Shown in pieces: positions 1 to 64,000 of a stretch of 64,000 bases of DNA (within the stretch, counting starts at the first letter, position 1; each line of letters opens with the position of its first letter). The stretch is taken from assembly GCA_038138625.1 (NCBI GenBank), contig JAYQEA010000003.1, forward strand, positions 14,269 through 78,268. Direction: 5' to 3'. The DNA is from Roseivivax sp. GTDB taxonomy: Bacteria; Pseudomonadota; Alphaproteobacteria; Rhodobacterales; Rhodobacteraceae. The position numbers were made by a program, and so were the translations under genes. The notes beneath the pieces were generated by a model. That model had not been told where the DNA came from, did no database searches, and saw only the letters and a program-made list of their open reading frames with translations.

Positions 1-198
1 AGATCCCCCCAAAGGATGGCATCGGCCCAATCTCTTTACCGTGAGCCATGTGCCGCGGACTGCGCCATGACGCTCCAGCGCCTCCATGGCATATGCCGAA
101 CAGGTCGGCTGATACCGGCAGCCATGCCCTACCCAAGGTGAGCCAAGCAATCGGTAGGCCCGAATGGGCAAGGACACGATCCAAGCGGCTGGGCTCAT
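1..198 (-). CDS. yidD: membrane protein insertion efficiency factor YidD (3' end runs off the window)
   Basis: The reverse translation of 1-198 is [66 protein letters not shown]. It carries the YidD signature (CR[YF]xPTCSxY ... RCHP). Its ATG overlaps the rnpA stop (ATGA). The order rpmH-rnpA-yidD is canonical. Confidence 0.85.
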
Positions 199-617
199 TG
201 TCCGTGTAGCCGTTTTAATGCACGTCGCAGATCGTCTTGCAAAACGCTCCAAGGGCAGGTGCCCGTCACACCACCCCGCCCGATCAACACATAATCGCGT
301 CCGGGCAAGGCCTGATTAGGTAAAATAGTACGCGCCAGTGCCCGCAGACGTCTTTTTGCCCGATTGCGGGCCACTGCGTTGCCGACTTTTTTGGAACAGG
401 TAAAGCCAACGCGCACTGGGCCGTCAGGGTCCTTACGGTCACGCATTTGCACAACGACGCTACGCGAGGATTGTCTATCGGCGCGAGAGGCAGCAACAAA
501 ATCGGCGCGCTGTGTCATCACCAGCACGCCGTCCGTGTCTTTTGACAGCCGCGAGCGCTTTGCCACGGCGGATTTTTTCGTTTCAGTGCGGTTCAATGTA
601 GGCCCGCCTGAATGCAC
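195..617 (-). CDS. rnpA: ribonuclease P protein component
   Basis: The ORF contains [23 protein letters not shown], the RnpA RNR-type motif, and lies directly downstream of rpmH. The start at 617 is a GTG touching the rpmH stop. The true start may be internal, near [10 protein letters not shown]. Confidence 0.85.
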
Positions 618-751
618 TATGCGCTCAGCGACTTACGCCCGTGAGCCCGACGGTTATTCAGGATCTTACGGCCGGCTTTTGTCGCCATACGCGCACGAAA
701 CCCGTGACGCCGCTTGCGGACAAGGTTCGAAGGTTGAAAGGTGCGCTTCAT
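617..751 (-). CDS. rpmH: 50S ribosomal protein L34
   Basis: The last 44 codons of ORF 617..868 read [44 protein letters not shown], a textbook L34. The upstream ORF extension is spurious. Confidence 0.95.
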
Positions 752-1022
752 CGCTCGCTCTCCATAGGTGTGGGGTCTTTTCGACCGGATTCTCTGGCAC
801 CGACGCGGATTCGCCAGCGACGGCATCGGGGTTGGGTGTCGTTTAGAAAGCTTCGCAGCCAATGTCAAATGGCCTCGGCCGGGCCATGAGACTTTTTTAC
901 AGCAAAGATCCCTTAACAGATAATGATGGATGCATAAATAGGCCTAGCAAGATAAGTCCAAAGACACCGTTACTGTCTGTAATGGCGAGACTTCGATTTT
1001 ACACAATGAGATTTGACATAGA

Positions 1023-1748
1023 ATGCCAAAATCGCCTCAACCTGCCTTTAGCACTGCACGCTTGGTCCGCATTATCCCTATCGCGTTCATTGTTTGTGCA
1101 GCTTTGATCGGGTTCTTTTCTTTCGGAGATCGGTTAAGCTTTGCGGCCCTTCAGGACAACCGCGAAATACTGGTTGCCTTCAGGGACAAAAACTACCTGG
1201 CATCCGTGATGGCATTCATCGGTATATATATTGTCATCGTGGCGTTTTCTCTGCCGGGGGCGTCCGTTGCGACACTGACAGGCGGCTTCTTGTTTGCAAC
1301 CTTTCCCGGTGTCCTGTTCAACGTGACTGCGGCCACTTGCGGTGCGATGGTTATTTTTCTGGCAGCGCGTTGGGGATTAGGGGATCTCTTGGCATCAAGG
1401 ATGGACCAAGCCTCTGGGCCGGTGAAAAAACTTAAGGCGGGGATCGACAGCAATCAGTGGTCAACCTTGTTTCTCATGCGTCTGGTTCCGGCAATTCCCT
1501 TTTTCGTTGCCAATCTGGCACCGGCATTCTTCGGAGTGTCGTTGTTTCGATTTGCAGTGTCGACCTTTGTTGGCATTATTCCCGGAACACTGGTTTTTAC
1601 CGCGGTCGGTGCGGGGCTGGGGGACGTTTTTGAGCGTGGAACGCGGCCAAATCTCTCCGTCATAGTCGAGCCGCAGATCTTACTGCCTATCTTGGGCCTA
1701 TGCGCTTTGGCCGCACTGCCAATCATTATCAAAATTTTTCGAAAATAA
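1023..1748 (+). CDS. TVP38/TMEM64 (DedA/SNARE-associated) family membrane protein
   Basis: A 241-aa multi-TM ORF. The segment LFLMRLVPAIPFFVANLAPAFFGVSLFRFAVSTFVGIIPGT is typical of the family. Confidence 0.8.
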   Translation: MPKSPQPAFSTARLVRIIPIAFIVCAALIGFFSFGDRLSFAALQDNREILVAFRDKNYLASVMAFIGIYIVIVAFSLPGASVATLTGGFLFATFPGVLFNVTAATCGAMVIFLAARWGLGDLLASRMDQASGPVKKLKAGIDSNQWSTLFLMRLVPAIPFFVANLAPAFFGVSLFRFAVSTFVGIIPGTLVFTAVGAGLGDVFERGTRPNLSVIVEPQILLPILGLCALAALPIIIKIFRK

Positions 1749-3542
1749 GTTGGTCACGGCCTTTCGTGATTTTGGTTTTCGATGGTTCGTTAGAACTGCC
1801 ATGCGTTCGGAAAGACGAACGAGGCGTGTCGCTTGGATCAGCTGAAGTATCGGGTTTTATGCTTGCCAGATCCACCGTGTGAGTGTGCGATGCCTTGTAG
1901 GTATCAGCAGTGGACATGGGCTCTGGATGATGCCAGCGGATTTATCATAGTGCCTCGCTGGAGGGTTTCTGACAGTGATTCCTGTGTCGGGACTGGCCTG
2001 ATCTTGCCGTCATAGGATGAAAAGACGGGTATTCGGTTGGGTCCCAATACCAGCCTTAAATATTTCTGAATGACTGCAGCGGATCATTGAGGTCTGACAG
2101 TAATCACGAACTTTAGTGATTTTGGCAGTGCTGGCCTCGGGTTAGACGTCGTCTCTGGCTCGGGGCCATCTTTTAAATCCAGCGTGCGCACTGGCTGGTT
2201 TTTCGACACAGACCTTTACTCAAAAAATACCTCGGGGACTTTGGCAGTGGCATATCTGACCTTCGCACAGCCTGGATCATGGTCGGTCTGCTTTGCTCCC
2301 GAAATGGTGTGTTGGGCAGAGGGGTGCGTGCTTCTTCGCCCGCAACAACGGCTCGGCCCAAGTGTTGACAGATACTATGCGACACCAAAGCCGGAGAAAG
2401 CCGATTGGACCGCGCGCATTTGCGGTTGGCCAGTTGCAAAGATGCCTATCTGGCTACGATCCGAAACGGCCTCGCAGATCTTGGCACACCGACTTCCACG
2501 ATCATAACGTGAACGCCTCTGCGGAAAAGGGGCGTCATGCCATAGCGTCGCCTGAGCAAAAAGCCTGATCCAACTGCTCCATCATGCGCAGGGTTATTAG
2601 TTTCGCGACCCATTCGGATGCCTAATGACAGCGCCGGATGGTTGTAAATCGTCATCACAAACCTTGGGGTTTCAACGAAAGAGGGATCTGGAATGCCGAA
2701 AGCGCCACTTTGTCTCTTCTGCAATCATCTTCCCGAAATTTCTGATCAAACGGGATGTCCTGATGTTTAACCCGTCTGCATTTGACCCCCTGATTTAGTT
2801 TTGGATTGTAGCCACAGGGAATTTTGTATTTTGTGTTGTGCCGTTAATGATTTGATCTAACAACGGCGTTGGATCCGCGTTCTGCGGGCTTTTGATACAT
2901 TCACCTCTCGGGGATTTGATCTGTGGAACGGGCCAAAAATAAAATCACAGATTGTTTGCGCCTCCGAATTCACTCAAAGGTTGTCGCAAACCTAAGAAAG
3001 AGGCATGACCCAAGTGTGGGTGATCAAAGGCGTTGAATGTGGTAAGGGATTTGGAGCGGGAGACAGGTCTCGGGCGAGAGTGTTGCCTAGCGCCTTGCGG
3101 CCCATCGAAGGCGCGGTTTGCGCCCATGACCTTTTGCAAGAGCTTGGTTTGGCGGTTCACACCTCTTGTGAAGATCTCCTTTTTGGGCGAGAGGGATCAG
3201 GCCCTTCGCGTGATGGACATATTGGCCGAGCCAGGCAAGACCATCGGAATTGCGTGCGCAGAACCTCGCCGCCACACCGCCATCCGCTCGGTCAAAAGGA
3301 TCGTTACTGCGCCGGACGTCCGCAGCGCAGGTATCGCGGCCCCTGTGGGTCCTGCGTCCAGGGTCCGCCCGTCCTGCGGTGCCGACCCACGCGGCAAGAT
3401 CACCAAGCACGTCGCCACCGTGCGCATCCTGTTGATGGCCCTCTGTGGCGGGGACCAAAATGGCTGGATCTTTGAAGATTTTATCACATTTAAAAATCAA
3501 CAAAATTTATGTCCCGCTGGACAGACATCGTAGGAGCGGACC

Positions 3543-4964
3543 ATGGCCGAACAAATTAAAACAGACCTTTTGGTGATCGGAGCAGGATCAGGTGGCTTGT
3601 CTGTCGCGGCGGGGGCCTCACAAATGGGAGCTGATGTTACCTTGCTTGAGGCACATCTGATGGGGGGGGATTGTCTCAATTATGGGTGTGTGCCGTCAAA
3701 AGCGCTGATTGCCAGTGGCAAACTAGCATATGAGATGTCAGCAGCAGCACCCTTTGGTATCACACCGGTCGAGGCTCAGGTCGATTACGCAGCAGCCAAG
3801 GATCATGTAGCCCAAGTGATTGAAACCATTGCTCCTGTAGACAGTCAGGAGCGGTTCGAGGCTTTGGGCGTTCGCGTAATTCGTGAGAGGGGACGGTTTT
3901 TGTCCCCGCGTGAAGTGCAGGCGGGCCCGTATGTGATCCGCGCAAGGCGGGTGGTGATTGCAACGGGATCATCGCCGCTAATACCACCGATTCCAGGTTT
4001 GGATAGTGTTCCCTATCTGACCAACGAAACCTTATGGGCACTGCGCAAAGCTCCGGAGCATCTTTTGATTATCGGGGGTGGGCCGATCGGGATGGAAATG
4101 GCACAGGCCCATCGCCGGCTGGGTGCACAGGTTACTGTCATTGAAGGTGCCAAGGCTTTGGGTCGTGATGATCCCGAGATGGCAGCTGTGGTGCTTGAGC
4201 AGATGCGAGCCGAAGGTATTGCCATTGAAGAAGACGCCTTGGTCGAGTCAGTGAGTGAAATCGATGGTCGTGTAACCCTTGTTGTTCAGGATGGACGAGA
4301 GTTTCACGGCAGCCATGTGTTGGTCGCTGTAGGACGCAGGGCCAATACCGGCGATTTGGGGCTGGACGCAGCAGGTATCGAGACCACCCGGTCGGGGATC
4401 AAAGTAGATGCAGCCTTACGCACCACGAACCGCAGAGTTTATGCTATTGGTGATGTCGCAGGTGGGATGCAATTCACGCATGTGGCGGGCTATCATGCCG
4501 GGGTCATTATCAGATCAGCCTTGTTTGGTCTGCCGTCAAAAGCCAGAACTGCACATATCCCACGGGCGACCTATACCCAACCCGAACTCGCTCAGGTCGG
4601 ATTGACCGAGGCAGACGCCCGAAAGACCTACGGTGATAAACTTGAGACTGCGACCTTCGATATCGAACACAACGACCGGGCCATCGCTGAACGCAAGACC
4701 ACAGGCAAAATCAAAGTGATGGTTGTGAGCGGCCGGCCGGTCGGTGTCTCGATCGTCGGTGCGCAAGCAGGTGAGTTATCGTCGCTTTGGTCGCTTGTTT
4801 TGGTGAATAAACTGAAAATGTCACAAATTTCTGCCATGGTTGCGCCGTATCCGACCATTGCAGAGGTTAACAAACGCGTTGTGGGCGCGTATTTTACCCC
4901 CAGATTGTTTGAAAACGAAACCGTGAAGCGCGTGGTGCGCTTTGTGCAACGCTGGTTGCCCTAG
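3543..4964 (+). CDS. FAD-dependent pyridine nucleotide-disulfide oxidoreductase (dihydrolipoamide dehydrogenase / mercuric reductase-like)
   Basis: It has an N-terminal GxGxxG (VIGAGSGG), the redox-active disulfide motif GGDCLNYGCVPSK, a second dinucleotide fold (IIGGGPIGMEMAQ) and a dimerisation-domain end. AGGAG lies 6 nt upstream of the ATG. Confidence 0.85.
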   Translation: MAEQIKTDLLVIGAGSGGLSVAAGASQMGADVTLLEAHLMGGDCLNYGCVPSKALIASGKLAYEMSAAAPFGITPVEAQVDYAAAKDHVAQVIETIAPVDSQERFEALGVRVIRERGRFLSPREVQAGPYVIRARRVVIATGSSPLIPPIPGLDSVPYLTNETLWALRKAPEHLLIIGGGPIGMEMAQAHRRLGAQVTVIEGAKALGRDDPEMAAVVLEQMRAEGIAIEEDALVESVSEIDGRVTLVVQDGREFHGSHVLVAVGRRANTGDLGLDAAGIETTRSGIKVDAALRTTNRRVYAIGDVAGGMQFTHVAGYHAGVIIRSALFGLPSKARTAHIPRATYTQPELAQVGLTEADARKTYGDKLETATFDIEHNDRAIAERKTTGKIKVMVVSGRPVGVSIVGAQAGELSSLWSLVLVNKLKMSQISAMVAPYPTIAEVNKRVVGAYFTPRLFENETVKRVVRFVQRWLP

Positions 4965-4997
4965 GGGCGCCAAAACAGGGAGTGTAAAAGGCCGGAT

Positions 4998-6383
4998 ATG
5001 CTACGCTCTTTGACCGGTCGCCTCCTTTTGCTGACAACGCTGTTTGTAATGTTGGCGCAGATTGTTATTTTCCTTCCGTCGGTCGCATATTTTCGGACCG
5101 ACTACCTGCAAGAACGTCTGGAACGATCACAGATCGCCTCGCTCGCGCTTTCTGCAGACGATATGATCAGTTTCGAATTGGAAGAAGAGCTGCTGCGCAA
5201 TGCCGGTGTGTACAACGTGGTCTTGCGCACGGATCAGGGTCGTCAGCTTGTTTTGTCAGGTCCACTGCCCGGACCTTTGACAAACACGTATGATTTGCGC
5301 GACGATTCACCTTTTTTGTTGATGCGTCATGCCTTGCTGCGCTTTGCCGACCGCGAACCGCAGGTGATCCGAGTGATCGGTGTGCCGGTGTTATCCGAAA
5401 ATCAGGTGATTGAGGTTACGCTTGATGCGGCACCTTTGCGCGCTGCAATGGTCAATTACGGCCTTCAGGTTCTTGTGGTTGCGACGGTTATATCTTTGGT
5501 GACTGGGACATTGTTGTTCTTTACGGCACGTTTGCTGTTGGTGCGTCCGATCCGGGGCGTGGTTGATCACATGCAATCTTATGCCAAAAACCCCGAGGAT
5601 GCGCGCCGTATTATAACTCCGGGTGCGAATATGACTGAAATGCGCGAAGCAGAAGAGGCTTTGCTGTATCTGCAAACCGAACTGACCCAATCGTTGCGCC
5701 AACGCGAACGTCTGGCGCAATTGGGGGCAGCTGTGGCGCGGGTAAATCATGACTTGCGCAATATACTGGCGTCGGCGCAGCTGTTTACAGATCGTATTGA
5801 GGAATCCGAGGACCCCTCCGTACGGCGTTTGGCGCCCAAGCTTATGCGGTCAATTTCGCGGGCAGTGTCGCTTTGTGAAAGCACTCTGGCCTTTGGCAAG
5901 TCTGAAGAACATCCCCCGAATTTGCAGCAATTTCCTTTGATAGACGTAGTTGATGATGTGTTCGTCGGCGAGCGTCTGGCGATCGAAGACGCCGGTCAGG
6001 GTGTTGATGTCGTCTTCGAAGAAGACGTATCGCGCGATCTGGTCATCACCGCAGATCCAGATCAGTTATTCCGATCTATCCAAAACATAGTTCGCAATGC
6101 CCGGCAGGCCATTGTCGCCACGGGAGAGCCCGGCAAGATTCGTTTGATCGGGTTTGACCTGTCGACGGAGTGGGTGATCGAGATTGCCGATAATGGTCCG
6201 GGGCTTCCGCCTCGCGCGCAAGAAAATCTCTTCAAGGCATTTCAGGGCAATGTCCGCAAAGGGGGCACTGGGTTGGGGCTCGCCATCGTGGCCGAGTTGA
6301 TGCGTGGCCATGGTGGAAAGGCCGAATTGGCAAAGACCGGAGAGGACGGTACCACTTTTCGGATCACTTTACCAAAAAGCTAA
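4998..6383 (+). CDS. sensor histidine kinase
   Basis: Two TM segments are followed by an H-box (VNHDLRNILA), then N, G1 and G2 boxes (NIVRNARQA, DNGPGLP, GTGLGLAIV). Confidence 0.85.
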   Translation: MLRSLTGRLLLLTTLFVMLAQIVIFLPSVAYFRTDYLQERLERSQIASLALSADDMISFELEEELLRNAGVYNVVLRTDQGRQLVLSGPLPGPLTNTYDLRDDSPFLLMRHALLRFADREPQVIRVIGVPVLSENQVIEVTLDAAPLRAAMVNYGLQVLVVATVISLVTGTLLFFTARLLLVRPIRGVVDHMQSYAKNPEDARRIITPGANMTEMREAEEALLYLQTELTQSLRQRERLAQLGAAVARVNHDLRNILASAQLFTDRIEESEDPSVRRLAPKLMRSISRAVSLCESTLAFGKSEEHPPNLQQFPLIDVVDDVFVGERLAIEDAGQGVDVVFEEDVSRDLVITADPDQLFRSIQNIVRNARQAIVATGEPGKIRLIGFDLSTEWVIEIADNGPGLPPRAQENLFKAFQGNVRKGGTGLGLAIVAELMRGHGGKAELAKTGEDGTTFRITLPKS

Positions 6384-6986
6384 TGTCCGTTTGCTGATTG
6401 TTAGCGCCACGCGCTTTCGTCATGTTGGTCGAACTGTCAAAAAATCTTCAAACAGCGTGTATTTGAATAGTCCGCTGCACAAAGTGTTTTTCGGTATCAG
6501 TGGATTGCCCCAGGCAGATCTGAAAACGCTTGGGATTTCTCGATCTCGTACTTGAACATCCACCTTGGACCCTTGGTGTTCGGAAAACCTCTAAAACCTA
6601 GCCGCACTTGTGGTACGCGCTATCCGAGGTATTTGACTTCGTTGGCACGCCAAAGCCCAAGCTGCGCAATCCTTTCGACATTGCTAAGGTGTGGGTCACC
6701 CATGCCGCTAATATTACAGTCGACCGATCTGATGAAGCGGGCGCAGCCTCCGAATGGTAAGACACATTCGGTCTGGCCAAATGGCTGACACTCAGGCCTT
6801 TTACGCGGGCCCGATAAGACAAGAGTGCGCACTGGTTGGCAGATCGGGTCGACCTACACTGTTTTATCGTCTTGAGGCGAGATCATCGCCAGAACACCCA
6901 CGTTCCACGTTCACTCAGGCAGAGACAACTCTACCTCAGATACCGGGAGCCCTCTGCGGATCTTCAGGCTAAAGACAAGCCGCGTT

Positions 6987-7778
6987 TTAGCCTTGTATTC
7001 CTTGTGCATGTAAAAACTCTGTCAGGATATGTGCATATGTCTCGGGTGTTTCGACACAGGGCAGGTGACCAGCGCCCCGGATCAAACGCAGGTCCGAGCC
7101 GGGGATAAGGGCCAAAGTTTCTCGTACGAGATCGGGTGGTGTGGCGCCGTCTTCGGTTCCTGCAATGCCAAGCGCGGGAAGGCGTAGACCGGAGGTGGCC
7201 TCTTTCAGATCTGTGCGCTGTATCGCTGCCGAGCATGCAGCATAGCCGCCTGACCGCTGCCCGACCAGCATATTGCGCCACAAATGCATGTCGGCTGTCT
7301 TGCGGAACTTGTCCGAGAACCATCGCGCCATGGTTGCGTCGGCCAAAGCTTCGATCCCATGCGCGTTGACCATGTCGATACGGTCCTGCCATATCTGCTG
7401 GGTGGCAATCTTGGCCCCGGTGTTTGAAAGAACCAATCCCCTGACCAGATCCATACGCATCACAGCAAGAGCTTGCCCAATCATGCCACCGATGGACAGG
7501 CCTACAAAGATGGCATCCTTCAATCCAAGATGATCCATCAGGGCCGCTATATCCTCTGCAAGGGTCGACATTTGCCATTGCCCGGCCGGACAATCTGATA
7601 GCCCGTGCCCGCGTTTGTCATAGCGAAGATAGCAGGCCTCTTTCGGCAACAGAGGCATAATGGCATCCCATAACCTCAGATCCGTCCCCAAAGAGTTTGC
7701 AAATACGACCGCCGGCGCGTCTCTGTCGCCGTCCAGTTGATAGTGGAGATGAAGTCCGTTGACATAGGCGATTGGCAT
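6987..7778 (-). CDS. alpha/beta hydrolase, 3-oxoadipate enol-lactonase-like
   Basis: The 263-aa ORF starts MPIAYVNGLHLHYQLDGDRDAPAVVFANSLGTDLRLWD, followed by RYDKRGHGLS and the nucleophile elbow GLSIGG. This is the PcaD-type pattern. Confidence 0.75.
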   Translation of the reverse strand: MPIAYVNGLHLHYQLDGDRDAPAVVFANSLGTDLRLWDAIMPLLPKEACYLRYDKRGHGLSDCPAGQWQMSTLAEDIAALMDHLGLKDAIFVGLSIGGMIGQALAVMRMDLVRGLVLSNTGAKIATQQIWQDRIDMVNAHGIEALADATMARWFSDKFRKTADMHLWRNMLVGQRSGGYAACSAAIQRTDLKEATSGLRLPALGIAGTEDGATPPDLVRETLALIPGSDLRLIRGAGHLPCVETPETYAHILTEFLHAQGIQG

Positions 7779-7780
7779 GC

Positions 7781-8758
7781 TCAGTCCTCAAGCAATGACA
7801 GGGCGTTGGCGAAGATGTTTGGGTCCACATTTCCACCCGAGATTGTGCAAATGACGGCGTCCCCTGTGATCTGATCGGCTTTGAAGAGCGCTGCGGCAAG
7901 GGCCACAGCACCACCGGGTTCTGCCACGACTTTTAACCTCAAAAACGCCAGCGCCATGGCGCGTAACGCCTGTTCATCACTGACAACCAACCCCGGACCG
8001 CATAGTCGGGCCATGACAGGAAAGGTGATATCCCCGGGAGAGGGCGTTAAAATCGCATCACACAGGCCGACGGCCTGTCCGGTGTTGTGCTGAATTTCCC
8101 CCGTGGCCAGCGACCGTGTGGTGTCATCAAATTTTTCCGGTTCGCAAGGGCGCACGCGCAGGCCGGGTGCCTCGGCCTCCAATGCAAGGGCGATGCCTGA
8201 GGTCAGCCCGCCACCGCCACAACAGACCAAAACATCCGCCGAAGTGACGCCCAGTTCAGCTGCCTGGGTGGCAATTTCAAGACCGGTTGTGCCCTGACCG
8301 GCAATCACCTGCGGTTCGTCATAGGGGCGGATCAAGGTCAGGCCACGGTCTGCTGCAAGGCGCTCTCCGATATCTTCGCGACTTTCTCCGCCCGCGCGAT
8401 CATATAGGACGACCTCTGCCCCAAGGGCGCGGGTGTTGGCGATTTTCAGTGCAGGTGCATCCGCCGGCATAATGATCACTGCCGGAATATCATGCTGACG
8501 GGCGGCCAACGCAACGCCTTGTGCGTGGTTGCCGCTGGAAAATGCCAAAACGCCTCTGCTGCGCATATCTGCATCCAATGCAGACACAGCCGACCACGCC
8601 CCTCTGAATTTGAAGCTTCCGGTGTGTTGCAGACATTCGGGTTTAATCAAAACCCGACGGCCTGCAATTTTATCCAGAAACGGCGATGTCAGCATCGGTG
8701 TGCGTCTGGCATGTCCCTCTAGCCGGGAAGCGGCGTCTTTGATCATGGTGATATTCAT
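7781..8758 (-). CDS. PLP-dependent serine/threonine dehydratase family protein (threonine ammonia-lyase / hydroxyaspartate dehydratase-like)
   Basis: It has the lysine motif HTGSFKFRGA, then SSGNHAQGVALAA and a GGGGL loop. A 2-nt gap separates it from the downstream gene and a 3-nt gap from the upstream gene. Confidence 0.8.
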   Translation of the reverse strand: MNITMIKDAASRLEGHARRTPMLTSPFLDKIAGRRVLIKPECLQHTGSFKFRGAWSAVSALDADMRSRGVLAFSSGNHAQGVALAARQHDIPAVIIMPADAPALKIANTRALGAEVVLYDRAGGESREDIGERLAADRGLTLIRPYDEPQVIAGQGTTGLEIATQAAELGVTSADVLVCCGGGGLTSGIALALEAEAPGLRVRPCEPEKFDDTTRSLATGEIQHNTGQAVGLCDAILTPSPGDITFPVMARLCGPGLVVSDEQALRAMALAFLRLKVVAEPGGAVALAAALFKADQITGDAVICTISGGNVDPNIFANALSLLED

Positions 8759-8761
8759 GGC

Positions 8762-9595
8762 TCAGGCCTGTGCTTTTAAAAGGTTTATCCACTGGCGTAG
8801 TGGTGCGAGGGCGTCGGCCTCATCCAAAAAGGGGACATGCCCACGATCCGCCACCTCGCCTGCAATCATATTGGGTGCGCGCCTTTGCATCTTGGCGAAG
8901 CAAGCGGGACTTAGTAGGTCCGAATTTTGTCCACGCACCGCACAGGTTGCAGGCAATCTGGCAAATGCATCAAAAAATGGCCACAGATCGGGCAGGGGCA
9001 GTGCTCCTGCTGCTTCCACAGCGTCGCGCAGACGAGGATCATAACTCAGCTGCAGACCCTCGGGGGTTTCGGTGTAGAAATGGGACACTTCTTGCGCCCA
9101 TCGCGTGGCTGGCACCCCAGCAAAACCAGCCATGACGCCCGGGCGTGCGGCGGCGGCCTCGGACAAAGTTTTCCACACTGGCGTTCGGCCCAGATAGTCC
9201 ATGATGGCGGTCATGCCTGCCCCATCCAGTTCTGGCCCGATATCATTCAGGGCGGCGCCAAGCAGGCGCTGGGGCATCATCGCTGCAAGCCCCATAGCGA
9301 TCAATCCCCCTCTTGAGGTGCCCAGAATTGCGGCCTTTTCCAACCCCAAGTGATCCAGTAATGCCAGGGCATCCTGACCTTCTTGCGGGATGGTGTAGGT
9401 TGCTGGATCTGCCCAGCCTGACTTGCCCCGGCCTCTGTAATCCAAACAAATCAGCCGGACGTCAGGAAAAAATGGCGCCATATAGGCAAAGTCGCGGTGG
9501 TCCCGGGTCAGTCCTGACAGGCAGAGAACCGGAAGCCCTGCGCCTTTATCGGTGTAATAAAGCTCAATCGCGTCGTTTGTCGTAAATGTGGGCAT
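8762..9595 (-). CDS. alpha/beta hydrolase
   Basis: The internal ATG at 9595 gives MPTFTTNDAIELYYTDKGAGLPVLCLSGLTRDHRDF, followed by YRGRGKS and GTSRGG. This ATG overlaps the upstream gene's stop (ATGA). The longer ORF extension reaching 9772 is Arg/Cys-rich and looks spurious. Confidence 0.7.
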   Translation of the reverse strand: MPTFTTNDAIELYYTDKGAGLPVLCLSGLTRDHRDFAYMAPFFPDVRLICLDYRGRGKSGWADPATYTIPQEGQDALALLDHLGLEKAAILGTSRGGLIAMGLAAMMPQRLLGAALNDIGPELDGAGMTAIMDYLGRTPVWKTLSEAAAARPGVMAGFAGVPATRWAQEVSHFYTETPEGLQLSYDPRLRDAVEAAGALPLPDLWPFFDAFARLPATCAVRGQNSDLLSPACFAKMQRRAPNMIAGEVADRGHVPFLDEADALAPLRQWINLLKAQA

Positions 9596-10278
9596 CAGGT
9601 AACCAAGTCCGGAATGGTGGTGAGGTCGCTGAGAACATGGGCAGGACGATGCGCGAGGCGATCCATGGGGTCGCCCGCACGGTTGACCCATGCTGTCTTG
9701 AACCCATAGCCGGTGGCGGCGGCGGCATCCCATCCATTTGACGACACAAACAGCACCTCGGATTCGAGACATCCAAGATGTGCGCCAACCAGATCGTATA
9801 CAATGCTAGCAGGTTTAAAGATGCCGACGTCCTCGACCGACAAAACAGCGTTTAACGATTCGCCAATGACGGCGCTTTCAACTGCGGCAGAAAGCATCTC
9901 TTTGCTACCGTTGGACAGGATGGCACATGTTTTGCCCATCGCGCGCAATTTGGCCAACATCATCGGAACCTCTCGATAAGCTTCCAGTTCCCAATAAAGT
10001 GCCAGCAAATCCTCGCGCAGGGCCAGATTGCCATGCAGCCCGTGTTTTTCCAGCGCCCAGTCCAGCCCATCCTGCGTGAGTTGCCAAAAGGGTTCATATT
10101 CGCCAGTGACCGCCCGCAGCCAGGAATATTGGAGTTGTTTCAGCCGCCAGTCCTCTGCCAGTGCCTGCCAGCAGGCGGCCAGCGCCTTTTGTCCCGGGCG
10201 CCCGGCCAGCTTGCGCGCGGCCGAGCCTACGTCAAACAAGGTGCCGTAGGCATCAAAGATACAGGTTGTGATGGGCAT
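9595..10278 (-). CDS. haloacid dehalogenase type II (HAD superfamily)
   Basis: MPITTCIFDAYGTLFDV carries the HAD motif I (DxYGT). SNG, a downstream Lys and the SSNGWD motif fit L-2-haloacid dehalogenases. I prefer the ATG at 10278 (AGGAG 7 nt upstream) to the one at 10284. Confidence 0.75.
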   Translation of the reverse strand: MPITTCIFDAYGTLFDVGSAARKLAGRPGQKALAACWQALAEDWRLKQLQYSWLRAVTGEYEPFWQLTQDGLDWALEKHGLHGNLALREDLLALYWELEAYREVPMMLAKLRAMGKTCAILSNGSKEMLSAAVESAVIGESLNAVLSVEDVGIFKPASIVYDLVGAHLGCLESEVLFVSSNGWDAAAATGYGFKTAWVNRAGDPMDRLAHRPAHVLSDLTTIPDLVT

Positions 10279-10727
10279 GGTCATGCTCCTGCATAAAATA
10301 GTGCTGAAACAGTGGCACGCGATGCGGATATCGGAAAGAGACAATCTGCATCTGACGCGCAGGATTGTGATGTGACTGACAAACATAGGCTCCACAATGT
10401 GACTTTTGACCCCTCCAGAGCCATGAAGATTATGATCTGTGAATTGGTGCAAAATTCCGTCTGGCGAGCAAATCTGCATCTGCCTGAAATTGTGCTGGAT
10501 ATATTTTCACCAAATGTACTATAGCCAAGATATTCGATCTGGCCGCTGCAGTCCTTTTTGATACACGCAGGTTGGCACCCGGTGATCCGGTCGACAAACG
10601 GGCGGAGACAGAGGGGCTCGTGGCAAAGACCGATACAGCAGGATCGTTGCGGAACAAAGTGCCATCCACGTATTTCGCAAACAGCACTGGTTAAATATAC
10701 GCACTTTGAAATTTGTGAGAATTCTAA

Positions 10728-13746
<3,019 letters not shown>

Positions 13747-14252
13747 TCAACCAACGTGTTCACTCACGTGCAGGATGCGCCATCGGTGCAACTTGGGCAA
13801 TCCTTGGATCGGCAATTTTGACACCAAGCCTCATGTATTTCTGGCGGCTAGGGTTTTGAAACGAGGTTTCCGTACAGCACTGACGCTTTGCGGTCCCTTG
13901 ATGCGGCTATTTTCATATATGGGAAAAACGTGGGGCATAGGGACCGGCGATGAAACAGATTTTGGTTTGGACATGCGGCTTGACTGCGAGCGTTCATTGA
14001 CCCCGCCCTAACATCTGCGGGACGCGGTCTTAGGTCCGCCATCGATAGCGGATATACGATTGGCCTCCACATAACTCTAAATAGAACTGAGTGAGTATGT
14101 TGGAAAGAAATTCTGACGGGATGGTTGTAGGCTACATTTTGAAGCAGTGTGTTGCCCGGAAAAGAGAGTATCGCGTATGCCAAGATCACTGGTGCGCAAC
14201 ATCATGAGGCCGCCCTGTCGCGAACACAACTTGGAATATTGGAGAATTACGA

Positions 14253-14996
14253 GTGGCCGATTACAGCCTCAATAGGCGCACTTTAATGTCACTCCTCCCC
14301 GTTAGTGTTTTCGGTTTGGCAAGCTGCGCCTCTGGTCAATCGTCATATGATCCACGCTTAGAAACAGACGCGCAGTTTCAAGCAATGGTGTTACGCAGGA
14401 TGCCCGACTATCGCTTAACATCCTCTATCACCGGGCGCGCTGTGGTGCGTTCGCCGGGATACGCGCTTATGGGTGTCAGGCGTGCTGATAGCCCTCAGAC
14501 TATTATCCGCGACTTCTTGGCTCAGTTTGAAAACACTGGACTGCGCGCAGTTGACCTTTATTTCGACCAAATCACTAGGCATGGCGATGCGTGGCGTGTG
14601 AGATTTCCAGGGTGTAGTTCGGGGGGATGTGTAAATGTTGCGCAGAATTTAGCCTTGGAGCAAGTTTCAGAAGAAGTGCATAATCGGTACCGTGCGGATC
14701 GAACCTCACTCGGGTTTAAAAAGCACGTGATAGCTGAAGCGACCCTTTCAGAGGTCGCTTACCAGGCTGAAGTATCTGTGGGTTATGACTATCGGGGCCG
14801 GGTTATTGGTTATCGAGTGAGAACCAACCGCGCGCCGATAAATGACGCGGAACGTGAATGGGTAAGGCGCAATGCCAGATCACGATTTTCTCATCCGGTT
14901 AATGTATTTCAATATTCACATAATCTCGCGCTTGGTGTGAGCGAATTTTATGATGACGGGCCTAGCATCGGTGGCAACAGTTCAAGGGGATTGTAA
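14253..14996 (+). CDS. hypothetical lipoprotein (possible Tat-type signal)
   Basis: The GTG start has GGAGA 8 nt upstream. The N-terminus MADYSLNRRTLMSLLPVSVFGLASCASG has a twin-Arg and the lipobox L-A-S-C. Third codon positions are AT-rich, unlike the neighbouring genes. I recognise no family. Confidence 0.55.
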   Translation: MADYSLNRRTLMSLLPVSVFGLASCASGQSSYDPRLETDAQFQAMVLRRMPDYRLTSSITGRAVVRSPGYALMGVRRADSPQTIIRDFLAQFENTGLRAVDLYFDQITRHGDAWRVRFPGCSSGGCVNVAQNLALEQVSEEVHNRYRADRTSLGFKKHVIAEATLSEVAYQAEVSVGYDYRGRVIGYRVRTNRAPINDAEREWVRRNARSRFSHPVNVFQYSHNLALGVSEFYDDGPSIGGNSSRGL

Positions 14997-14998
14997 TC

Positions 14999-15127
14999 AT
15001 GAGTTTTTGGGGTGGGGTATCCGATGCAATCAGCTCAGTCGCCGAAAGTATCGGAAATGCGATAAGTTCGATAGCGGAAGGAATCGGCAATGCAATTAGC
15101 GGTATTGAAAACTGGACGTCCAATTAA
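14999..15127 (+). CDS. 42-aa anionic micro-protein built from three 11-residue repeats
   Basis: The ATG lies 2 nt after the lipoprotein stop, with AAGGGGA 8 nt upstream. The product is MSFWGGVSDAISSVAESIGNAISSIAEGIGNAISGIENWTSN. Repeat units ESIGNAISSIA and EGIGNAISGIE share 8 of 11 residues, and 5 of those 8 are encoded by different synonymous codons. That pattern argues for selection on the protein. Confidence 0.45.
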   Translation: MSFWGGVSDAISSVAESIGNAISSIAEGIGNAISGIENWTSN

Positions 15128-15130
15128 TTT

Positions 15131-15274
15131 ATGGAACCGATGGGTAATACCCACGCAAGAATGATTGAAAAATTGTACTCCCAGAGCGTATCCCGAGGCA
15201 CTCTTATAATAAATCTACCAACAGGTGTTTTGTTATGCCTTGGCCTAATTGGGAACGCGTCCGAAGACGAATAA
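15131..15274 (+). CDS. 47-aa micro-ORF with one hydrophobic segment (speculative)
   Basis: The ATG lies 3 nt after the previous stop. The product is MEPMGNTHARMIEKLYSQSVSRGTLIINLPTGVLLCLGLIGNASEDE. There is no clear SD. The call rests only on the tight spacing and the TM-like stretch. Confidence 0.25.
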   Translation: MEPMGNTHARMIEKLYSQSVSRGTLIINLPTGVLLCLGLIGNASEDE

Positions 15275-15391
15275 TGAAACAGAATTCATTCCCGCAATGT
15301 CGCCAATCAATCTGTCACACAGGCAAAATTGCAGATTACATCCATTGAATGGAGTAACCCGTACCCATCACGACGATTCATTCAGCGGCTC

Positions 15392-17061
<1,670 letters not shown>

Positions 17062-17065
<4 letters not shown>

Positions 17066-17319
17066 TCGAGACACGCGATACGCGGCTGCGACGACTAAGA
17101 ATGCGATCCATGCGGCGCGGTATAAAGGAAATGGATATTATCTTGTCGACCTATGCGGCGGTCCGGCTTGATAAGATGACCGAAGAAGAACTGGTCGCCT
17201 ACGATGCGTTGCTGTCCGAAAACGATCAGGATTTGTATCAGTGGGTGTCCGGGCAGCGGTCTGCCCCAGACGACGTGATTAAGATAATCAAAGATATCGC
17301 AAAAACGGTAGAAAAATAA
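17062..17319 (+). CDS. sdhE: succinate dehydrogenase assembly factor 2 / FAD assembly factor SdhE
   Basis: The 85-aa ORF reads RLRMRSMRRGIKEMDIILSTYA...EEELVAYDALLSENDQDLYQWVSGQ, the Sdh5/DUF339 pattern. Confidence 0.8.
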
Positions 17320-17408
17320 ACAGCATTTTAGTCAGCTGCGTATCGCTTAACCGGTTGTTTCGTTTTTTTGCAGAAGTTGCATCAAAGCGAAACTTTACGG
17401 AGATACGA

Positions 17409-17906
17409 ATGAGCATACACACCCCCCTAGGTCAATCTACCCATCATGGGTTCATGGCTGGATATCTAGACAGCCTCGCGCTGGTTGAGCGGTTGCACCG
17501 ATTGTTACTTGACGTGATCAAAGACGAATTTGAGCGGGTTGGGATCATCGATATCAACGCTGTGCAGGCCCTGTTGCTGTTTAATGTAAGTGACAATGAA
17601 GTCACGGCAGGCGAACTGAAAACGCGCGGCTACTACCAAGGCTCTAACGTTAGCTACAATCTCAAAAAACTTGTTGATATGGGCTACATGCATCATCAGC
17701 GATGCGAAATTGATCGCCGGTCCGTCCGGGTGCGCTTGACCGAAAAAGGGCGCAACATCCGTGACATTGTCGATTCGTTATTCCAACGTCACGCCAATGG
17801 CATCGAAACCCGCGGTGTTCTGGATACCGACGGATTGGATAGTATTGCCGGATCGCTGCGCCGTCTTGAACGATACTGGACAGAACAAATCCGCTATATT
17901 TACTAA
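17409..17906 (+). CDS. MarR-family winged-helix transcriptional regulator
   Basis: GGAGA lies upstream of the ATG at 17409. The winged-helix core reads VTAGELKTRGYYQGSNVSYNLKKLVDMGYMHHQRCEIDRRSVRVRLTEKG. Confidence 0.7.
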   Translation: MSIHTPLGQSTHHGFMAGYLDSLALVERLHRLLLDVIKDEFERVGIIDINAVQALLLFNVSDNEVTAGELKTRGYYQGSNVSYNLKKLVDMGYMHHQRCEIDRRSVRVRLTEKGRNIRDIVDSLFQRHANGIETRGVLDTDGLDSIAGSLRRLERYWTEQIRYIY

Positions 17907-18109
17907 TGCGTACTTGATACGCCTTGGGACAAGAACTGTCCCGTTACAATAAGATCAAGACCCAAGTAAGATCCGACCCCCCCTTACCGTTGAGCATATT
18001 AAGGGTCTAAAACCTGCGGTATAAAGACAGCGATTAGGCAACCGATGCCTTTCGTCTTGCATACTCGACCAAGAGTCCCCCAAAATTGTAAGTGGTGCCC
18101 CGCTTGGTT

Positions 18110-18811
18110 TCAGCGCGCGCCGATCAGCAGCCCGCCGATTTCGCGCAATAACTTGCGTCGCATGGCTGCCTCATACCCCTCATACCCTACTGCGGTTTCA
18201 ACAAATGCACCAAGACCATGTTGGACCTCGTCAACATAGTAGTCCACGACCTTTGGATCGGCACCAAGTACAGCCAAACCGTTTACCGTAACGCCGTCAA
18301 ACGGAAAGTGGCGATATGCATGACGCGGCTCAAAGCCATCGTTACCGATCCCATCCCCTGAAACGTCAATGACCCGTCGCTTGCACGGCGGCGCGCTTTG
18401 CAACAGCACGGCACCCTGTCCAAGCGCAGGTCCAATCGCGGTCGGGAATGTATCATAACTTCGGGTGGTCATCCGAAGTTGATCCGCAGCAGCCTTAATA
18501 GCCACGTCATCCACCAACAGCGTCCAGTCCAGAATCATCACTATCTGGTTTTGACCACTCCACTCGTAAGCCGCCAACGCTACGGGGTGCGCGCCGTCAC
18601 TCAGGATGGATCGCGTCACCTCCGGGGCTTCCAGTGCAGCGGCCAGCCCATCCCTTTGAAGAATATACTCCTCGGCATCTACCGAGGATGACACGTCCAA
18701 AGCCAAGAGCAACGCCAGATCGCAATCCGCAGCCGCAGAGCTGCACAGCCCGACCGCAAGAAAAGCCGCGCGCAGTGTTACCAATGGCCCGTGTTTGGCA
18801 TCGAACTCCAT
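18110..18811 (-). CDS. DUF1194 (vWA-like) domain protein, secreted
   Basis: A signal-like N-terminus is followed by DLALLLALDVSSSVDAEEY (a vWA MIDAS-like motif) and DVSGDGIGNDG. The ATG at 18811 overlaps gloA by 34 nt. An alternative TTG start at 18784 (TTGGTAA overlap with the gloA stop) is plausible. Confidence 0.7.
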   Translation of the reverse strand: MEFDAKHGPLVTLRAAFLAVGLCSSAAADCDLALLLALDVSSSVDAEEYILQRDGLAAALEAPEVTRSILSDGAHPVALAAYEWSGQNQIVMILDWTLLVDDVAIKAAADQLRMTTRSYDTFPTAIGPALGQGAVLLQSAPPCKRRVIDVSGDGIGNDGFEPRHAYRHFPFDGVTVNGLAVLGADPKVVDYYVDEVQHGLGAFVETAVGYEGYEAAMRRKLLREIGGLLIGAR

Positions 18812-19206
18812 GGTTCGGACGGAGGCAGCGCATCACCTGCCTGCAAAAGCTCTATCGATACATTATCTGGCGAACGAACAAATGCCATATGACCGTCGCG
18901 GGGCGGGCGGTTGATGGTAACACCGTTGTCCATAAGCAACTGACACATGGCGTAAATATCATCCACAGCATAGGCAAGGTGGCCAAAGTGTCGACTGTCT
19001 GACGGAAGTCCGTCGTCGCCGTCCCAGTTATATGTCAATTCCAGCGGGCAGTCCTCTTGACCCTCAGGCGCCATGAAAATCAGCGTAAAACGTCCCTTTT
19101 CGCTGTCTGTCCTTCGCGTTTCGCGCAACCCGAGCAGAGCGTAGAAGGCCATCGAGGCCTCTAGGTCCTTAACGCGGACCATCGTATGTAGATAGCGCAG
19201 AGCCAT
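18778..19206 (-). CDS. gloA: lactoylglutathione lyase (glyoxalase I, VOC family)
   Basis: It reads MALRYLHTMVRVKDLEASMAFY...LELTYNWD...FGHLAYAVDDIY...DGHMAFVRSPDNVSIELLQ. Confidence 0.85.
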   Translation of the reverse strand: MALRYLHTMVRVKDLEASMAFYALLGLRETRRTDSEKGRFTLIFMAPEGQEDCPLELTYNWDGDDGLPSDSRHFGHLAYAVDDIYAMCQLLMDNGVTINRPPRDGHMAFVRSPDNVSIELLQAGDALPPSEPWSSMPNTGHW

Positions 19207-19410
19207 GATGTGATCCTTTTCATAATCTCAAGAGTTGCCACCTTAGCCGGTGACGGGCAGTTGTCGAGTATGATTATTGCCCGATGTCCTTGGTGTATCC
19301 GGTGCAACAGGTCAGCGCCTGAAAAGACAGAGCTGATCTACCCAACCCCATGAAAGGCGGATATGACAGGTCAGAACTGCAACCTGCTGCCACCACAAAG
19401 GACTGCCACC

Positions 19411-20316
19411 ATGCCCCTGACCCCAGAACAAGAGGCCGAGATATCGGCGTTACGCACCACGTCTCAGCCAACTTTGCGCGCGGTGTCTGTGGGGATGGAA
19501 GCGCATCTGTATAAAGCGCATCAGGTTTTGGACCACGGCTTTGTGCGCGTCATTGATTATATGGGCGATGATGCTGCGATTTGTCAGGCTGCGCGTGTAT
19601 CCTATGGCAAGGGGACCAAGTCTGTTCAGAACGACGAAGGCCTGATCCGGTATCTCATGCGGCACTGGCATTCTACCCCGTTCGAGATGTGCGAAGTCAA
19701 GCTGCACGTCAAACTGCCGGTCTTTGTTGCGCGGCAGTGGATCCGGCACCGGACAGCCAATGTGAACGAGTACTCGGCGCGGTATTCAATCCTGGACAGG
19801 GAGTTCTACATTCCCCAAGCTGATGCCTTGGCAGCGCAAAGTGTGGTCAACAATCAGGGCCGCGGTGAGGTGCTGCAGGGCGAAGAAGCTGCGCGTGTTC
19901 TACGCTATCTGCGTGATGATGCAATGACGGCCTATGATCATTACGAGGCTATGATTTCGCAAGATGGGCAGCAGGGGTTGGCACGTGAACTGGCGCGTAT
20001 GAACCTGCCTGCAAATATCTATACGCAATGGTATTGGAAGGTCGATCTACACAATCTGCTGCACTTCTTGCGCCTGCGCGCGGATGCCCATGCCCAGTAC
20101 GAAATCCGTGTCTACGCAGACGCCATCTGCGCGATCGTCGCGGATTGGGTGCCGTTTGCGTATAAAGCCTTCGAGGATTATCGCCTTGGTGGGGCCGTGC
20201 TGTCAGCAACCGCGCTAGAGGCCGTGCGGCGTATGCTGAAGGGCGAAGAGGTCACACAGGAAAATTCCGGCATGTCCAAAGGCGAATGGCGCGAATTTAT
20301 GGCGGCGCTAAAGTGA
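19411..20316 (+). CDS. thyX: FAD-dependent thymidylate synthase
   Basis: It carries the ThyX motif [15 protein letters not shown] (RHRxxSxxxxS) plus [11 protein letters not shown] prefer the ATG at 19411 (MPLTPEQ); the ORF opens at 19363. Confidence 0.9.
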
Positions 20317-21235
20317 ACAGTCGTGGCAGATCCGTCCGCATCTTTCTCGCAGAGGGTATTCCGACGGGGATCGTAACTGCCGAAGTCATGAATTGGACAG
20401 GCCATGTCTTGGCTGGGCCGCGGTCCCGTTTGGAAAGGCTTTCGCACGCTCGGAGTTGAAAAGGACAGGCGTCTATTTCATTTTTGGCGATGACGACACC
20501 GAGGGTGGTCAGCCCCTTCTTTATATTGGTGAAGGCGATGACATCTCAAAACGTCTGGCCAGCCATAACAAAGACAAAGATTTCTGGACCAGATTTATTG
20601 CCATAACGAGCAAAGATCTCAACCTGACCAAAGCACATGTGCGGTATCTCGAATCCCGGCTGATCGAAATCGCAGGTCATGCAAACAGGTCCGCATTGAT
20701 CAACAAGGATCGTCCGCAGTTTGACCTGTTACCCGAAGCAGATATCGCTGACATGGAAACCTTTTTAGAGGAAATTCAATTGGTCCTTCCGGTCCTTGGT
20801 GCGGATTTTCTAAAGGCAGTCTCTCACACTCAATCGATGTCATCTGACAGACGATCAGCGCAAAATGCGCAGGATGAGACCGGTCATGTGACATTTGTCC
20901 TGCAGGCCGAAAGATGGGGTATCGATGCAACCGCCCAAGAGGCTGAGGGAGAGTTTGTTATTTTGGCCGGATCGCATGGGTCGCTGAAAGAAAAGCCATC
21001 GTTTTATGGGCGTGCAAAGCAGCTGCGCGATCGATTGCTGAAGACGGGTGTGTTGCGCGTGACGTCAGACGATACCTTTGTCTGTCAGTCAGATATTGCG
21101 TTTTCCAGCCCGTCATCAGCGGCAAAGTTCTTGTGGGGGACATCACGCAACGGGCGCTCTGATTGGAAAGAATCCGTTACGACAGCATCTTACGCGGACT
21201 TTAAGGACAGCTTGCTGCCAAGCAATGAGGACTGA
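20313..21235 (+). pseudogene. GIY-YIG nuclease family protein with DUF4357-type C-terminus, interrupted by a 1-nt frameshift
   Basis: One frame (20313..20459) gives [41 protein letters not shown], then a stop. The frame of ORF 20393..21235 continues KAFARSELKRTGVYFIFGDD...LLYIGEGDDISKRLASHNKDKDFW...LTKAHVRYLESRLIEIA...SSPSSAAKFLWGTSRNGRSDWK. The two parts join seamlessly if one A is added to the A-run at 20434-20436. Confidence 0.6.
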
Positions 21236-21429
21236 TTTCGTCTCTCTGGCAGGCTGTCTTTCGATTGTATTTTTGGATCCTGATATTGACCTTTTGCTGT
21301 GCGTCAGGCGGCTTTGACGACGCGCCTATCAAAAGGAACCTATCGATTGCGGTGAATATTCTGTGCGACAAGGTCCTCAGTCTGTCGCACCCCATTGACC
21401 AATGCGCAAAACGGCCTCATATCCGCCGT

Positions 21430-23229
21430 ATGACTGATCTTTCTCGTATCCGAAATTTCTCGATCGTGGCGCACATTGACCACGGAAAATCCACGCTGGC
21501 GGACCGTCTGATCCAATCCACAAATACCGTGGCGGATCGCGACATGAAAGAGCAGCTGCTGGACAGTATGGATATTGAACGCGAACGCGGTATTACGATC
21601 AAGGCCAACACCGTTCGGATTGATTACCATGCGGCCGATGGTCATGATTATGTGTTGAACCTGATCGACACGCCCGGCCACGTGGATTTCGCCTACGAAG
21701 TAAGCCGTTCCATGCGGGCGGTCGAGGGATCTTTGCTGGTGGTTGACAGCACCCAAGGCGTTGAGGCGCAGACGCTGGCCAATGTGTATCAGGCCATAGA
21801 CGCAGATCACGATATTGTCCCTGTTTTGAACAAGATTGATCTGCCCGCCAGTGATTGCGACCGCGTTGCCGAACAGATCGAGGACGTCATCGGGATTGAT
21901 GCAAGCGATGCGGTTATGGTCTCTGCCAAGACCGGTATCGGAATTGATGAAACGCTCGAGGCCATCGTAACGCGGCTGCCGGCGCCGGATGGTTCTGTGG
22001 ATGCTCCCTTGAAAGCGATGCTGGTAGACAGCTGGTATGATGCCTATCTGGGGGTGGTGGTTCTGGTCCGCATAATGGACGGTGTTTTGAAAAAAGGACA
22101 GCGGATCCGCATGATGGCCACAAACGCCGTTTATCCCGTGGACCGCATTGGTGTTTTCCGTCCTGAAATGACATCGGTCGAGTCGCTCGGACCCGGCGAG
22201 ATCGGGTTTATTACAGCATCGATCAAACAGGTGCGTGATACCAAGGTTGGCGACACGATTACCCATGAAAAAAAGGGAGCCGAGACACCTTTGCCGGGTT
22301 TCCAGCCCTCTGTTCCGGTGGTCTTTTGCGGGCTATTCCCTGTAGACAGCTCAGAATTTGAAGATCTCAGGGATGCGATCGAAAAGCTGGCACTGAACGA
22401 TGCCTCTTTCAGCTACGAGATGGAGACTTCGGCCGCGCTGGGATTTGGCTTTCGGTGCGGTTTTCTGGGACTGCTGCACCTTGAGGTTATTCGCGACAGG
22501 ATCGAGCGGGAATACGGGATCGAGCTGATCACAACCGCACCAAGTGTGATCTACCACATCTTTATGAAAGATGGGGAAATGATCGAACTCCATAACCCTG
22601 CGGATATGCCTGATCCCAGCAAAATTGACCACATCGAAGAACCACGCATCAAGGCCACCATATTGGTGCCAGATGAGTTCTTGGGGGATGTACTTAAGCT
22701 TTGCCAAGATCGCCGAGGATTGCAGGAGGATCTGACCTACGCAGGATCTCGGGCCATGGTGGTCTATGATTTGCCCCTGAACGAGGTCGTTTTTGATTTC
22801 TACGATCGTCTGAAATCAGTGACCAAAGGGTACGCTTCGTTTGACTATCAGATGACCGGATACCGTGAAGACAATCTGGTGAAAATGTCCATTTTGGTAA
22901 ATGACGAGCCCGTCGATGCGCTTTCGACTATGGTGCATCGGGATCGCGCTGACATGCGTGGTCGGGCGATGTGTGAAAAGTTGAAGGATCTGATTCCGCG
23001 GCACATGTTTAAAATTCCGATACAAGCAGCTATTGGTGGCAAGGTGATTGCACGCGAAACGCTCAGCGCGTTGCGCAAGGATGTGACTGCCAAATGTTAC
23101 GGTGGTGATGCGTCTCGGAAAAAGAAACTCTTGGAAAAGCAGAAAGCGGGCAAAAAGAAGATGCGCCAGTTTGGACGCGTCGATATCCCGCAAGAGGCGT
23201 TTATTTCGGCACTAAAGATGGACAACTGA
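21430..23229 (+). CDS. lepA: translation elongation factor 4
   Basis: It reads [40 protein letters not shown], and has a LepA C-terminal domain. The upstream ORF extension is spurious. Confidence 0.95.
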
Positions 23230-23341
23230 TCTGATAAAACAGCGTGGCCCGACCATGCTTGTTTTAGCGGATCAAACATCCGGTCGGGACAGGCTGGCAA
23301 CGCCATCTCGGAAATTTTACAGCCCTTGACAGTGCAGACGG

Positions 23342-24118
23342 CTATATGTCGGCCAGCAAAATTCTTATGTGACCAGGGGCAATAGACGCTTTGTCTTGCA
23401 CGGACTGCGCTATGGTGGTTGAAAAATCCACCACAGGAAAGGCTTGTGTTAAGCCTTTTGCAAGGGCTGCCTCCAGCGCTATCGCGTCGGCAAGCGTCTT
23501 GTCCTGTTCATGGAAATACCAGACGCTGCTGGAAGCATGCAGCGGCGCGCCCATTTCGATTGCGGCTACTCCATTGCGCAGGTTCCATCCGGAAAAACTA
23601 AGCGATCTCATAATGCCTGCGGCCTTGTCGGCACTAACGGAACCGTATCGCAATACAATCACATCAGAACGTTGTTTTTCAGCTGGTGTCGGTGTGGTTT
23701 GGGTCAGACGATTGGTGCAGTAGGTTGGCAAAATATCACACACGGGCGCAGGTTTCATGCCAAGTACCATACTTTGCGTGACGCTTGAAAGGCTGCCTGT
23801 TGCATATAAAAACCCAAACGTCGCAGCACTGAATGCCGCTGCGGTGACGGTCGAGCTTACTACGATTGAGAGCGCATGATCCTGCATGTATTTTTCAACC
23901 CACAGGGCCACAAAACCGATACCAGCGACCGCCGTGACAATGCACAGGGCAATGATAGAGGCGACGGCCAAGCCGTTGAAGAAAAAATCAATAAAGCCAA
24001 TCAGTGCACAAATGGTGGCCCCGAAAAGAAGCGTCGGCTCCGCATCACGAACATTTCTCAAGAAATGAGACGTCTGTGATTTTTGCACCGTTAAGAAATC
24101 CGCATCGCGGTCCGTCAT
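23342..24118 (-). CDS. hypothetical membrane protein (3 TM segments plus a C-terminal domain, possibly LytR_C-like)
   Basis: The 258-aa ORF has three clear hydrophobic helices in the N-terminal half. The C-terminal stretch VIVLRYGSVSADKAAGIMRSLSFSGWNL...DKTLADAIALEAA...HIRILLADI resembles LytR_C-type domains, but that is recollection only. Composition is AT-leaning. Confidence 0.5.
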   Translation of the reverse strand: MTDRDADFLTVQKSQTSHFLRNVRDAEPTLLFGATICALIGFIDFFFNGLAVASIIALCIVTAVAGIGFVALWVEKYMQDHALSIVVSSTVTAAAFSAATFGFLYATGSLSSVTQSMVLGMKPAPVCDILPTYCTNRLTQTTPTPAEKQRSDVIVLRYGSVSADKAAGIMRSLSFSGWNLRNGVAAIEMGAPLHASSSVWYFHEQDKTLADAIALEAALAKGLTQAFPVVDFSTTIAQSVQDKASIAPGHIRILLADI

Positions 24119-24657
24119 ATCAACAACTTACCCGTTACACGCCCATAAAAAAGGAGCGCAAGGAATAGGCGTGACCTGCCAAAGCTAATCGAAATATACT
24201 CGGATACTTAGAAGCCAACTCATCAATGGTTTGGCTTTCTGTAACTAGAAACTATACTTTTAGAACTCTTGCCTATTTCTTCTGCACTTTTGTTGTTTGA
24301 TCAAGCAAAATATTGCAAAGACGCCGAAAATGTTAACTTACGCTTAGATTTTCACTGAAACAGGTGGTTTTGTGGTAAATATCTGATAACATTTGGGCAT
24401 TTTACGTAATATGCCACAAATCTGCCATAAAAAAGAAAGGCAATCCAGCACGGAAAATGCGCATACCCATGCCGAATCACTTCTGATGACGCATGGCCGT
24501 ATTGTGAAAATAAGGCTCCTCAGGATGTACGATTTCAGGCACATGAGTGGCGACTGTGCGGTTCAAACCTCTTCTGCGCGCTGAAGAGGTTAAAAAGCTG
24601 CCAAACTGATTTATACTGGGTCTCGGGTGTCTCGCTTTGAGACGAAAGGGGCGATAC

Positions 24658-26850
24658 ATGGCGAACATGCGGCAGATGCAGGCAGAGGATGCCGCGAAGC
24701 TACAAAATGGGACACACGATAGTCCTTTCGCAGTTCTTGGATCACATCGTGAAGCGGTTCGGATATTTTGGCCAGGAGCGCGATCCGTTCAAATCATTCA
24801 CAATGGCGTAGTGACGGATCTGGCATCAGACGACGCGGACCTTTGGGTGGGGCCACCGGTCTTGCATGATTACAAAATTCAGGTTTGTGCCGCAGATGGA
24901 TCGCTGTCGCGGGTCGAGGATGTCTATAAGTTTGGTCCGGTACTGGGAGAGTTGGATGCCTATTTGCTGGCCGAAGGGACGCATAAACAGTTGTGGCGGG
25001 TTCTCGGTGCCCATGTGATGGTTCATGAGGGGGTCTGCGGAACACATTTTGCAGTCTGGGCCCCTAATGCCCGCCGCGCTTCTGTCATAGGTGAGTTTTG
25101 TAACTGGGATGGTCGTCGATTGCCAATGAGACGCGTTGGCGCCTGTGGTGTTTGGGAAATTTTTATTCCCGATGTGGGCGAGGGTGCGACCTACAAGTAT
25201 GAGATCCTGACGGACACTGCAGTCTTGCAAAAGGCAGACCCGGTTGGTTTCGGGGCTGAACATGCCCCTGCGACAGCGAGCGTTGTGCGCGATATTTCAG
25301 GTTATGGCTGGAGGGACCAGTCGTGGATGGCATCGCGAGCCAAAGCGCAGGATCGCAGTGCACCGATGTCCATCTATGAGGTTCATCTTGGATCATGGCG
25401 TCGGGTTGGTTCCGAGGCGCGGCCTCTGTCTTACAAAGAACACGCGCGTGACCTCGTGGAGTATGTTCGCGATATGGGCTTTACGCATATTGAAATCATG
25501 CCGGTCAGTGAATTCCCGTTCGACGGCTCTTGGGGATACCAGCCGGTGGGTCTTTTTGCGCCCACGATCCGTTTTGGTCCACCCCACGAATTTCGGGATC
25601 TTGTTGATGCAGCCCATCAGGCGGGTATTGCCGTTTTGATTGATTGGGTGCCGGGCCATTTTCCCGCCGATCCACATGGGCTGGCGCAATTTGATGGCAG
25701 TTTCCTTTACGAGCATGCAGATCCGCGGGAAGGTTTCCATCAGGACTGGAATACATTGATCTATAATTACGGTCGGGTCGAAGTCCGCAATTTCCTTGTT
25801 GCCAATGCTATGTTTTGGCTGGACGAGTATCATGTTGACGGTTTGCGTGTCGATGCTGTGGCATCCATGCTATACCGAGATTATTCGCGCGCAGCTGATC
25901 AATGGGTTCCCAACGAGGATGGTGGACGAGAAAACTACGAGGCCATTGCTTTTTTGCGCGAAACAAACGTCGCTGCCTACGGCGCGAATGAGGGCATCGT
26001 AACCGTGGCCGAGGAAAGCACGTCGTTTCCCAAAGTATCAGCCCCGGTTCACAATGATGGCCTTGGCTTTGGCTTTAAATGGAATATGGGATGGATGAAT
26101 GACACACTGCGCTTCATGGCCGAAGACCCTGTCCATCGCAAATATCATCATCATTTGATGACATTTGGGATTGAATACGCGTGGTCCGAGAATTTTATCT
26201 TGCCAATCAGCCATGACGAGGTCGTGCACGGCAAAGGATCAATGCTGACCAAAATGCCCGGAGACCGATGGCAGCAGTTTGCCAATTTGCGCGCCTATTA
26301 TGGGTTCATGTGGGGACATCCCGGCAAGAAACTTTTGTTTATGGGGTGCGAATTCGCCCAGCCCGAAGAATGGAACCATGACGGACAATTGAATTGGGAT
26401 GCAGCTGCGCAACCGATGCATTCGGGCGTACAAACACTGGTTCGAGACTTAAATCATCTCTATGCGCGCTGTCCTGCATTACATGCACTAGATTGTGACC
26501 CATCCGGTTTTGAATGGGTGAACGGGGGCGATACAGAGCAGTCTACGCTATCTTTTTTACGGCACGGGCCAGATGGCACGGCATCGGTTTTGGTTGTTTG
26601 CAACTTTACTCCAATGACGCGCACTTCATATTGTGTGGGTGTGCCAAAGTCCGGCCGGTGGCGTGAGATATTGAACACTGATGCGGCGATTTACGGCGGC
26701 AGTAATACTGGTAACCATGGTGAACTGGTGGCGCAGTCCACAGCCCATCAGGGCCAGCCGGCTTGTATCGAAATGACACTGCCGGGCCTAAGTACCGTCA
26801 TGTTTGAATGGCAGGATGAACTTGATCTGATTGGAGAGCACCATGGTTGA
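24658..26850 (+). CDS. glgB: 1,4-alpha-glucan branching enzyme
   Basis: GH13 motifs are present: [37 protein letters not shown]. The ATG at 24658 has GAAAGGGG upstream. Confidence 0.95.
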
Positions 26851-28102
26851 TAATCGAAGACTGACACAGCGGTCGATGGCCTTTGTTCTGGCTGGTGGTC
26901 GGGGCAGTCGGCTTAAGGAACTGACCGATAGGCGCGTAAAACCCGCCGTCTATTTTGGTGGAAAAACACGTATTATTGATTTTGCCCTGTCCAACGCCAT
27001 GAATTCAGGCATTCGTAAAATTGCCATAGCAACCCAATACAAAGCACATAGCCTGATCCGCCATTGTCAGCGGGGATGGAACTTTTTTCGGGCTGAGCGG
27101 AACGAGTTTTTAGACATCCTCCCCGCAAGTCAGCGCATGGGCGAAGAGAACTGGTATCAGGGCACTGTTGATGCCGTGACCCAGAATATCGATATTGTTG
27201 ATAGCTATGATGTTGATTACGTTGTAATTTTGGCTGGTGATCATATTTATAAGATGGATTACGAAATCATGTTGCGCCAGCATGTGGAAACCAAGGCGGA
27301 CGTGACCATCGGTTGTTTGACGGTACCCCGTCATGAAGCTTCGGCATTCGGGGTCATGGCTACGGACCATGCCGGACAGATCACCAGTTTCTTAGAAAAA
27401 CCAGCTGATCCGCCCGCTACGCCAGAAGATCCAGACAAGGCGCTCGCCTCGATGGGAATTTATGTGTTCAACTGGAAATTTCTGCGGAGTTTGTTGATCC
27501 ACGATATGAATGATACCCATTCAACCCATGATTTTGGCAATGATTTGATCCCGGAAATTGTCAAGACCGGGCGCGCCATGGCGCATCGCTTTGATGAAAG
27601 CTGTGTTCGGGCATCTGGGGCACCGGCATACTGGAAAGATGTCGGCACCGTTGATGCCTTTTGGGAGGCCAACATTGACCTGACCAACTTTACGCCGGAT
27701 TTGAACCTGTGGGACAGCCAGTGGCCGATCTGGACATACTCCGAAAGTGTGCCGCCAGCCAAGTTCATTCATGACGAACGCGATCGGCGCGGTGTCGCAA
27801 TCTCATCCATGGTGTCGGGGGGGTGTATCATTTCAGGGACCGAAGTGCGCAATTCCCTGCTTTTCACCGAGGTACATACAAATTCCTATGCGGTGCTGGA
27901 TCATGCTGTCGTGCTGCCGTATGTCACGGTCAATCGCAACGCGCGATTACGAAAGGTGGTCATTGACCGCGGCGTTGATATTCCGGCAGGACTTGTCGTT
28001 GGTGAAGATCCTGTGGAAGATACAAAATTCTTTCGCGTAACGGAAAAAGGGACAACGTTGATCACGCAGAACATGGTCGACAGATGGAGCGCCGCACAGT
28101 GA
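26843..28102 (+). CDS. glgC: glucose-1-phosphate adenylyltransferase
   Basis: It reads [39 protein letters not shown]...YQGTVDAV. Its ATG overlaps the glgB stop (ATGGTTGA). Confidence 0.95.
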
Positions 28103-29520
28103 TCCAAGTCCTATCAGTGACATCCGAATGTGTGCCTTTCGTCAAAACGGGGGGGCTTGCAGATGTGGCTGGTGCTTTGCCGACAGCGCTTGCCCAGCAG
28201 GATGTTCGCGTGCGCACTCTGCTTCCGGGCTATCCTGCGGTAATGAAATCTCTTGTCAAAGCGGCACCTGTTTTGCGTTTTGACACAGTGTTCGGAGGTC
28301 CAGCCCGCGTTCTGGAAGCGACATGTGGTGGCCTCGATGTATTGGTGCTGGATGCCCCGCATCTTTTTGACCGACCCGGGAATATCTATCTGGCTCCCGA
28401 TGGGGCCGACTGGCCAGATAATGCAGAACGTTTCGCGGCGCTTTCATGGGTGGCGGCGCAAATAGGGTTGAAGGGCGCTCGGACGTGGCGGCCCGATGTG
28501 CTACACTGCCATGATTGGCAGGCTGGACTGGCGCCCGAATACCTGCGCGCCGCCGACAGTGCACTACCAAGTGTGATGACGGTGCACAATATTGCCTTTC
28601 AGGGTCTGACGCCTGCGCTAAATCCGGCCCGTCTTAAACTGGACCCTGACCGTTTTTCCGCAGATGCCTATGAATTTTATGGAAAAATCTCTGCGCTAAA
28701 GGCCGGACTGATGGCTGCGGATTGGCTGACGACGGTGTCCCCCAGTTATGCCGCTGAACTCATGACACCTGAATTTGGTATGGGACTGGACGGGGTTTTG
28801 CGACATCGCGCAAACCGTCTACGCGGTATTTTGAATGGGATCGACACAGTCGTATGGGACCCGAGCACGGACCCCGAGATCAAGACCTTTAAATCTTTAC
28901 GCGGTAAAGTCCGTACCAAGGCTGCATTGAGGACCGAGTTTGGCCTGCCCGTATCTGCGGGTCCGTTGTGCGTGGTGGTGTCTCGACTGACGGAACAAAA
29001 AGGCTTGGATCTGCTGCTGGATGCTTTGCCCAACCTGCTGAACCGGGGTGGGCAGCTTATCGTGCTTGGTTCGGGTGATCCAAAGCTCGAAGCGGGTTTT
29101 CGTGCTGCTGCTAAACATTCACAAGTTGCTGTTCACATCGGCTATGACGAGGCGATGTCGCACCGTTTGATTGCGGGTGGTGATGCGATCCTCGTTCCAT
29201 CTCGGTTTGAACCTTGTGGGCTTACGCAGCTGTATGGTTTGCGCTATGGCACCCTGCCGCTTGTCGGTTTGACGGGGGGACTGGCGGATACAGTGATCAA
29301 TGCCTCGCCTGCCGCATTGGATCGCGGTGTCGCCACCGGAATTCAGTTCCACCCTGTTGGGGATACTGCCCTGCGCACTGCACTGGATCATCTGTGCGAT
29401 TTGTGGTCCCAGCCCGATGTCTGGCGCAAGATGGTGCGAAATGCCCAAAAACAGCCCGTGGGGTGGGACCGTTCCGCGGCCGCCTATGCAGAGCTATACC
29501 GCGAGGCGCTGGCATCGTGA
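28084..29520 (+). CDS. glgA: glycogen synthase (ADP-glucose type)
   Basis: It reads [20 protein letters not shown], has a GT5 fold, and contains [12 protein letters not shown]. It overlaps the glgC end; a GTG at 28099 is an alternative start. Confidence 0.9.
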
Positions 29521-29537
29521 GACAGGGCAACATCCCG

Positions 29538-31616
29538 ATGCAGGCAGGGCGGCCTTGGCCGCTCGGGGCAAGTTTTGACGGAGAGGGTGTGAATTTTGCA
29601 ATCTTTTCCGAACATGCGACGCGTTTGGTTCTGTGTTTGTTTGATCCGGTGGGCCAAGAAATCCTGAATGTGCCCCTTCCAGAATGCGACGGGCACGTCT
29701 GGCATGGCTATGTGCCGGGCCTGCGGCCCGGGCAGTTATACGGCTTTCGCGCCCATGGCCCTTATCGGCCAGATCACGGACACCGGTTCAACCCTCACAA
29801 GCTGCTTATGGATCCCTACGCCAAGCGTCTGACAGGCCATCCGGTGTGGCATGATGCGCTTTATGGATTTACGCGTGGTGACCCAAAGGAGGATCTGAGC
29901 ATGGACGTCCGTGACAGCGCCCCCTATATGCCTCGGTCGGTGGTCGAAGACCCCTCATTTTCCTGGAACCCGCGGCCAAAGCCCAATACCTCCTTGCATC
30001 GGTCCGTGATCTACGAAACCCACGTCAAAGGGCAGACCGCTCTTCATCCCCGGATCCAGCGCCGGGGTACATTTTTAGGACTGTCCGAAGCCCCGATGCT
30101 GGACCACCTGACCAAGCTGGGTGTCACTGCGGTGGAATTGCTGCCGGTTCAAGCCTTTTTGGACGACCATTTTCTGGTTGACCGCGGTCTTTCCAATTAT
30201 TGGGGATATATGACCTGGGGCTTTTTTGCGCCTGATCCCCGGTATTTGGCGCATGGCGAAATCGCCGAGTTCCAGGAAATGGTCAGCCGCCTGCATGGTG
30301 CAGGGATCGAGGTTCTCTTGGATGTGGTGTATAACCACACAGCCGAGGGGGACCAAAACGGCCCGACTTTGATGTTTCGCGGTTTGGATAACGCCAGTTA
30401 TTACCGCCTGCAATCCAATCCGCGTTTTTACAATAACGATGCAGGGACCGGAAACACGCTGAACCTTGATCATCCATTTGTGATGCGATTGGTGCTGGAT
30501 TCCCTGCGCTACTGGGTCGAGGTCATGCATGTTGATGGGTTTCGCTTCGATCTGGCTTCGGTCCTGGGTCGCGATCGAACGGGTCAGTTTTCAACAGACG
30601 CGGCTTTTTTCAAGGCGTTGCGGGCGGATCCCGTTTTGTCGCGGGTGAAACTGATTGCAGAGCCATGGGATATTGGCGCGGATGGCTATCAATTGGGCCA
30701 ATATCCGGCCCCCTTCGCAGAGTGGAACGATGGTTTTCGTGATGATTTACGGGCCTTTTGGCGCGGCGATTCAGGTCTTTCTTCGCAATTGGCCGAACGC
30801 ATTGCAGGCTCTGCTCCGGCATTTGACCACAACGCACGCGCGGCATCCTCTTCGATCAATTTTATATGCGCCCATGATGGGTTCACTTTGACAGACGTGG
30901 TCAGCTACGCGCAAAAACACAACGAGGCCAACTGCGAAAATAACCAAGACGGCCACGCCCATAACATCAGCGACAACTGTGGCGTTGAAGGACCAACTGA
31001 AGAAACGCATGTCTTGGCAAAGCGTGCACAAAGGCGGCGTAATCTGATGGCGTCATTGCTGCTGTCGCAGGGCACTCCGATGATCCTTGCAGGCGACGAG
31101 GTCGGCAATAGCCAGCTTGGCAACAACAACGCCTACTGTCAGGACAATCCAATCGGTTGGATCGACTGGTCGCAAGCGGATTGGGCGTTTTTTGATTTCT
31201 GTCGAAAGGCAATAGCCTTTCGTGCTGCTCACCCGATCTTACGCCAGACCCGTTTTTTACATGCCAAAGCGCGATTGGTGGACGGAAAACCTGATTTGTT
31301 TTGGCGCCGTTTTGATGGCGCACTGATGCAAGACGAGGACTGGAACGACCCTGAACTGCGCCTTGTTGTTGCCGAATTGCGCATGGCGTCCGGGACGCCG
31401 GAATACCGCCCTCGCGAAGGCGCGGTCGTTCTTGCCTTAAATGCAGGCACTGAAACACGCATTGCGCTTCCCCGGCCGCCAAATGGGTTGCAATGGGAAC
31501 GATCTTTTGACACATCTGCCGATCCTGTGCACGACAGTGGAACGGTGAGACGGGTGATCGCGGCCAGCATAGCCGCCTTTACTCTGACAGCACTGCCCGC
31601 CGCGACACAGCCCTAA
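29538..31616 (+). CDS. glgX: glycogen debranching enzyme
   Basis: It reads [27 protein letters not shown], then [25 protein letters not shown] and [14 protein letters not shown] at 29517 (GTGA overlap with glgA) is an alternative start. The ORF opening at 29214 is out-of-frame overlap with glgA. Confidence 0.9.
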
Positions 31617-31642
31617 TAAACCGACCCGAGGACGAACACCCG

Positions 31643-34030
31643 ATGCCCGATGCCCGCGCACCGCTAAAGCCTGCACGTCTGAAAACCTTGATCCTGCAAC
31701 ACTTGCGGATGACGGTTGGCAGGGACCCCAATCACGCAACGCGCCGGGATTGGCGTATGGCGCTTTCTCTTGCCATTCGTGAACAGATGGTTGCGGCTTG
31801 GTTGGATGCCAATGATGCAGCCCAAACGGCAGGATCAAAACGGGTTTATTATTTGTCCATGGAGTTTTTGATCGGGCGTCTTCTTGGTGATGCCCTCGAA
31901 AATCTGCGTGTGACGGATGCTGCGGGCATAGCGCTCAGGAAATTGGGTGTATCACTGTCCGATTTGTTAGATGACGAACCCGATGCAGCTTTGGGAAATG
32001 GGGGATTGGGGCGGTTGGCTGCATGCTTTTTGGAGAGCATGTCAACTCTGCATTGTCCGGCCACGGGCTATGGCTTGCGGTTTGAACATGGCTTGTTTCG
32101 CCAAAGCATGACAAACGGAGCGCAAGTTGAAACCCCTGAGGATTGGCTTGTTGATCCCAACGTATGGGAAGTCCCGCGCCCCGAGACTGTGTATCAGATC
32201 GGGTTCGGCGGACATGTTGGATCTGACGGCATATGGTATCCGGCGCAACGCATGCAGGCGCGCGCCTATGATACGCCCGTTGTCGGCTGGCAGGGGTCTT
32301 GGGCCAATACATTGCGTCTGTGGGAGGCCCGACCGACGAAGGTTCTCGACCTTGCGCTATTCAATGCGGGCGATCATACACATGCAGCCCACGCCGAGGC
32401 GCAGGCTCGCGCGTTAAGCCGGGTTCTATACCCCGATGACGGCTCTGATGCGGGCAAAGACCTTAGGTTGAAGCAGGAATTTCTTTTGGCGTCCGCATCG
32501 TTGCAGGACATCTTGCATCAATTCCGAAAAGAAGAAACGCGCTGGGGGCGTCTACCAGATCGGGTCGCACTTCAATTGAATGATACGCATCCCGCAATTG
32601 CCGGGCCGGAATTAATGCGGTTGCTGGTTGATGTGCATGGCGTGGACTGGTCACAGGCCAAGGAACTGACGACCGAAGTCTGTCATTATACCAACCACAC
32701 CCTTTTGCCCGAAGCATTGGAAACATGGTCTACCTGGGCCATCGGCAATACACTGCCTCGGCACATGCAGATCATAGAACGGCTCGACGGTGAACATGCG
32801 GCAGCCAATCCATCCAGGCCCGCAAATGTCGGGATGGTGCGCGATGATGCTGTGCGGATGGGCGATGTCGCCTTTATCATGGCACGGCGTGTCAACGGTG
32901 TGTCTGCGCTGCATTCAGACTTGATGACAAAAACGGTGTTTTCGGATCTGCACAAGCTGCACCCCGAAAAAATTCTGAACCATACAAACGGCGTGACTCC
33001 GAGACGCTGGATCCGGTTGGCAAATCCCGGATTAAGCGGGCTTTTGACAGAGGCGTTGGGCGAAGGTTGGTCCAATGACCTTGGGCGTCTGACAGGGCTC
33101 GAGCCCTTGGCCAAAGATGCAGTGTTCCAGCGCAAATTTATGCAAGTAAAGCGCGCAAACAAGCTGGCTTTGTCCAACTGGTGTCACGCAGAGCTGGGGA
33201 TTGCCGCAGATCCGGATGCCATGTTCGACATTCAGATCAAGCGTATACATGAATACAAACGCCAGCTGATGAATGTTTTTGATGTCATTGGATTGTGGTC
33301 TCGGATGCGCGCAGAGCCCGAGCGTGACTGGACGCCCCGCGTCAGGATTTTTGCGGGTAAAGCGGCACCGGGCTATGTCCTGGCCAAAGATATCATTCGA
33401 CTGATTACTGCGGTGGCGGACCGGGTGAATAACGATCCTTTGATGCGCGGTCGGCTTAAGGTCATTTTTGCCCCGAATTATAATGTCTCACTGGCGGAAC
33501 GTCTGATTCCGGCGGCAGATTTGTCCGAACAGATCTCAACCGCGGGCAAAGAGGCGTCTGGCACAGGCAACATGAAATTTACAATGAACGGCGCGTTGAC
33601 CATAGGGACCTTGGATGGCGCGAATGTGGAAATTCGCGAGGCCGTGGGCGCTGAGAACTTTTTCCTCTTTGGTCTGACGGCTCAAGAAGCGCAGGATCGG
33701 ATGTCGATCCCCGGGCATGCGCGATCCGCGATCGAGGCCAGCCCCATGCTGCAAAATGTTTTGCAGTTGATTGTCGAGGGTCAGTTCGCGCCGGATGAGC
33801 TCGGACGGTTCAATAATATCGTAAACCGCACATGGCACGACGACCCTTTTCTCGTTGCAGCAGATTTTGATGCCTATGCCGCGTGCCAAGATGAGGTTGC
33901 CAAGATTTATGGCTCTGACGATTGGACGCGCATGTCTATTTTGAATGTCGCACGGTCAGGGATGTTTTCTTCGGATCGTACAATACAAGGATATATGCGC
34001 GATATCTGGCGTCTTTCCCCGATCCCGTAA
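31643..34030 (+). CDS. glgP: glycogen/maltodextrin phosphorylase
   Basis: It reads GNGGLGRLAACFLES and has the PLP lysine motif EASGTGNMKFTMNGALTIGTLDGANVEI. The product is 795 aa. Confidence 0.95.
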   Translation: MPDARAPLKPARLKTLILQHLRMTVGRDPNHATRRDWRMALSLAIREQMVAAWLDANDAAQTAGSKRVYYLSMEFLIGRLLGDALENLRVTDAAGIALRKLGVSLSDLLDDEPDAALGNGGLGRLAACFLESMSTLHCPATGYGLRFEHGLFRQSMTNGAQVETPEDWLVDPNVWEVPRPETVYQIGFGGHVGSDGIWYPAQRMQARAYDTPVVGWQGSWANTLRLWEARPTKVLDLALFNAGDHTHAAHAEAQARALSRVLYPDDGSDAGKDLRLKQEFLLASASLQDILHQFRKEETRWGRLPDRVALQLNDTHPAIAGPELMRLLVDVHGVDWSQAKELTTEVCHYTNHTLLPEALETWSTWAIGNTLPRHMQIIERLDGEHAAANPSRPANVGMVRDDAVRMGDVAFIMARRVNGVSALHSDLMTKTVFSDLHKLHPEKILNHTNGVTPRRWIRLANPGLSGLLTEALGEGWSNDLGRLTGLEPLAKDAVFQRKFMQVKRANKLALSNWCHAELGIAADPDAMFDIQIKRIHEYKRQLMNVFDVIGLWSRMRAEPERDWTPRVRIFAGKAAPGYVLAKDIIRLITAVADRVNNDPLMRGRLKVIFAPNYNVSLAERLIPAADLSEQISTAGKEASGTGNMKFTMNGALTIGTLDGANVEIREAVGAENFFLFGLTAQEAQDRMSIPGHARSAIEASPMLQNVLQLIVEGQFAPDELGRFNNIVNRTWHDDPFLVAADFDAYAACQDEVAKIYGSDDWTRMSILNVARSGMFSSDRTIQGYMRDIWRLSPIP

Positions 34031-34387
34031 TGGTGACGCGCAGAGTGAACTCTGGCTTCTGACCGTCACCGGGCGGTGTGGCGGGTTTTATCTGGCGAAA
34101 CGCCGCGCGCATTGGTGTCTATACTGCGGTAAATAGATCAATCATATACGACCAGACATTAAGGCCTCGGCTCATGACATGCAGGATGGCGAGAGCCAAT
34201 GGACTGACGTCCAAGCCAGTCGAGATTGGGGTAATGCTTAATTTACCTAATCTGATGATAGCAAAACCTATCCGTCAGAGCGCGTATTTTTCTTTAAAAC
34301 TATGGCAAGTTGTAATTGTGTTTTTGTTTCCGAGTATCGGCTCTTTGATCGGACCTCGCGCCGAGATTTGATCCGAATTTATAATGA

Positions 34388-34417
34388 AAGCGGTGGGTAG
34401 TACCTGCCGCTTTTTGC
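34388..34417 (+). terminator. orphan hairpin plus T-run (possible intrinsic terminator)
   Basis: AAAGCGGTGGGTA-G-TACCTGCCGCTTT is followed by TTGCTTT. It sits about 360 nt after the glgP stop, in an AT-rich gap with no confident CDS. Confidence 0.35.
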
Positions 34418-34499
34418 TTTCGTGCGACCTGTGTGTGGCGTGTCAGGGTGGCGCAAGTTAGGAAATTAAGTTCACAGGCCGCGCCACCATCTGCTATTT

Positions 34500-35951
34500 T
34501 CAGATACTCAAGCGTTCGGTGAGGCCGCTGTTTTCCAATTCCCACTGTGCTGTCCATTGATCTGTGTGACGTGACAGAACAAGGTAGTTCCGTTCCGCGA
34601 CGTACCGCTGAGATTGACCAGGCAAAGGTCGGATACGGATTGGATGGCCCGCAAGTGGGCTTTCGCCGACTGCGGCAAGAGAGCCAAGAAGTTGGGCCCA
34701 TTTTTTAGGTGGGGGACGGTGCGCAACGCCTGAGGCAACAAGTTGATGCAATTCTTTGGATTTGGCGGCCATGGTTGCCCGTGTGGCCAAATGGATTTCT
34801 CCCGAAAGTATCGTGACGTCGGTTTTCGGGGTTTCGTGCAACCGTAAAACCTGCCGCAGCATCCGTCGCCATTCTGAACGATGGGCCCGAGATTGCCATT
34901 GGTCGCGCAAATCGTCTTCGTATTTCTGCATGCCTGGAAACACCACCATGGCGAGCTCGAATATCGACAACCGGGGTCCCAGCATCGGCACGCTGGACAT
35001 CACGAAAATACGGCCGGTTGGATCTTGTTTGACCAATTGATCAAAACTACGCCACCCCGCATGGCCCATGATTTGTCTACGGCCGCGCTCTGATCTGAGG
35101 TCTGGGGCCACAATACACAGATCTGCAAACCTGATCGCGCGTGTCAGGCTGGTGCCGCCGGGATCCAGAAACAGGCTTGGAATATCTTTTTCTGTGGCAG
35201 CGCATTGAAACATTAAAAAGGCATCCCGAGCGGCTGTAAAAAGGGTCTGTCCGACATCGGAAAACGTGGTCCGTCGCCGCAAGGATCCCCAACCATCGCA
35301 GATGTCATGATCATCCCACATTGTCAGAGACGGAACCCGCGCCATAATCCATGCGATATCTGGATCGCTGTATAGCGCAAGATAACGATCGCAGAATCCG
35401 ATACGCAGCGTGTTGGCCAGATCAGCCAAGGCATCTGGCGTGCAATCGTCGGGAACATCATTTGGCCATGTCGACGTCAGGGGATGCGATGTGGTGACCT
35501 CGTCGGCATAGATTTGATCACCCCCATGTAGAAGAAGACTGAATGGCGTTTTACGATGCGCTTTGCACATGCGCGCCCACATCGCATTTCGTTCCTTTGG
35601 GTCGCGGTCCAGATCACCGTGTTCTTCTCCGTTGCATGACACATAGCCCAAGCGAAGATCGCCAGCACCAGCCGGGGTAAGATCGTAGCGTTCACCAAAG
35701 CACCGATACCAGGCCGGACGATCCAGCGGCACCTCGAAGCAAGCACGCCACACAGTCATCGTGCCAACATGCGACAGGGGGGTAAAGACGGTCTCTCCGG
35801 TATCGGTTTCCAAAGGGTTTGGGTCTGGCTCTGTCTGCGATTGGACCACCAACGCCGCAAGCCTAATCGATTGCGCTGTTGTGTTATGAACAAACAAGAT
35901 CGGACCAATACGTTTGTGTTGTGTCACTTCATATTCCTGTTGGTCGCTCAC
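34500..35951 (-). CDS. PhoD-like metallophosphatase (alkaline phosphatase D family), no obvious signal peptide
   Basis: The metallophosphoesterase motifs LHGGDQIYADE and MWDDHDICDGWGS are present, and a later LSGEIH. The product is 483 aa. Confidence 0.75.
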   Translation of the reverse strand: MSDQQEYEVTQHKRIGPILFVHNTTAQSIRLAALVVQSQTEPDPNPLETDTGETVFTPLSHVGTMTVWRACFEVPLDRPAWYRCFGERYDLTPAGAGDLRLGYVSCNGEEHGDLDRDPKERNAMWARMCKAHRKTPFSLLLHGGDQIYADEVTTSHPLTSTWPNDVPDDCTPDALADLANTLRIGFCDRYLALYSDPDIAWIMARVPSLTMWDDHDICDGWGSLRRRTTFSDVGQTLFTAARDAFLMFQCAATEKDIPSLFLDPGGTSLTRAIRFADLCIVAPDLRSERGRRQIMGHAGWRSFDQLVKQDPTGRIFVMSSVPMLGPRLSIFELAMVVFPGMQKYEDDLRDQWQSRAHRSEWRRMLRQVLRLHETPKTDVTILSGEIHLATRATMAAKSKELHQLVASGVAHRPPPKKWAQLLGSLAAVGESPLAGHPIRIRPLPGQSQRYVAERNYLVLSRHTDQWTAQWELENSGLTERLSI

Positions 35952-36450
35952 CTTACGAATATGGAGTTTAGAAAGCGCATCTCAAGGCTATATACAAAGA
36001 AGTTTTCCGCGCCTCCTCTGAACAAAATCATAGTGAATTTTAGACGCCAAAAACCCATTCGGAAAACATCTCGTTGCCGCCAGGTTCTGCAATTGTTGGC
36101 GTTTGCTTGCGACATTCGCGGAATGGCAGGTCGCATGGCATGTGCCGATGCGCTTAAATACCAGTTGCTGCGCATGTTCATGCGCCATGGGTGCAACGAT
36201 GGGGCGATTGCCACTGGCGATATTAATGATGGGCACACTGGTCTTGGACAAATCGACGCGTATCTTACAAGACGCAAAGCTCGGCCGGATTACTGTGTGC
36301 CGTACATAAATGAAAGCTGCACTGTGTAATTTGGCTCAGCCCGATAACATGGCAAAACCTCATCCGTTTTTTATGACAGATTTCTTAGGGTATTTTTGCC
36401 TGTTTTTAGGGTGGCGTTTTCCTGAGCCGCATGAGACTTTGAAGGATGAA

Positions 36451-36466
36451 TTGACGCTTGTGTCAA
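36451..36466. promoter_or_regulatory. inverted repeat TTGAC-N6-GTCAA, candidate TetR operator
   Basis: The 5-6-5 palindrome TTGACGCTTGTGTCAA lies about 32 nt upstream of the TetR start codon. Confidence 0.25.
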
Positions 36467-36497
36467 GTTGCTTTTAATCAGTAGTTGGAGCGGATAA

Positions 36498-37088
36498 ATG
36501 CAGACGCAGCCGGGGTCGCGAAAGATGTGGCTTGATGCAGCAGCGCAGCTGTTGGCAGAAGATGGAATTGATGCTGTCAAAATCATGCCACTTGCCAAGA
36601 AAATCAAGCAGACCAGAACTGGATTTTATTGGTATTTCAATAATCAAAATGAACTATTTAAGTCATTACTTGAAGTTTGGGAGCGGCGCACAACAGAGGT
36701 TTTATTGGCGCACTGTGAGATTGATTGCGAGACGTTGTGTGACGCGGTTTTCGGTCTCATGACCTTGTGGATCCGTGCGGATCTTTTTGATGCGCAGTTG
36801 GACCGATCTGTACGGAACTGGGCGCTGCGTGACAGCCTGCCGCGCGCGCGGCTCAAAAGGTCCGATCTGTTGCGTCACGAAGCGATCTCTGGTGTCTTTG
36901 AGCGGTTTGGCTACGGGCACGCCGAGGCCAGTGCACGGGCGGATCTTTTTCTGTTGGCCCAGTCGGGGCACGCGGTTTGTCCCGGGTCGTTGCACACCCC
37001 TGAAGGACTGCTGTGTTTGGCAGAATATCTTTGCGGGATGAAGCCCACCCCATCCGAGAGCCGTCGTTTTGTTGATCACAGCGGTTGA
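36498..37088 (+). CDS. TetR/AcrR family transcriptional regulator
   Basis: The N-terminal HTH reads WLDAAAQLLAEDGIDAVKIMPLAKKIKQTRTGFYWYFNNQNELFKSLL. Confidence 0.75.
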   Translation: MQTQPGSRKMWLDAAAQLLAEDGIDAVKIMPLAKKIKQTRTGFYWYFNNQNELFKSLLEVWERRTTEVLLAHCEIDCETLCDAVFGLMTLWIRADLFDAQLDRSVRNWALRDSLPRARLKRSDLLRHEAISGVFERFGYGHAEASARADLFLLAQSGHAVCPGSLHTPEGLLCLAEYLCGMKPTPSESRRFVDHSG

Positions 37089-37140
37089 CCCCCGCGCGGC
37101 TGAGCGCCACGGTGTGGTATTAACGTATTAGAGGCCGACA

Positions 37141-38733
37141 ATGATCCGCAATCCGGTTTTGCCTGGTTTTAATCCCGATCCCAGCTTTGTTCGGGTGGAC
37201 CAGGACTACTATATCGCCACGTCGACGTTTGAGTGGTATCCTGGGGTCCAGATCCATCATTCCCGTGATTTGGTGAACTGGCGTTTGGTCGCGCGGCCTT
37301 TAAACCGGCCTGAGCTTTTGGATATGCGGGGCAACCCCGATTCATGCGGTATCTGGGCACCCTGTCTGAGCCATCATGATGGACTGTTCTGGTTGGTCTA
37401 CACAGATGTAAAACGGTTGGATGGCGCGTTTAAGGATGCACATAACTATATCACCTGTTGCGAAACTATTGATGGGGCATGGCAGGCACCTTGGTATGTG
37501 AATAGCTCGGGGTTTGATCCGTCCTTGTTTCACGATGGTGATGGACGCAAATGGTTCATGAACATGCAATGGAACCACCGTGGATCCGGGACAGGCGGTA
37601 ACCCTGCACATGACAGCTTTGACGGTATAGTGCTTCAAGAATGGTCTGTCTCGAGCGGTCTTACGGGCCCTGTCACACGTATTTGGGACGGCAGCGTGCG
37701 CGGGCTGACCGAGGCGCCCCATATCTTTAAACGCAATGGCTGGTATTATCTGACAACCGCCGAAGGCGGAACCGGGTACCAGCATGCGGTGAGCCTCGCG
37801 CGGTCTAGGAGTGTACAGGGGCCTTACGAAACACATCCGGACGCTCATGTCATATGCACGGATGGCCACCCGGACCATCCGATACAACGCACAGGTCATG
37901 GTCAATACGTCGAAACACCCGACGGTGACGTCTATCACAGCTTTCTGATGGGTCGTCCGATAGCAGGGCCAAACGGGACCGGGCGGTATTGCCCTCTTGG
38001 TCGTGAAACCGGCATCGAAAAATGCGTTTGGGGCAAAGATGATTGGCTCTACCTTGAGACGAAGGGGCTTGTGCCACGTGTCGAGGTTCCCGCACCGACG
38101 CCGGTCGAACCGATAGCGGCGAGCCCTGTACAATATAGCTTTGACGCTGGCCTGCCTGATGATTTCCAGTGGCTTCGTACCCCCTATCCCGAGCGGATTT
38201 TTCGCTGTGAAGCCGGGCAGTTGATCTTGCGCGGGCGTGAATCGCTGGGCAGTTGGTTTGAACAATCCTTGGTCGCACGACGTCAAACGGACCATGTGTA
38301 TTCGGCAGAAACTTCTGTAAATTTCGAAGCCCGATCCTATCAACATGGGGCGGGCCTGATCACCTACTACAACCGTTTCAAATTTCATGCCGCCATCCTG
38401 TCGGACGAAGGAACAGGTCCGGCTTTGCGCGTGATATCATGTGCGGGCGATTATCCTGACGGGGCGCTCACCTTATCCCCGCCGGTCCGGATCAAGGACG
38501 GGCCCGTTGATTTGCGTGTTGACGTATCGGGGGCGACGCAGCAATTCTTTTGGCGTCAAAGTGGCGCATGGACCCCGTTGGGAACGACGCTCAATGCCGC
38601 GATTATTTCAGATGAGGGTGGTCGTGGAGAGCATGCGTCGTTCACGGGCGCGTTTGTCGGTATGGTATGTTATGATTTGACCGGTCAGGCCAACGAGGCC
38701 CGGTTCGATCATTTCAGATATATCCCGTCTTAA
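37141..38733 (+). CDS. glycoside hydrolase family 43 (beta-xylosidase / alpha-L-arabinofuranosidase type)
   Basis: It starts MIRNPVLPGFNPDPSFVRVDQDYYIATSTFEWYPGVQIHHSRDLVNWRL, then GIWAPCL and TEAPHIFKRNGWYYL, and ends in a C-terminal beta-sandwich domain. Confidence 0.9.
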   Translation: MIRNPVLPGFNPDPSFVRVDQDYYIATSTFEWYPGVQIHHSRDLVNWRLVARPLNRPELLDMRGNPDSCGIWAPCLSHHDGLFWLVYTDVKRLDGAFKDAHNYITCCETIDGAWQAPWYVNSSGFDPSLFHDGDGRKWFMNMQWNHRGSGTGGNPAHDSFDGIVLQEWSVSSGLTGPVTRIWDGSVRGLTEAPHIFKRNGWYYLTTAEGGTGYQHAVSLARSRSVQGPYETHPDAHVICTDGHPDHPIQRTGHGQYVETPDGDVYHSFLMGRPIAGPNGTGRYCPLGRETGIEKCVWGKDDWLYLETKGLVPRVEVPAPTPVEPIAASPVQYSFDAGLPDDFQWLRTPYPERIFRCEAGQLILRGRESLGSWFEQSLVARRQTDHVYSAETSVNFEARSYQHGAGLITYYNRFKFHAAILSDEGTGPALRVISCAGDYPDGALTLSPPVRIKDGPVDLRVDVSGATQQFFWRQSGAWTPLGTTLNAAIISDEGGRGEHASFTGAFVGMVCYDLTGQANEARFDHFRYIPS

Positions 38734-38738
38734 GCCAT

Positions 38739-38764
38739 GCGATGGTGATGCCGTCGCGTGTTTT
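38739..38764 (+). terminator. putative intrinsic terminator after the GH43 gene
   Basis: The stem GCGATGG/CCGTCGC (one G-U pair) with a 5-nt loop is followed by GTGTTTT. It lies between convergent genes. Confidence 0.4.
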
Positions 38765-38783
38765 GGGTGAGTTCTGTCCAAGG

Positions 38784-40637
38784 TTAGGCGCTTTGGTTAG
38801 ACGTGGCCGATGCATTCGCATCCTCTAAGGCTGCTGCTAGAACTGTTTCCAGTTCTGCCTCCAGCTCTTTCGCGCGTTGGATATAGGCGGGATCGGATGC
38901 AGTCGGTTTGTCGGGTGTCCAAACCTTGGCCAGCTCGCGCAGAGCATACCGGTCATGTTTGTAATACGCACGCTCTGCGGCGGCTGCCTCGGACTCGTTG
39001 AGGCCAATATTTTCCAGCACATACCGACCTGCTCGAAGAGAGCTGTCAAAAAGCTCGCGGACGATGTCATTGGCGCCCGCACGGTACAGCCCAAAGACGT
39101 GGTGACGTGACCGGGCTCGTGCGATAATATGCAGGTCCGGGCGTTCGCGCCGCGCATAAGTGGTCAGCCGTGTCGCTGCGTCTTGATCGTCCAGTGCGAC
39201 CACCAGAACCTGTGCATGCGCCAGACCGGCTGCGTGCAGAACCTCTGGTCGTGTCGGATCGCCCAAAAACCCCTTGTAACCAAAGCGGCGCATCAGTTCG
39301 ATGGTGACCATATCATGATCCAGCACAACGCAGGTGTGTCCTGTAGATCTGACCAATTGGGTTACCGTTTGTCCAAAACGTCCCAGACCGGCAATAATGA
39401 CGGGGCCTTTTATGTCGATCTCGTCTTCATCCATGGCGTTTGCGTTGGATTTGACCAAGCGCGCTGCAATCGCGGCATACATCATAAAACTGAGAGGGGT
39501 CAGTAACATCGAAAGGGCGACGATCAGCAACAACTGATCTGTCAATGCTGCAGGCAGGACCGCTGCCTGACCGGAAAATGCGATCAATACAAACCCGAAC
39601 TCACCTGCCTGGGCCAACCCAAGAGTGAATAGCCAAAGCGCCCGCCGTCTTAATCCGAATAATCGGCCCAGCCCGAAAAGAATGGCACCTTTGAGTATCA
39701 TCACCGACACGGTCAGGGCCAGTAGATGGACCGGGTTCGCCCAGACTGCTGCAAGGTCGATGCCTGCACCAACAGTGATAAAGAAAAGCCCTAGTAAAAG
39801 GCCCTTGAACGGTTTGATGTCGGATTCAATTTCATGTCGAAATTCCGAATTTGCCAAGACGACCCCACCCAGAAACGCGCCAAGTGCCGGAGACAGCCCC
39901 ACAAGCAACATTGCCGACGCGATACCGACCACGATCAATAGGGCCAGTGCGGTGTACATCTCTGGCAAATGGGCGGCGTGGACAAAGCGAAATACAGGAC
40001 GCACAAGGTAAAGTCCGGCCAAAACGAGCCCTGCGATTGTACCCAGTGTGGCCAGCGCTGCACCCCATCCCGGCAGACTTGACACCAGCGAAATGCTGTC
40101 GTGTCCATTGGCACTGGCTTCATGGCCGGACATGGCTAGCAGCGGCAAAAGGATCAAAAAGGGAATGACCGCGATGTCTTGTGTCAATAGCACTGAAAAC
40201 GCTGATCGTCCTCCTTGTGTTTGAGCCAAGCCCTTTTCTGTGAGGGTTTGCAATACGATCGCGGTTGAACTTAAGGCGAGGATCAAGCCTACCGCAACAG
40301 ATTGACGTGGCTGCAACCCAATCGCCCAGGCCCCCCCCGCCAGTAACACAACAGACCCCAACACTTGCAACGTGCCCAGTCCCAGAAGGCGATGGCGCAT
40401 ATCCCACAACGTGCGCGGTTGAAGTTCAAGGCCGATCAAAAAAAGCATCATGACAACGCCGAACTCGGCCACGTGTTGAAGGCTTGTTGTGTCGCCCACC
40501 AATCCTAAAATTGGCCCGACAACCAAGCCAGCCAGTAAATATCCCAAAACGGATCCCAACCCGAGACGTGCCGCGAAAGGAACGGCAACCACGGCCGCGA
40601 TCAAATAGATGCTGGCATTGAAAAGAAAAGCCTCCAT
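38784..40637 (-). CDS. glutathione-regulated potassium-efflux system protein (CPA2 antiporter with RCK/KTN domain)
   Basis: A 617-aa ORF of about 12 TM segments. The Na_H exchanger core is followed by VIIAGLGRFGQTV (a Rossmann KTN domain). Confidence 0.9.
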   Translation of the reverse strand: MEAFLFNASIYLIAAVVAVPFAARLGLGSVLGYLLAGLVVGPILGLVGDTTSLQHVAEFGVVMMLFLIGLELQPRTLWDMRHRLLGLGTLQVLGSVVLLAGGAWAIGLQPRQSVAVGLILALSSTAIVLQTLTEKGLAQTQGGRSAFSVLLTQDIAVIPFLILLPLLAMSGHEASANGHDSISLVSSLPGWGAALATLGTIAGLVLAGLYLVRPVFRFVHAAHLPEMYTALALLIVVGIASAMLLVGLSPALGAFLGGVVLANSEFRHEIESDIKPFKGLLLGLFFITVGAGIDLAAVWANPVHLLALTVSVMILKGAILFGLGRLFGLRRRALWLFTLGLAQAGEFGFVLIAFSGQAAVLPAALTDQLLLIVALSMLLTPLSFMMYAAIAARLVKSNANAMDEDEIDIKGPVIIAGLGRFGQTVTQLVRSTGHTCVVLDHDMVTIELMRRFGYKGFLGDPTRPEVLHAAGLAHAQVLVVALDDQDAATRLTTYARRERPDLHIIARARSRHHVFGLYRAGANDIVRELFDSSLRAGRYVLENIGLNESEAAAAERAYYKHDRYALRELAKVWTPDKPTASDPAYIQRAKELEAELETVLAAALEDANASATSNQSA

Positions 40638-40653
40638 ATTGGCCTCCGAATTG

Positions 40654-41142
40654 TCAAATGGGATATGGTGCGTCGGATTTCAGCTGATTCATGACAATCT
40701 GGCTTTGGACACGGGCAACGGTCTCGTGTGGTAACAGGACGTTGTGAATTAGCCTGTTCAGGGCGGAGAGATCTGCACACCAGACCTGCAAAAGATAATC
40801 CGCTTCCCCTGTCAGCGTCCAGGCACTGATAATCTCGGGATTGACCTGAACCAGTCTGGCAAAACTGCGTGCGCCATCAGGAGTGTGAGCTTGCATTTGC
40901 ACTTGGACGAAGGCCTGTACCGTCAGCCCAAGTGTCTGGGGATTCAATCGCGCGACATAGGATTTGATGTATCCGGCGTTTTCGAGGCGCTGTCGACGAC
41001 GTCCGGCCTGACTGGCAGAAAGGTTCAATGTTCTGCTCAGGTCCTGAGCTGTCATCTGAGAATTGGTCTGCAAGGCATCAAGCAGACGCTTGTCCGTTTC
41101 ATCCAATTGATGCGGGTTTTGTGCGTTGTAATCGTCATTCAT
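40654..41142 (-). CDS. Lrp/AsnC family transcriptional regulator
   Basis: It reads LDETDKRLLDALQTNSQMTAQDLSRTLNLSASQAGRRRQRLENAGYI and has an AsnC_trans_reg C-terminal domain. It is divergent from hppD. Confidence 0.9.
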   Translation of the reverse strand: MNDDYNAQNPHQLDETDKRLLDALQTNSQMTAQDLSRTLNLSASQAGRRRQRLENAGYIKSYVARLNPQTLGLTVQAFVQVQMQAHTPDGARSFARLVQVNPEIISAWTLTGEADYLLQVWCADLSALNRLIHNVLLPHETVARVQSQIVMNQLKSDAPYPI

Positions 41143-41245
41143 GCTGTATATCAGGCTAAATTTAGCTGAATTACAAGTATTTTGCGCAAACTATGAGATC
41201 TTTACGCTTTAGGATCCCTTGCATGCATTGCACAGGAGGCTATCC

Positions 41246-42352
41246 ATGGGACCGTTCCCGCACAACACTCCACAGTCCAAGGTTACCGAGCAGAACCCTG
41301 CCGGGACAGATGGCTTTGAATTTGTCGAATTTGCCCATCCTGAACCGGACGTGCTGAGGACACAATTTTCGCAAATGGGCTTTGAGCACGTGGCAACGCA
41401 CAAAGTCAAAGCGATCGAACTGTGGCAGCAGGGGGATATAACCTATGTGGTGAATGCCGAACCTGACAGCCATGCTGCGCGTTTTGCCGAGCAACATGGA
41501 CCCTGTGCGCCCTCAATGGGTTGGCGCGTGGCCAGCGCAAAACAGGCGCTTGACCATGCTGTCTCTCAAGGCGCCAAAATCTACGATTCTGCCGATAAGA
41601 CTATGGAGGTCCCCGCCATAGAAGGTATTGGCGGATCGTTGATCTATTTCATCGAAGATTATTATGCGACCTCGCCGTACAATGCAGAGTTCAACTGGAT
41701 AGCCCGATCCAAGCCTAAAGGCGTTGGATTTTACTATCTTGACCACCTGACCCATAATGTTTTTCGGGGGAATATGGATGTCTGGTTTAAATTTTACAAA
41801 AAACTTTTCAATTTCAGAGAGGTAAAGTTTTTTGATATCGAAGGTAAATATACCGGATTGGTCAGTCGTGCGCTGACATCGCCCTGTGGACGGATCAGGA
41901 TTCCGATCAATGAAGACCGCGGCGAGACTGGCCAGATCGTCAGCTATCTGAAGAAATACCGTGGTGAAGGTATCCAACACATCGCGGTCGGAAGCGAAAC
42001 ACTTTACGATAGCACAGATAGGATTGCGGAGGCTGGCATTGCGTTCATGCCCCCCCCGCCAGCTGCCTATTACGCACAAAGCCATGATCGGGTGCAAGGC
42101 CATCAAGAGCCGGTGGATCGCATGATGCGCTATGGAATTTTAATTGATGGCGAAGGCGTTGTGAATGGTGGCGAGACACGCATTCTTTTACAGATTTTTT
42201 CAAAAACGATGATCGGCCCGATCTTTTTTGAATTTATCCAACGCAAAGGGGATGACGGTTTTGGTGAGGGCAATTTCAAGGCTTTGTTTGAATCGATAGA
42301 GCGTGAACAAATAAATTCTGGTGAACTGACGTCGGAGATGTCGACCCTTTGA
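41246..42352 (+). CDS. hppD: 4-hydroxyphenylpyruvate dioxygenase
   Basis: AGGAGG precedes the ATG at 41246. It reads GTDGFEFVEFAHPEP, LDHLTHNV, GIQHIA and FFEFIQRKGDDGFGEGNFKALFESIE. Confidence 0.9.
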   Translation: MGPFPHNTPQSKVTEQNPAGTDGFEFVEFAHPEPDVLRTQFSQMGFEHVATHKVKAIELWQQGDITYVVNAEPDSHAARFAEQHGPCAPSMGWRVASAKQALDHAVSQGAKIYDSADKTMEVPAIEGIGGSLIYFIEDYYATSPYNAEFNWIARSKPKGVGFYYLDHLTHNVFRGNMDVWFKFYKKLFNFREVKFFDIEGKYTGLVSRALTSPCGRIRIPINEDRGETGQIVSYLKKYRGEGIQHIAVGSETLYDSTDRIAEAGIAFMPPPPAAYYAQSHDRVQGHQEPVDRMMRYGILIDGEGVVNGGETRILLQIFSKTMIGPIFFEFIQRKGDDGFGEGNFKALFESIEREQINSGELTSEMSTL

Positions 42353-42472
42353 TCGGCAACGGGTACACAAAATGCAGGCCACAGCGGCATCGAGCCCCTG
42401 CGGTCTGCGCCCGGTCAGGGACCGGACCGGCGCCCTGGGTCAAAAAGTGCTGCATTAAACTAAGACATAAAT

Positions 42473-45400
42473 TCAGGGTGGTGTCAGAACGATGGTTCTT
42501 CCGCTCCTTACATAGCGGAGTTCGTCGCGCGTGATCGCAGCAACGCGTCCACCGTCAAGGCGATCTCCGACGGCAACCTGAACATAGCGGCCATTGACCA
42601 GGCGTATTGTTGCGCGTCGCTGCCCGGGTGTTCCATAAATGCCCATGACATTAATGCGGCGGCGGTTCAGGGCGTTTGTTTGTGTTGCGGCGCGGGCGAC
42701 GCTGATTGGTGTGTTTGAGGTTATGGTCGCAGCCGGCGCCGCCGCGCGTGGCTGCGCCGTTGCAGCAACCTCGCGGGTTTGGGGTGTTTGCGCCGCGCGC
42801 GCGGTCCTGACGATCCGGTCAAAATCGCGGGGCCTGCCTATAGGGCGTGGTGCAACTTTAACAGCTTGTGTGGTAGCGGACGTGTCTGCCTCGTCCAGAT
42901 CCTTTTGTGTGATCGGACGGGGGCGTGGTCGAAAGCCCGACAGTTCGGCAAGAGAAAGCCCGCTCAATTCGGCGCGTTCGCGTCTCTCACTCAGGCTGTC
43001 TGGACGAAGTTTTGGACGTGCTGCTTTCATCGCTGCCTGTAAAGCCAAAAGCTCGGGCGATTGGGACAGAAGCGCGGCTTCGGCTGGGCGCGGGGGGGGA
43101 ACTGTTTCTGGAGCGCCGAGATAGACCATGAAGCGGTCTGGCGAAATGGCACCCTCTTTTGTCGCCCGGACCAGTCCACGCGCGTCAAGATCAAAACGGA
43201 ATTCAGGGCCCAGGGGCAAAACCGGTGGTGGTACGGGGCGGTCCACGCGAAGCTGTCCAACGCTTGCCAATGCCACGGCATCCGGTTGCGGGACGCGCGC
43301 ATCTATTGAAGTGGTGTAGACTGCGCCCAATCCCTCGGCAGTTGGGATGCCGGGTTGTTGCGGCCCGCGTTGCCAAATTCCCGTCGCCACATAGGCGGTT
43401 TCGGCCTCGGTTTCAGACACGACCTCGAAGGTGTCGGGCGCAGTCAGGTTTGAGGTTTGCGGCATTGGCGCTACGGGGTCTAACACCGACAGACTGAGCG
43501 TTCCGGCGTCACCGTTGTTCGGGCCACCCGGGACAAGAGAGTTTGTCTCGGCTGTATCAACACCACGCAATGATCCGGGTAGGAACCGCGCCAGACCGTC
43601 GTCCAAAAACACCGAAGCCCACACCGCCGCACCCGCCAGAACCATAAGCAGTGTCAATGTGAGGACAAGGCCCACAAGACGCGACTGGCGCTGCCTTTTT
43701 AAGCGTTTGGGATGCGCGAACGCTTCGTCTATTGATTTAGGGGCTGCGCCATCCGCTGATGGCATTGGGGGGATTTCAGGATCCTCATCCAGCGGCGGTA
43801 GGTCCGGTTCTTCGGCACGCTGTTCGGCGAGTGCGGTTGTGATCACGGCGCCGGGGCGATTGCGCGCCGGTAAAATGCCAAACCGACGTTTGGGTCTAAC
43901 GTCGTCGGCTGTATCGGGTTTGGTGTCAGATTCAATAGTCTCGTCAGCGACGAGTGGTGCGTCATTGAAGTCTTCTACCGCTGCGTTGCGACGGCCGAAC
44001 AATCGCGACTTTTTACGCGGTTTTTGAGGTGGATTCAGAGGGAAAGGATCTTCATCCCATTTCGGAGATGGATCCGTGTCGCGCGGCTTGGATTTGAATG
44101 CGGGGGGGGCATCGGGCCGGGTCAGCGAAAGACTTCCACGGCGTTCTGTGCTGGAGTCGCCGCGATCCCCGCGCACTGATGCAAAAGCCGGAGGATTTTG
44201 GGCTGCTAATGGAGGACGTGTAGGGATTTCTGGTGTGTCGCGACGTGGCGGTAACGGAGGTCGCATGCCACCGTCTGCACGGCGACTGCTGAATGTGGCA
44301 AGCGGCTGTGGTGTTTCGGTTGCGACTGAGACATCTGATCCATCCGGTGGCTCGAGGTTCGGCGTTTGGGCGTTCTGTGCGCCGTCGTTTGGCCCAGACG
44401 TTGTCTCGTCCGGATCATTTTCGCTGGACCCCGCAACACTTGATGGGTCATTTTCTTCTGCTTCTGCTTCTGCTTCTGCTTCTGCTTCTGCTTCTGCTTC
44501 TGCTTCTGCCTCTGGCATGTCAGAAATAATGGGCTCGATTGCATCTGACGGGGCAGGCGCAGGATCTTGAAAATCGTCCTCTGGCACGAGAGGTGACACA
44601 AGAGGTCTTGCAGGCTGATTTTCTTCGTCCGGCTCAATCGGATCAGTTGCGGGCATCTCTGCCAAGGCATCAAAAGCGTTTTGTGCGAGATCTGTGTCGG
44701 GTTCTTTGTGCCCATCAGCATCGCGCAGGGCTGCAAACGCGGCCTTGCTTAGCGAATCTTCGGGCTCATTTTCTTGGTGCAGAGCGTCTTCTGCATCCTG
44801 TGCATTTAAAACATCTTTGAAACTGGGATGCGATTTTTCAGCGTCATCCGGAAAAATCGTTTCGGTTTGATCAGAGGTGTCCGTGTCGTCTGTGTTCTTT
44901 GAAAGATCCGTGCCGACTGAATGGTCTGTCTTCTCGACGGACGCATCGTCTAGCGGCTCATCCGATTGTGATGGTGTCAGATCATCTGCGCCAGATTGTA
45001 TTTCGCCTCTTGGAGAAGGTAAGTCCGGGATCGGATTATCATCGCGTTGCGGTAAATCTCCGGTCCAACCGCGCGCGGCGCCAAAAAACACCTCACCTTC
45101 AAACGAGTCTGACAAACAAGCCGCGAAACACACCGCAGAAAAGCCATGAGCGGTGGCAAACACCTCCGCCTGTGTGAGCGTTTCCCGAGCCACCGCAGCC
45201 ACCTGAATTTGAGTGCCTACAATAGCCCAGTCACAGACCAATTCATGTGCCTGGTACGGCGTTTCAGCTTCCAGAGCCCGATTGATTCGGTCCTGCATCG
45301 CGGCACCACGGGCGCCGTCGTCTTCAAGACAGAGAAATTTGATCTGCGTATCCGGGATGATCAGCTTGACATCAACACTGCCGGTGCTGCGCTTTAGTGC

Positions 45401-45553
45401 CTGATTGTAAAGGTCTGCGAGCGCTTCTTTGAGGTCGGGTGCGCTGACCGCAACTTCGCCCAAGGCAATCCACCCCTTGGCGTCGCGCGCCAAAAGGGCG
45501 ATGCCATCGTAGGACAAGGACAACGCAAAATCCGGTTTCATGAGTGGCTGCAT
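42473..45553 (-). CDS. large membrane-anchored proline/acid-rich protein, conserved hypothetical
   Basis: The 1026-aa ORF has four parts. First, a structured N-terminal domain of about 160 aa. Second, about 450 aa of low-complexity D/E/P-rich sequence that includes (EA)n. Third, one TM helix (LVGLVLTLTLLMVLAGAAVWASVFL). Fourth, a C-terminal part ending INVMGIYGTPGQRRATIRLVNGRYVQVAVGDRLDGGRVAAITRDELRYV. Confidence 0.7.
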   Translation of the reverse strand: MQPLMKPDFALSLSYDGIALLARDAKGWIALGEVAVSAPDLKEALADLYNQALKRSTGSVDVKLIIPDTQIKFLCLEDDGARGAAMQDRINRALEAETPYQAHELVCDWAIVGTQIQVAAVARETLTQAEVFATAHGFSAVCFAACLSDSFEGEVFFGAARGWTGDLPQRDDNPIPDLPSPRGEIQSGADDLTPSQSDEPLDDASVEKTDHSVGTDLSKNTDDTDTSDQTETIFPDDAEKSHPSFKDVLNAQDAEDALHQENEPEDSLSKAAFAALRDADGHKEPDTDLAQNAFDALAEMPATDPIEPDEENQPARPLVSPLVPEDDFQDPAPAPSDAIEPIISDMPEAEAEAEAEAEAEAEAEAEENDPSSVAGSSENDPDETTSGPNDGAQNAQTPNLEPPDGSDVSVATETPQPLATFSSRRADGGMRPPLPPRRDTPEIPTRPPLAAQNPPAFASVRGDRGDSSTERRGSLSLTRPDAPPAFKSKPRDTDPSPKWDEDPFPLNPPQKPRKKSRLFGRRNAAVEDFNDAPLVADETIESDTKPDTADDVRPKRRFGILPARNRPGAVITTALAEQRAEEPDLPPLDEDPEIPPMPSADGAAPKSIDEAFAHPKRLKRQRQSRLVGLVLTLTLLMVLAGAAVWASVFLDDGLARFLPGSLRGVDTAETNSLVPGGPNNGDAGTLSLSVLDPVAPMPQTSNLTAPDTFEVVSETEAETAYVATGIWQRGPQQPGIPTAEGLGAVYTTSIDARVPQPDAVALASVGQLRVDRPVPPPVLPLGPEFRFDLDARGLVRATKEGAISPDRFMVYLGAPETVPPPRPAEAALLSQSPELLALQAAMKAARPKLRPDSLSERRERAELSGLSLAELSGFRPRPRPITQKDLDEADTSATTQAVKVAPRPIGRPRDFDRIVRTARAAQTPQTREVAATAQPRAAAPAATITSNTPISVARAATQTNALNRRRINVMGIYGTPGQRRATIRLVNGRYVQVAVGDRLDGGRVAAITRDELRYVRSGRTIVLTPP
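44455..44514. repeat. (CTTCTG)9 perfect hexanucleotide tandem repeat plus one degenerate unit
   Basis: The repeat is read directly at 44455-44508 and is followed by CCTCTG. On the coding (minus) strand it encodes the EAEAEA... tract of the 1026-aa protein. Confidence 0.9.
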
Positions 45554-45703
45554 AACATGTGCACGCCAAGGGGGGGAGTCATTCTGCGCTTGTTTTCTGG
45601 ATTGTTAGCAAGGAATTGCGCATCGTTTGCACTGGGGTTGCGACATCGCGCCATTAGGCGCAGCCTGTCGCACCAATGATCATAACATCAGGTAAGGCAG
45701 GAT

Positions 45704-46387
45704 ATGCGAATTCTTTATGCAATGACTTTCGTCTGGCTGACAGCGGTGACGGCGCTGGCGGAAGGGGCCACTGTAACGGTGCAAGGATCAGGTATAGCCG
45801 AGGCAGTTCCCGACATCGTCATTCTGAATATCGGCGTGGAAGCTCGCGCAGAGCAGCCACAGGACGCCGCTGACGCTATGGCTATCGACGCGGCCGAGGT
45901 TCTGGCCGCATTGATTGCACAAGGGGTGGCCACGCGTGATGTGCAGACCCAATCGATCAATTTGCAACCCGTTTACGAAACCCGCGACGCAGACCGCCGA
46001 TCGGTCATAGTCGGTTTTGTCGCATCAAACCGGTATTCTGTCATCCTGCGGGATCTGGACCTTGTGGGGCCCGTGTTGGGGGCTGTTCTCGAGGTTGGTG
46101 CAGATCGCTTAGAGGGTTTGCGCTTTGATATATCGGATCCCCAGCCACTTTTGACACAGGCCCGACAGCGCGCAGTCGAGGATGCTCATCTAAGGGCAGA
46201 GACCTATGCCAAGGCCGCAGGTCTGGAACTTGGCGCGGTTTTGTACATCCAAGAAGGTGGGGGCGGGTCATACCCTCGGCCGGAAATGATGATGTCATCC
46301 CGCATGGCGTCTGATATGGCGGTTGCGGCAGGTACCTTGGAGAAAAGGGCGCAAGTCACTGTGACCTACGCCCTCAAACAACCCTAA
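45704..46387 (+). CDS. SIMPL (DUF541, BP26-like) periplasmic protein
   Basis: A signal peptide MRILYAMTFVWLTAVTALAEG is followed by TVQGSGIAEAVPDIVILNIGVE...VTVTYAL, typical of the SIMPL family. Confidence 0.8.
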   Translation: MRILYAMTFVWLTAVTALAEGATVTVQGSGIAEAVPDIVILNIGVEARAEQPQDAADAMAIDAAEVLAALIAQGVATRDVQTQSINLQPVYETRDADRRSVIVGFVASNRYSVILRDLDLVGPVLGAVLEVGADRLEGLRFDISDPQPLLTQARQRAVEDAHLRAETYAKAAGLELGAVLYIQEGGGGSYPRPEMMMSSRMASDMAVAAGTLEKRAQVTVTYALKQP

Positions 46388-46400
46388 AGCCTGACTGTGA

Positions 46401-55564: not shown

Positions 55565-56026
55565 ATGAAGTTAAGCACAAAAGGTCGATATGCCATGGTT
55601 GCCTTGACCGATATCGCATTGCATGCGGAAGACAAGTTGGTAACACTCGCTGACATTTCGCAGCGGCAGGACATTTCCCTGCACTATCTGGAACAGTTGT
55701 TTGTCAAGCTGCGTCGGGCAAATCTCGTGACATCGGTGCGAGGACCGGGCGGGGGCTACCGTTTGGCATGTCCGGCGACGGAACTGCGCGTGGTCGATGT
55801 ATTGTCCGCAGTCGATGAAACTGTGGATGCCATGCACAAGGGCGCAGGCGCGAGCGGTGCCATGTCGGGATCACGGGCGCAAAGCCTGACAAACCGTTTG
55901 TGGCAGGGTCTATCTGCGCAGGTCTATGTTTATCTGCATCAGGCGCGGCTTTCAGATATCGTGGACAATTCTTTGGTACCATGTCCTGCTGTGCCAGAAT
56001 TATTCGCGGTTGTGGATGATGAGTAA
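55565..56026 (+). CDS. Rrf2 family transcriptional regulator (IscR-like)
   Basis: It reads MKLSTKGRYAMVALTDIAL...ADISQRQDISLHYLEQLFVKLRRANLVTSVRGPGGGYRL. Confidence 0.9.
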   Translation: MKLSTKGRYAMVALTDIALHAEDKLVTLADISQRQDISLHYLEQLFVKLRRANLVTSVRGPGGGYRLACPATELRVVDVLSAVDETVDAMHKGAGASGAMSGSRAQSLTNRLWQGLSAQVYVYLHQARLSDIVDNSLVPCPAVPELFAVVDDE

Positions 56027-56125
56027 TCATACGCGAAATGCGCGAGGCCCAAGGCACGATCTGTGTGGCAATCAAGGCATTTTGAGACACTTTATGGTCG
56101 AACATGAGATGACAGTGTTCGAGAG

Positions 56126-57178
56126 GTGTGGCGTGTGACACGCGTTTACCTGGATTGGAACGCAACGGCTCCTTTGCGGCCAGAGGCGCATGATGCCATG
56201 GTCAAAGCCATGCATCTTGTTGGTAATCCGTCCTCTGTTCATGCCGAGGGTCGTGCAGCAAAGTCGCTTTTGGAGACTGCCAGACGGCAGATCGCCTCTG
56301 CTTTTGGTGCGGATGGTGCGGATGTGGTGTTTGTCTCTGGTGCGACGGAGGCTGCGGCATTGGCATGCGCGGGACGGGGGCTACGTGCGGGTGATATAGA
56401 GCACGACGCGGTAGCCGCCTGGGTGACGTCGGATCTGCCGGTGGATCACGCAGGGCAGGTGGGTGTTTGCAACCCCAAAGCAACCGTATTGCAGGTGGCG
56501 AATTCAGAAACCGGGATCCTGCAAAACGCGCTTGACGGTGTGGCAGTCACAGATGCCACGCAAGCCTTTGGCAAGATCCCGATGGCGTTTAACTGGTTGA
56601 ATGCCGGTATGGCCCTGATTTCGGCGCATAAGCTTGGTGGGCCAAAGGGGATCGGTGCCCTCGTCATGCCGCGGGGAACCGACTTGGCTGCTCGAATCAA
56701 AGGCGGTGGTCAGGAAATGGGTCGTCGTTCCGGCACTGAAAACCTGATTGGTATTGCCGGATTTGCCGCAGCTGCGGTAGCTGCTGTCAAGGATTTGGAC
56801 GCAGGTCGATGGTCTGAGGTTGAAAAACTTAGAAACATTCTAGAAAAGACCCTTGGCGCGGCAACTCGGGAAACTATTTTTGTCGGACAAGGTCAGGCGC
56901 GGTTGCCAAACACGCTATGCCTTGCCACTCCGGGTTGGAAAGGGGAAACGCAGGTGATGCAAATGGATCTTGCCGGTTTCGCAATCAGCGCAGGCAGTGC
57001 GTGTTCCAGTGGTAAGGTGCGAACCAGTCGTGTATTGCGCGCCATGGGATATGATGAAGTGACCGCAGCCAGCGCGATACGCGTCAGCCTCGGGCTTGAT
57101 ACGACACAAAACGATATCGCGCGCTTTGCCAAAAGCTGGCTGAGCGCATATGACAAATTCCGCGCCCGCGCGGCGTGA
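56126..57178 (+). CDS. cysteine desulfurase, class V aminotransferase (NifS/IscS-like, short form)
   Basis: It reads [28 protein letters not shown] (PLP lysine) and SAGSACSSG (catalytic Cys loop). The start is GTG at 56126 or 56135. Confidence 0.85.
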
Positions 57179-57194
57179 CAGGGAAGGGTCGGAC

Positions 57195-58715
57195 ATGGCT
57201 GCTTTGGATACGACCAAAGTTAAAGATGGCGTTGATCAGCAGACTGTAGATGCAGTTCGCGATGTCAGCACATATAAATACGGTTGGGACACCGAAATCG
57301 AAATGGAGTATGCGCCAAAAGGGCTTACCCCCGATATCGTGCGTCTTATCTCGGAAAAAAACGAAGAACCCGAATGGATGACCGAGTGGCGTTTGAAAGC
57401 CTATGAGCGTTGGCTCGGGCTGGAAGAGCCCGATTGGGCTATGGTCGATTATCCGGAGATCGATTTTCAGGACCAATACTATTATGCGCGTCCCAAAAGC
57501 ATGGTCGAAAAGCCAAAGTCCCTGGATGAGGTTGATCCCAAACTTTTGGCAACCTATGAAAAGCTGGGCATTCCGCTGAAAGAGCAACTTATCCTAGCGG
57601 GTGTCGAGGGGGCTGAAAACGCACCTTCAGAGGGCCGCAAGGTGGCTGTCGACGCCGTTTTTGACAGCGTCAGCGTTGGCACGACCTTTCAGGCCGAATT
57701 GAAAAAGGCGGGAGTAATCTTCTGCTCGATATCAGAGGCCATCCGCGAGCATCCCGAGCTCGTCCGGAAATACCTTGGGTCGGTCGTCCCTGTGAGCGAT
57801 AATTTTTATGCAACGCTTAATACGGCCGTGTTTTCTGACGGGTCATTTGTTTATATTCCGCCCGGTGTGCGCTGCCCGATGGAACTGTCAACTTACTTCC
57901 GCATTAACGCGGAAAACACGGGGCAATTCGAACGGACCTTGATCATTGCCGACAAGGGCTCCTACGTTAGCTATCTCGAGGGCTGTACCGCGCCGCAGCG
58001 TGACACCAGTCAGTTGCATGCTGCGGTGGTGGAGATTGTCATCGAAGAAGACGCCGAAGTTAAATATTCGACTGTTCAGAACTGGTTTCCGGGAGACGAA
58101 GAGGGGCGCGGTGGGATATACAACTTTGTCACCAAACGGGCCGATTGTCGGGGTGCGAGATCCAAGATCATGTGGACGCAGGTCGAAACCGGCTCAGCAG
58201 TGACATGGAAATACCCGTCCTGTATCTTGCGCGGTGATGACAGTCAGGGCGAATTTTACTCGATCGCGATCACAAACAACTATCAACAGGCCGACACAGG
58301 CACCAAGATGGTCCATTTAGGTAAAAACACGAAAAGCAGGATTGTTTCCAAAGGGATCAGTGCGGGTAAAGCGCAAAATACATACCGCGGGCTCGTGTCC
58401 ATGCACCCCAAAGCAAAGGACAGCAGGAACTATACCCAATGCGACAGCTTGCTGATTGGAGATAAATGTGGCGCGCATACGGTGCCTTACATAGAAGTTC
58501 GCAACAACAGCAGCCGTGTGGAACATGAGGCGACAACTTCAAAGGTTGATGACGACCAACTGTTTTATTGCCGTCAGCGTGGCATGGACGAAGAAGAAGC
58601 TGTCGCGCTGGTTGTGAATGGGTTTTGTAAGGAGGTTCTGCAAGCTTTGCCCATGGAATTCGCCATGGAAGCACAGCAGTTGGTGGCAATCTCGCTTGAA
58701 GGCTCAGTCGGCTAA
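57195..58715 (+). CDS. sufB: Fe-S cluster assembly protein SufB
   Basis: It reads [26 protein letters not shown], and a C-terminal SufB/SufD beta-helix ([26 protein letters not shown]). GGGAAGGG precedes the ATG at 57195. Confidence 0.95.
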
Positions 58716-58730
58716 ATTGCTCGGCATCGT

Positions 58731-58946
58731 GTGGACAAGATAATGGCTGCTATCGTGCTTCAAAACGCAGGCGTTGGCATTGGCGTCTTCCTTGGGGTTT
58801 TCGTCACCCTTGCCATGCGCAAGCGTGGCGGCAACACACAGGGGCTGGTCGGTGGTTCTGCCTTGGCGACGGCTTTGGTCGCTGCGTTCTTCACGATGGC
58901 AGTTTTAACGGCCGTCAGGGGTATCATGGCGAGCGTTGGAGGGTGA
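58731..58946 (+). CDS. small two-TM membrane protein embedded in the suf operon
   Basis: The 71-aa (or 67-aa from the ATG at 58743) hydrophobic ORF sits 16 nt after sufB. Its stop overlaps the next ORF's GTG (GTGA). Confidence 0.4.
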   Translation: MDKIMAAIVLQNAGVGIGVFLGVFVTLAMRKRGGNTQGLVGGSALATALVAAFFTMAVLTAVRGIMASVGG

Positions 58947-59125
58947 AGGCCTTGGGGAAAGTGTTGGTCACATCATTGATGACGGGCCTTTTTTGTGCAG
59001 CGTTCGCTCTCGTCGTCGAACTTTTGACGGATATGCTCGAAGTTAGACAGATTGCGGCACTGTCATTTACGTCGGGGTTTACGGGAAGCCTGGTCGCGCA
59101 ATTTATTATGAAGGTTCGAAAGTAA
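58943..59125 (+). CDS. small two-TM membrane protein embedded in the suf operon
   Basis: The 60-aa hydrophobic ORF is translationally coupled to the preceding one. Confidence 0.4.
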
Positions 59126-59195
59126 CATCCAGCGTTTGTCTATGCACGGCCATGCCGATGGCATCCGAGGAAAGACCGCAGGGGAAAGGGGCACT

Positions 59196-59510
59196 ATGAT
59201 CATCACGACTACCAACTCGATCGAAGGTCGCAAAATTACTGGCTACAAAGGCATCGTAGTCGGAGAGGCCATCATGGGGGCGAATGTGGTTCGCGACTTT
59301 TTTGCAGGAATAACCGATATTATCGGTGGGCGATCCGGCGCATACGAAGAAAAGCTGCAAGATGCGCGCGATGTCGCCATGCACGAACTGGAGCAGCGGG
59401 CCCAGACATTTGGAGCAGACGCGGTGGTTGGTGTCGATCTGGATTACGAAGTTGTGGCCGATAGCATGCTGATGGTCAGCGTCTCGGGCACAGCTGTTAC
59501 ACTTGAGTAA
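59196..59510 (+). CDS. YbjQ/UPF0145 family protein
   Basis: It reads [51 protein letters not shown]...[12 protein letters not shown], with GGGAAAGGGG upstream. Confidence 0.8.
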
Positions 59511-59524
59511 GAAAGAATAAAAAG

Positions 59525-60280
59525 ATGTTGGAAATCAAAAATCTACACGTCGAACTTGAGGAAGAGGGCAAGCAAATCCTCAAAGGTGTCGATTTGACTG
59601 TAGACGCTGGAAAAGTGCATGCAATCATGGGGCCGAACGGGTCGGGCAAATCGACGCTTAGCTACGTGCTTTCTGGGCGTGACGGGTATCAGGTCACCGC
59701 AGGATCAGCCACTTTGCTGGGGGAAGACCTGCTTGAAATGGAGCCGGAGGAACGCGCTGCCGCAGGCATGTTTTTGGCGTTTCAATATCCGGTCGAGATC
59801 CCTGGCGTCGGCAATATGACGTTTCTTCGCACAGCAGTGAATTCACAAAGAAAAGCACGCGGCGAAGAGGAAATGTCTGCAACCGATTTCCTGAAATCCG
59901 TGCGAGCAAAGGCGAAGTCGCTGAAAATTGACGCGGACATGCTGAAACGTCCTGTCAATGTCGGGTTTTCGGGCGGTGAAAAGAAGCGCAATGAAATCCT
60001 GCAAATGGCGATGCTGGAGCCCAAGCTTTGCATTTTGGACGAAACCGACAGCGGTCTGGATGTGGATGCAATGAAGCTTGTGAGCGAGGGCGTGAACGCC
60101 TTGCGCGACGCTGGCCGCGGATTCCTTGTGATTACGCATTACCAACGACTGCTCGATCACATCAAACCTGATGTGGTGCATATCATGGCCAACGGACGGA
60201 TGGTCACATCAGGCGGGCCCGAATTGGCGCTGGAAGTCGAAAAGAACGGCTATGCAGACATCCTTAAGGAGACAGCTTGA
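59525..60280 (+). CDS. sufC: Fe-S cluster assembly ATPase SufC
   Basis: It has Walker A (GPNGSGKST), the signature FSGGEKKR and Walker B (ILDETDSGLD). Confidence 0.95.
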   Translation: MLEIKNLHVELEEEGKQILKGVDLTVDAGKVHAIMGPNGSGKSTLSYVLSGRDGYQVTAGSATLLGEDLLEMEPEERAAAGMFLAFQYPVEIPGVGNMTFLRTAVNSQRKARGEEEMSATDFLKSVRAKAKSLKIDADMLKRPVNVGFSGGEKKRNEILQMAMLEPKLCILDETDSGLDVDAMKLVSEGVNALRDAGRGFLVITHYQRLLDHIKPDVVHIMANGRMVTSGGPELALEVEKNGYADILKETA

Positions 60281-61560
60281 TGGCTTTGCCCAAATACAAG
60301 GCTGATGCAACTCAAGAGCGCTTGTCTCATGTCTCGCGGCCCGTTGGCGGGTTTTCCGAAGCGGCCCGGCGCGACGCACTAAGCCGTGTCGAAAACCTCG
60401 GTCTGCCAACGCGGCGTGACGAATATTGGAAATACACGCGGCCGGAGACGCTGGTTGAGGTCGACGCACTACCAGCTGCTCGGTTGGTTACCGACGAAGC
60501 ACCCATCTTTTCGGATCTTGAGTGCTTGAAGGTAGTCTTTGTTGATGGTGTCTATGACGCCGATGCTTCAGATGCGCTTGATCTTGATGGGATTGAAATC
60601 CATCGCTTGGCGGATGCCCCCGATTTACTGTGGGCCAGCGATATCTATGGTGTGTTAGAGACGCGCGGCCAAACTCCAGTTGCGCGCCCGTTGGCGTCTT
60701 TGAACACTGCATGCGCGACAGATGGCGTGCTGATCCGCGTAACGCAAACGCCCCAAAAGCCCATTTCGCTCATCTACCGTCATGTGTCTGAAACGTCCGA
60801 TGCCATGTTGCACCACTGCATCAAGATCGAACCGCAAGCCTCTGTTACAATTTTGGAAACTGGACCTGCTGCGGCGAGACTCAACGCCTGTATGGAAGTT
60901 GAGGTGGCAGCAAATGCGCAGTGTCACCATATTCGCATGCAAGGTCGGGATCATGAACGACGCACCGTCAGTCATATCTTTGCCCGGCTTTGCGAGGCGT
61001 CGACTTTCAAGACGTTTACGCTGACCGCCAATGGCGTTTTAACGCGCAATGAGGTGGTCGTGGAATTAACGGGTGATGACGGGGTCGCGCATGTGGCCGG
61101 CGCGTGTCTGGGCGATGGCGCATTTCATCATGATGATACGGTCTTTGTTACGCATGATGCTGAGAACTGTGAAAGCCGTCAGGTGTTCAAAAAAGTGCTC
61201 CGAAATGGGGCGGTCGGCGTGTTCCAAGGCAAGATTTTGGTAAAAGCGGGTGCGCAAAAAACGGATGGGTACCAGATCAGCCAGTCTCTTTTGCTCGATG
61301 ATGACAGCCAGTTTCTCGCCAAACCCGAACTTGAAATCTATGCAGATGACGTGGTGTGTTCGCATGGATCAACATCGGGTGCGATAGACGAGGCGGCGTT
61401 GTTTTATCTCAGGGCGCGGGGCATCGATCGGGGTACGGCCACGGACCTCATGACAATTGCCTTTGTCGCAGAGGCTGTCGCTGAGGTTGAAGACGTAGCC
61501 CTGCAAGACGAAATTACCGATCTAGTGGAAAACTGGCTGTTGCGGCGTAGGGAGCCCTGA
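60277..61560 (+). CDS. sufD: Fe-S cluster assembly protein SufD
   Basis: An ATGA overlap links it to sufC. The C-terminal beta-helix motif reads KPELEIYADDVVCSHGSTSGAIDEAALFYLRARGI. Confidence 0.9.
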   Translation: MMALPKYKADATQERLSHVSRPVGGFSEAARRDALSRVENLGLPTRRDEYWKYTRPETLVEVDALPAARLVTDEAPIFSDLECLKVVFVDGVYDADASDALDLDGIEIHRLADAPDLLWASDIYGVLETRGQTPVARPLASLNTACATDGVLIRVTQTPQKPISLIYRHVSETSDAMLHHCIKIEPQASVTILETGPAAARLNACMEVEVAANAQCHHIRMQGRDHERRTVSHIFARLCEASTFKTFTLTANGVLTRNEVVVELTGDDGVAHVAGACLGDGAFHHDDTVFVTHDAENCESRQVFKKVLRNGAVGVFQGKILVKAGAQKTDGYQISQSLLLDDDSQFLAKPELEIYADDVVCSHGSTSGAIDEAALFYLRARGIDRGTATDLMTIAFVAEAVAEVEDVALQDEITDLVENWLLRRREP

Positions 61561-62049
61561 ATGTCTGTCACCCAGCGCATCGTTGCGACATATCGGGGGC
61601 CTGGACGCGTCGTTCGTGCGATGTTGCGTGATGGCCCGCGGGAAGACCGTGCTCTTGCGATGGTGATGGCGGGGTGTTTTTTACTCTTCGTTTCGCGGTG
61701 GCCAGCCACCGCCCGTCAGAGTCATCTGGATCAGGTTGACCTAGGCCCGTTGTTAGGGGCCCTGTTGCTTGGCTTGATCTTTATCCTGCCGCTTATTTTG
61801 TACTTAGTCGCAGGTTTATCACATCTTTTAGCTGCTTTGGTCGGCGGTCAGGGCAGCTTTTTCGGGGCGCGTTTGGCCCTTTTCTGGGCTTTTTTGGCGG
61901 TCTCTCCGGTCACCTTGCTGAACGGGTTGGTCGAAGGTTTTATTGGTCCGGGCCCCGCGCAAAATGTGACCGGATTGGTACTTTTGGGTTTGTTTTTGTG
62001 GTTTTGGCTTCGCGGGTTGTGGGTTGTTGAACGTGGAGTTGCCGCATGA
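61561..62049 (+). CDS. membrane protein (Yip1-like) embedded in the suf operon
   Basis: The ATG immediately follows the sufD stop (TGAATG). The 162-aa ORF has 4 predicted TM segments. Confidence 0.55.
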   Translation: MSVTQRIVATYRGPGRVVRAMLRDGPREDRALAMVMAGCFLLFVSRWPATARQSHLDQVDLGPLLGALLLGLIFILPLILYLVAGLSHLLAALVGGQGSFFGARLALFWAFLAVSPVTLLNGLVEGFIGPGPAQNVTGLVLLGLFLWFWLRGLWVVERGVAA

Positions 62050-62636
62050 CTGCCGCGGGTTTAGCCGAGCTGGTAAGAGACACCTTGGCCCGCCCGCAAG
62101 CGGCCGCAGACAGGTTGGTCAAACTGCATCTTAAGCAAGACGTGTTATGGACGGAGGCTGATCTTTCGGTTGTTTTGTCACCTTTGGCTATGCTCCCGGC
62201 TTTATTGCTCTCGGGCGAAGACAGCCTGCAAGGTGACGTGGCTTTTTCGCCGGCCATGATCATTTTGGTACGGGCCATTGTTTTGCCGCTTCTGATTTGT
62301 GCATTTTGGATGGTGGCGCGAATTTTGGGCGGTAGGGCCGAATGGTCGCATGTTGCCGTTGTTGTCATTTGGACAGAACTCATGCTTGGGTTGATGAGCT
62401 TTGCGACCAGCCTTGTCGCTCTTGTTGGTGGTCAGGACCTTTTGCGCCTTTTGCAGACGGCGTCGGTTTTGATCATCCTGTGGGTGTATGTTCAGTTCCT
62501 TGACGTGGTTGCAGGCTTTGGCAGTGTCTGGCGTGCTGTGGGAGGTGTGGCGTTGGCCTTTATCGGTATTAGTGTTCTAGGGGCTATCGTCTTGATAATG
62601 ATGGGCGTTGGTCCGGCGGAGTTGTCGAATGTATGA
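62046..62636 (+). CDS. membrane protein (Yip1-like) embedded in the suf operon
   Basis: An ATGA overlap links it to the previous ORF. The 196-aa ORF has 4-5 TM segments, and its stop overlaps the sufS start. Confidence 0.55.
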   Translation: MTAAGLAELVRDTLARPQAAADRLVKLHLKQDVLWTEADLSVVLSPLAMLPALLLSGEDSLQGDVAFSPAMIILVRAIVLPLLICAFWMVARILGGRAEWSHVAVVVIWTELMLGLMSFATSLVALVGGQDLLRLLQTASVLIILWVYVQFLDVVAGFGSVWRAVGGVALAFIGISVLGAIVLIMMGVGPAELSNV

Positions 62637-63849
62637 TGTAGAAGCAATACGTGCGGATTTTCCGATTTTGTCGCGCGAGGTGAACGGCAAACCGCTTGTT
62701 TACCTAGACAACGGCGCATCCGCGCAGAAGCCACAGGTTGTGATTGATGCAATCACGCGTGCGTATTCCGAGGAATATGCCAATGTGCATCGTGGCCTTC
62801 ACTTTTTATCAAATCTGGCAACCGAACGGTATGAGGCTGTTCGCGGCATTGTTGCACGGTTTCTTGGTGTTCGTGATGAGACCGAGATCGTCCTCAACAC
62901 TGGCACTACCGAAGGTATCAATATGGTTGCCTATGGCTGGGCAATGGAAATGTTACAGCCTGGTGACGAGATTGTGCTGTCCGTGATGGAGCATCACGCA
63001 AACATAGTCCCCTGGCATTTTCTGCGAGAACGTATGGGGGTCCATCTGAAATGGGTCGAGACCGCCCCCGATGGGAGCCTGGATGCGCAGGCGATCATAG
63101 ATGCCATTGGTCCACGAACCCGCCTTGTCGCGGTGACACAGATGTCCAATGTTTTGGGCACTGTGGTGGATGTCACCGCGATTTCGACGGCGGCACGGGA
63201 CCGGGGTGTTGCTGTTCTTGTCGATGGCAGTCAGGCTGCAGTTCATATGCCTGTTTGTGTAGATGACATCGGGTGCGATTTTTACGCGGTTACGGGACAC
63301 AAGCTGTATGGTCCGAGCGGATCAGGAGCGATGTTTGTCCGCAAGGATCGGATGCAAGAAATGCGTCCCTTTATGGGAGGCGGCGATATGATCCGCGAGG
63401 TCCACCGTGATTTTGTGACATACAATGATGCACCGATGAAGTTCGAAGCCGGCACGCCCGGTATCGTGCAAACCATTGGGCTGGGGACCGCATTGGACTA
63501 CATGATGGCAACAGGTATGGACAAGATCGCCGCGCATGAACAAGATCTGTGTCACTATGCGCGTTTGCGCTTAGATGATCTGAACTGGTTGAATGTGCAA
63601 GGTCAGGCCAAAGACAAAGGCGCGATCTTTAGCTTCACCTTGGATGGAGCAGCCCATGCCCACGATATTTCTACGATATTGGACAAACGGGGAGTTGCCG
63701 TTCGGGCGGGACAACATTGTGCGGGTCCTTTAATGGAACATCTGGGGGTATCGGCGACCTGCAGGGCATCCTTTGGAATGTACAATACCAGATCCGAGGT
63801 AGACGTTCTGGTAGATGCTCTGGAACTGGCACACGAGTTGTTTGCATAA
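62629..63849 (+). CDS. sufS: cysteine desulfurase SufS (group II)
   Basis: It reads MYDVEAIRADFPILSREVNGKPLVYLDNGASAQKP, TGHKLYGPSG (PLP lysine) and RAGQHCAGP (catalytic Cys). Confidence 0.95.
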   Translation: MYDVEAIRADFPILSREVNGKPLVYLDNGASAQKPQVVIDAITRAYSEEYANVHRGLHFLSNLATERYEAVRGIVARFLGVRDETEIVLNTGTTEGINMVAYGWAMEMLQPGDEIVLSVMEHHANIVPWHFLRERMGVHLKWVETAPDGSLDAQAIIDAIGPRTRLVAVTQMSNVLGTVVDVTAISTAARDRGVAVLVDGSQAAVHMPVCVDDIGCDFYAVTGHKLYGPSGSGAMFVRKDRMQEMRPFMGGGDMIREVHRDFVTYNDAPMKFEAGTPGIVQTIGLGTALDYMMATGMDKIAAHEQDLCHYARLRLDDLNWLNVQGQAKDKGAIFSFTLDGAAHAHDISTILDKRGVAVRAGQHCAGPLMEHLGVSATCRASFGMYNTRSEVDVLVDALELAHELFA

Positions 63850-63904
63850 CAGCATGATTTGCGATTGCGGGTATTGGGAATTTGTCCTAAGACCCACTTT
63901 ATAG

Positions 63905-63981
<77 letters not shown>

Positions 63982-64000
63982 AAAAAAACAAGGACTTAGC

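Follow-up and report, generated by a model that had tools for sequence, protein, structure and literature searches.

Between pgm and an aminotransferase gene, the window (the whole 64,000-nt stretch of DNA analysed here) carries a lipoprotein gene followed at close spacing by three short open reading frames (ORFs) of 42, 47 and 24 aa (Table 1). The genes in the neighbourhood are MatE, pgm, the aminotransferase, an HTH protein, Sdh5, MarR, DUF1194, glyoxalase, ThyX and LepA. The interval between pgm and the aminotransferase (13732-15391) has a GC content of 49.2%, compared with 54.5% for the window, and the 395 nt 3' of the lipoprotein gene reach 44.6%, which places them in the lowest 1% of 400-nt windows. 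Similarly, GC3 of the lipoprotein gene (47%) is lower than that of both flanking genes, pgm (59%) and the aminotransferase (65%). The AT-leaning block described in an earlier note on this DNA is thus real but mild. All four ORFs listed there are present, but the three small ones do not stand as independent, tightly packed genes, given that the 42-aa and 47-aa ORFs share one frame and the 24-aa ORF is unsupported.

Rfam and tRNA scans of the sequence returned nothing except a chance CRISPR-repeat match (E=0.95), and a promoter and terminator scan gave no signal exceeding shuffled expectation, with no sigma-70 consensus on the + strand. Homology to loci in other contexts begins upstream of the lipoprotein gene, at 14172 in L011, 14231 in L013 and 14240 in L006, and direct reading of the sequence places a GGAG Shine-Dalgarno element about 8 nt 5' of the GTG start.

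Table 1. Features of the lipoprotein locus in window coordinates.
Feature	Positions	Strand	Basis
Upstream leader travelling with the lipoprotein gene; likely promoter/5' UTR	14172..14252	+	Homology of other-context loci begins here
Lipoprotein gene, 247 aa, GTG start, intact	14253..14996	+	Homologue alignment, dN/dS, AF2 model
Conserved N-terminal block (RR signal peptide, lipobox LASC, mature N-terminus to VVRSPG); left recombination arm	14253..14457	+	DNA identity, BLAST breaks
Allelic cassette, C-terminal ~180 residues of the lipoprotein	14458..14987	+	Difference counts between same-locus contigs
42-aa ORF, companion codons 1-42	14999..15127	+	Homology to L006 and L011 companions
In-frame TAA cutting the companion; Asn in intact homologues	15125..15127	+	Single-pass translation, tblastn
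47-aa ORF	15131..15274	+	Open frame; same frame as 42-aa ORF
First 13 codons of 47-aa ORF (MEPMGNTHARMIE), apparent remnant of the companion W..N(I/F)xNPIGxTLS motif	15131..15169	+	L025 tblastn reach
Rest of 47-aa ORF including the TM-like stretch; no relatives	15170..15274	+	No companion similarity
24-aa ORF, ATG overlapping TAA	15274..15348	+	Open frame alone; frame differs from 42-/47-aa ORFs

The lipoprotein gene and its family

The gene for the lipoprotein is a real one; it is intact and maintained by purifying selection. Its start codon is backed by an ATG at the equivalent position in L009, and the encoded N-terminus, MADYSLNRRTLMSLLPVSVFGLASC, contains an RR motif and an L-A-S-C lipobox (...VSVFGLAS-C25-ASG), with Cys25 encoded at 14325-14327. 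Among close relatives, 90% or more keep this cysteine; in some of the more distant members a plain hydrophobic anchor takes the place of the lipobox. The lipobox half of the twin-Arg/lipobox signal proposed earlier is therefore confirmed. As to the other half, an RR motif is present (LNRRTLMSLL) and kept in close relatives, but it is absent from many distant members and the Tat profile PF10518 scores in just 1 of 36 family members. A dN/dS of 0.14-0.29 (about 0.2), at a dS of 0.7 or saturated, argues for a functional protein.

The family is rare, with 54 representatives among 1.84 billion proteins, and a metagenome scan added just one degraded fragment (L010). Its conserved motifs are VVRSPG, FPGCxxGxC (with two near-invariant cysteines), YDYxxR and NLALG; invariance is limited to G120, C121 and C126, with F118 and G96 close to it, and no catalytic-type invariant residue appears across the family alignment. 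Searches against Pfam, NCBIfam, PHROG and PADLOC gave no family match, and PDB sequence searches with two lipoprotein profiles gave nothing. The AF2 model is confident (pLDDT 87.9), and Foldseek, run twice against the PDB and once against BFVD, gave no match at E<=0.001. The best PDB match of the pLDDT-88 model had E=0.1 and a query TM of at most 0.17, and the best BFVD match, obtained with an earlier pLDDT-72 model, had E=0.04. Weak Foldseek matches to an NTF2/SnoaL-like fold (probability <=0.38, TM <=0.18) were not counted as evidence. The earlier statement that the protein matches no described family thus stands: what survives at this locus belongs to a rare, undescribed and unnamed lipoprotein family whose confident predicted structure has no counterpart among solved structures.

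The gene is also found in multiple copies and in degraded form. Thioclava carries two to three tandem, divergent paralogues without a partner gene, and pseudogenes are frequent (L008, L010, P0016).

Allelic versions and genomic contexts

At the pgm-aminotransferase locus, contigs whose flanks are about 99% identical encode lipoprotein C-terminal versions that are 80% or 55% identical in protein, which makes this locus one of the sharpest within-species polymorphisms. In L004, 133 of 200 differences fall in 14300-15099, with 125 of these lying within 14300-14999, on a background of 0.6%, and L009 shows 51-59 differences per 100 nt within the cassette compared with 0-6 in the flanks. Likewise, L016 and L017 combine flanks of 95.7-99.4% identity with a 55%-identical lipoprotein. 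The preceding block (14253-14457) retains 90-97% DNA identity in L004, L006, L009, L011, L016 and L017, regardless of the C-terminal version that follows, and BLAST matches stop at its edge, at 14458 or 14464. The versions align end to end and have invariant motifs in common. Several very old C-terminal versions thus coexist in one species and are swapped by recombination via two conserved arms, the left one (14172-14457) reaching up to the VVRSPG codons and the right one (14987 to ~15100) covering the start of the second gene, that is, the first ~100 nt of the 42-aa ORF. L015 was left out of the allele-linkage evidence, as it has a scaffold gap of Ns exactly at the junction of cassette and partner.

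Other sources of variation were also weighed. With dS at saturation, a low dN/dS and no repeats, a diversity-generating retroelement and hypermutation were rejected; for the retroelement, moreover, the differences are spread along 540 nt, synonymous change among them is saturated, and no part of the lipoprotein gene occurs a second time in the 64-kb window. On the same three grounds silent-cassette conversion appears unlikely, and partial copies of the variable region are absent from the window.

At least seven different contexts contain the lipoprotein module, in some cases without the partner and in others together with it. The lipoprotein gene and the 5' end of the partner are often found beside IS elements: L006 has IS integrase (rve) genes on either side, in L008 they lie upstream and in L011 downstream, and L013 has an IS-like HTH ORF upstream (judged by eye only), while L027 has a tRNA-Thr and an integrase fragment nearby. 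The lipoprotein family moves from one genus to another together with IS elements, and among its hosts is the oyster pathogen A. crassostreae, which carries a lipoprotein copy 94% identical to that of the window. The right end shows no inverted repeat of the kind expected for an integron cassette or attC-like site. Since no pgm-aminotransferase site without the module was present among the contigs found, we infer acquisition at this site from the base composition and the other contexts. The earlier note asked whether the block travels as a unit, and it does so in part: the lipoprotein gene and its small partner occur together in L006, L011, L013, L025 and L027, but the 47-aa and 24-aa ORFs do not accompany them. 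The block moving with the lipoprotein ends at ~15100-15116 by DNA and at ~15170 by protein, which leaves most of the 47-aa ORF and all of the 24-aa ORF outside.

The companion gene and the short reading frames

Translated in a single pass, 14999-15274 reads ...ENWTSN*FMEPMGNT..., so that the 42-aa ORF continues in frame into the 47-aa ORF, with only a single TAA and one codon in between. This TAA is found in every same-locus contig aligned over it (L004, L005, L009, L015, L017). The 42-aa ORF consists of MSFWGG and three 11-residue repeats (AISSVAESIGN / AISSIAEGIGN / AISGIENWTSN); it shares 86% identity with the first part of a 100-aa ORF in L006 and 83% with a 77-aa ORF in L011. Intact companions of 100-115 aa stand behind the lipoprotein in L006 (A. 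crassostreae, 100 aa) and in L025 (115 aa), whose lipoprotein is just 35% identical to that of the window. In tblastn, residues 1-51 of the L006 companion (76% identity, E=1e-27) and residues 32-86 of the L025 companion (E=8e-12) both align with the window ungapped over the stop. The two companions are homologous to each other across 91 residues (38% identity, E=6e-19) and have a C-terminal motif in common (NIxNPIGxTLS..F.GS..AD.LS). A similar repeat ORF lies downstream of the lipoprotein in L027 (31% identical). The companion starts 2-4 nt after the lipoprotein stop, and in L013 it no longer has a start codon.

From this we conclude that the 42-aa and 47-aa ORFs are, by homology, broken pieces of one partner gene. 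The second gene originally encoded a cytoplasmically made protein of ~100 aa with an MSF start, 11-residue repeats of small residues and Ile, and the conserved C-terminal motif; in the window it is dead, cut by the TAA at 15125 and with homology gone past ~15170. Since a lone stop interrupts what is otherwise a continuous frame, and homologues run ungapped across it, the tight spacing of the two ORFs marks a decayed gene rather than the translationally coupled operon envisaged in the earlier note. For annotation, this means that a row of closely packed micro-ORFs downstream of a genuine gene can be what is left of one gene, and frame continuity together with distant homologues settles this question quickly. 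Large-database searches with the L006 and L025 companions retrieved no relatives, the probable reasons being their short, repetitive sequence and the fact that ORFs of this kind seldom get annotated; the companion family was assembled by hand from the loci. TRF found no 33-nt tandem DNA repeats that could act as a slippage site.

Within the 47-aa ORF, the first 13 residues alone have modest similarity to the companion (p 0.003-0.02 in a permutation test). The remainder resembles no companion C-terminus (p>=0.3), is missing from L006, L008, L011, L013 and Thioclava, and is probably non-coding read-through. The sole two substitutions in this ORF, both in L009, are L->R and N->T, and the Arg falls in the TM-like stretch. 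The 24-aa ORF is found only in contigs that are 99-100% identical in DNA there; it has no matches elsewhere, no companion similarity and no family match in Pfam, NCBIfam, PHROGs or PADLOC, and is read here as a chance ORF. Taking the rest of the 47-aa ORF ('IINLPTG...SEDE') and the 24-aa ORF ('CRQ') as the companion C-terminus looked suggestive by eye and was rejected (p>=0.3).

A coupled operon of four genes, in which the lipoprotein and three functional micro-peptides of 42, 47 and 24 aa would form a toxin/immunity or envelope-effector unit, is highly improbable on this evidence. All four ORFs are open, with gaps of 2-3 nt or a TAATG overlap, a Shine-Dalgarno sequence (AGGGGA) precedes the 42-aa ORF, and the 47-aa and 24-aa ORFs are kept in all same-locus contigs. 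This retention is uninformative, however, because the contigs are near-identical there, and both ORFs are missing wherever the module has another context. The operon is further contradicted by homologues that read through the stop, by the two non-synonymous substitutions, and by a 1-nt deletion at 15076 that shifts the frame of the 42-aa ORF in seven same-locus contigs (L004, L005, L009, L015, L016, L017, L019); no convincing ribosome-binding site is visible in the sequence before the 47-aa or the 24-aa ORF. A narrower alternative, in which the shortened 42-aa peptide would itself be a small, functional amphipathic protein acting with the lipoprotein and just the stretch downstream of it would be junk, is better placed but still unlikely. 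The truncated peptide could still be made, since the Shine-Dalgarno sequence and the intact, conserved 34-residue N-terminus are kept and the start lies 2 nt past the lipoprotein stop. These 34 residues are near-unchanged between the window, L006 and L011 (between the window and L011, 7 codons changed synonymously and 1 non-synonymously), and partner length varies naturally (77, 100 or 115 aa). Yet the deletion affects most same-locus contigs beside an intact lipoprotein gene, so that the product is dispensable in the same population; moreover, it is without the C-terminal motif of L006 and L025, and the synonymous bias may reflect past constraint only.

Known systems and a possible function

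Immunity proteins located in the envelope have precedents in the outer-membrane lipoprotein Tli1, which acts against Tle1, and in outer-membrane Sip6, which acts against the pore-former Ssp6 (PMC6889166). Similar to these, the lipoprotein is exported, membrane-anchored and apparently non-enzymatic, and the small partner beside it lacks a signal peptide. Its strong diversity between strains and the partnerless tandem copies of Thioclava also recall orphan immunity genes, and frequent partner loss and association with mobile DNA are further traits of immunity loci. In contrast to Tli1/Sip6-type systems, the lipoprotein gene comes first, has no sequence or fold similarity to known immunity families, and lies beside a partner of putative toxicity; no T6SS, delivery or other secretion-system gene is among those identified beside the locus, and no effector family was matched. 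In addition, the part of the companion next to the cassette is conserved and does not co-vary with the cassette versions, which counts against a cognate toxin-immunity interface, as such an interface would not predict this conservation.

The polymorphic toxin loci CdiA-CT/CdiI, Rhs and SitA (lipoprotein toxins of Myxococcus) resemble the lipoprotein in their conserved N-terminus, variable C-terminus and adjacent small gene, the sharp switch here lying at VVRSPG. Unlike in those systems, the C-terminal versions are mutually homologous, with the same motifs and a dN/dS of ~0.2, no toxin domain is detectable in the lipoprotein, and the first 34 companion codons are conserved across versions.

For the companion, the closest likeness is to the repeats of phage tape-measure proteins (PHROG 58, 1535 and 991; PF09718, Tape_meas_lam_C): its 11-residue repeats, rich in Gly, Ala and Ser and with Ile/Phe at i, i+3 and i+7, match those of many tape-measure families. 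The companion matches phrog_1535 (E=2e-6) and phrog_58 (E=3e-5), and PF09718 below the Pfam cut-off (E=0.007-0.06); weak matches of the 42-aa ORF to tape-measure repeat regions are the sole family match among the four ORFs. The similarity may be convergent, since it is restricted to a repetitive, compositionally biased region and stays below the Pfam cut-off, and it may reflect repeat composition only. In contrast to tape-measure proteins (600-2000 aa), the companion has 77-115 aa and no phage structural or other phage genes around it. CdzI, the protective protein of the Cdz system, is an inner-membrane protein. Contact-dependent Cdz of Caulobacter comprises the glycine-zipper bacteriocins CdzC and CdzD, the exporter CdzAB and CdzI (PMC5380434). 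Here, too, a small alphaproteobacterial protein with zipper-like repeats of small residues is linked to a candidate protective, membrane-associated protein, but none of the loci analysed contains type I exporter genes, there is one partner instead of two, and the protective candidate is a 247-aa lipoprotein without sequence match to Cdz.

We assign a probability of about 0.55 to the explanation as a whole, in which the interval would be a small, horizontally acquired module of two genes, an intact lipoprotein gene and a decayed partner, with a binding or immunity-like role proposed for the lipoprotein. As a non-enzymatic, periplasm-facing binding protein, the lipoprotein would neutralise a membrane-active protein of tape-measure-like or glycine-zipper-like type, either its own partner or one delivered by competitors or phages. 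We put forward this function, a periplasm-facing binding or immunity-like protein set against a tape-measure-like, membrane-active partner, tentatively; it would explain the retention and diversification of the lipoprotein, the tandem arrays and the repeated loss of the partner. A more specific version is doubtful: the two genes would form a hitherto undescribed system of antagonism or protection, consisting either of a membrane-active toxin and a lipoprotein immunity protein of new fold, or of a block to phage DNA entry through binding of tape-measure-like segments, with ancient, recombining specificity cassettes in roseobacter populations and the window as an 'immunity-only' survivor. Were toxin-immunity or phage exclusion to be true, the locus would represent a new family of interbacterial or phage defence in marine Rhodobacterales, and the maintenance of the cassettes would be explained.

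The same polymorphism also suits an exposed envelope protein, a phage receptor or a surface antigen for an oyster or other host, whose versions would be held by frequency-dependent selection from phage or host and whose partner would be a dispensable helper in export or anchoring; this is conceivable, if rather doubtful. Comparable sharp-edged allelic cassettes occur at flagellin, OspC and TbpB-type loci, and the lipoprotein versions, with saturated dS and low dN/dS, are as ancient, divergent and sharply bounded within near-identical genomes as those of the flagellin central domain, Borrelia OspC and Neisseria TbpB/fHbp. The copy in A. crassostreae fits such a role as well, and so does an Ala at +2 of the lipoprotein, which by E. 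coli rules predicts outer-membrane sorting. Unlike those antigens, the lipoprotein belongs to an unrelated family, its gene moves between sites with IS elements, and its surface exposure is putative. An envelope antigen would also leave unexplained why linkage to a partner lacking a signal peptide persists across 31-35% lipoprotein identity, and the tandem Thioclava paralogues and the pseudogenes (L008, L010, P0016) suit an accessory defence or immunity function better than a housekeeping-type receptor.

A disrupted partner gene behind the lipoprotein gene

The earlier note had proposed a lipoprotein followed by three tightly packed, coupled micro-peptides in an AT-leaning block. All four ORFs are present as described (see table), in an interval of 49.2% GC compared with 54.5% for the window, and the GC3 of the lipoprotein gene is 47% versus 59% and 65% for its two neighbours, pgm and the aminotransferase gene. 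The three coupled micro-peptides, however, are refuted: ORF 42 and ORF 47 lie in one frame, split only by a TAA, and are fragments of one gene, while ORF 24 is unsupported. ORF 42 consists of MSFWGG and three 11-residue repeats, and single-pass translation continues as ...AISGIENWTSN*FMEPMGNTHARMIE... into ORF 47. Elsewhere, a longer gene that begins in the same way, the partner, follows the lipoprotein gene 2-60 nt downstream. The partners of L006 and L025 are homologous (91 residues, 38% identity, E=6e-19) and have W..NI(I/F)NPIG(D/N)TLS..F(Q/E)GS..AD.LS...QAI in common after the repeats. In tblastn against the window, the L006 partner aligned over residues 1-51 (76% identity, E=1e-27) and the L025 partner over residues 32-86 (E=8e-12), neither with a gap at TAA 15125; residues 1-13 of ORF 47 (MEPMGNTHARMIE), which align to INPIGDTLSGIFQ and FNPIGNTLSELFE of these two partners, are therefore their counterparts. 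At the level of sequence, ORF 42 and ORF 47 are established as pieces of a single partner gene, and this gene is dead in the window. No partner resemblance was detected in ORF 47 past ~15170 or in ORF 24 (permutation p>=0.3). Searches of Pfam, NCBIfam, PHROG and PADLOC gave weak matches of ORF 42 to tape-measure proteins; all three small ORFs stayed below curated Pfam/NCBIfam thresholds, with no convincing PHROG or PADLOC match.

Coordinates of the interval, partner genes and settings of the lipoprotein gene (unprefixed coordinates refer to the window; L and P handles are other contigs or loci carrying relatives)
Feature	Location	Strand	Remark
pgm	12100-13731	minus	one flank of the interval
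Lipoprotein ORF	14253-14996	+	247 aa, GTG start
ORF 42	14999-15127	+	42 aa
ORF 47	15131-15274	+	47 aa
ORF 24	15274-15348	+	24 aa
Aminotransferase	15392-16594	minus	other flank of the interval
Partner	L006 (A. crassostreae CV919-312)		100 aa
Partner	L011		77 aa
Partner	L025		115 aa; adjoining lipoprotein only 35% identical to the window's
Partner-like repeat ORF	L027		frameshifted; adjoining lipoprotein 31% identical to the window's
pgm-aminotransferase	window, L004, L009, L015, L017		both flanks seen
pgm-aminotransferase	L005, L016, L018, L019		only aminotransferase side reached
Between IS integrase genes	L006		rve domains on both sides
IS upstream, grxD-bolA-purL downstream	L008, L014
IS5-type transposase downstream	L011
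IS-like HTH ORF upstream	L013		judged by eye, without a Pfam run
tRNA-Thr and integrase fragment adjoining	L027
cupin-hutU	P0016
yebC	L012
CoA-transferase	L025
SMR pump	L026
TraB/GumN-groES	Thioclava		2-3 tandem paralogues

Given that the DNA over 15100-15390 is 99-100% identical in L004, L005, L009 and L015-L019, the presence of ORF 47 and ORF 24 in contigs with the module at the same locus is uninformative. Only two changes occur in ORF 47, both in L009 and both non-synonymous, one of them placing Arg within the hydrophobic stretch. ORF 42 carries a 1-nt deletion at 15076 in L004, L005, L009, L015, L016, L017 and L019; the L013 partner has indels and no start codon, and 'SFW' is the sole partner remnant in L008 and L014. 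The in-frame versions (window, L006 and L011) are biased toward synonymous change (window versus L011 over 34 codons: 7 synonymous and 1 non-synonymous), which argues that the partner N-terminus was, or still is, protein-coding. Where the module sits in other contexts, DNA homology to the window stops at 15100-15116 and ORF 47 and ORF 24 are missing, so that the block does not travel as a unit with all three micro-ORFs. What survives of the proposed linkage is that the partner start accompanies the lipoprotein elsewhere.

The partner gene opens with a slippery run (ATGAGTTTTTGGGGTGGGG at window 14999-15015; T6 in L013 and at L027:3040-3060). Several frame disruptions fall in or near such runs, and the L027 frameshift sits at the T6 run; phase variation is a conceivable reading.

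A rare lipoprotein family with exchangeable cassettes

The lipoprotein begins with MADYSLNRRTLMSLLPVSVFGLAS-C, in which both parts of the signal ascribed to it can be read: an RR pair and a lipobox, whose cysteine is Cys25. Its lack of a recognised family was also confirmed, with nothing above curated Pfam/NCBIfam thresholds and no convincing PHROG or PADLOC match. When 5.8 billion proteins were searched with a word index, only 20 relatives turned up (98-53% identity), Thioclava among them and all unnamed or 'hypothetical'; comparing a profile exhaustively with 1.84 billion representatives yielded 54 family proteins at E<=0.001, nearly all of which are 200-260 aa long and carry a signal or anchor at the N-terminus. 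The family is real and rare. Conserved motifs are MPxYxLT, VVRSPG, FPGCxxGxC (with G120, C121 and C126 invariant), ER..A, NLxLG and YxAxVxVxYDxxGRVxxYxV..R, and no catalytic-looking residue was found among the invariant positions. The fold is confidently predicted (AlphaFold, 47-sequence alignment, pLDDT 87.9, pTM 0.81) and is without a solved counterpart: Foldseek against the PDB gave no match (best E=0.1, query TM <=0.17), nor did PDB sequence-profile searches, nor BFVD with an earlier pLDDT-72 model.

Variation is concentrated in the C-terminal ~180 residues, the cassette. L004 matches window 8286-19581 at 98.2%, with 133 of 200 differences inside 14300-15099 and a background of ~0.6%, and in L009, L016 and L017 the flanks are 95.7-99.4% identical but the lipoprotein only 55%. 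BLAST matches break at 14458/14464, in the VVRSPG codons, and at 14987/14999, in the final lipoprotein codons and partner start. Judging from these comparisons, the versions are old, functional and swapped by recombination; an origin by hypermutation is rejected by the cassette values of dN/dS (0.14-0.29) and dS (0.7 or saturated). Neither a second copy nor a silent cassette was found within the 64-kb window, and no DNA repeats flank the cassette.

Divergence between L009 and the window is 0-6% per 100 nt near the locus and 10-25% from ~16700 (16700-17240). Both genomes are mosaics, and recombination may also have brought in the stretch of low divergence that surrounds the cassette. In the metagenome scaffold L015, a run of Ns (L015:3848-3948) precisely at the cassette/partner junction suggests that the assembler broke on versions co-existing in the sample.

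An acquired module and its possible function

To judge by its composition and its other contexts, the two-gene module was acquired, and the lipoprotein occurs at unrelated sites with or without the partner. L006 and the window have only 14240-15116 in common (94%). In the oyster pathogen A. crassostreae, lipoprotein and intact 100-aa partner are flanked by two IS copies with rve cores (L006:3764-6771, NZ_LKBA01000019.1), which looks composite-transposon-like. The distant member in L027 (31% identity; L027:1125-4433) lies ~1 kb from tRNA-Thr and adjoins a fragment of the phage-integrase family, a layout reminiscent of a small genomic island. Between TraB/GumN and groES, Thioclava strain L04-15 carries three tandem paralogues (L002:6001-8296) and T. 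marina two (L001:6001-7520), which are 52-56% identical to the window lipoprotein and separated by 30-nt spacers; no partner gene was found at these loci. Degraded lipoprotein copies occur in L008 (frameshift), L010 (fragments) and P0016 (split).

Comparison of the alleles shows the window lipoprotein to be intact, under selection and strongly polymorphic. It could face the periplasm and bind other molecules without acting as an enzyme, a placement suggested by the Ala at +2 after the lipobox Cys, which by E. coli rules would direct outer-membrane sorting. Tentatively, with a probability of about 0.3, we consider it an envelope immunity-type protein with a putative toxin as partner, because the lipoprotein is kept and diversified as in envelope immunity genes, tandem lipoprotein arrays occur without partner, the partner is repeatedly lost, the module is linked to mobile DNA, and the partner resembles a Gly/Ala/Ser-rich tape-measure repeat region (phrog_1535, E=2e-6; phrog_58, E=3e-5). 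Immunity proteins that sit in the outer membrane are documented for pore-forming and lipase effectors (PMC6889166), and the locus shows a like pattern of retention, diversification and partner loss. Against this, no delivery system was found near the locus, and the partner start adjoining the cassette does not co-vary with it but is conserved. A surface antigen diversified by phages or hosts is a somewhat less likely explanation, which overlaps with the first in that both readings predict frequency-dependent selection.

The features that define polymorphic toxin loci, T6SS effector-immunity pairs, Cdz bacteriocins (PMC5380434), tape-measure proteins and DGR targets were looked for at the locus and not found. 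It behaves like known allelic-replacement or orphan-immunity loci, but its components are two unnamed protein families, one with a confidently predicted fold lacking a solved counterpart.

Neighbouring genes

Rfam and tRNA scans returned nothing relevant. The 521-nt pgm-lipoprotein gap includes a 115-aa ORF (13664-14011, +), a possible gene; L015 and L017 have part of it annotated as a gene of 78 aa, for which no Pfam match is recorded. A MatE transporter gene (+) converges on pgm (-), their 3' ends overlapping by 8 nt (12100-12107). The HTH (XRE-type) and Sdh5/SdhE-family genes at 16628-17319, which overlap by 4 nt and stay paired in all fetched contigs, probably form an operon without relation to the lipoprotein finding.

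Follow-up and report, generated by a model that had tools for sequence, protein, structure and literature searches.

The 42-codon open reading frame at positions 14,999 to 15,127 (+) of the window, the whole 64,000-nucleotide stretch of Roseivivax sp. DNA that was analyzed, is very probably a vestige of a longer gene that has decayed, of which it represents the 5′ end, and not a peptide that is being maintained for a function. The ancestral unit would have been a two-gene cassette in which gene 1 encodes a lipoprotein and gene 2, starting 2 to 16 nt downstream, encodes a protein composed of MSFW, three to six amphipathic 11-residue repeats, a conserved linker and a further C-terminal domain. 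In the lineage of the window, a TAA at codon 43 would have cut gene 2, and the sequence beyond it would have decayed or been replaced. The remaining stub shows partial homology to a longer ORF under selection, a stop at a sense codon and lesions among its relatives, the features by which a pseudogene is recognized. As originally posed the finding therefore matters little, since an apparently designed anionic repeat peptide turns out to be a truncated gene start. The parent cassette is of moderate interest, as neither of its genes carries a family annotation and no fold in the PDB matches the lipoprotein.

The 42-codon frame and its repeats

The ORF encodes MSFWGGVSDAISSVAESIGNAISSIAEGIGNAISGIENWTSN, which consists of MSFW, three hendecads and NWTSN followed by the stop codon, and corresponds to residues 1 to 38 of the long ORFs at loci L011, L013, L019 and L021. 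The repeat units, each of 33 nt on the forward strand, lie at 15,011 to 15,043 (GGVSDAISSVA), 15,044 to 15,076 (ESIGNAISSIA) and 15,077 to 15,109 (EGIGNAISGIE), and both the ORF and its three units have exactly the position and sequence given in the earlier note. A recount also agreed with its observation that units 2 and 3 share eight of 11 residues, five of them through different synonymous codons, and with its description of the peptide as anionic and devoid of Lys and Arg (four Asp plus Glu, no basic residues). At the DNA level, the same two units are identical at 21 of 33 nt, and their mismatches are distributed 2:2:8 over the three codon positions. Upon shuffling of the 33-residue core, a unit pair with at least eight of 11 identities arose in four of 100,000 trials and the summed identity was reached in none of 100,000. 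Tandem Repeats Finder reported no DNA-level tandem array across the stub region, indicating that the repeat has been kept at the protein rather than the DNA level.

The ATG of the stub begins 2 nt past the stop codon of the lipoprotein gene (14,994 to 14,996), and a Shine-Dalgarno–like AAGGGGA, read from the sequence, is present 8 nt before the ATG at 14,984 to 14,990 (+), within the last lipoprotein codons. Because this site and the 2-nt spacing remain, the stub may still be translated as a harmless amphipathic helix. The length of the ORF is by itself no evidence for a gene, as 86 ORFs of at least 25 amino acids overlap the surrounding 6.5 kb, and no convincing promoter or terminator was found at the locus. 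An antisense ORF encoding a hydrophobic 53-aa product (14,962 to 15,123, −) overlaps the stub. Because it changes completely in L001, this ORF most probably arose from the periodicity of the sequence.

In Pfam, NCBIfam and PADLOC, nothing matched the peptide below E = 0.01, the best hit being Tape_meas_lam_C at E = 0.06, and a word-index search returned no homologs. An exhaustive HMMER search of 1.84 billion representative proteins yielded 12 matches, among which only the truncated fragments P0023 and P0026 are true N-terminal homologs. The other matches are repeat proteins, including tape-measure–like proteins, a Lipase_3 protein with cationic 11-mers and a phage-related 79-aa peptide from Thermosipho. 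No stand-alone homolog of the 42-aa peptide was present among these 1.84 billion proteins, and the exact peptide is absent as a called protein from a collection of 15 billion.

AlphaFold2, run on the single sequence, predicted the 42-mer as one helix spanning residues 3 to 41 with a pLDDT of 93.6. The 33-residue core has a hydrophobic moment of 0.456 (z = 5.5) with a best angle of about 99.3°, and the 88-residue repeat domain of L011 gave 97.7°, compared to 98.2° for an 11/3 helix. The 11-residue periodicity behind the amphipathic helix proposed earlier is thus seen in the angle, the moment and the predicted helix, and on these models the idea holds as a domain of the parent protein.

Comparison of the window with L019 over the 38 shared codons gave nine synonymous and four nonsynonymous differences (Sd 9, Nd 4) and a dN/dS of 0.10, indicating past constraint in a functional gene. 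Between close truncated alleles, two to three synonymous changes stand against three to six nonsynonymous ones (G5D, A21L, I11T, A15V and I25T are among the substitutions), counts that are too small to decide. The claim that the synonymous divergence reflects selection on the amino acid sequence is sound, in that the stretch shares ancestry with the N-terminal domain of a gene under purifying selection; what the synonymous differences between units preserve is a fossil record of selection that acted on the full-length protein. Repeats that diverge synonymously should be read with this caution, since they prove past selection and not present function.

The parent gene and its decay

Two metagenomic contigs carry long forms of gene 2. 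In L011 (ENA k141_297656), an ORF of at least 167 codons starts 2 nt past the lipoprotein stop and runs off the contig; it reads MSFWSDLGDAISGLFEAVSDALTSIAEGIGNVISGIAN..., continues through about six hendecads and then through WIFNNIIDPVGGILSGIFQGSRQAHALSLDDQALAALLSKAAYA...KIYIGVGGTSPFSSE. In L021 (Logan SRR14597289), where the lipoprotein is 55% identical to that of the window, gene 2 begins 16 nt downstream and encodes at least 149 amino acids before running off the contig (WISNNIIDPIGDTLSGLF...FLSKAAYA...NDTAWSFTDKITGERYVAVGGTS), with the same plan, linker and C-terminal part as in L011. Both ORFs open with the MSFW-hendecad sequence of the stub, and the window peptide matches the first 38 residues of their product. 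The two ORFs differ with a pS of 0.84 (saturated) against a pN of 0.275, in the repeat part as well as in the C-terminal part, which identifies them as a genuine long gene under selection. The earlier description of a complete, selected peptide of three 11-residue units between two tryptophans consequently does not hold, as a premature TAA ends it while the gene elsewhere extends over at least 149 to 167 residues, and what was taken for a new peptide class is the start of that longer gene.

The number of hendecads varies among parent genes, from about 4.6 in L021 to at least five in L019 and six in L011. The L011 form differs in length from the form shared by the window and L013 by exactly 33 residues, and L021 and L011 differ by 15, so that length changes do not always comprise whole units. 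Following the repeats is the conserved linker W-I-x-N-N-I-I-D/N-P-I/V-G-x-x-L-S-G-I/L-F-x-G-S. No full-length gene 2 was recovered, as no contig found reaches its 3′ end. A homolog search with the L011 ORF returned only P0023, a cluster look-up gave no longer members, and tblastn of the parent gene against plasmids and phages returned nothing or tape-measure repeats only. The visible 60 to 70 residues past the linker matched no Pfam family (E up to 10) or PDB profile. A segment of this part, ALLSKAAY...FTDKSTGKIYIGVGGTSP, aligned pairwise with the beginning of the P0024 Lipase_3 domain in a single, weak comparison (E 0.02), and a profile comparison with hhalign, made on the incomplete gene 2 sequence, gave a probability of 0.8%; a lipase-type C-terminal domain is only a lead suggested by this alignment.

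In the DNA alignment, the TAA of the window (15,125 to 15,127, +) falls where the homologous long ORFs encode Asn (AAT/AAC). The eight in-frame codons after it (15,128 to 15,151, +) encode FMEPMGNT, resembling IINPIGDT or IIDPIGDT of the parent linker, and in tblastn the L013, L011 and L021 proteins align to the window through the TAA and up to 15,151. The stretch WTSN-stop-FMEPMGNT pairs with WIPNNIINPIGDT or WISNNIIDPIGDT in the same order and frame and without gaps. This 13-residue match has a local score of 35 against a shuffle mean of 19, and eight of 2000 shuffles reach 35 (p ~0.004). Nucleotide identity to L013 is 94% over 14,240 to 15,116 and about 56%, counted by eye, just beyond; because of this fall, homology past the stop rests on the 13 residues, and the post-stop tail is either an older, more diverged copy or weakly supported. 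Overall, the alignments give moderate evidence that homology continues past the TAA. From 15,152 to 15,391 (+) follows a spacer of low GC content (44–47%) that reaches the 3′ end of a convergent aminotransferase gene. Neither a significant remnant of the parent gene (tblastn with the L011 and L021 ORFs) nor a credible Rfam match was found in the sequence beyond 15,151. A subthreshold match to the Rfam CRISPR-DR16 family at 15,188 to 15,256 (+) reached 19 bits where the gathering score is 35 (E = 0.38) and is probably due to chance.

At related loci, gene 2 has been disabled independently by several different lesions. A 1-nt deletion at codon 26, found in L001, L002, L006 and L016, leads to a 54-aa ORF with an unrelated tail. 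The four contigs derive from two samples of one study (L001 and L002), a TARA sample (L006) and a MAG (L016); three of them come from genomes 93 to 100% identical to the window in flanking DNA, and the frameshift is tied to three different lipoprotein alleles. Phase variation was considered for this allele and rejected, since the deletion sits in a GG dinucleotide and not in a homopolymer tract. In Aliiroseovarius crassostreae (L013), three hendecads and the linker are kept and the gene is broken after about codon 75 by an IS3-type insertion, with IS3-type orfA and rve fragments 3′ of the break and another rve fragment upstream. In L019, five hendecads are followed after codon 62 by the end of an IS carrying a DDE_Tnp_1 transposase, and the same IS end is inserted after about codon 109 in L020 (P0023). 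The shared IS end, GGAACGTCTGATCAACGGCTCCGCGAGCGCGGATGCGCTGGCTTGAGGGTG, is located at about 1495 to 2366 in L019 and about 1035 to 1087 in L020, hence at two different codons in two metagenomes, which suggests repeated targeting of the parent gene by the IS or high IS activity there.

Gene 2 also breaks after codon 41 in P0026; in L010 its start codon is lost and three frames are needed to follow it (multiple frameshifts); eight codons remain in L012 and L015; and no trace was found in the Thioclava loci and L018. The 42-codon frame is intact only in the window and in the allele of L007 and L008 (G5D, A21L). Retention of the frame by homologs, which the earlier note had proposed as a test, is thus seen in some of them and not in others, and the idea of a peptide conserved in its own right is contradicted by the codon 26 frameshift in four contigs together with the lack of stand-alone homologs.

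Three other explanations of the stub were weighed against a decayed gene start. The 42-aa product could be a functional small anionic amphipathic peptide of membrane surfaces, co-opted or ancestral, that acts with the lipoprotein. Such a role would agree with an intact ATG preceded by a Shine-Dalgarno site, with the 2-nt coupling to the lipoprotein gene, with the confident prediction of a single helix of high hydrophobic moment and with a dN/dS below 1 in several comparisons; the retention of the frame in the window, L007 and L008 may also point to a residual function. However, the frameshift allele occurs beside three lipoprotein alleles, close alleles are separated by several nonconservative substitutions, the stub is wholly absent from many loci that retain the lipoprotein, and no stand-alone homologs exist among the proteins searched. 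Moreover, the low dN/dS derives from L019, whose ORF continues for at least 62 codons before the IS. We consider a functional peptide improbable on this evidence. Still less credible is a noncoding region in which the 33-nt periodicity represents a DNA-level repeat with a role in regulation or recombination, or in which the ORF arose by chance. The ORF is never called by tools or annotations, many chance ORFs of similar size lie nearby, and a recombination tract ends within the stub at 15,082, but the absence of a tandem DNA repeat, the 2:2:8 distribution of unit differences, the collinearity with long ORFs under purifying selection and the lack of an Rfam match argue against it. The codon-position, Tandem Repeats Finder and selection evidence largely refutes this reading.

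A phage origin was examined on the basis of the repeats. A dozen PHROG tape-measure families match the N-terminal domain of L011 (E 4e-8 to 2e-4) and are its best profile matches, the 42-aa peptide matches phrog_58 at E = 0.002, and tblastn of the parent sequence finds Streptococcus phage tape-measure genes; the Tape_meas_lam_C hit is weaker. Tape-measure proteins contain a variable number of 11-residue repeats with W/F markers (PMC3271669), and the N-terminal domain of gene 2 has in common with them the hendecad periodicity, the pattern of small and hydrophobic residues and occasional aromatic markers (W4 and F15 in L011). Stub and parent might accordingly be a fragment of a tail tape-measure–type protein from a degraded prophage. 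However, no phage genes adjoin the cassette in any context, no related locus exists in 2.9 million viral contigs, and the repeat domain occupies the extreme N terminus of a protein with a different C-terminal part. Unlike tape-measure proteins, gene 2 encodes only three to six repeats, at the N terminus of a short protein outside a tail gene cluster, and the two Trp residues of the window are 35 rather than 33 residues apart. The PHROG matches are confined to the periodic, low-complexity repeats and may therefore reflect convergence. Given the lack of accompanying phage genes and of viral relatives, we regard the match as a resemblance and not as membership, and a prophage origin as very unlikely.

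The lipoprotein gene and exchange of the cassette

Directly upstream of the stub is an intact gene for a 247-aa lipoprotein (14,253 to 14,996, +) with the lipobox LASC and an RR pair in the signal peptide, the first gene of the cassette and possibly an immunity protein. Only 20 homologs were found in 5.8 billion proteins, all from Thioclava and marine metagenomes and none with a Pfam domain. A genome scan added loci in A. crassostreae CV919-312 (94% identity), a Paracoccaceae MAG and a Pseudoprimorskyibacter MAG; when metagenomes were scanned with the lipoprotein profile, a single degenerate locus (L017) came up. In the alignment (A2), 37 columns are invariant, two of them Cys, and the lipobox is conserved. 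The family had no match in Pfam, NCBIfam, PADLOC or PHROG, and no homolog was located on plasmids. An AlphaFold2 model (pLDDT 77.8, pTM 0.74) did not match any fold in the PDB, the best hit having E = 0.075 and a TM score of 0.15.

Purifying selection on the lipoprotein was evident in every allele comparison (omega ~0.2), and its gene remains intact in the alleles tested (the window, L001, L007, L010 and L013), in each of which gene 2 is broken. Thioclava marina and Thioclava sp. L04-15 carry two to three tandem, diverged lipoprotein paralogs, 29 nt apart and without a downstream partner gene. These arrays (L003, 3001 to 4520; L004 and L005, 3001 to 5296) are situated between a TraB/GumN-family gene and groES.

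The locus between the phosphoglucomutase and aminotransferase genes was compared over 14,172 to 15,116, with flanks from 11,286 to 17,996, against L001, L006, L007 and L016. In 200-nt bins, the window and L001 are 99 to 100% identical on both sides and 78 to 82% identical across 14,400 to 15,000, and the last difference of this diverged block, at 15,082, lies inside the stub. Lipoprotein alleles at the site have a dS of 0.5 to 0.7 and 55 to 98% protein identity, the most diverged being L016 (45% protein difference). One lipoprotein, P0001, is linked to intact as well as to frameshifted stub alleles. Together with the presence of diverged alleles in near-identical flanks, this indicates allelic replacement by recombination. 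The lipoprotein locus is a hotspot of such replacement, and one of the breakpoints falls within the conserved 5′ part of gene 2.

The only part of the window common to loci in other contexts is 14,172 to 15,116 (+), which delimits the transferable cassette. In blastn, the window matches L013 over 14,240 to 15,116 (94%), L011 over 14,172 to 15,107 and L010 over 14,231 to 15,099. The GC content dips across the cassette relative to its flanks, the cassette occurs in at least six different genomic contexts, and no inverted or direct repeats marking a mobile element flank it.

Candidate functions and known relatives

It is possible, and still rather doubtful, that the cassette is a mobile effector/immunity-type module of marine Paracoccaceae, including the oyster pathogen A. 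crassostreae, that has not been described previously. Gene 2 would then encode a membrane-targeted effector, whose acidic N-terminal hendecad domain, related to tape-measure repeats or convergent with them, would serve as the lipid- or membrane-binding part and carry a hydrolase-like C-terminal domain to membranes. The lipoprotein, with its apparently novel fold, would be a periplasmic protector of the producer, retained once the effector is lost, and the window stub would be one of many decayed copies. It is less likely that the retained stub peptide still modulates the lipoprotein. In favor of an effector/immunity pair are the co-oriented upstream lipoprotein gene, with a gap of 2 nt in the window and L011 and 16 nt in L021, the lipoprotein arrays of Thioclava that lack gene 2, the dS of 0.5 to 0.7 between lipoprotein alleles at one chromosomal site with flanks 99 to 100% identical, and the variety of genomic contexts. 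Repeated loss of gene 2 with gene 1 kept is the pattern expected of such a pair, and the movement of the cassette among genomic sites, with deep allelic replacement at one of them, adds to its interest. If true, the cassette would represent a new competition module in bacteria of the roseobacter group and a new use of 11-residue amphipathic repeats.

Among known systems, the cassette shares several features with X-Tfe/X-Tfi and Tle/Tli pairs, namely the tight two-gene order with the lipoprotein gene upstream, the often broken second gene next to a lipoprotein under purifying selection, the orphan arrays of lipoprotein paralogs, and mobility with deep allelic diversity. In gene order, its closest counterparts are the X-Tfi/X-Tfe pairs of bacteria-killing type IV systems. 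In those pairs, the lipoprotein X-Tfi genes lie upstream, Lipase3 and DUF2974 effectors occur, and frameshifted effector fragments are found (PMC6536674); a type IVA system has been reported in A. crassostreae (PMC4796133). Unlike X-Tfe and Tle proteins, gene 2, which is known without its C terminus, showed no recognized toxin domain, and no XVIPCD, PAAR or MIX targeting domain was detected at its N terminus. The lipoprotein also differs from Tli and X-Tfi proteins in that no known immunity protein matches it in sequence or fold, and no secretion-system genes are present within the window, which is composed of housekeeping genes (glycogen metabolism, LepA and others). Considering the missing domains, secretion system and immunity match, membership in the X-Tfe or Tle families is not established.

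The repeats also resemble those of apolipoproteins, perilipins, α-synuclein and group 3 LEA proteins in their 11/3 periodicity, sustained hydrophobic moment and predicted single long helix. However, the peptide and the L011 and L021 domains match none of the apolipoprotein or perilipin Pfam families, and in contrast to class A helices, the window, L011 and L021 domains are acidic, have a high content of Gly, Ser and Ala, and lack a Lys-flanked polar face. A short, helical and amphipathic product is likewise reminiscent of PSMs and of class II or leaderless bacteriocins, and L011 gave a marginal PSMbeta match (E = 0.095). Unlike these peptides, the stub is anionic and not conserved as a stand-alone ORF, and its neighbors are housekeeping genes rather than the transporter, leader or immunity genes of those systems.

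Hendecad repeats were also encountered in two unrelated proteins, joined to a lipase in one and as a stand-alone peptide in the other. P0024 (578 aa) has an N-terminal Lipase_3 domain followed by about 25 cationic 11-residue repeats (NVGNKVRNTAR) that match the Apolipoprotein and Perilipin Pfam models, and P0025, the 79-aa "phage-related" Thermosipho protein, contains GVGNAVKSVAK three to four times. Elsewhere in the window, a 1025-aa ORF at 42,473 to 45,553 (−) had no Pfam match at E ≤ 1e-5. Finally, a glycogen metabolism cluster at 24,637 to 34,030 (+) encodes a GlgB-type branching enzyme, a CBM48 debranching-type enzyme and a glycogen phosphorylase and, together with the phosphoglucomutase gene at 12,100 to 13,731, represents an ordinary chromosomal context.
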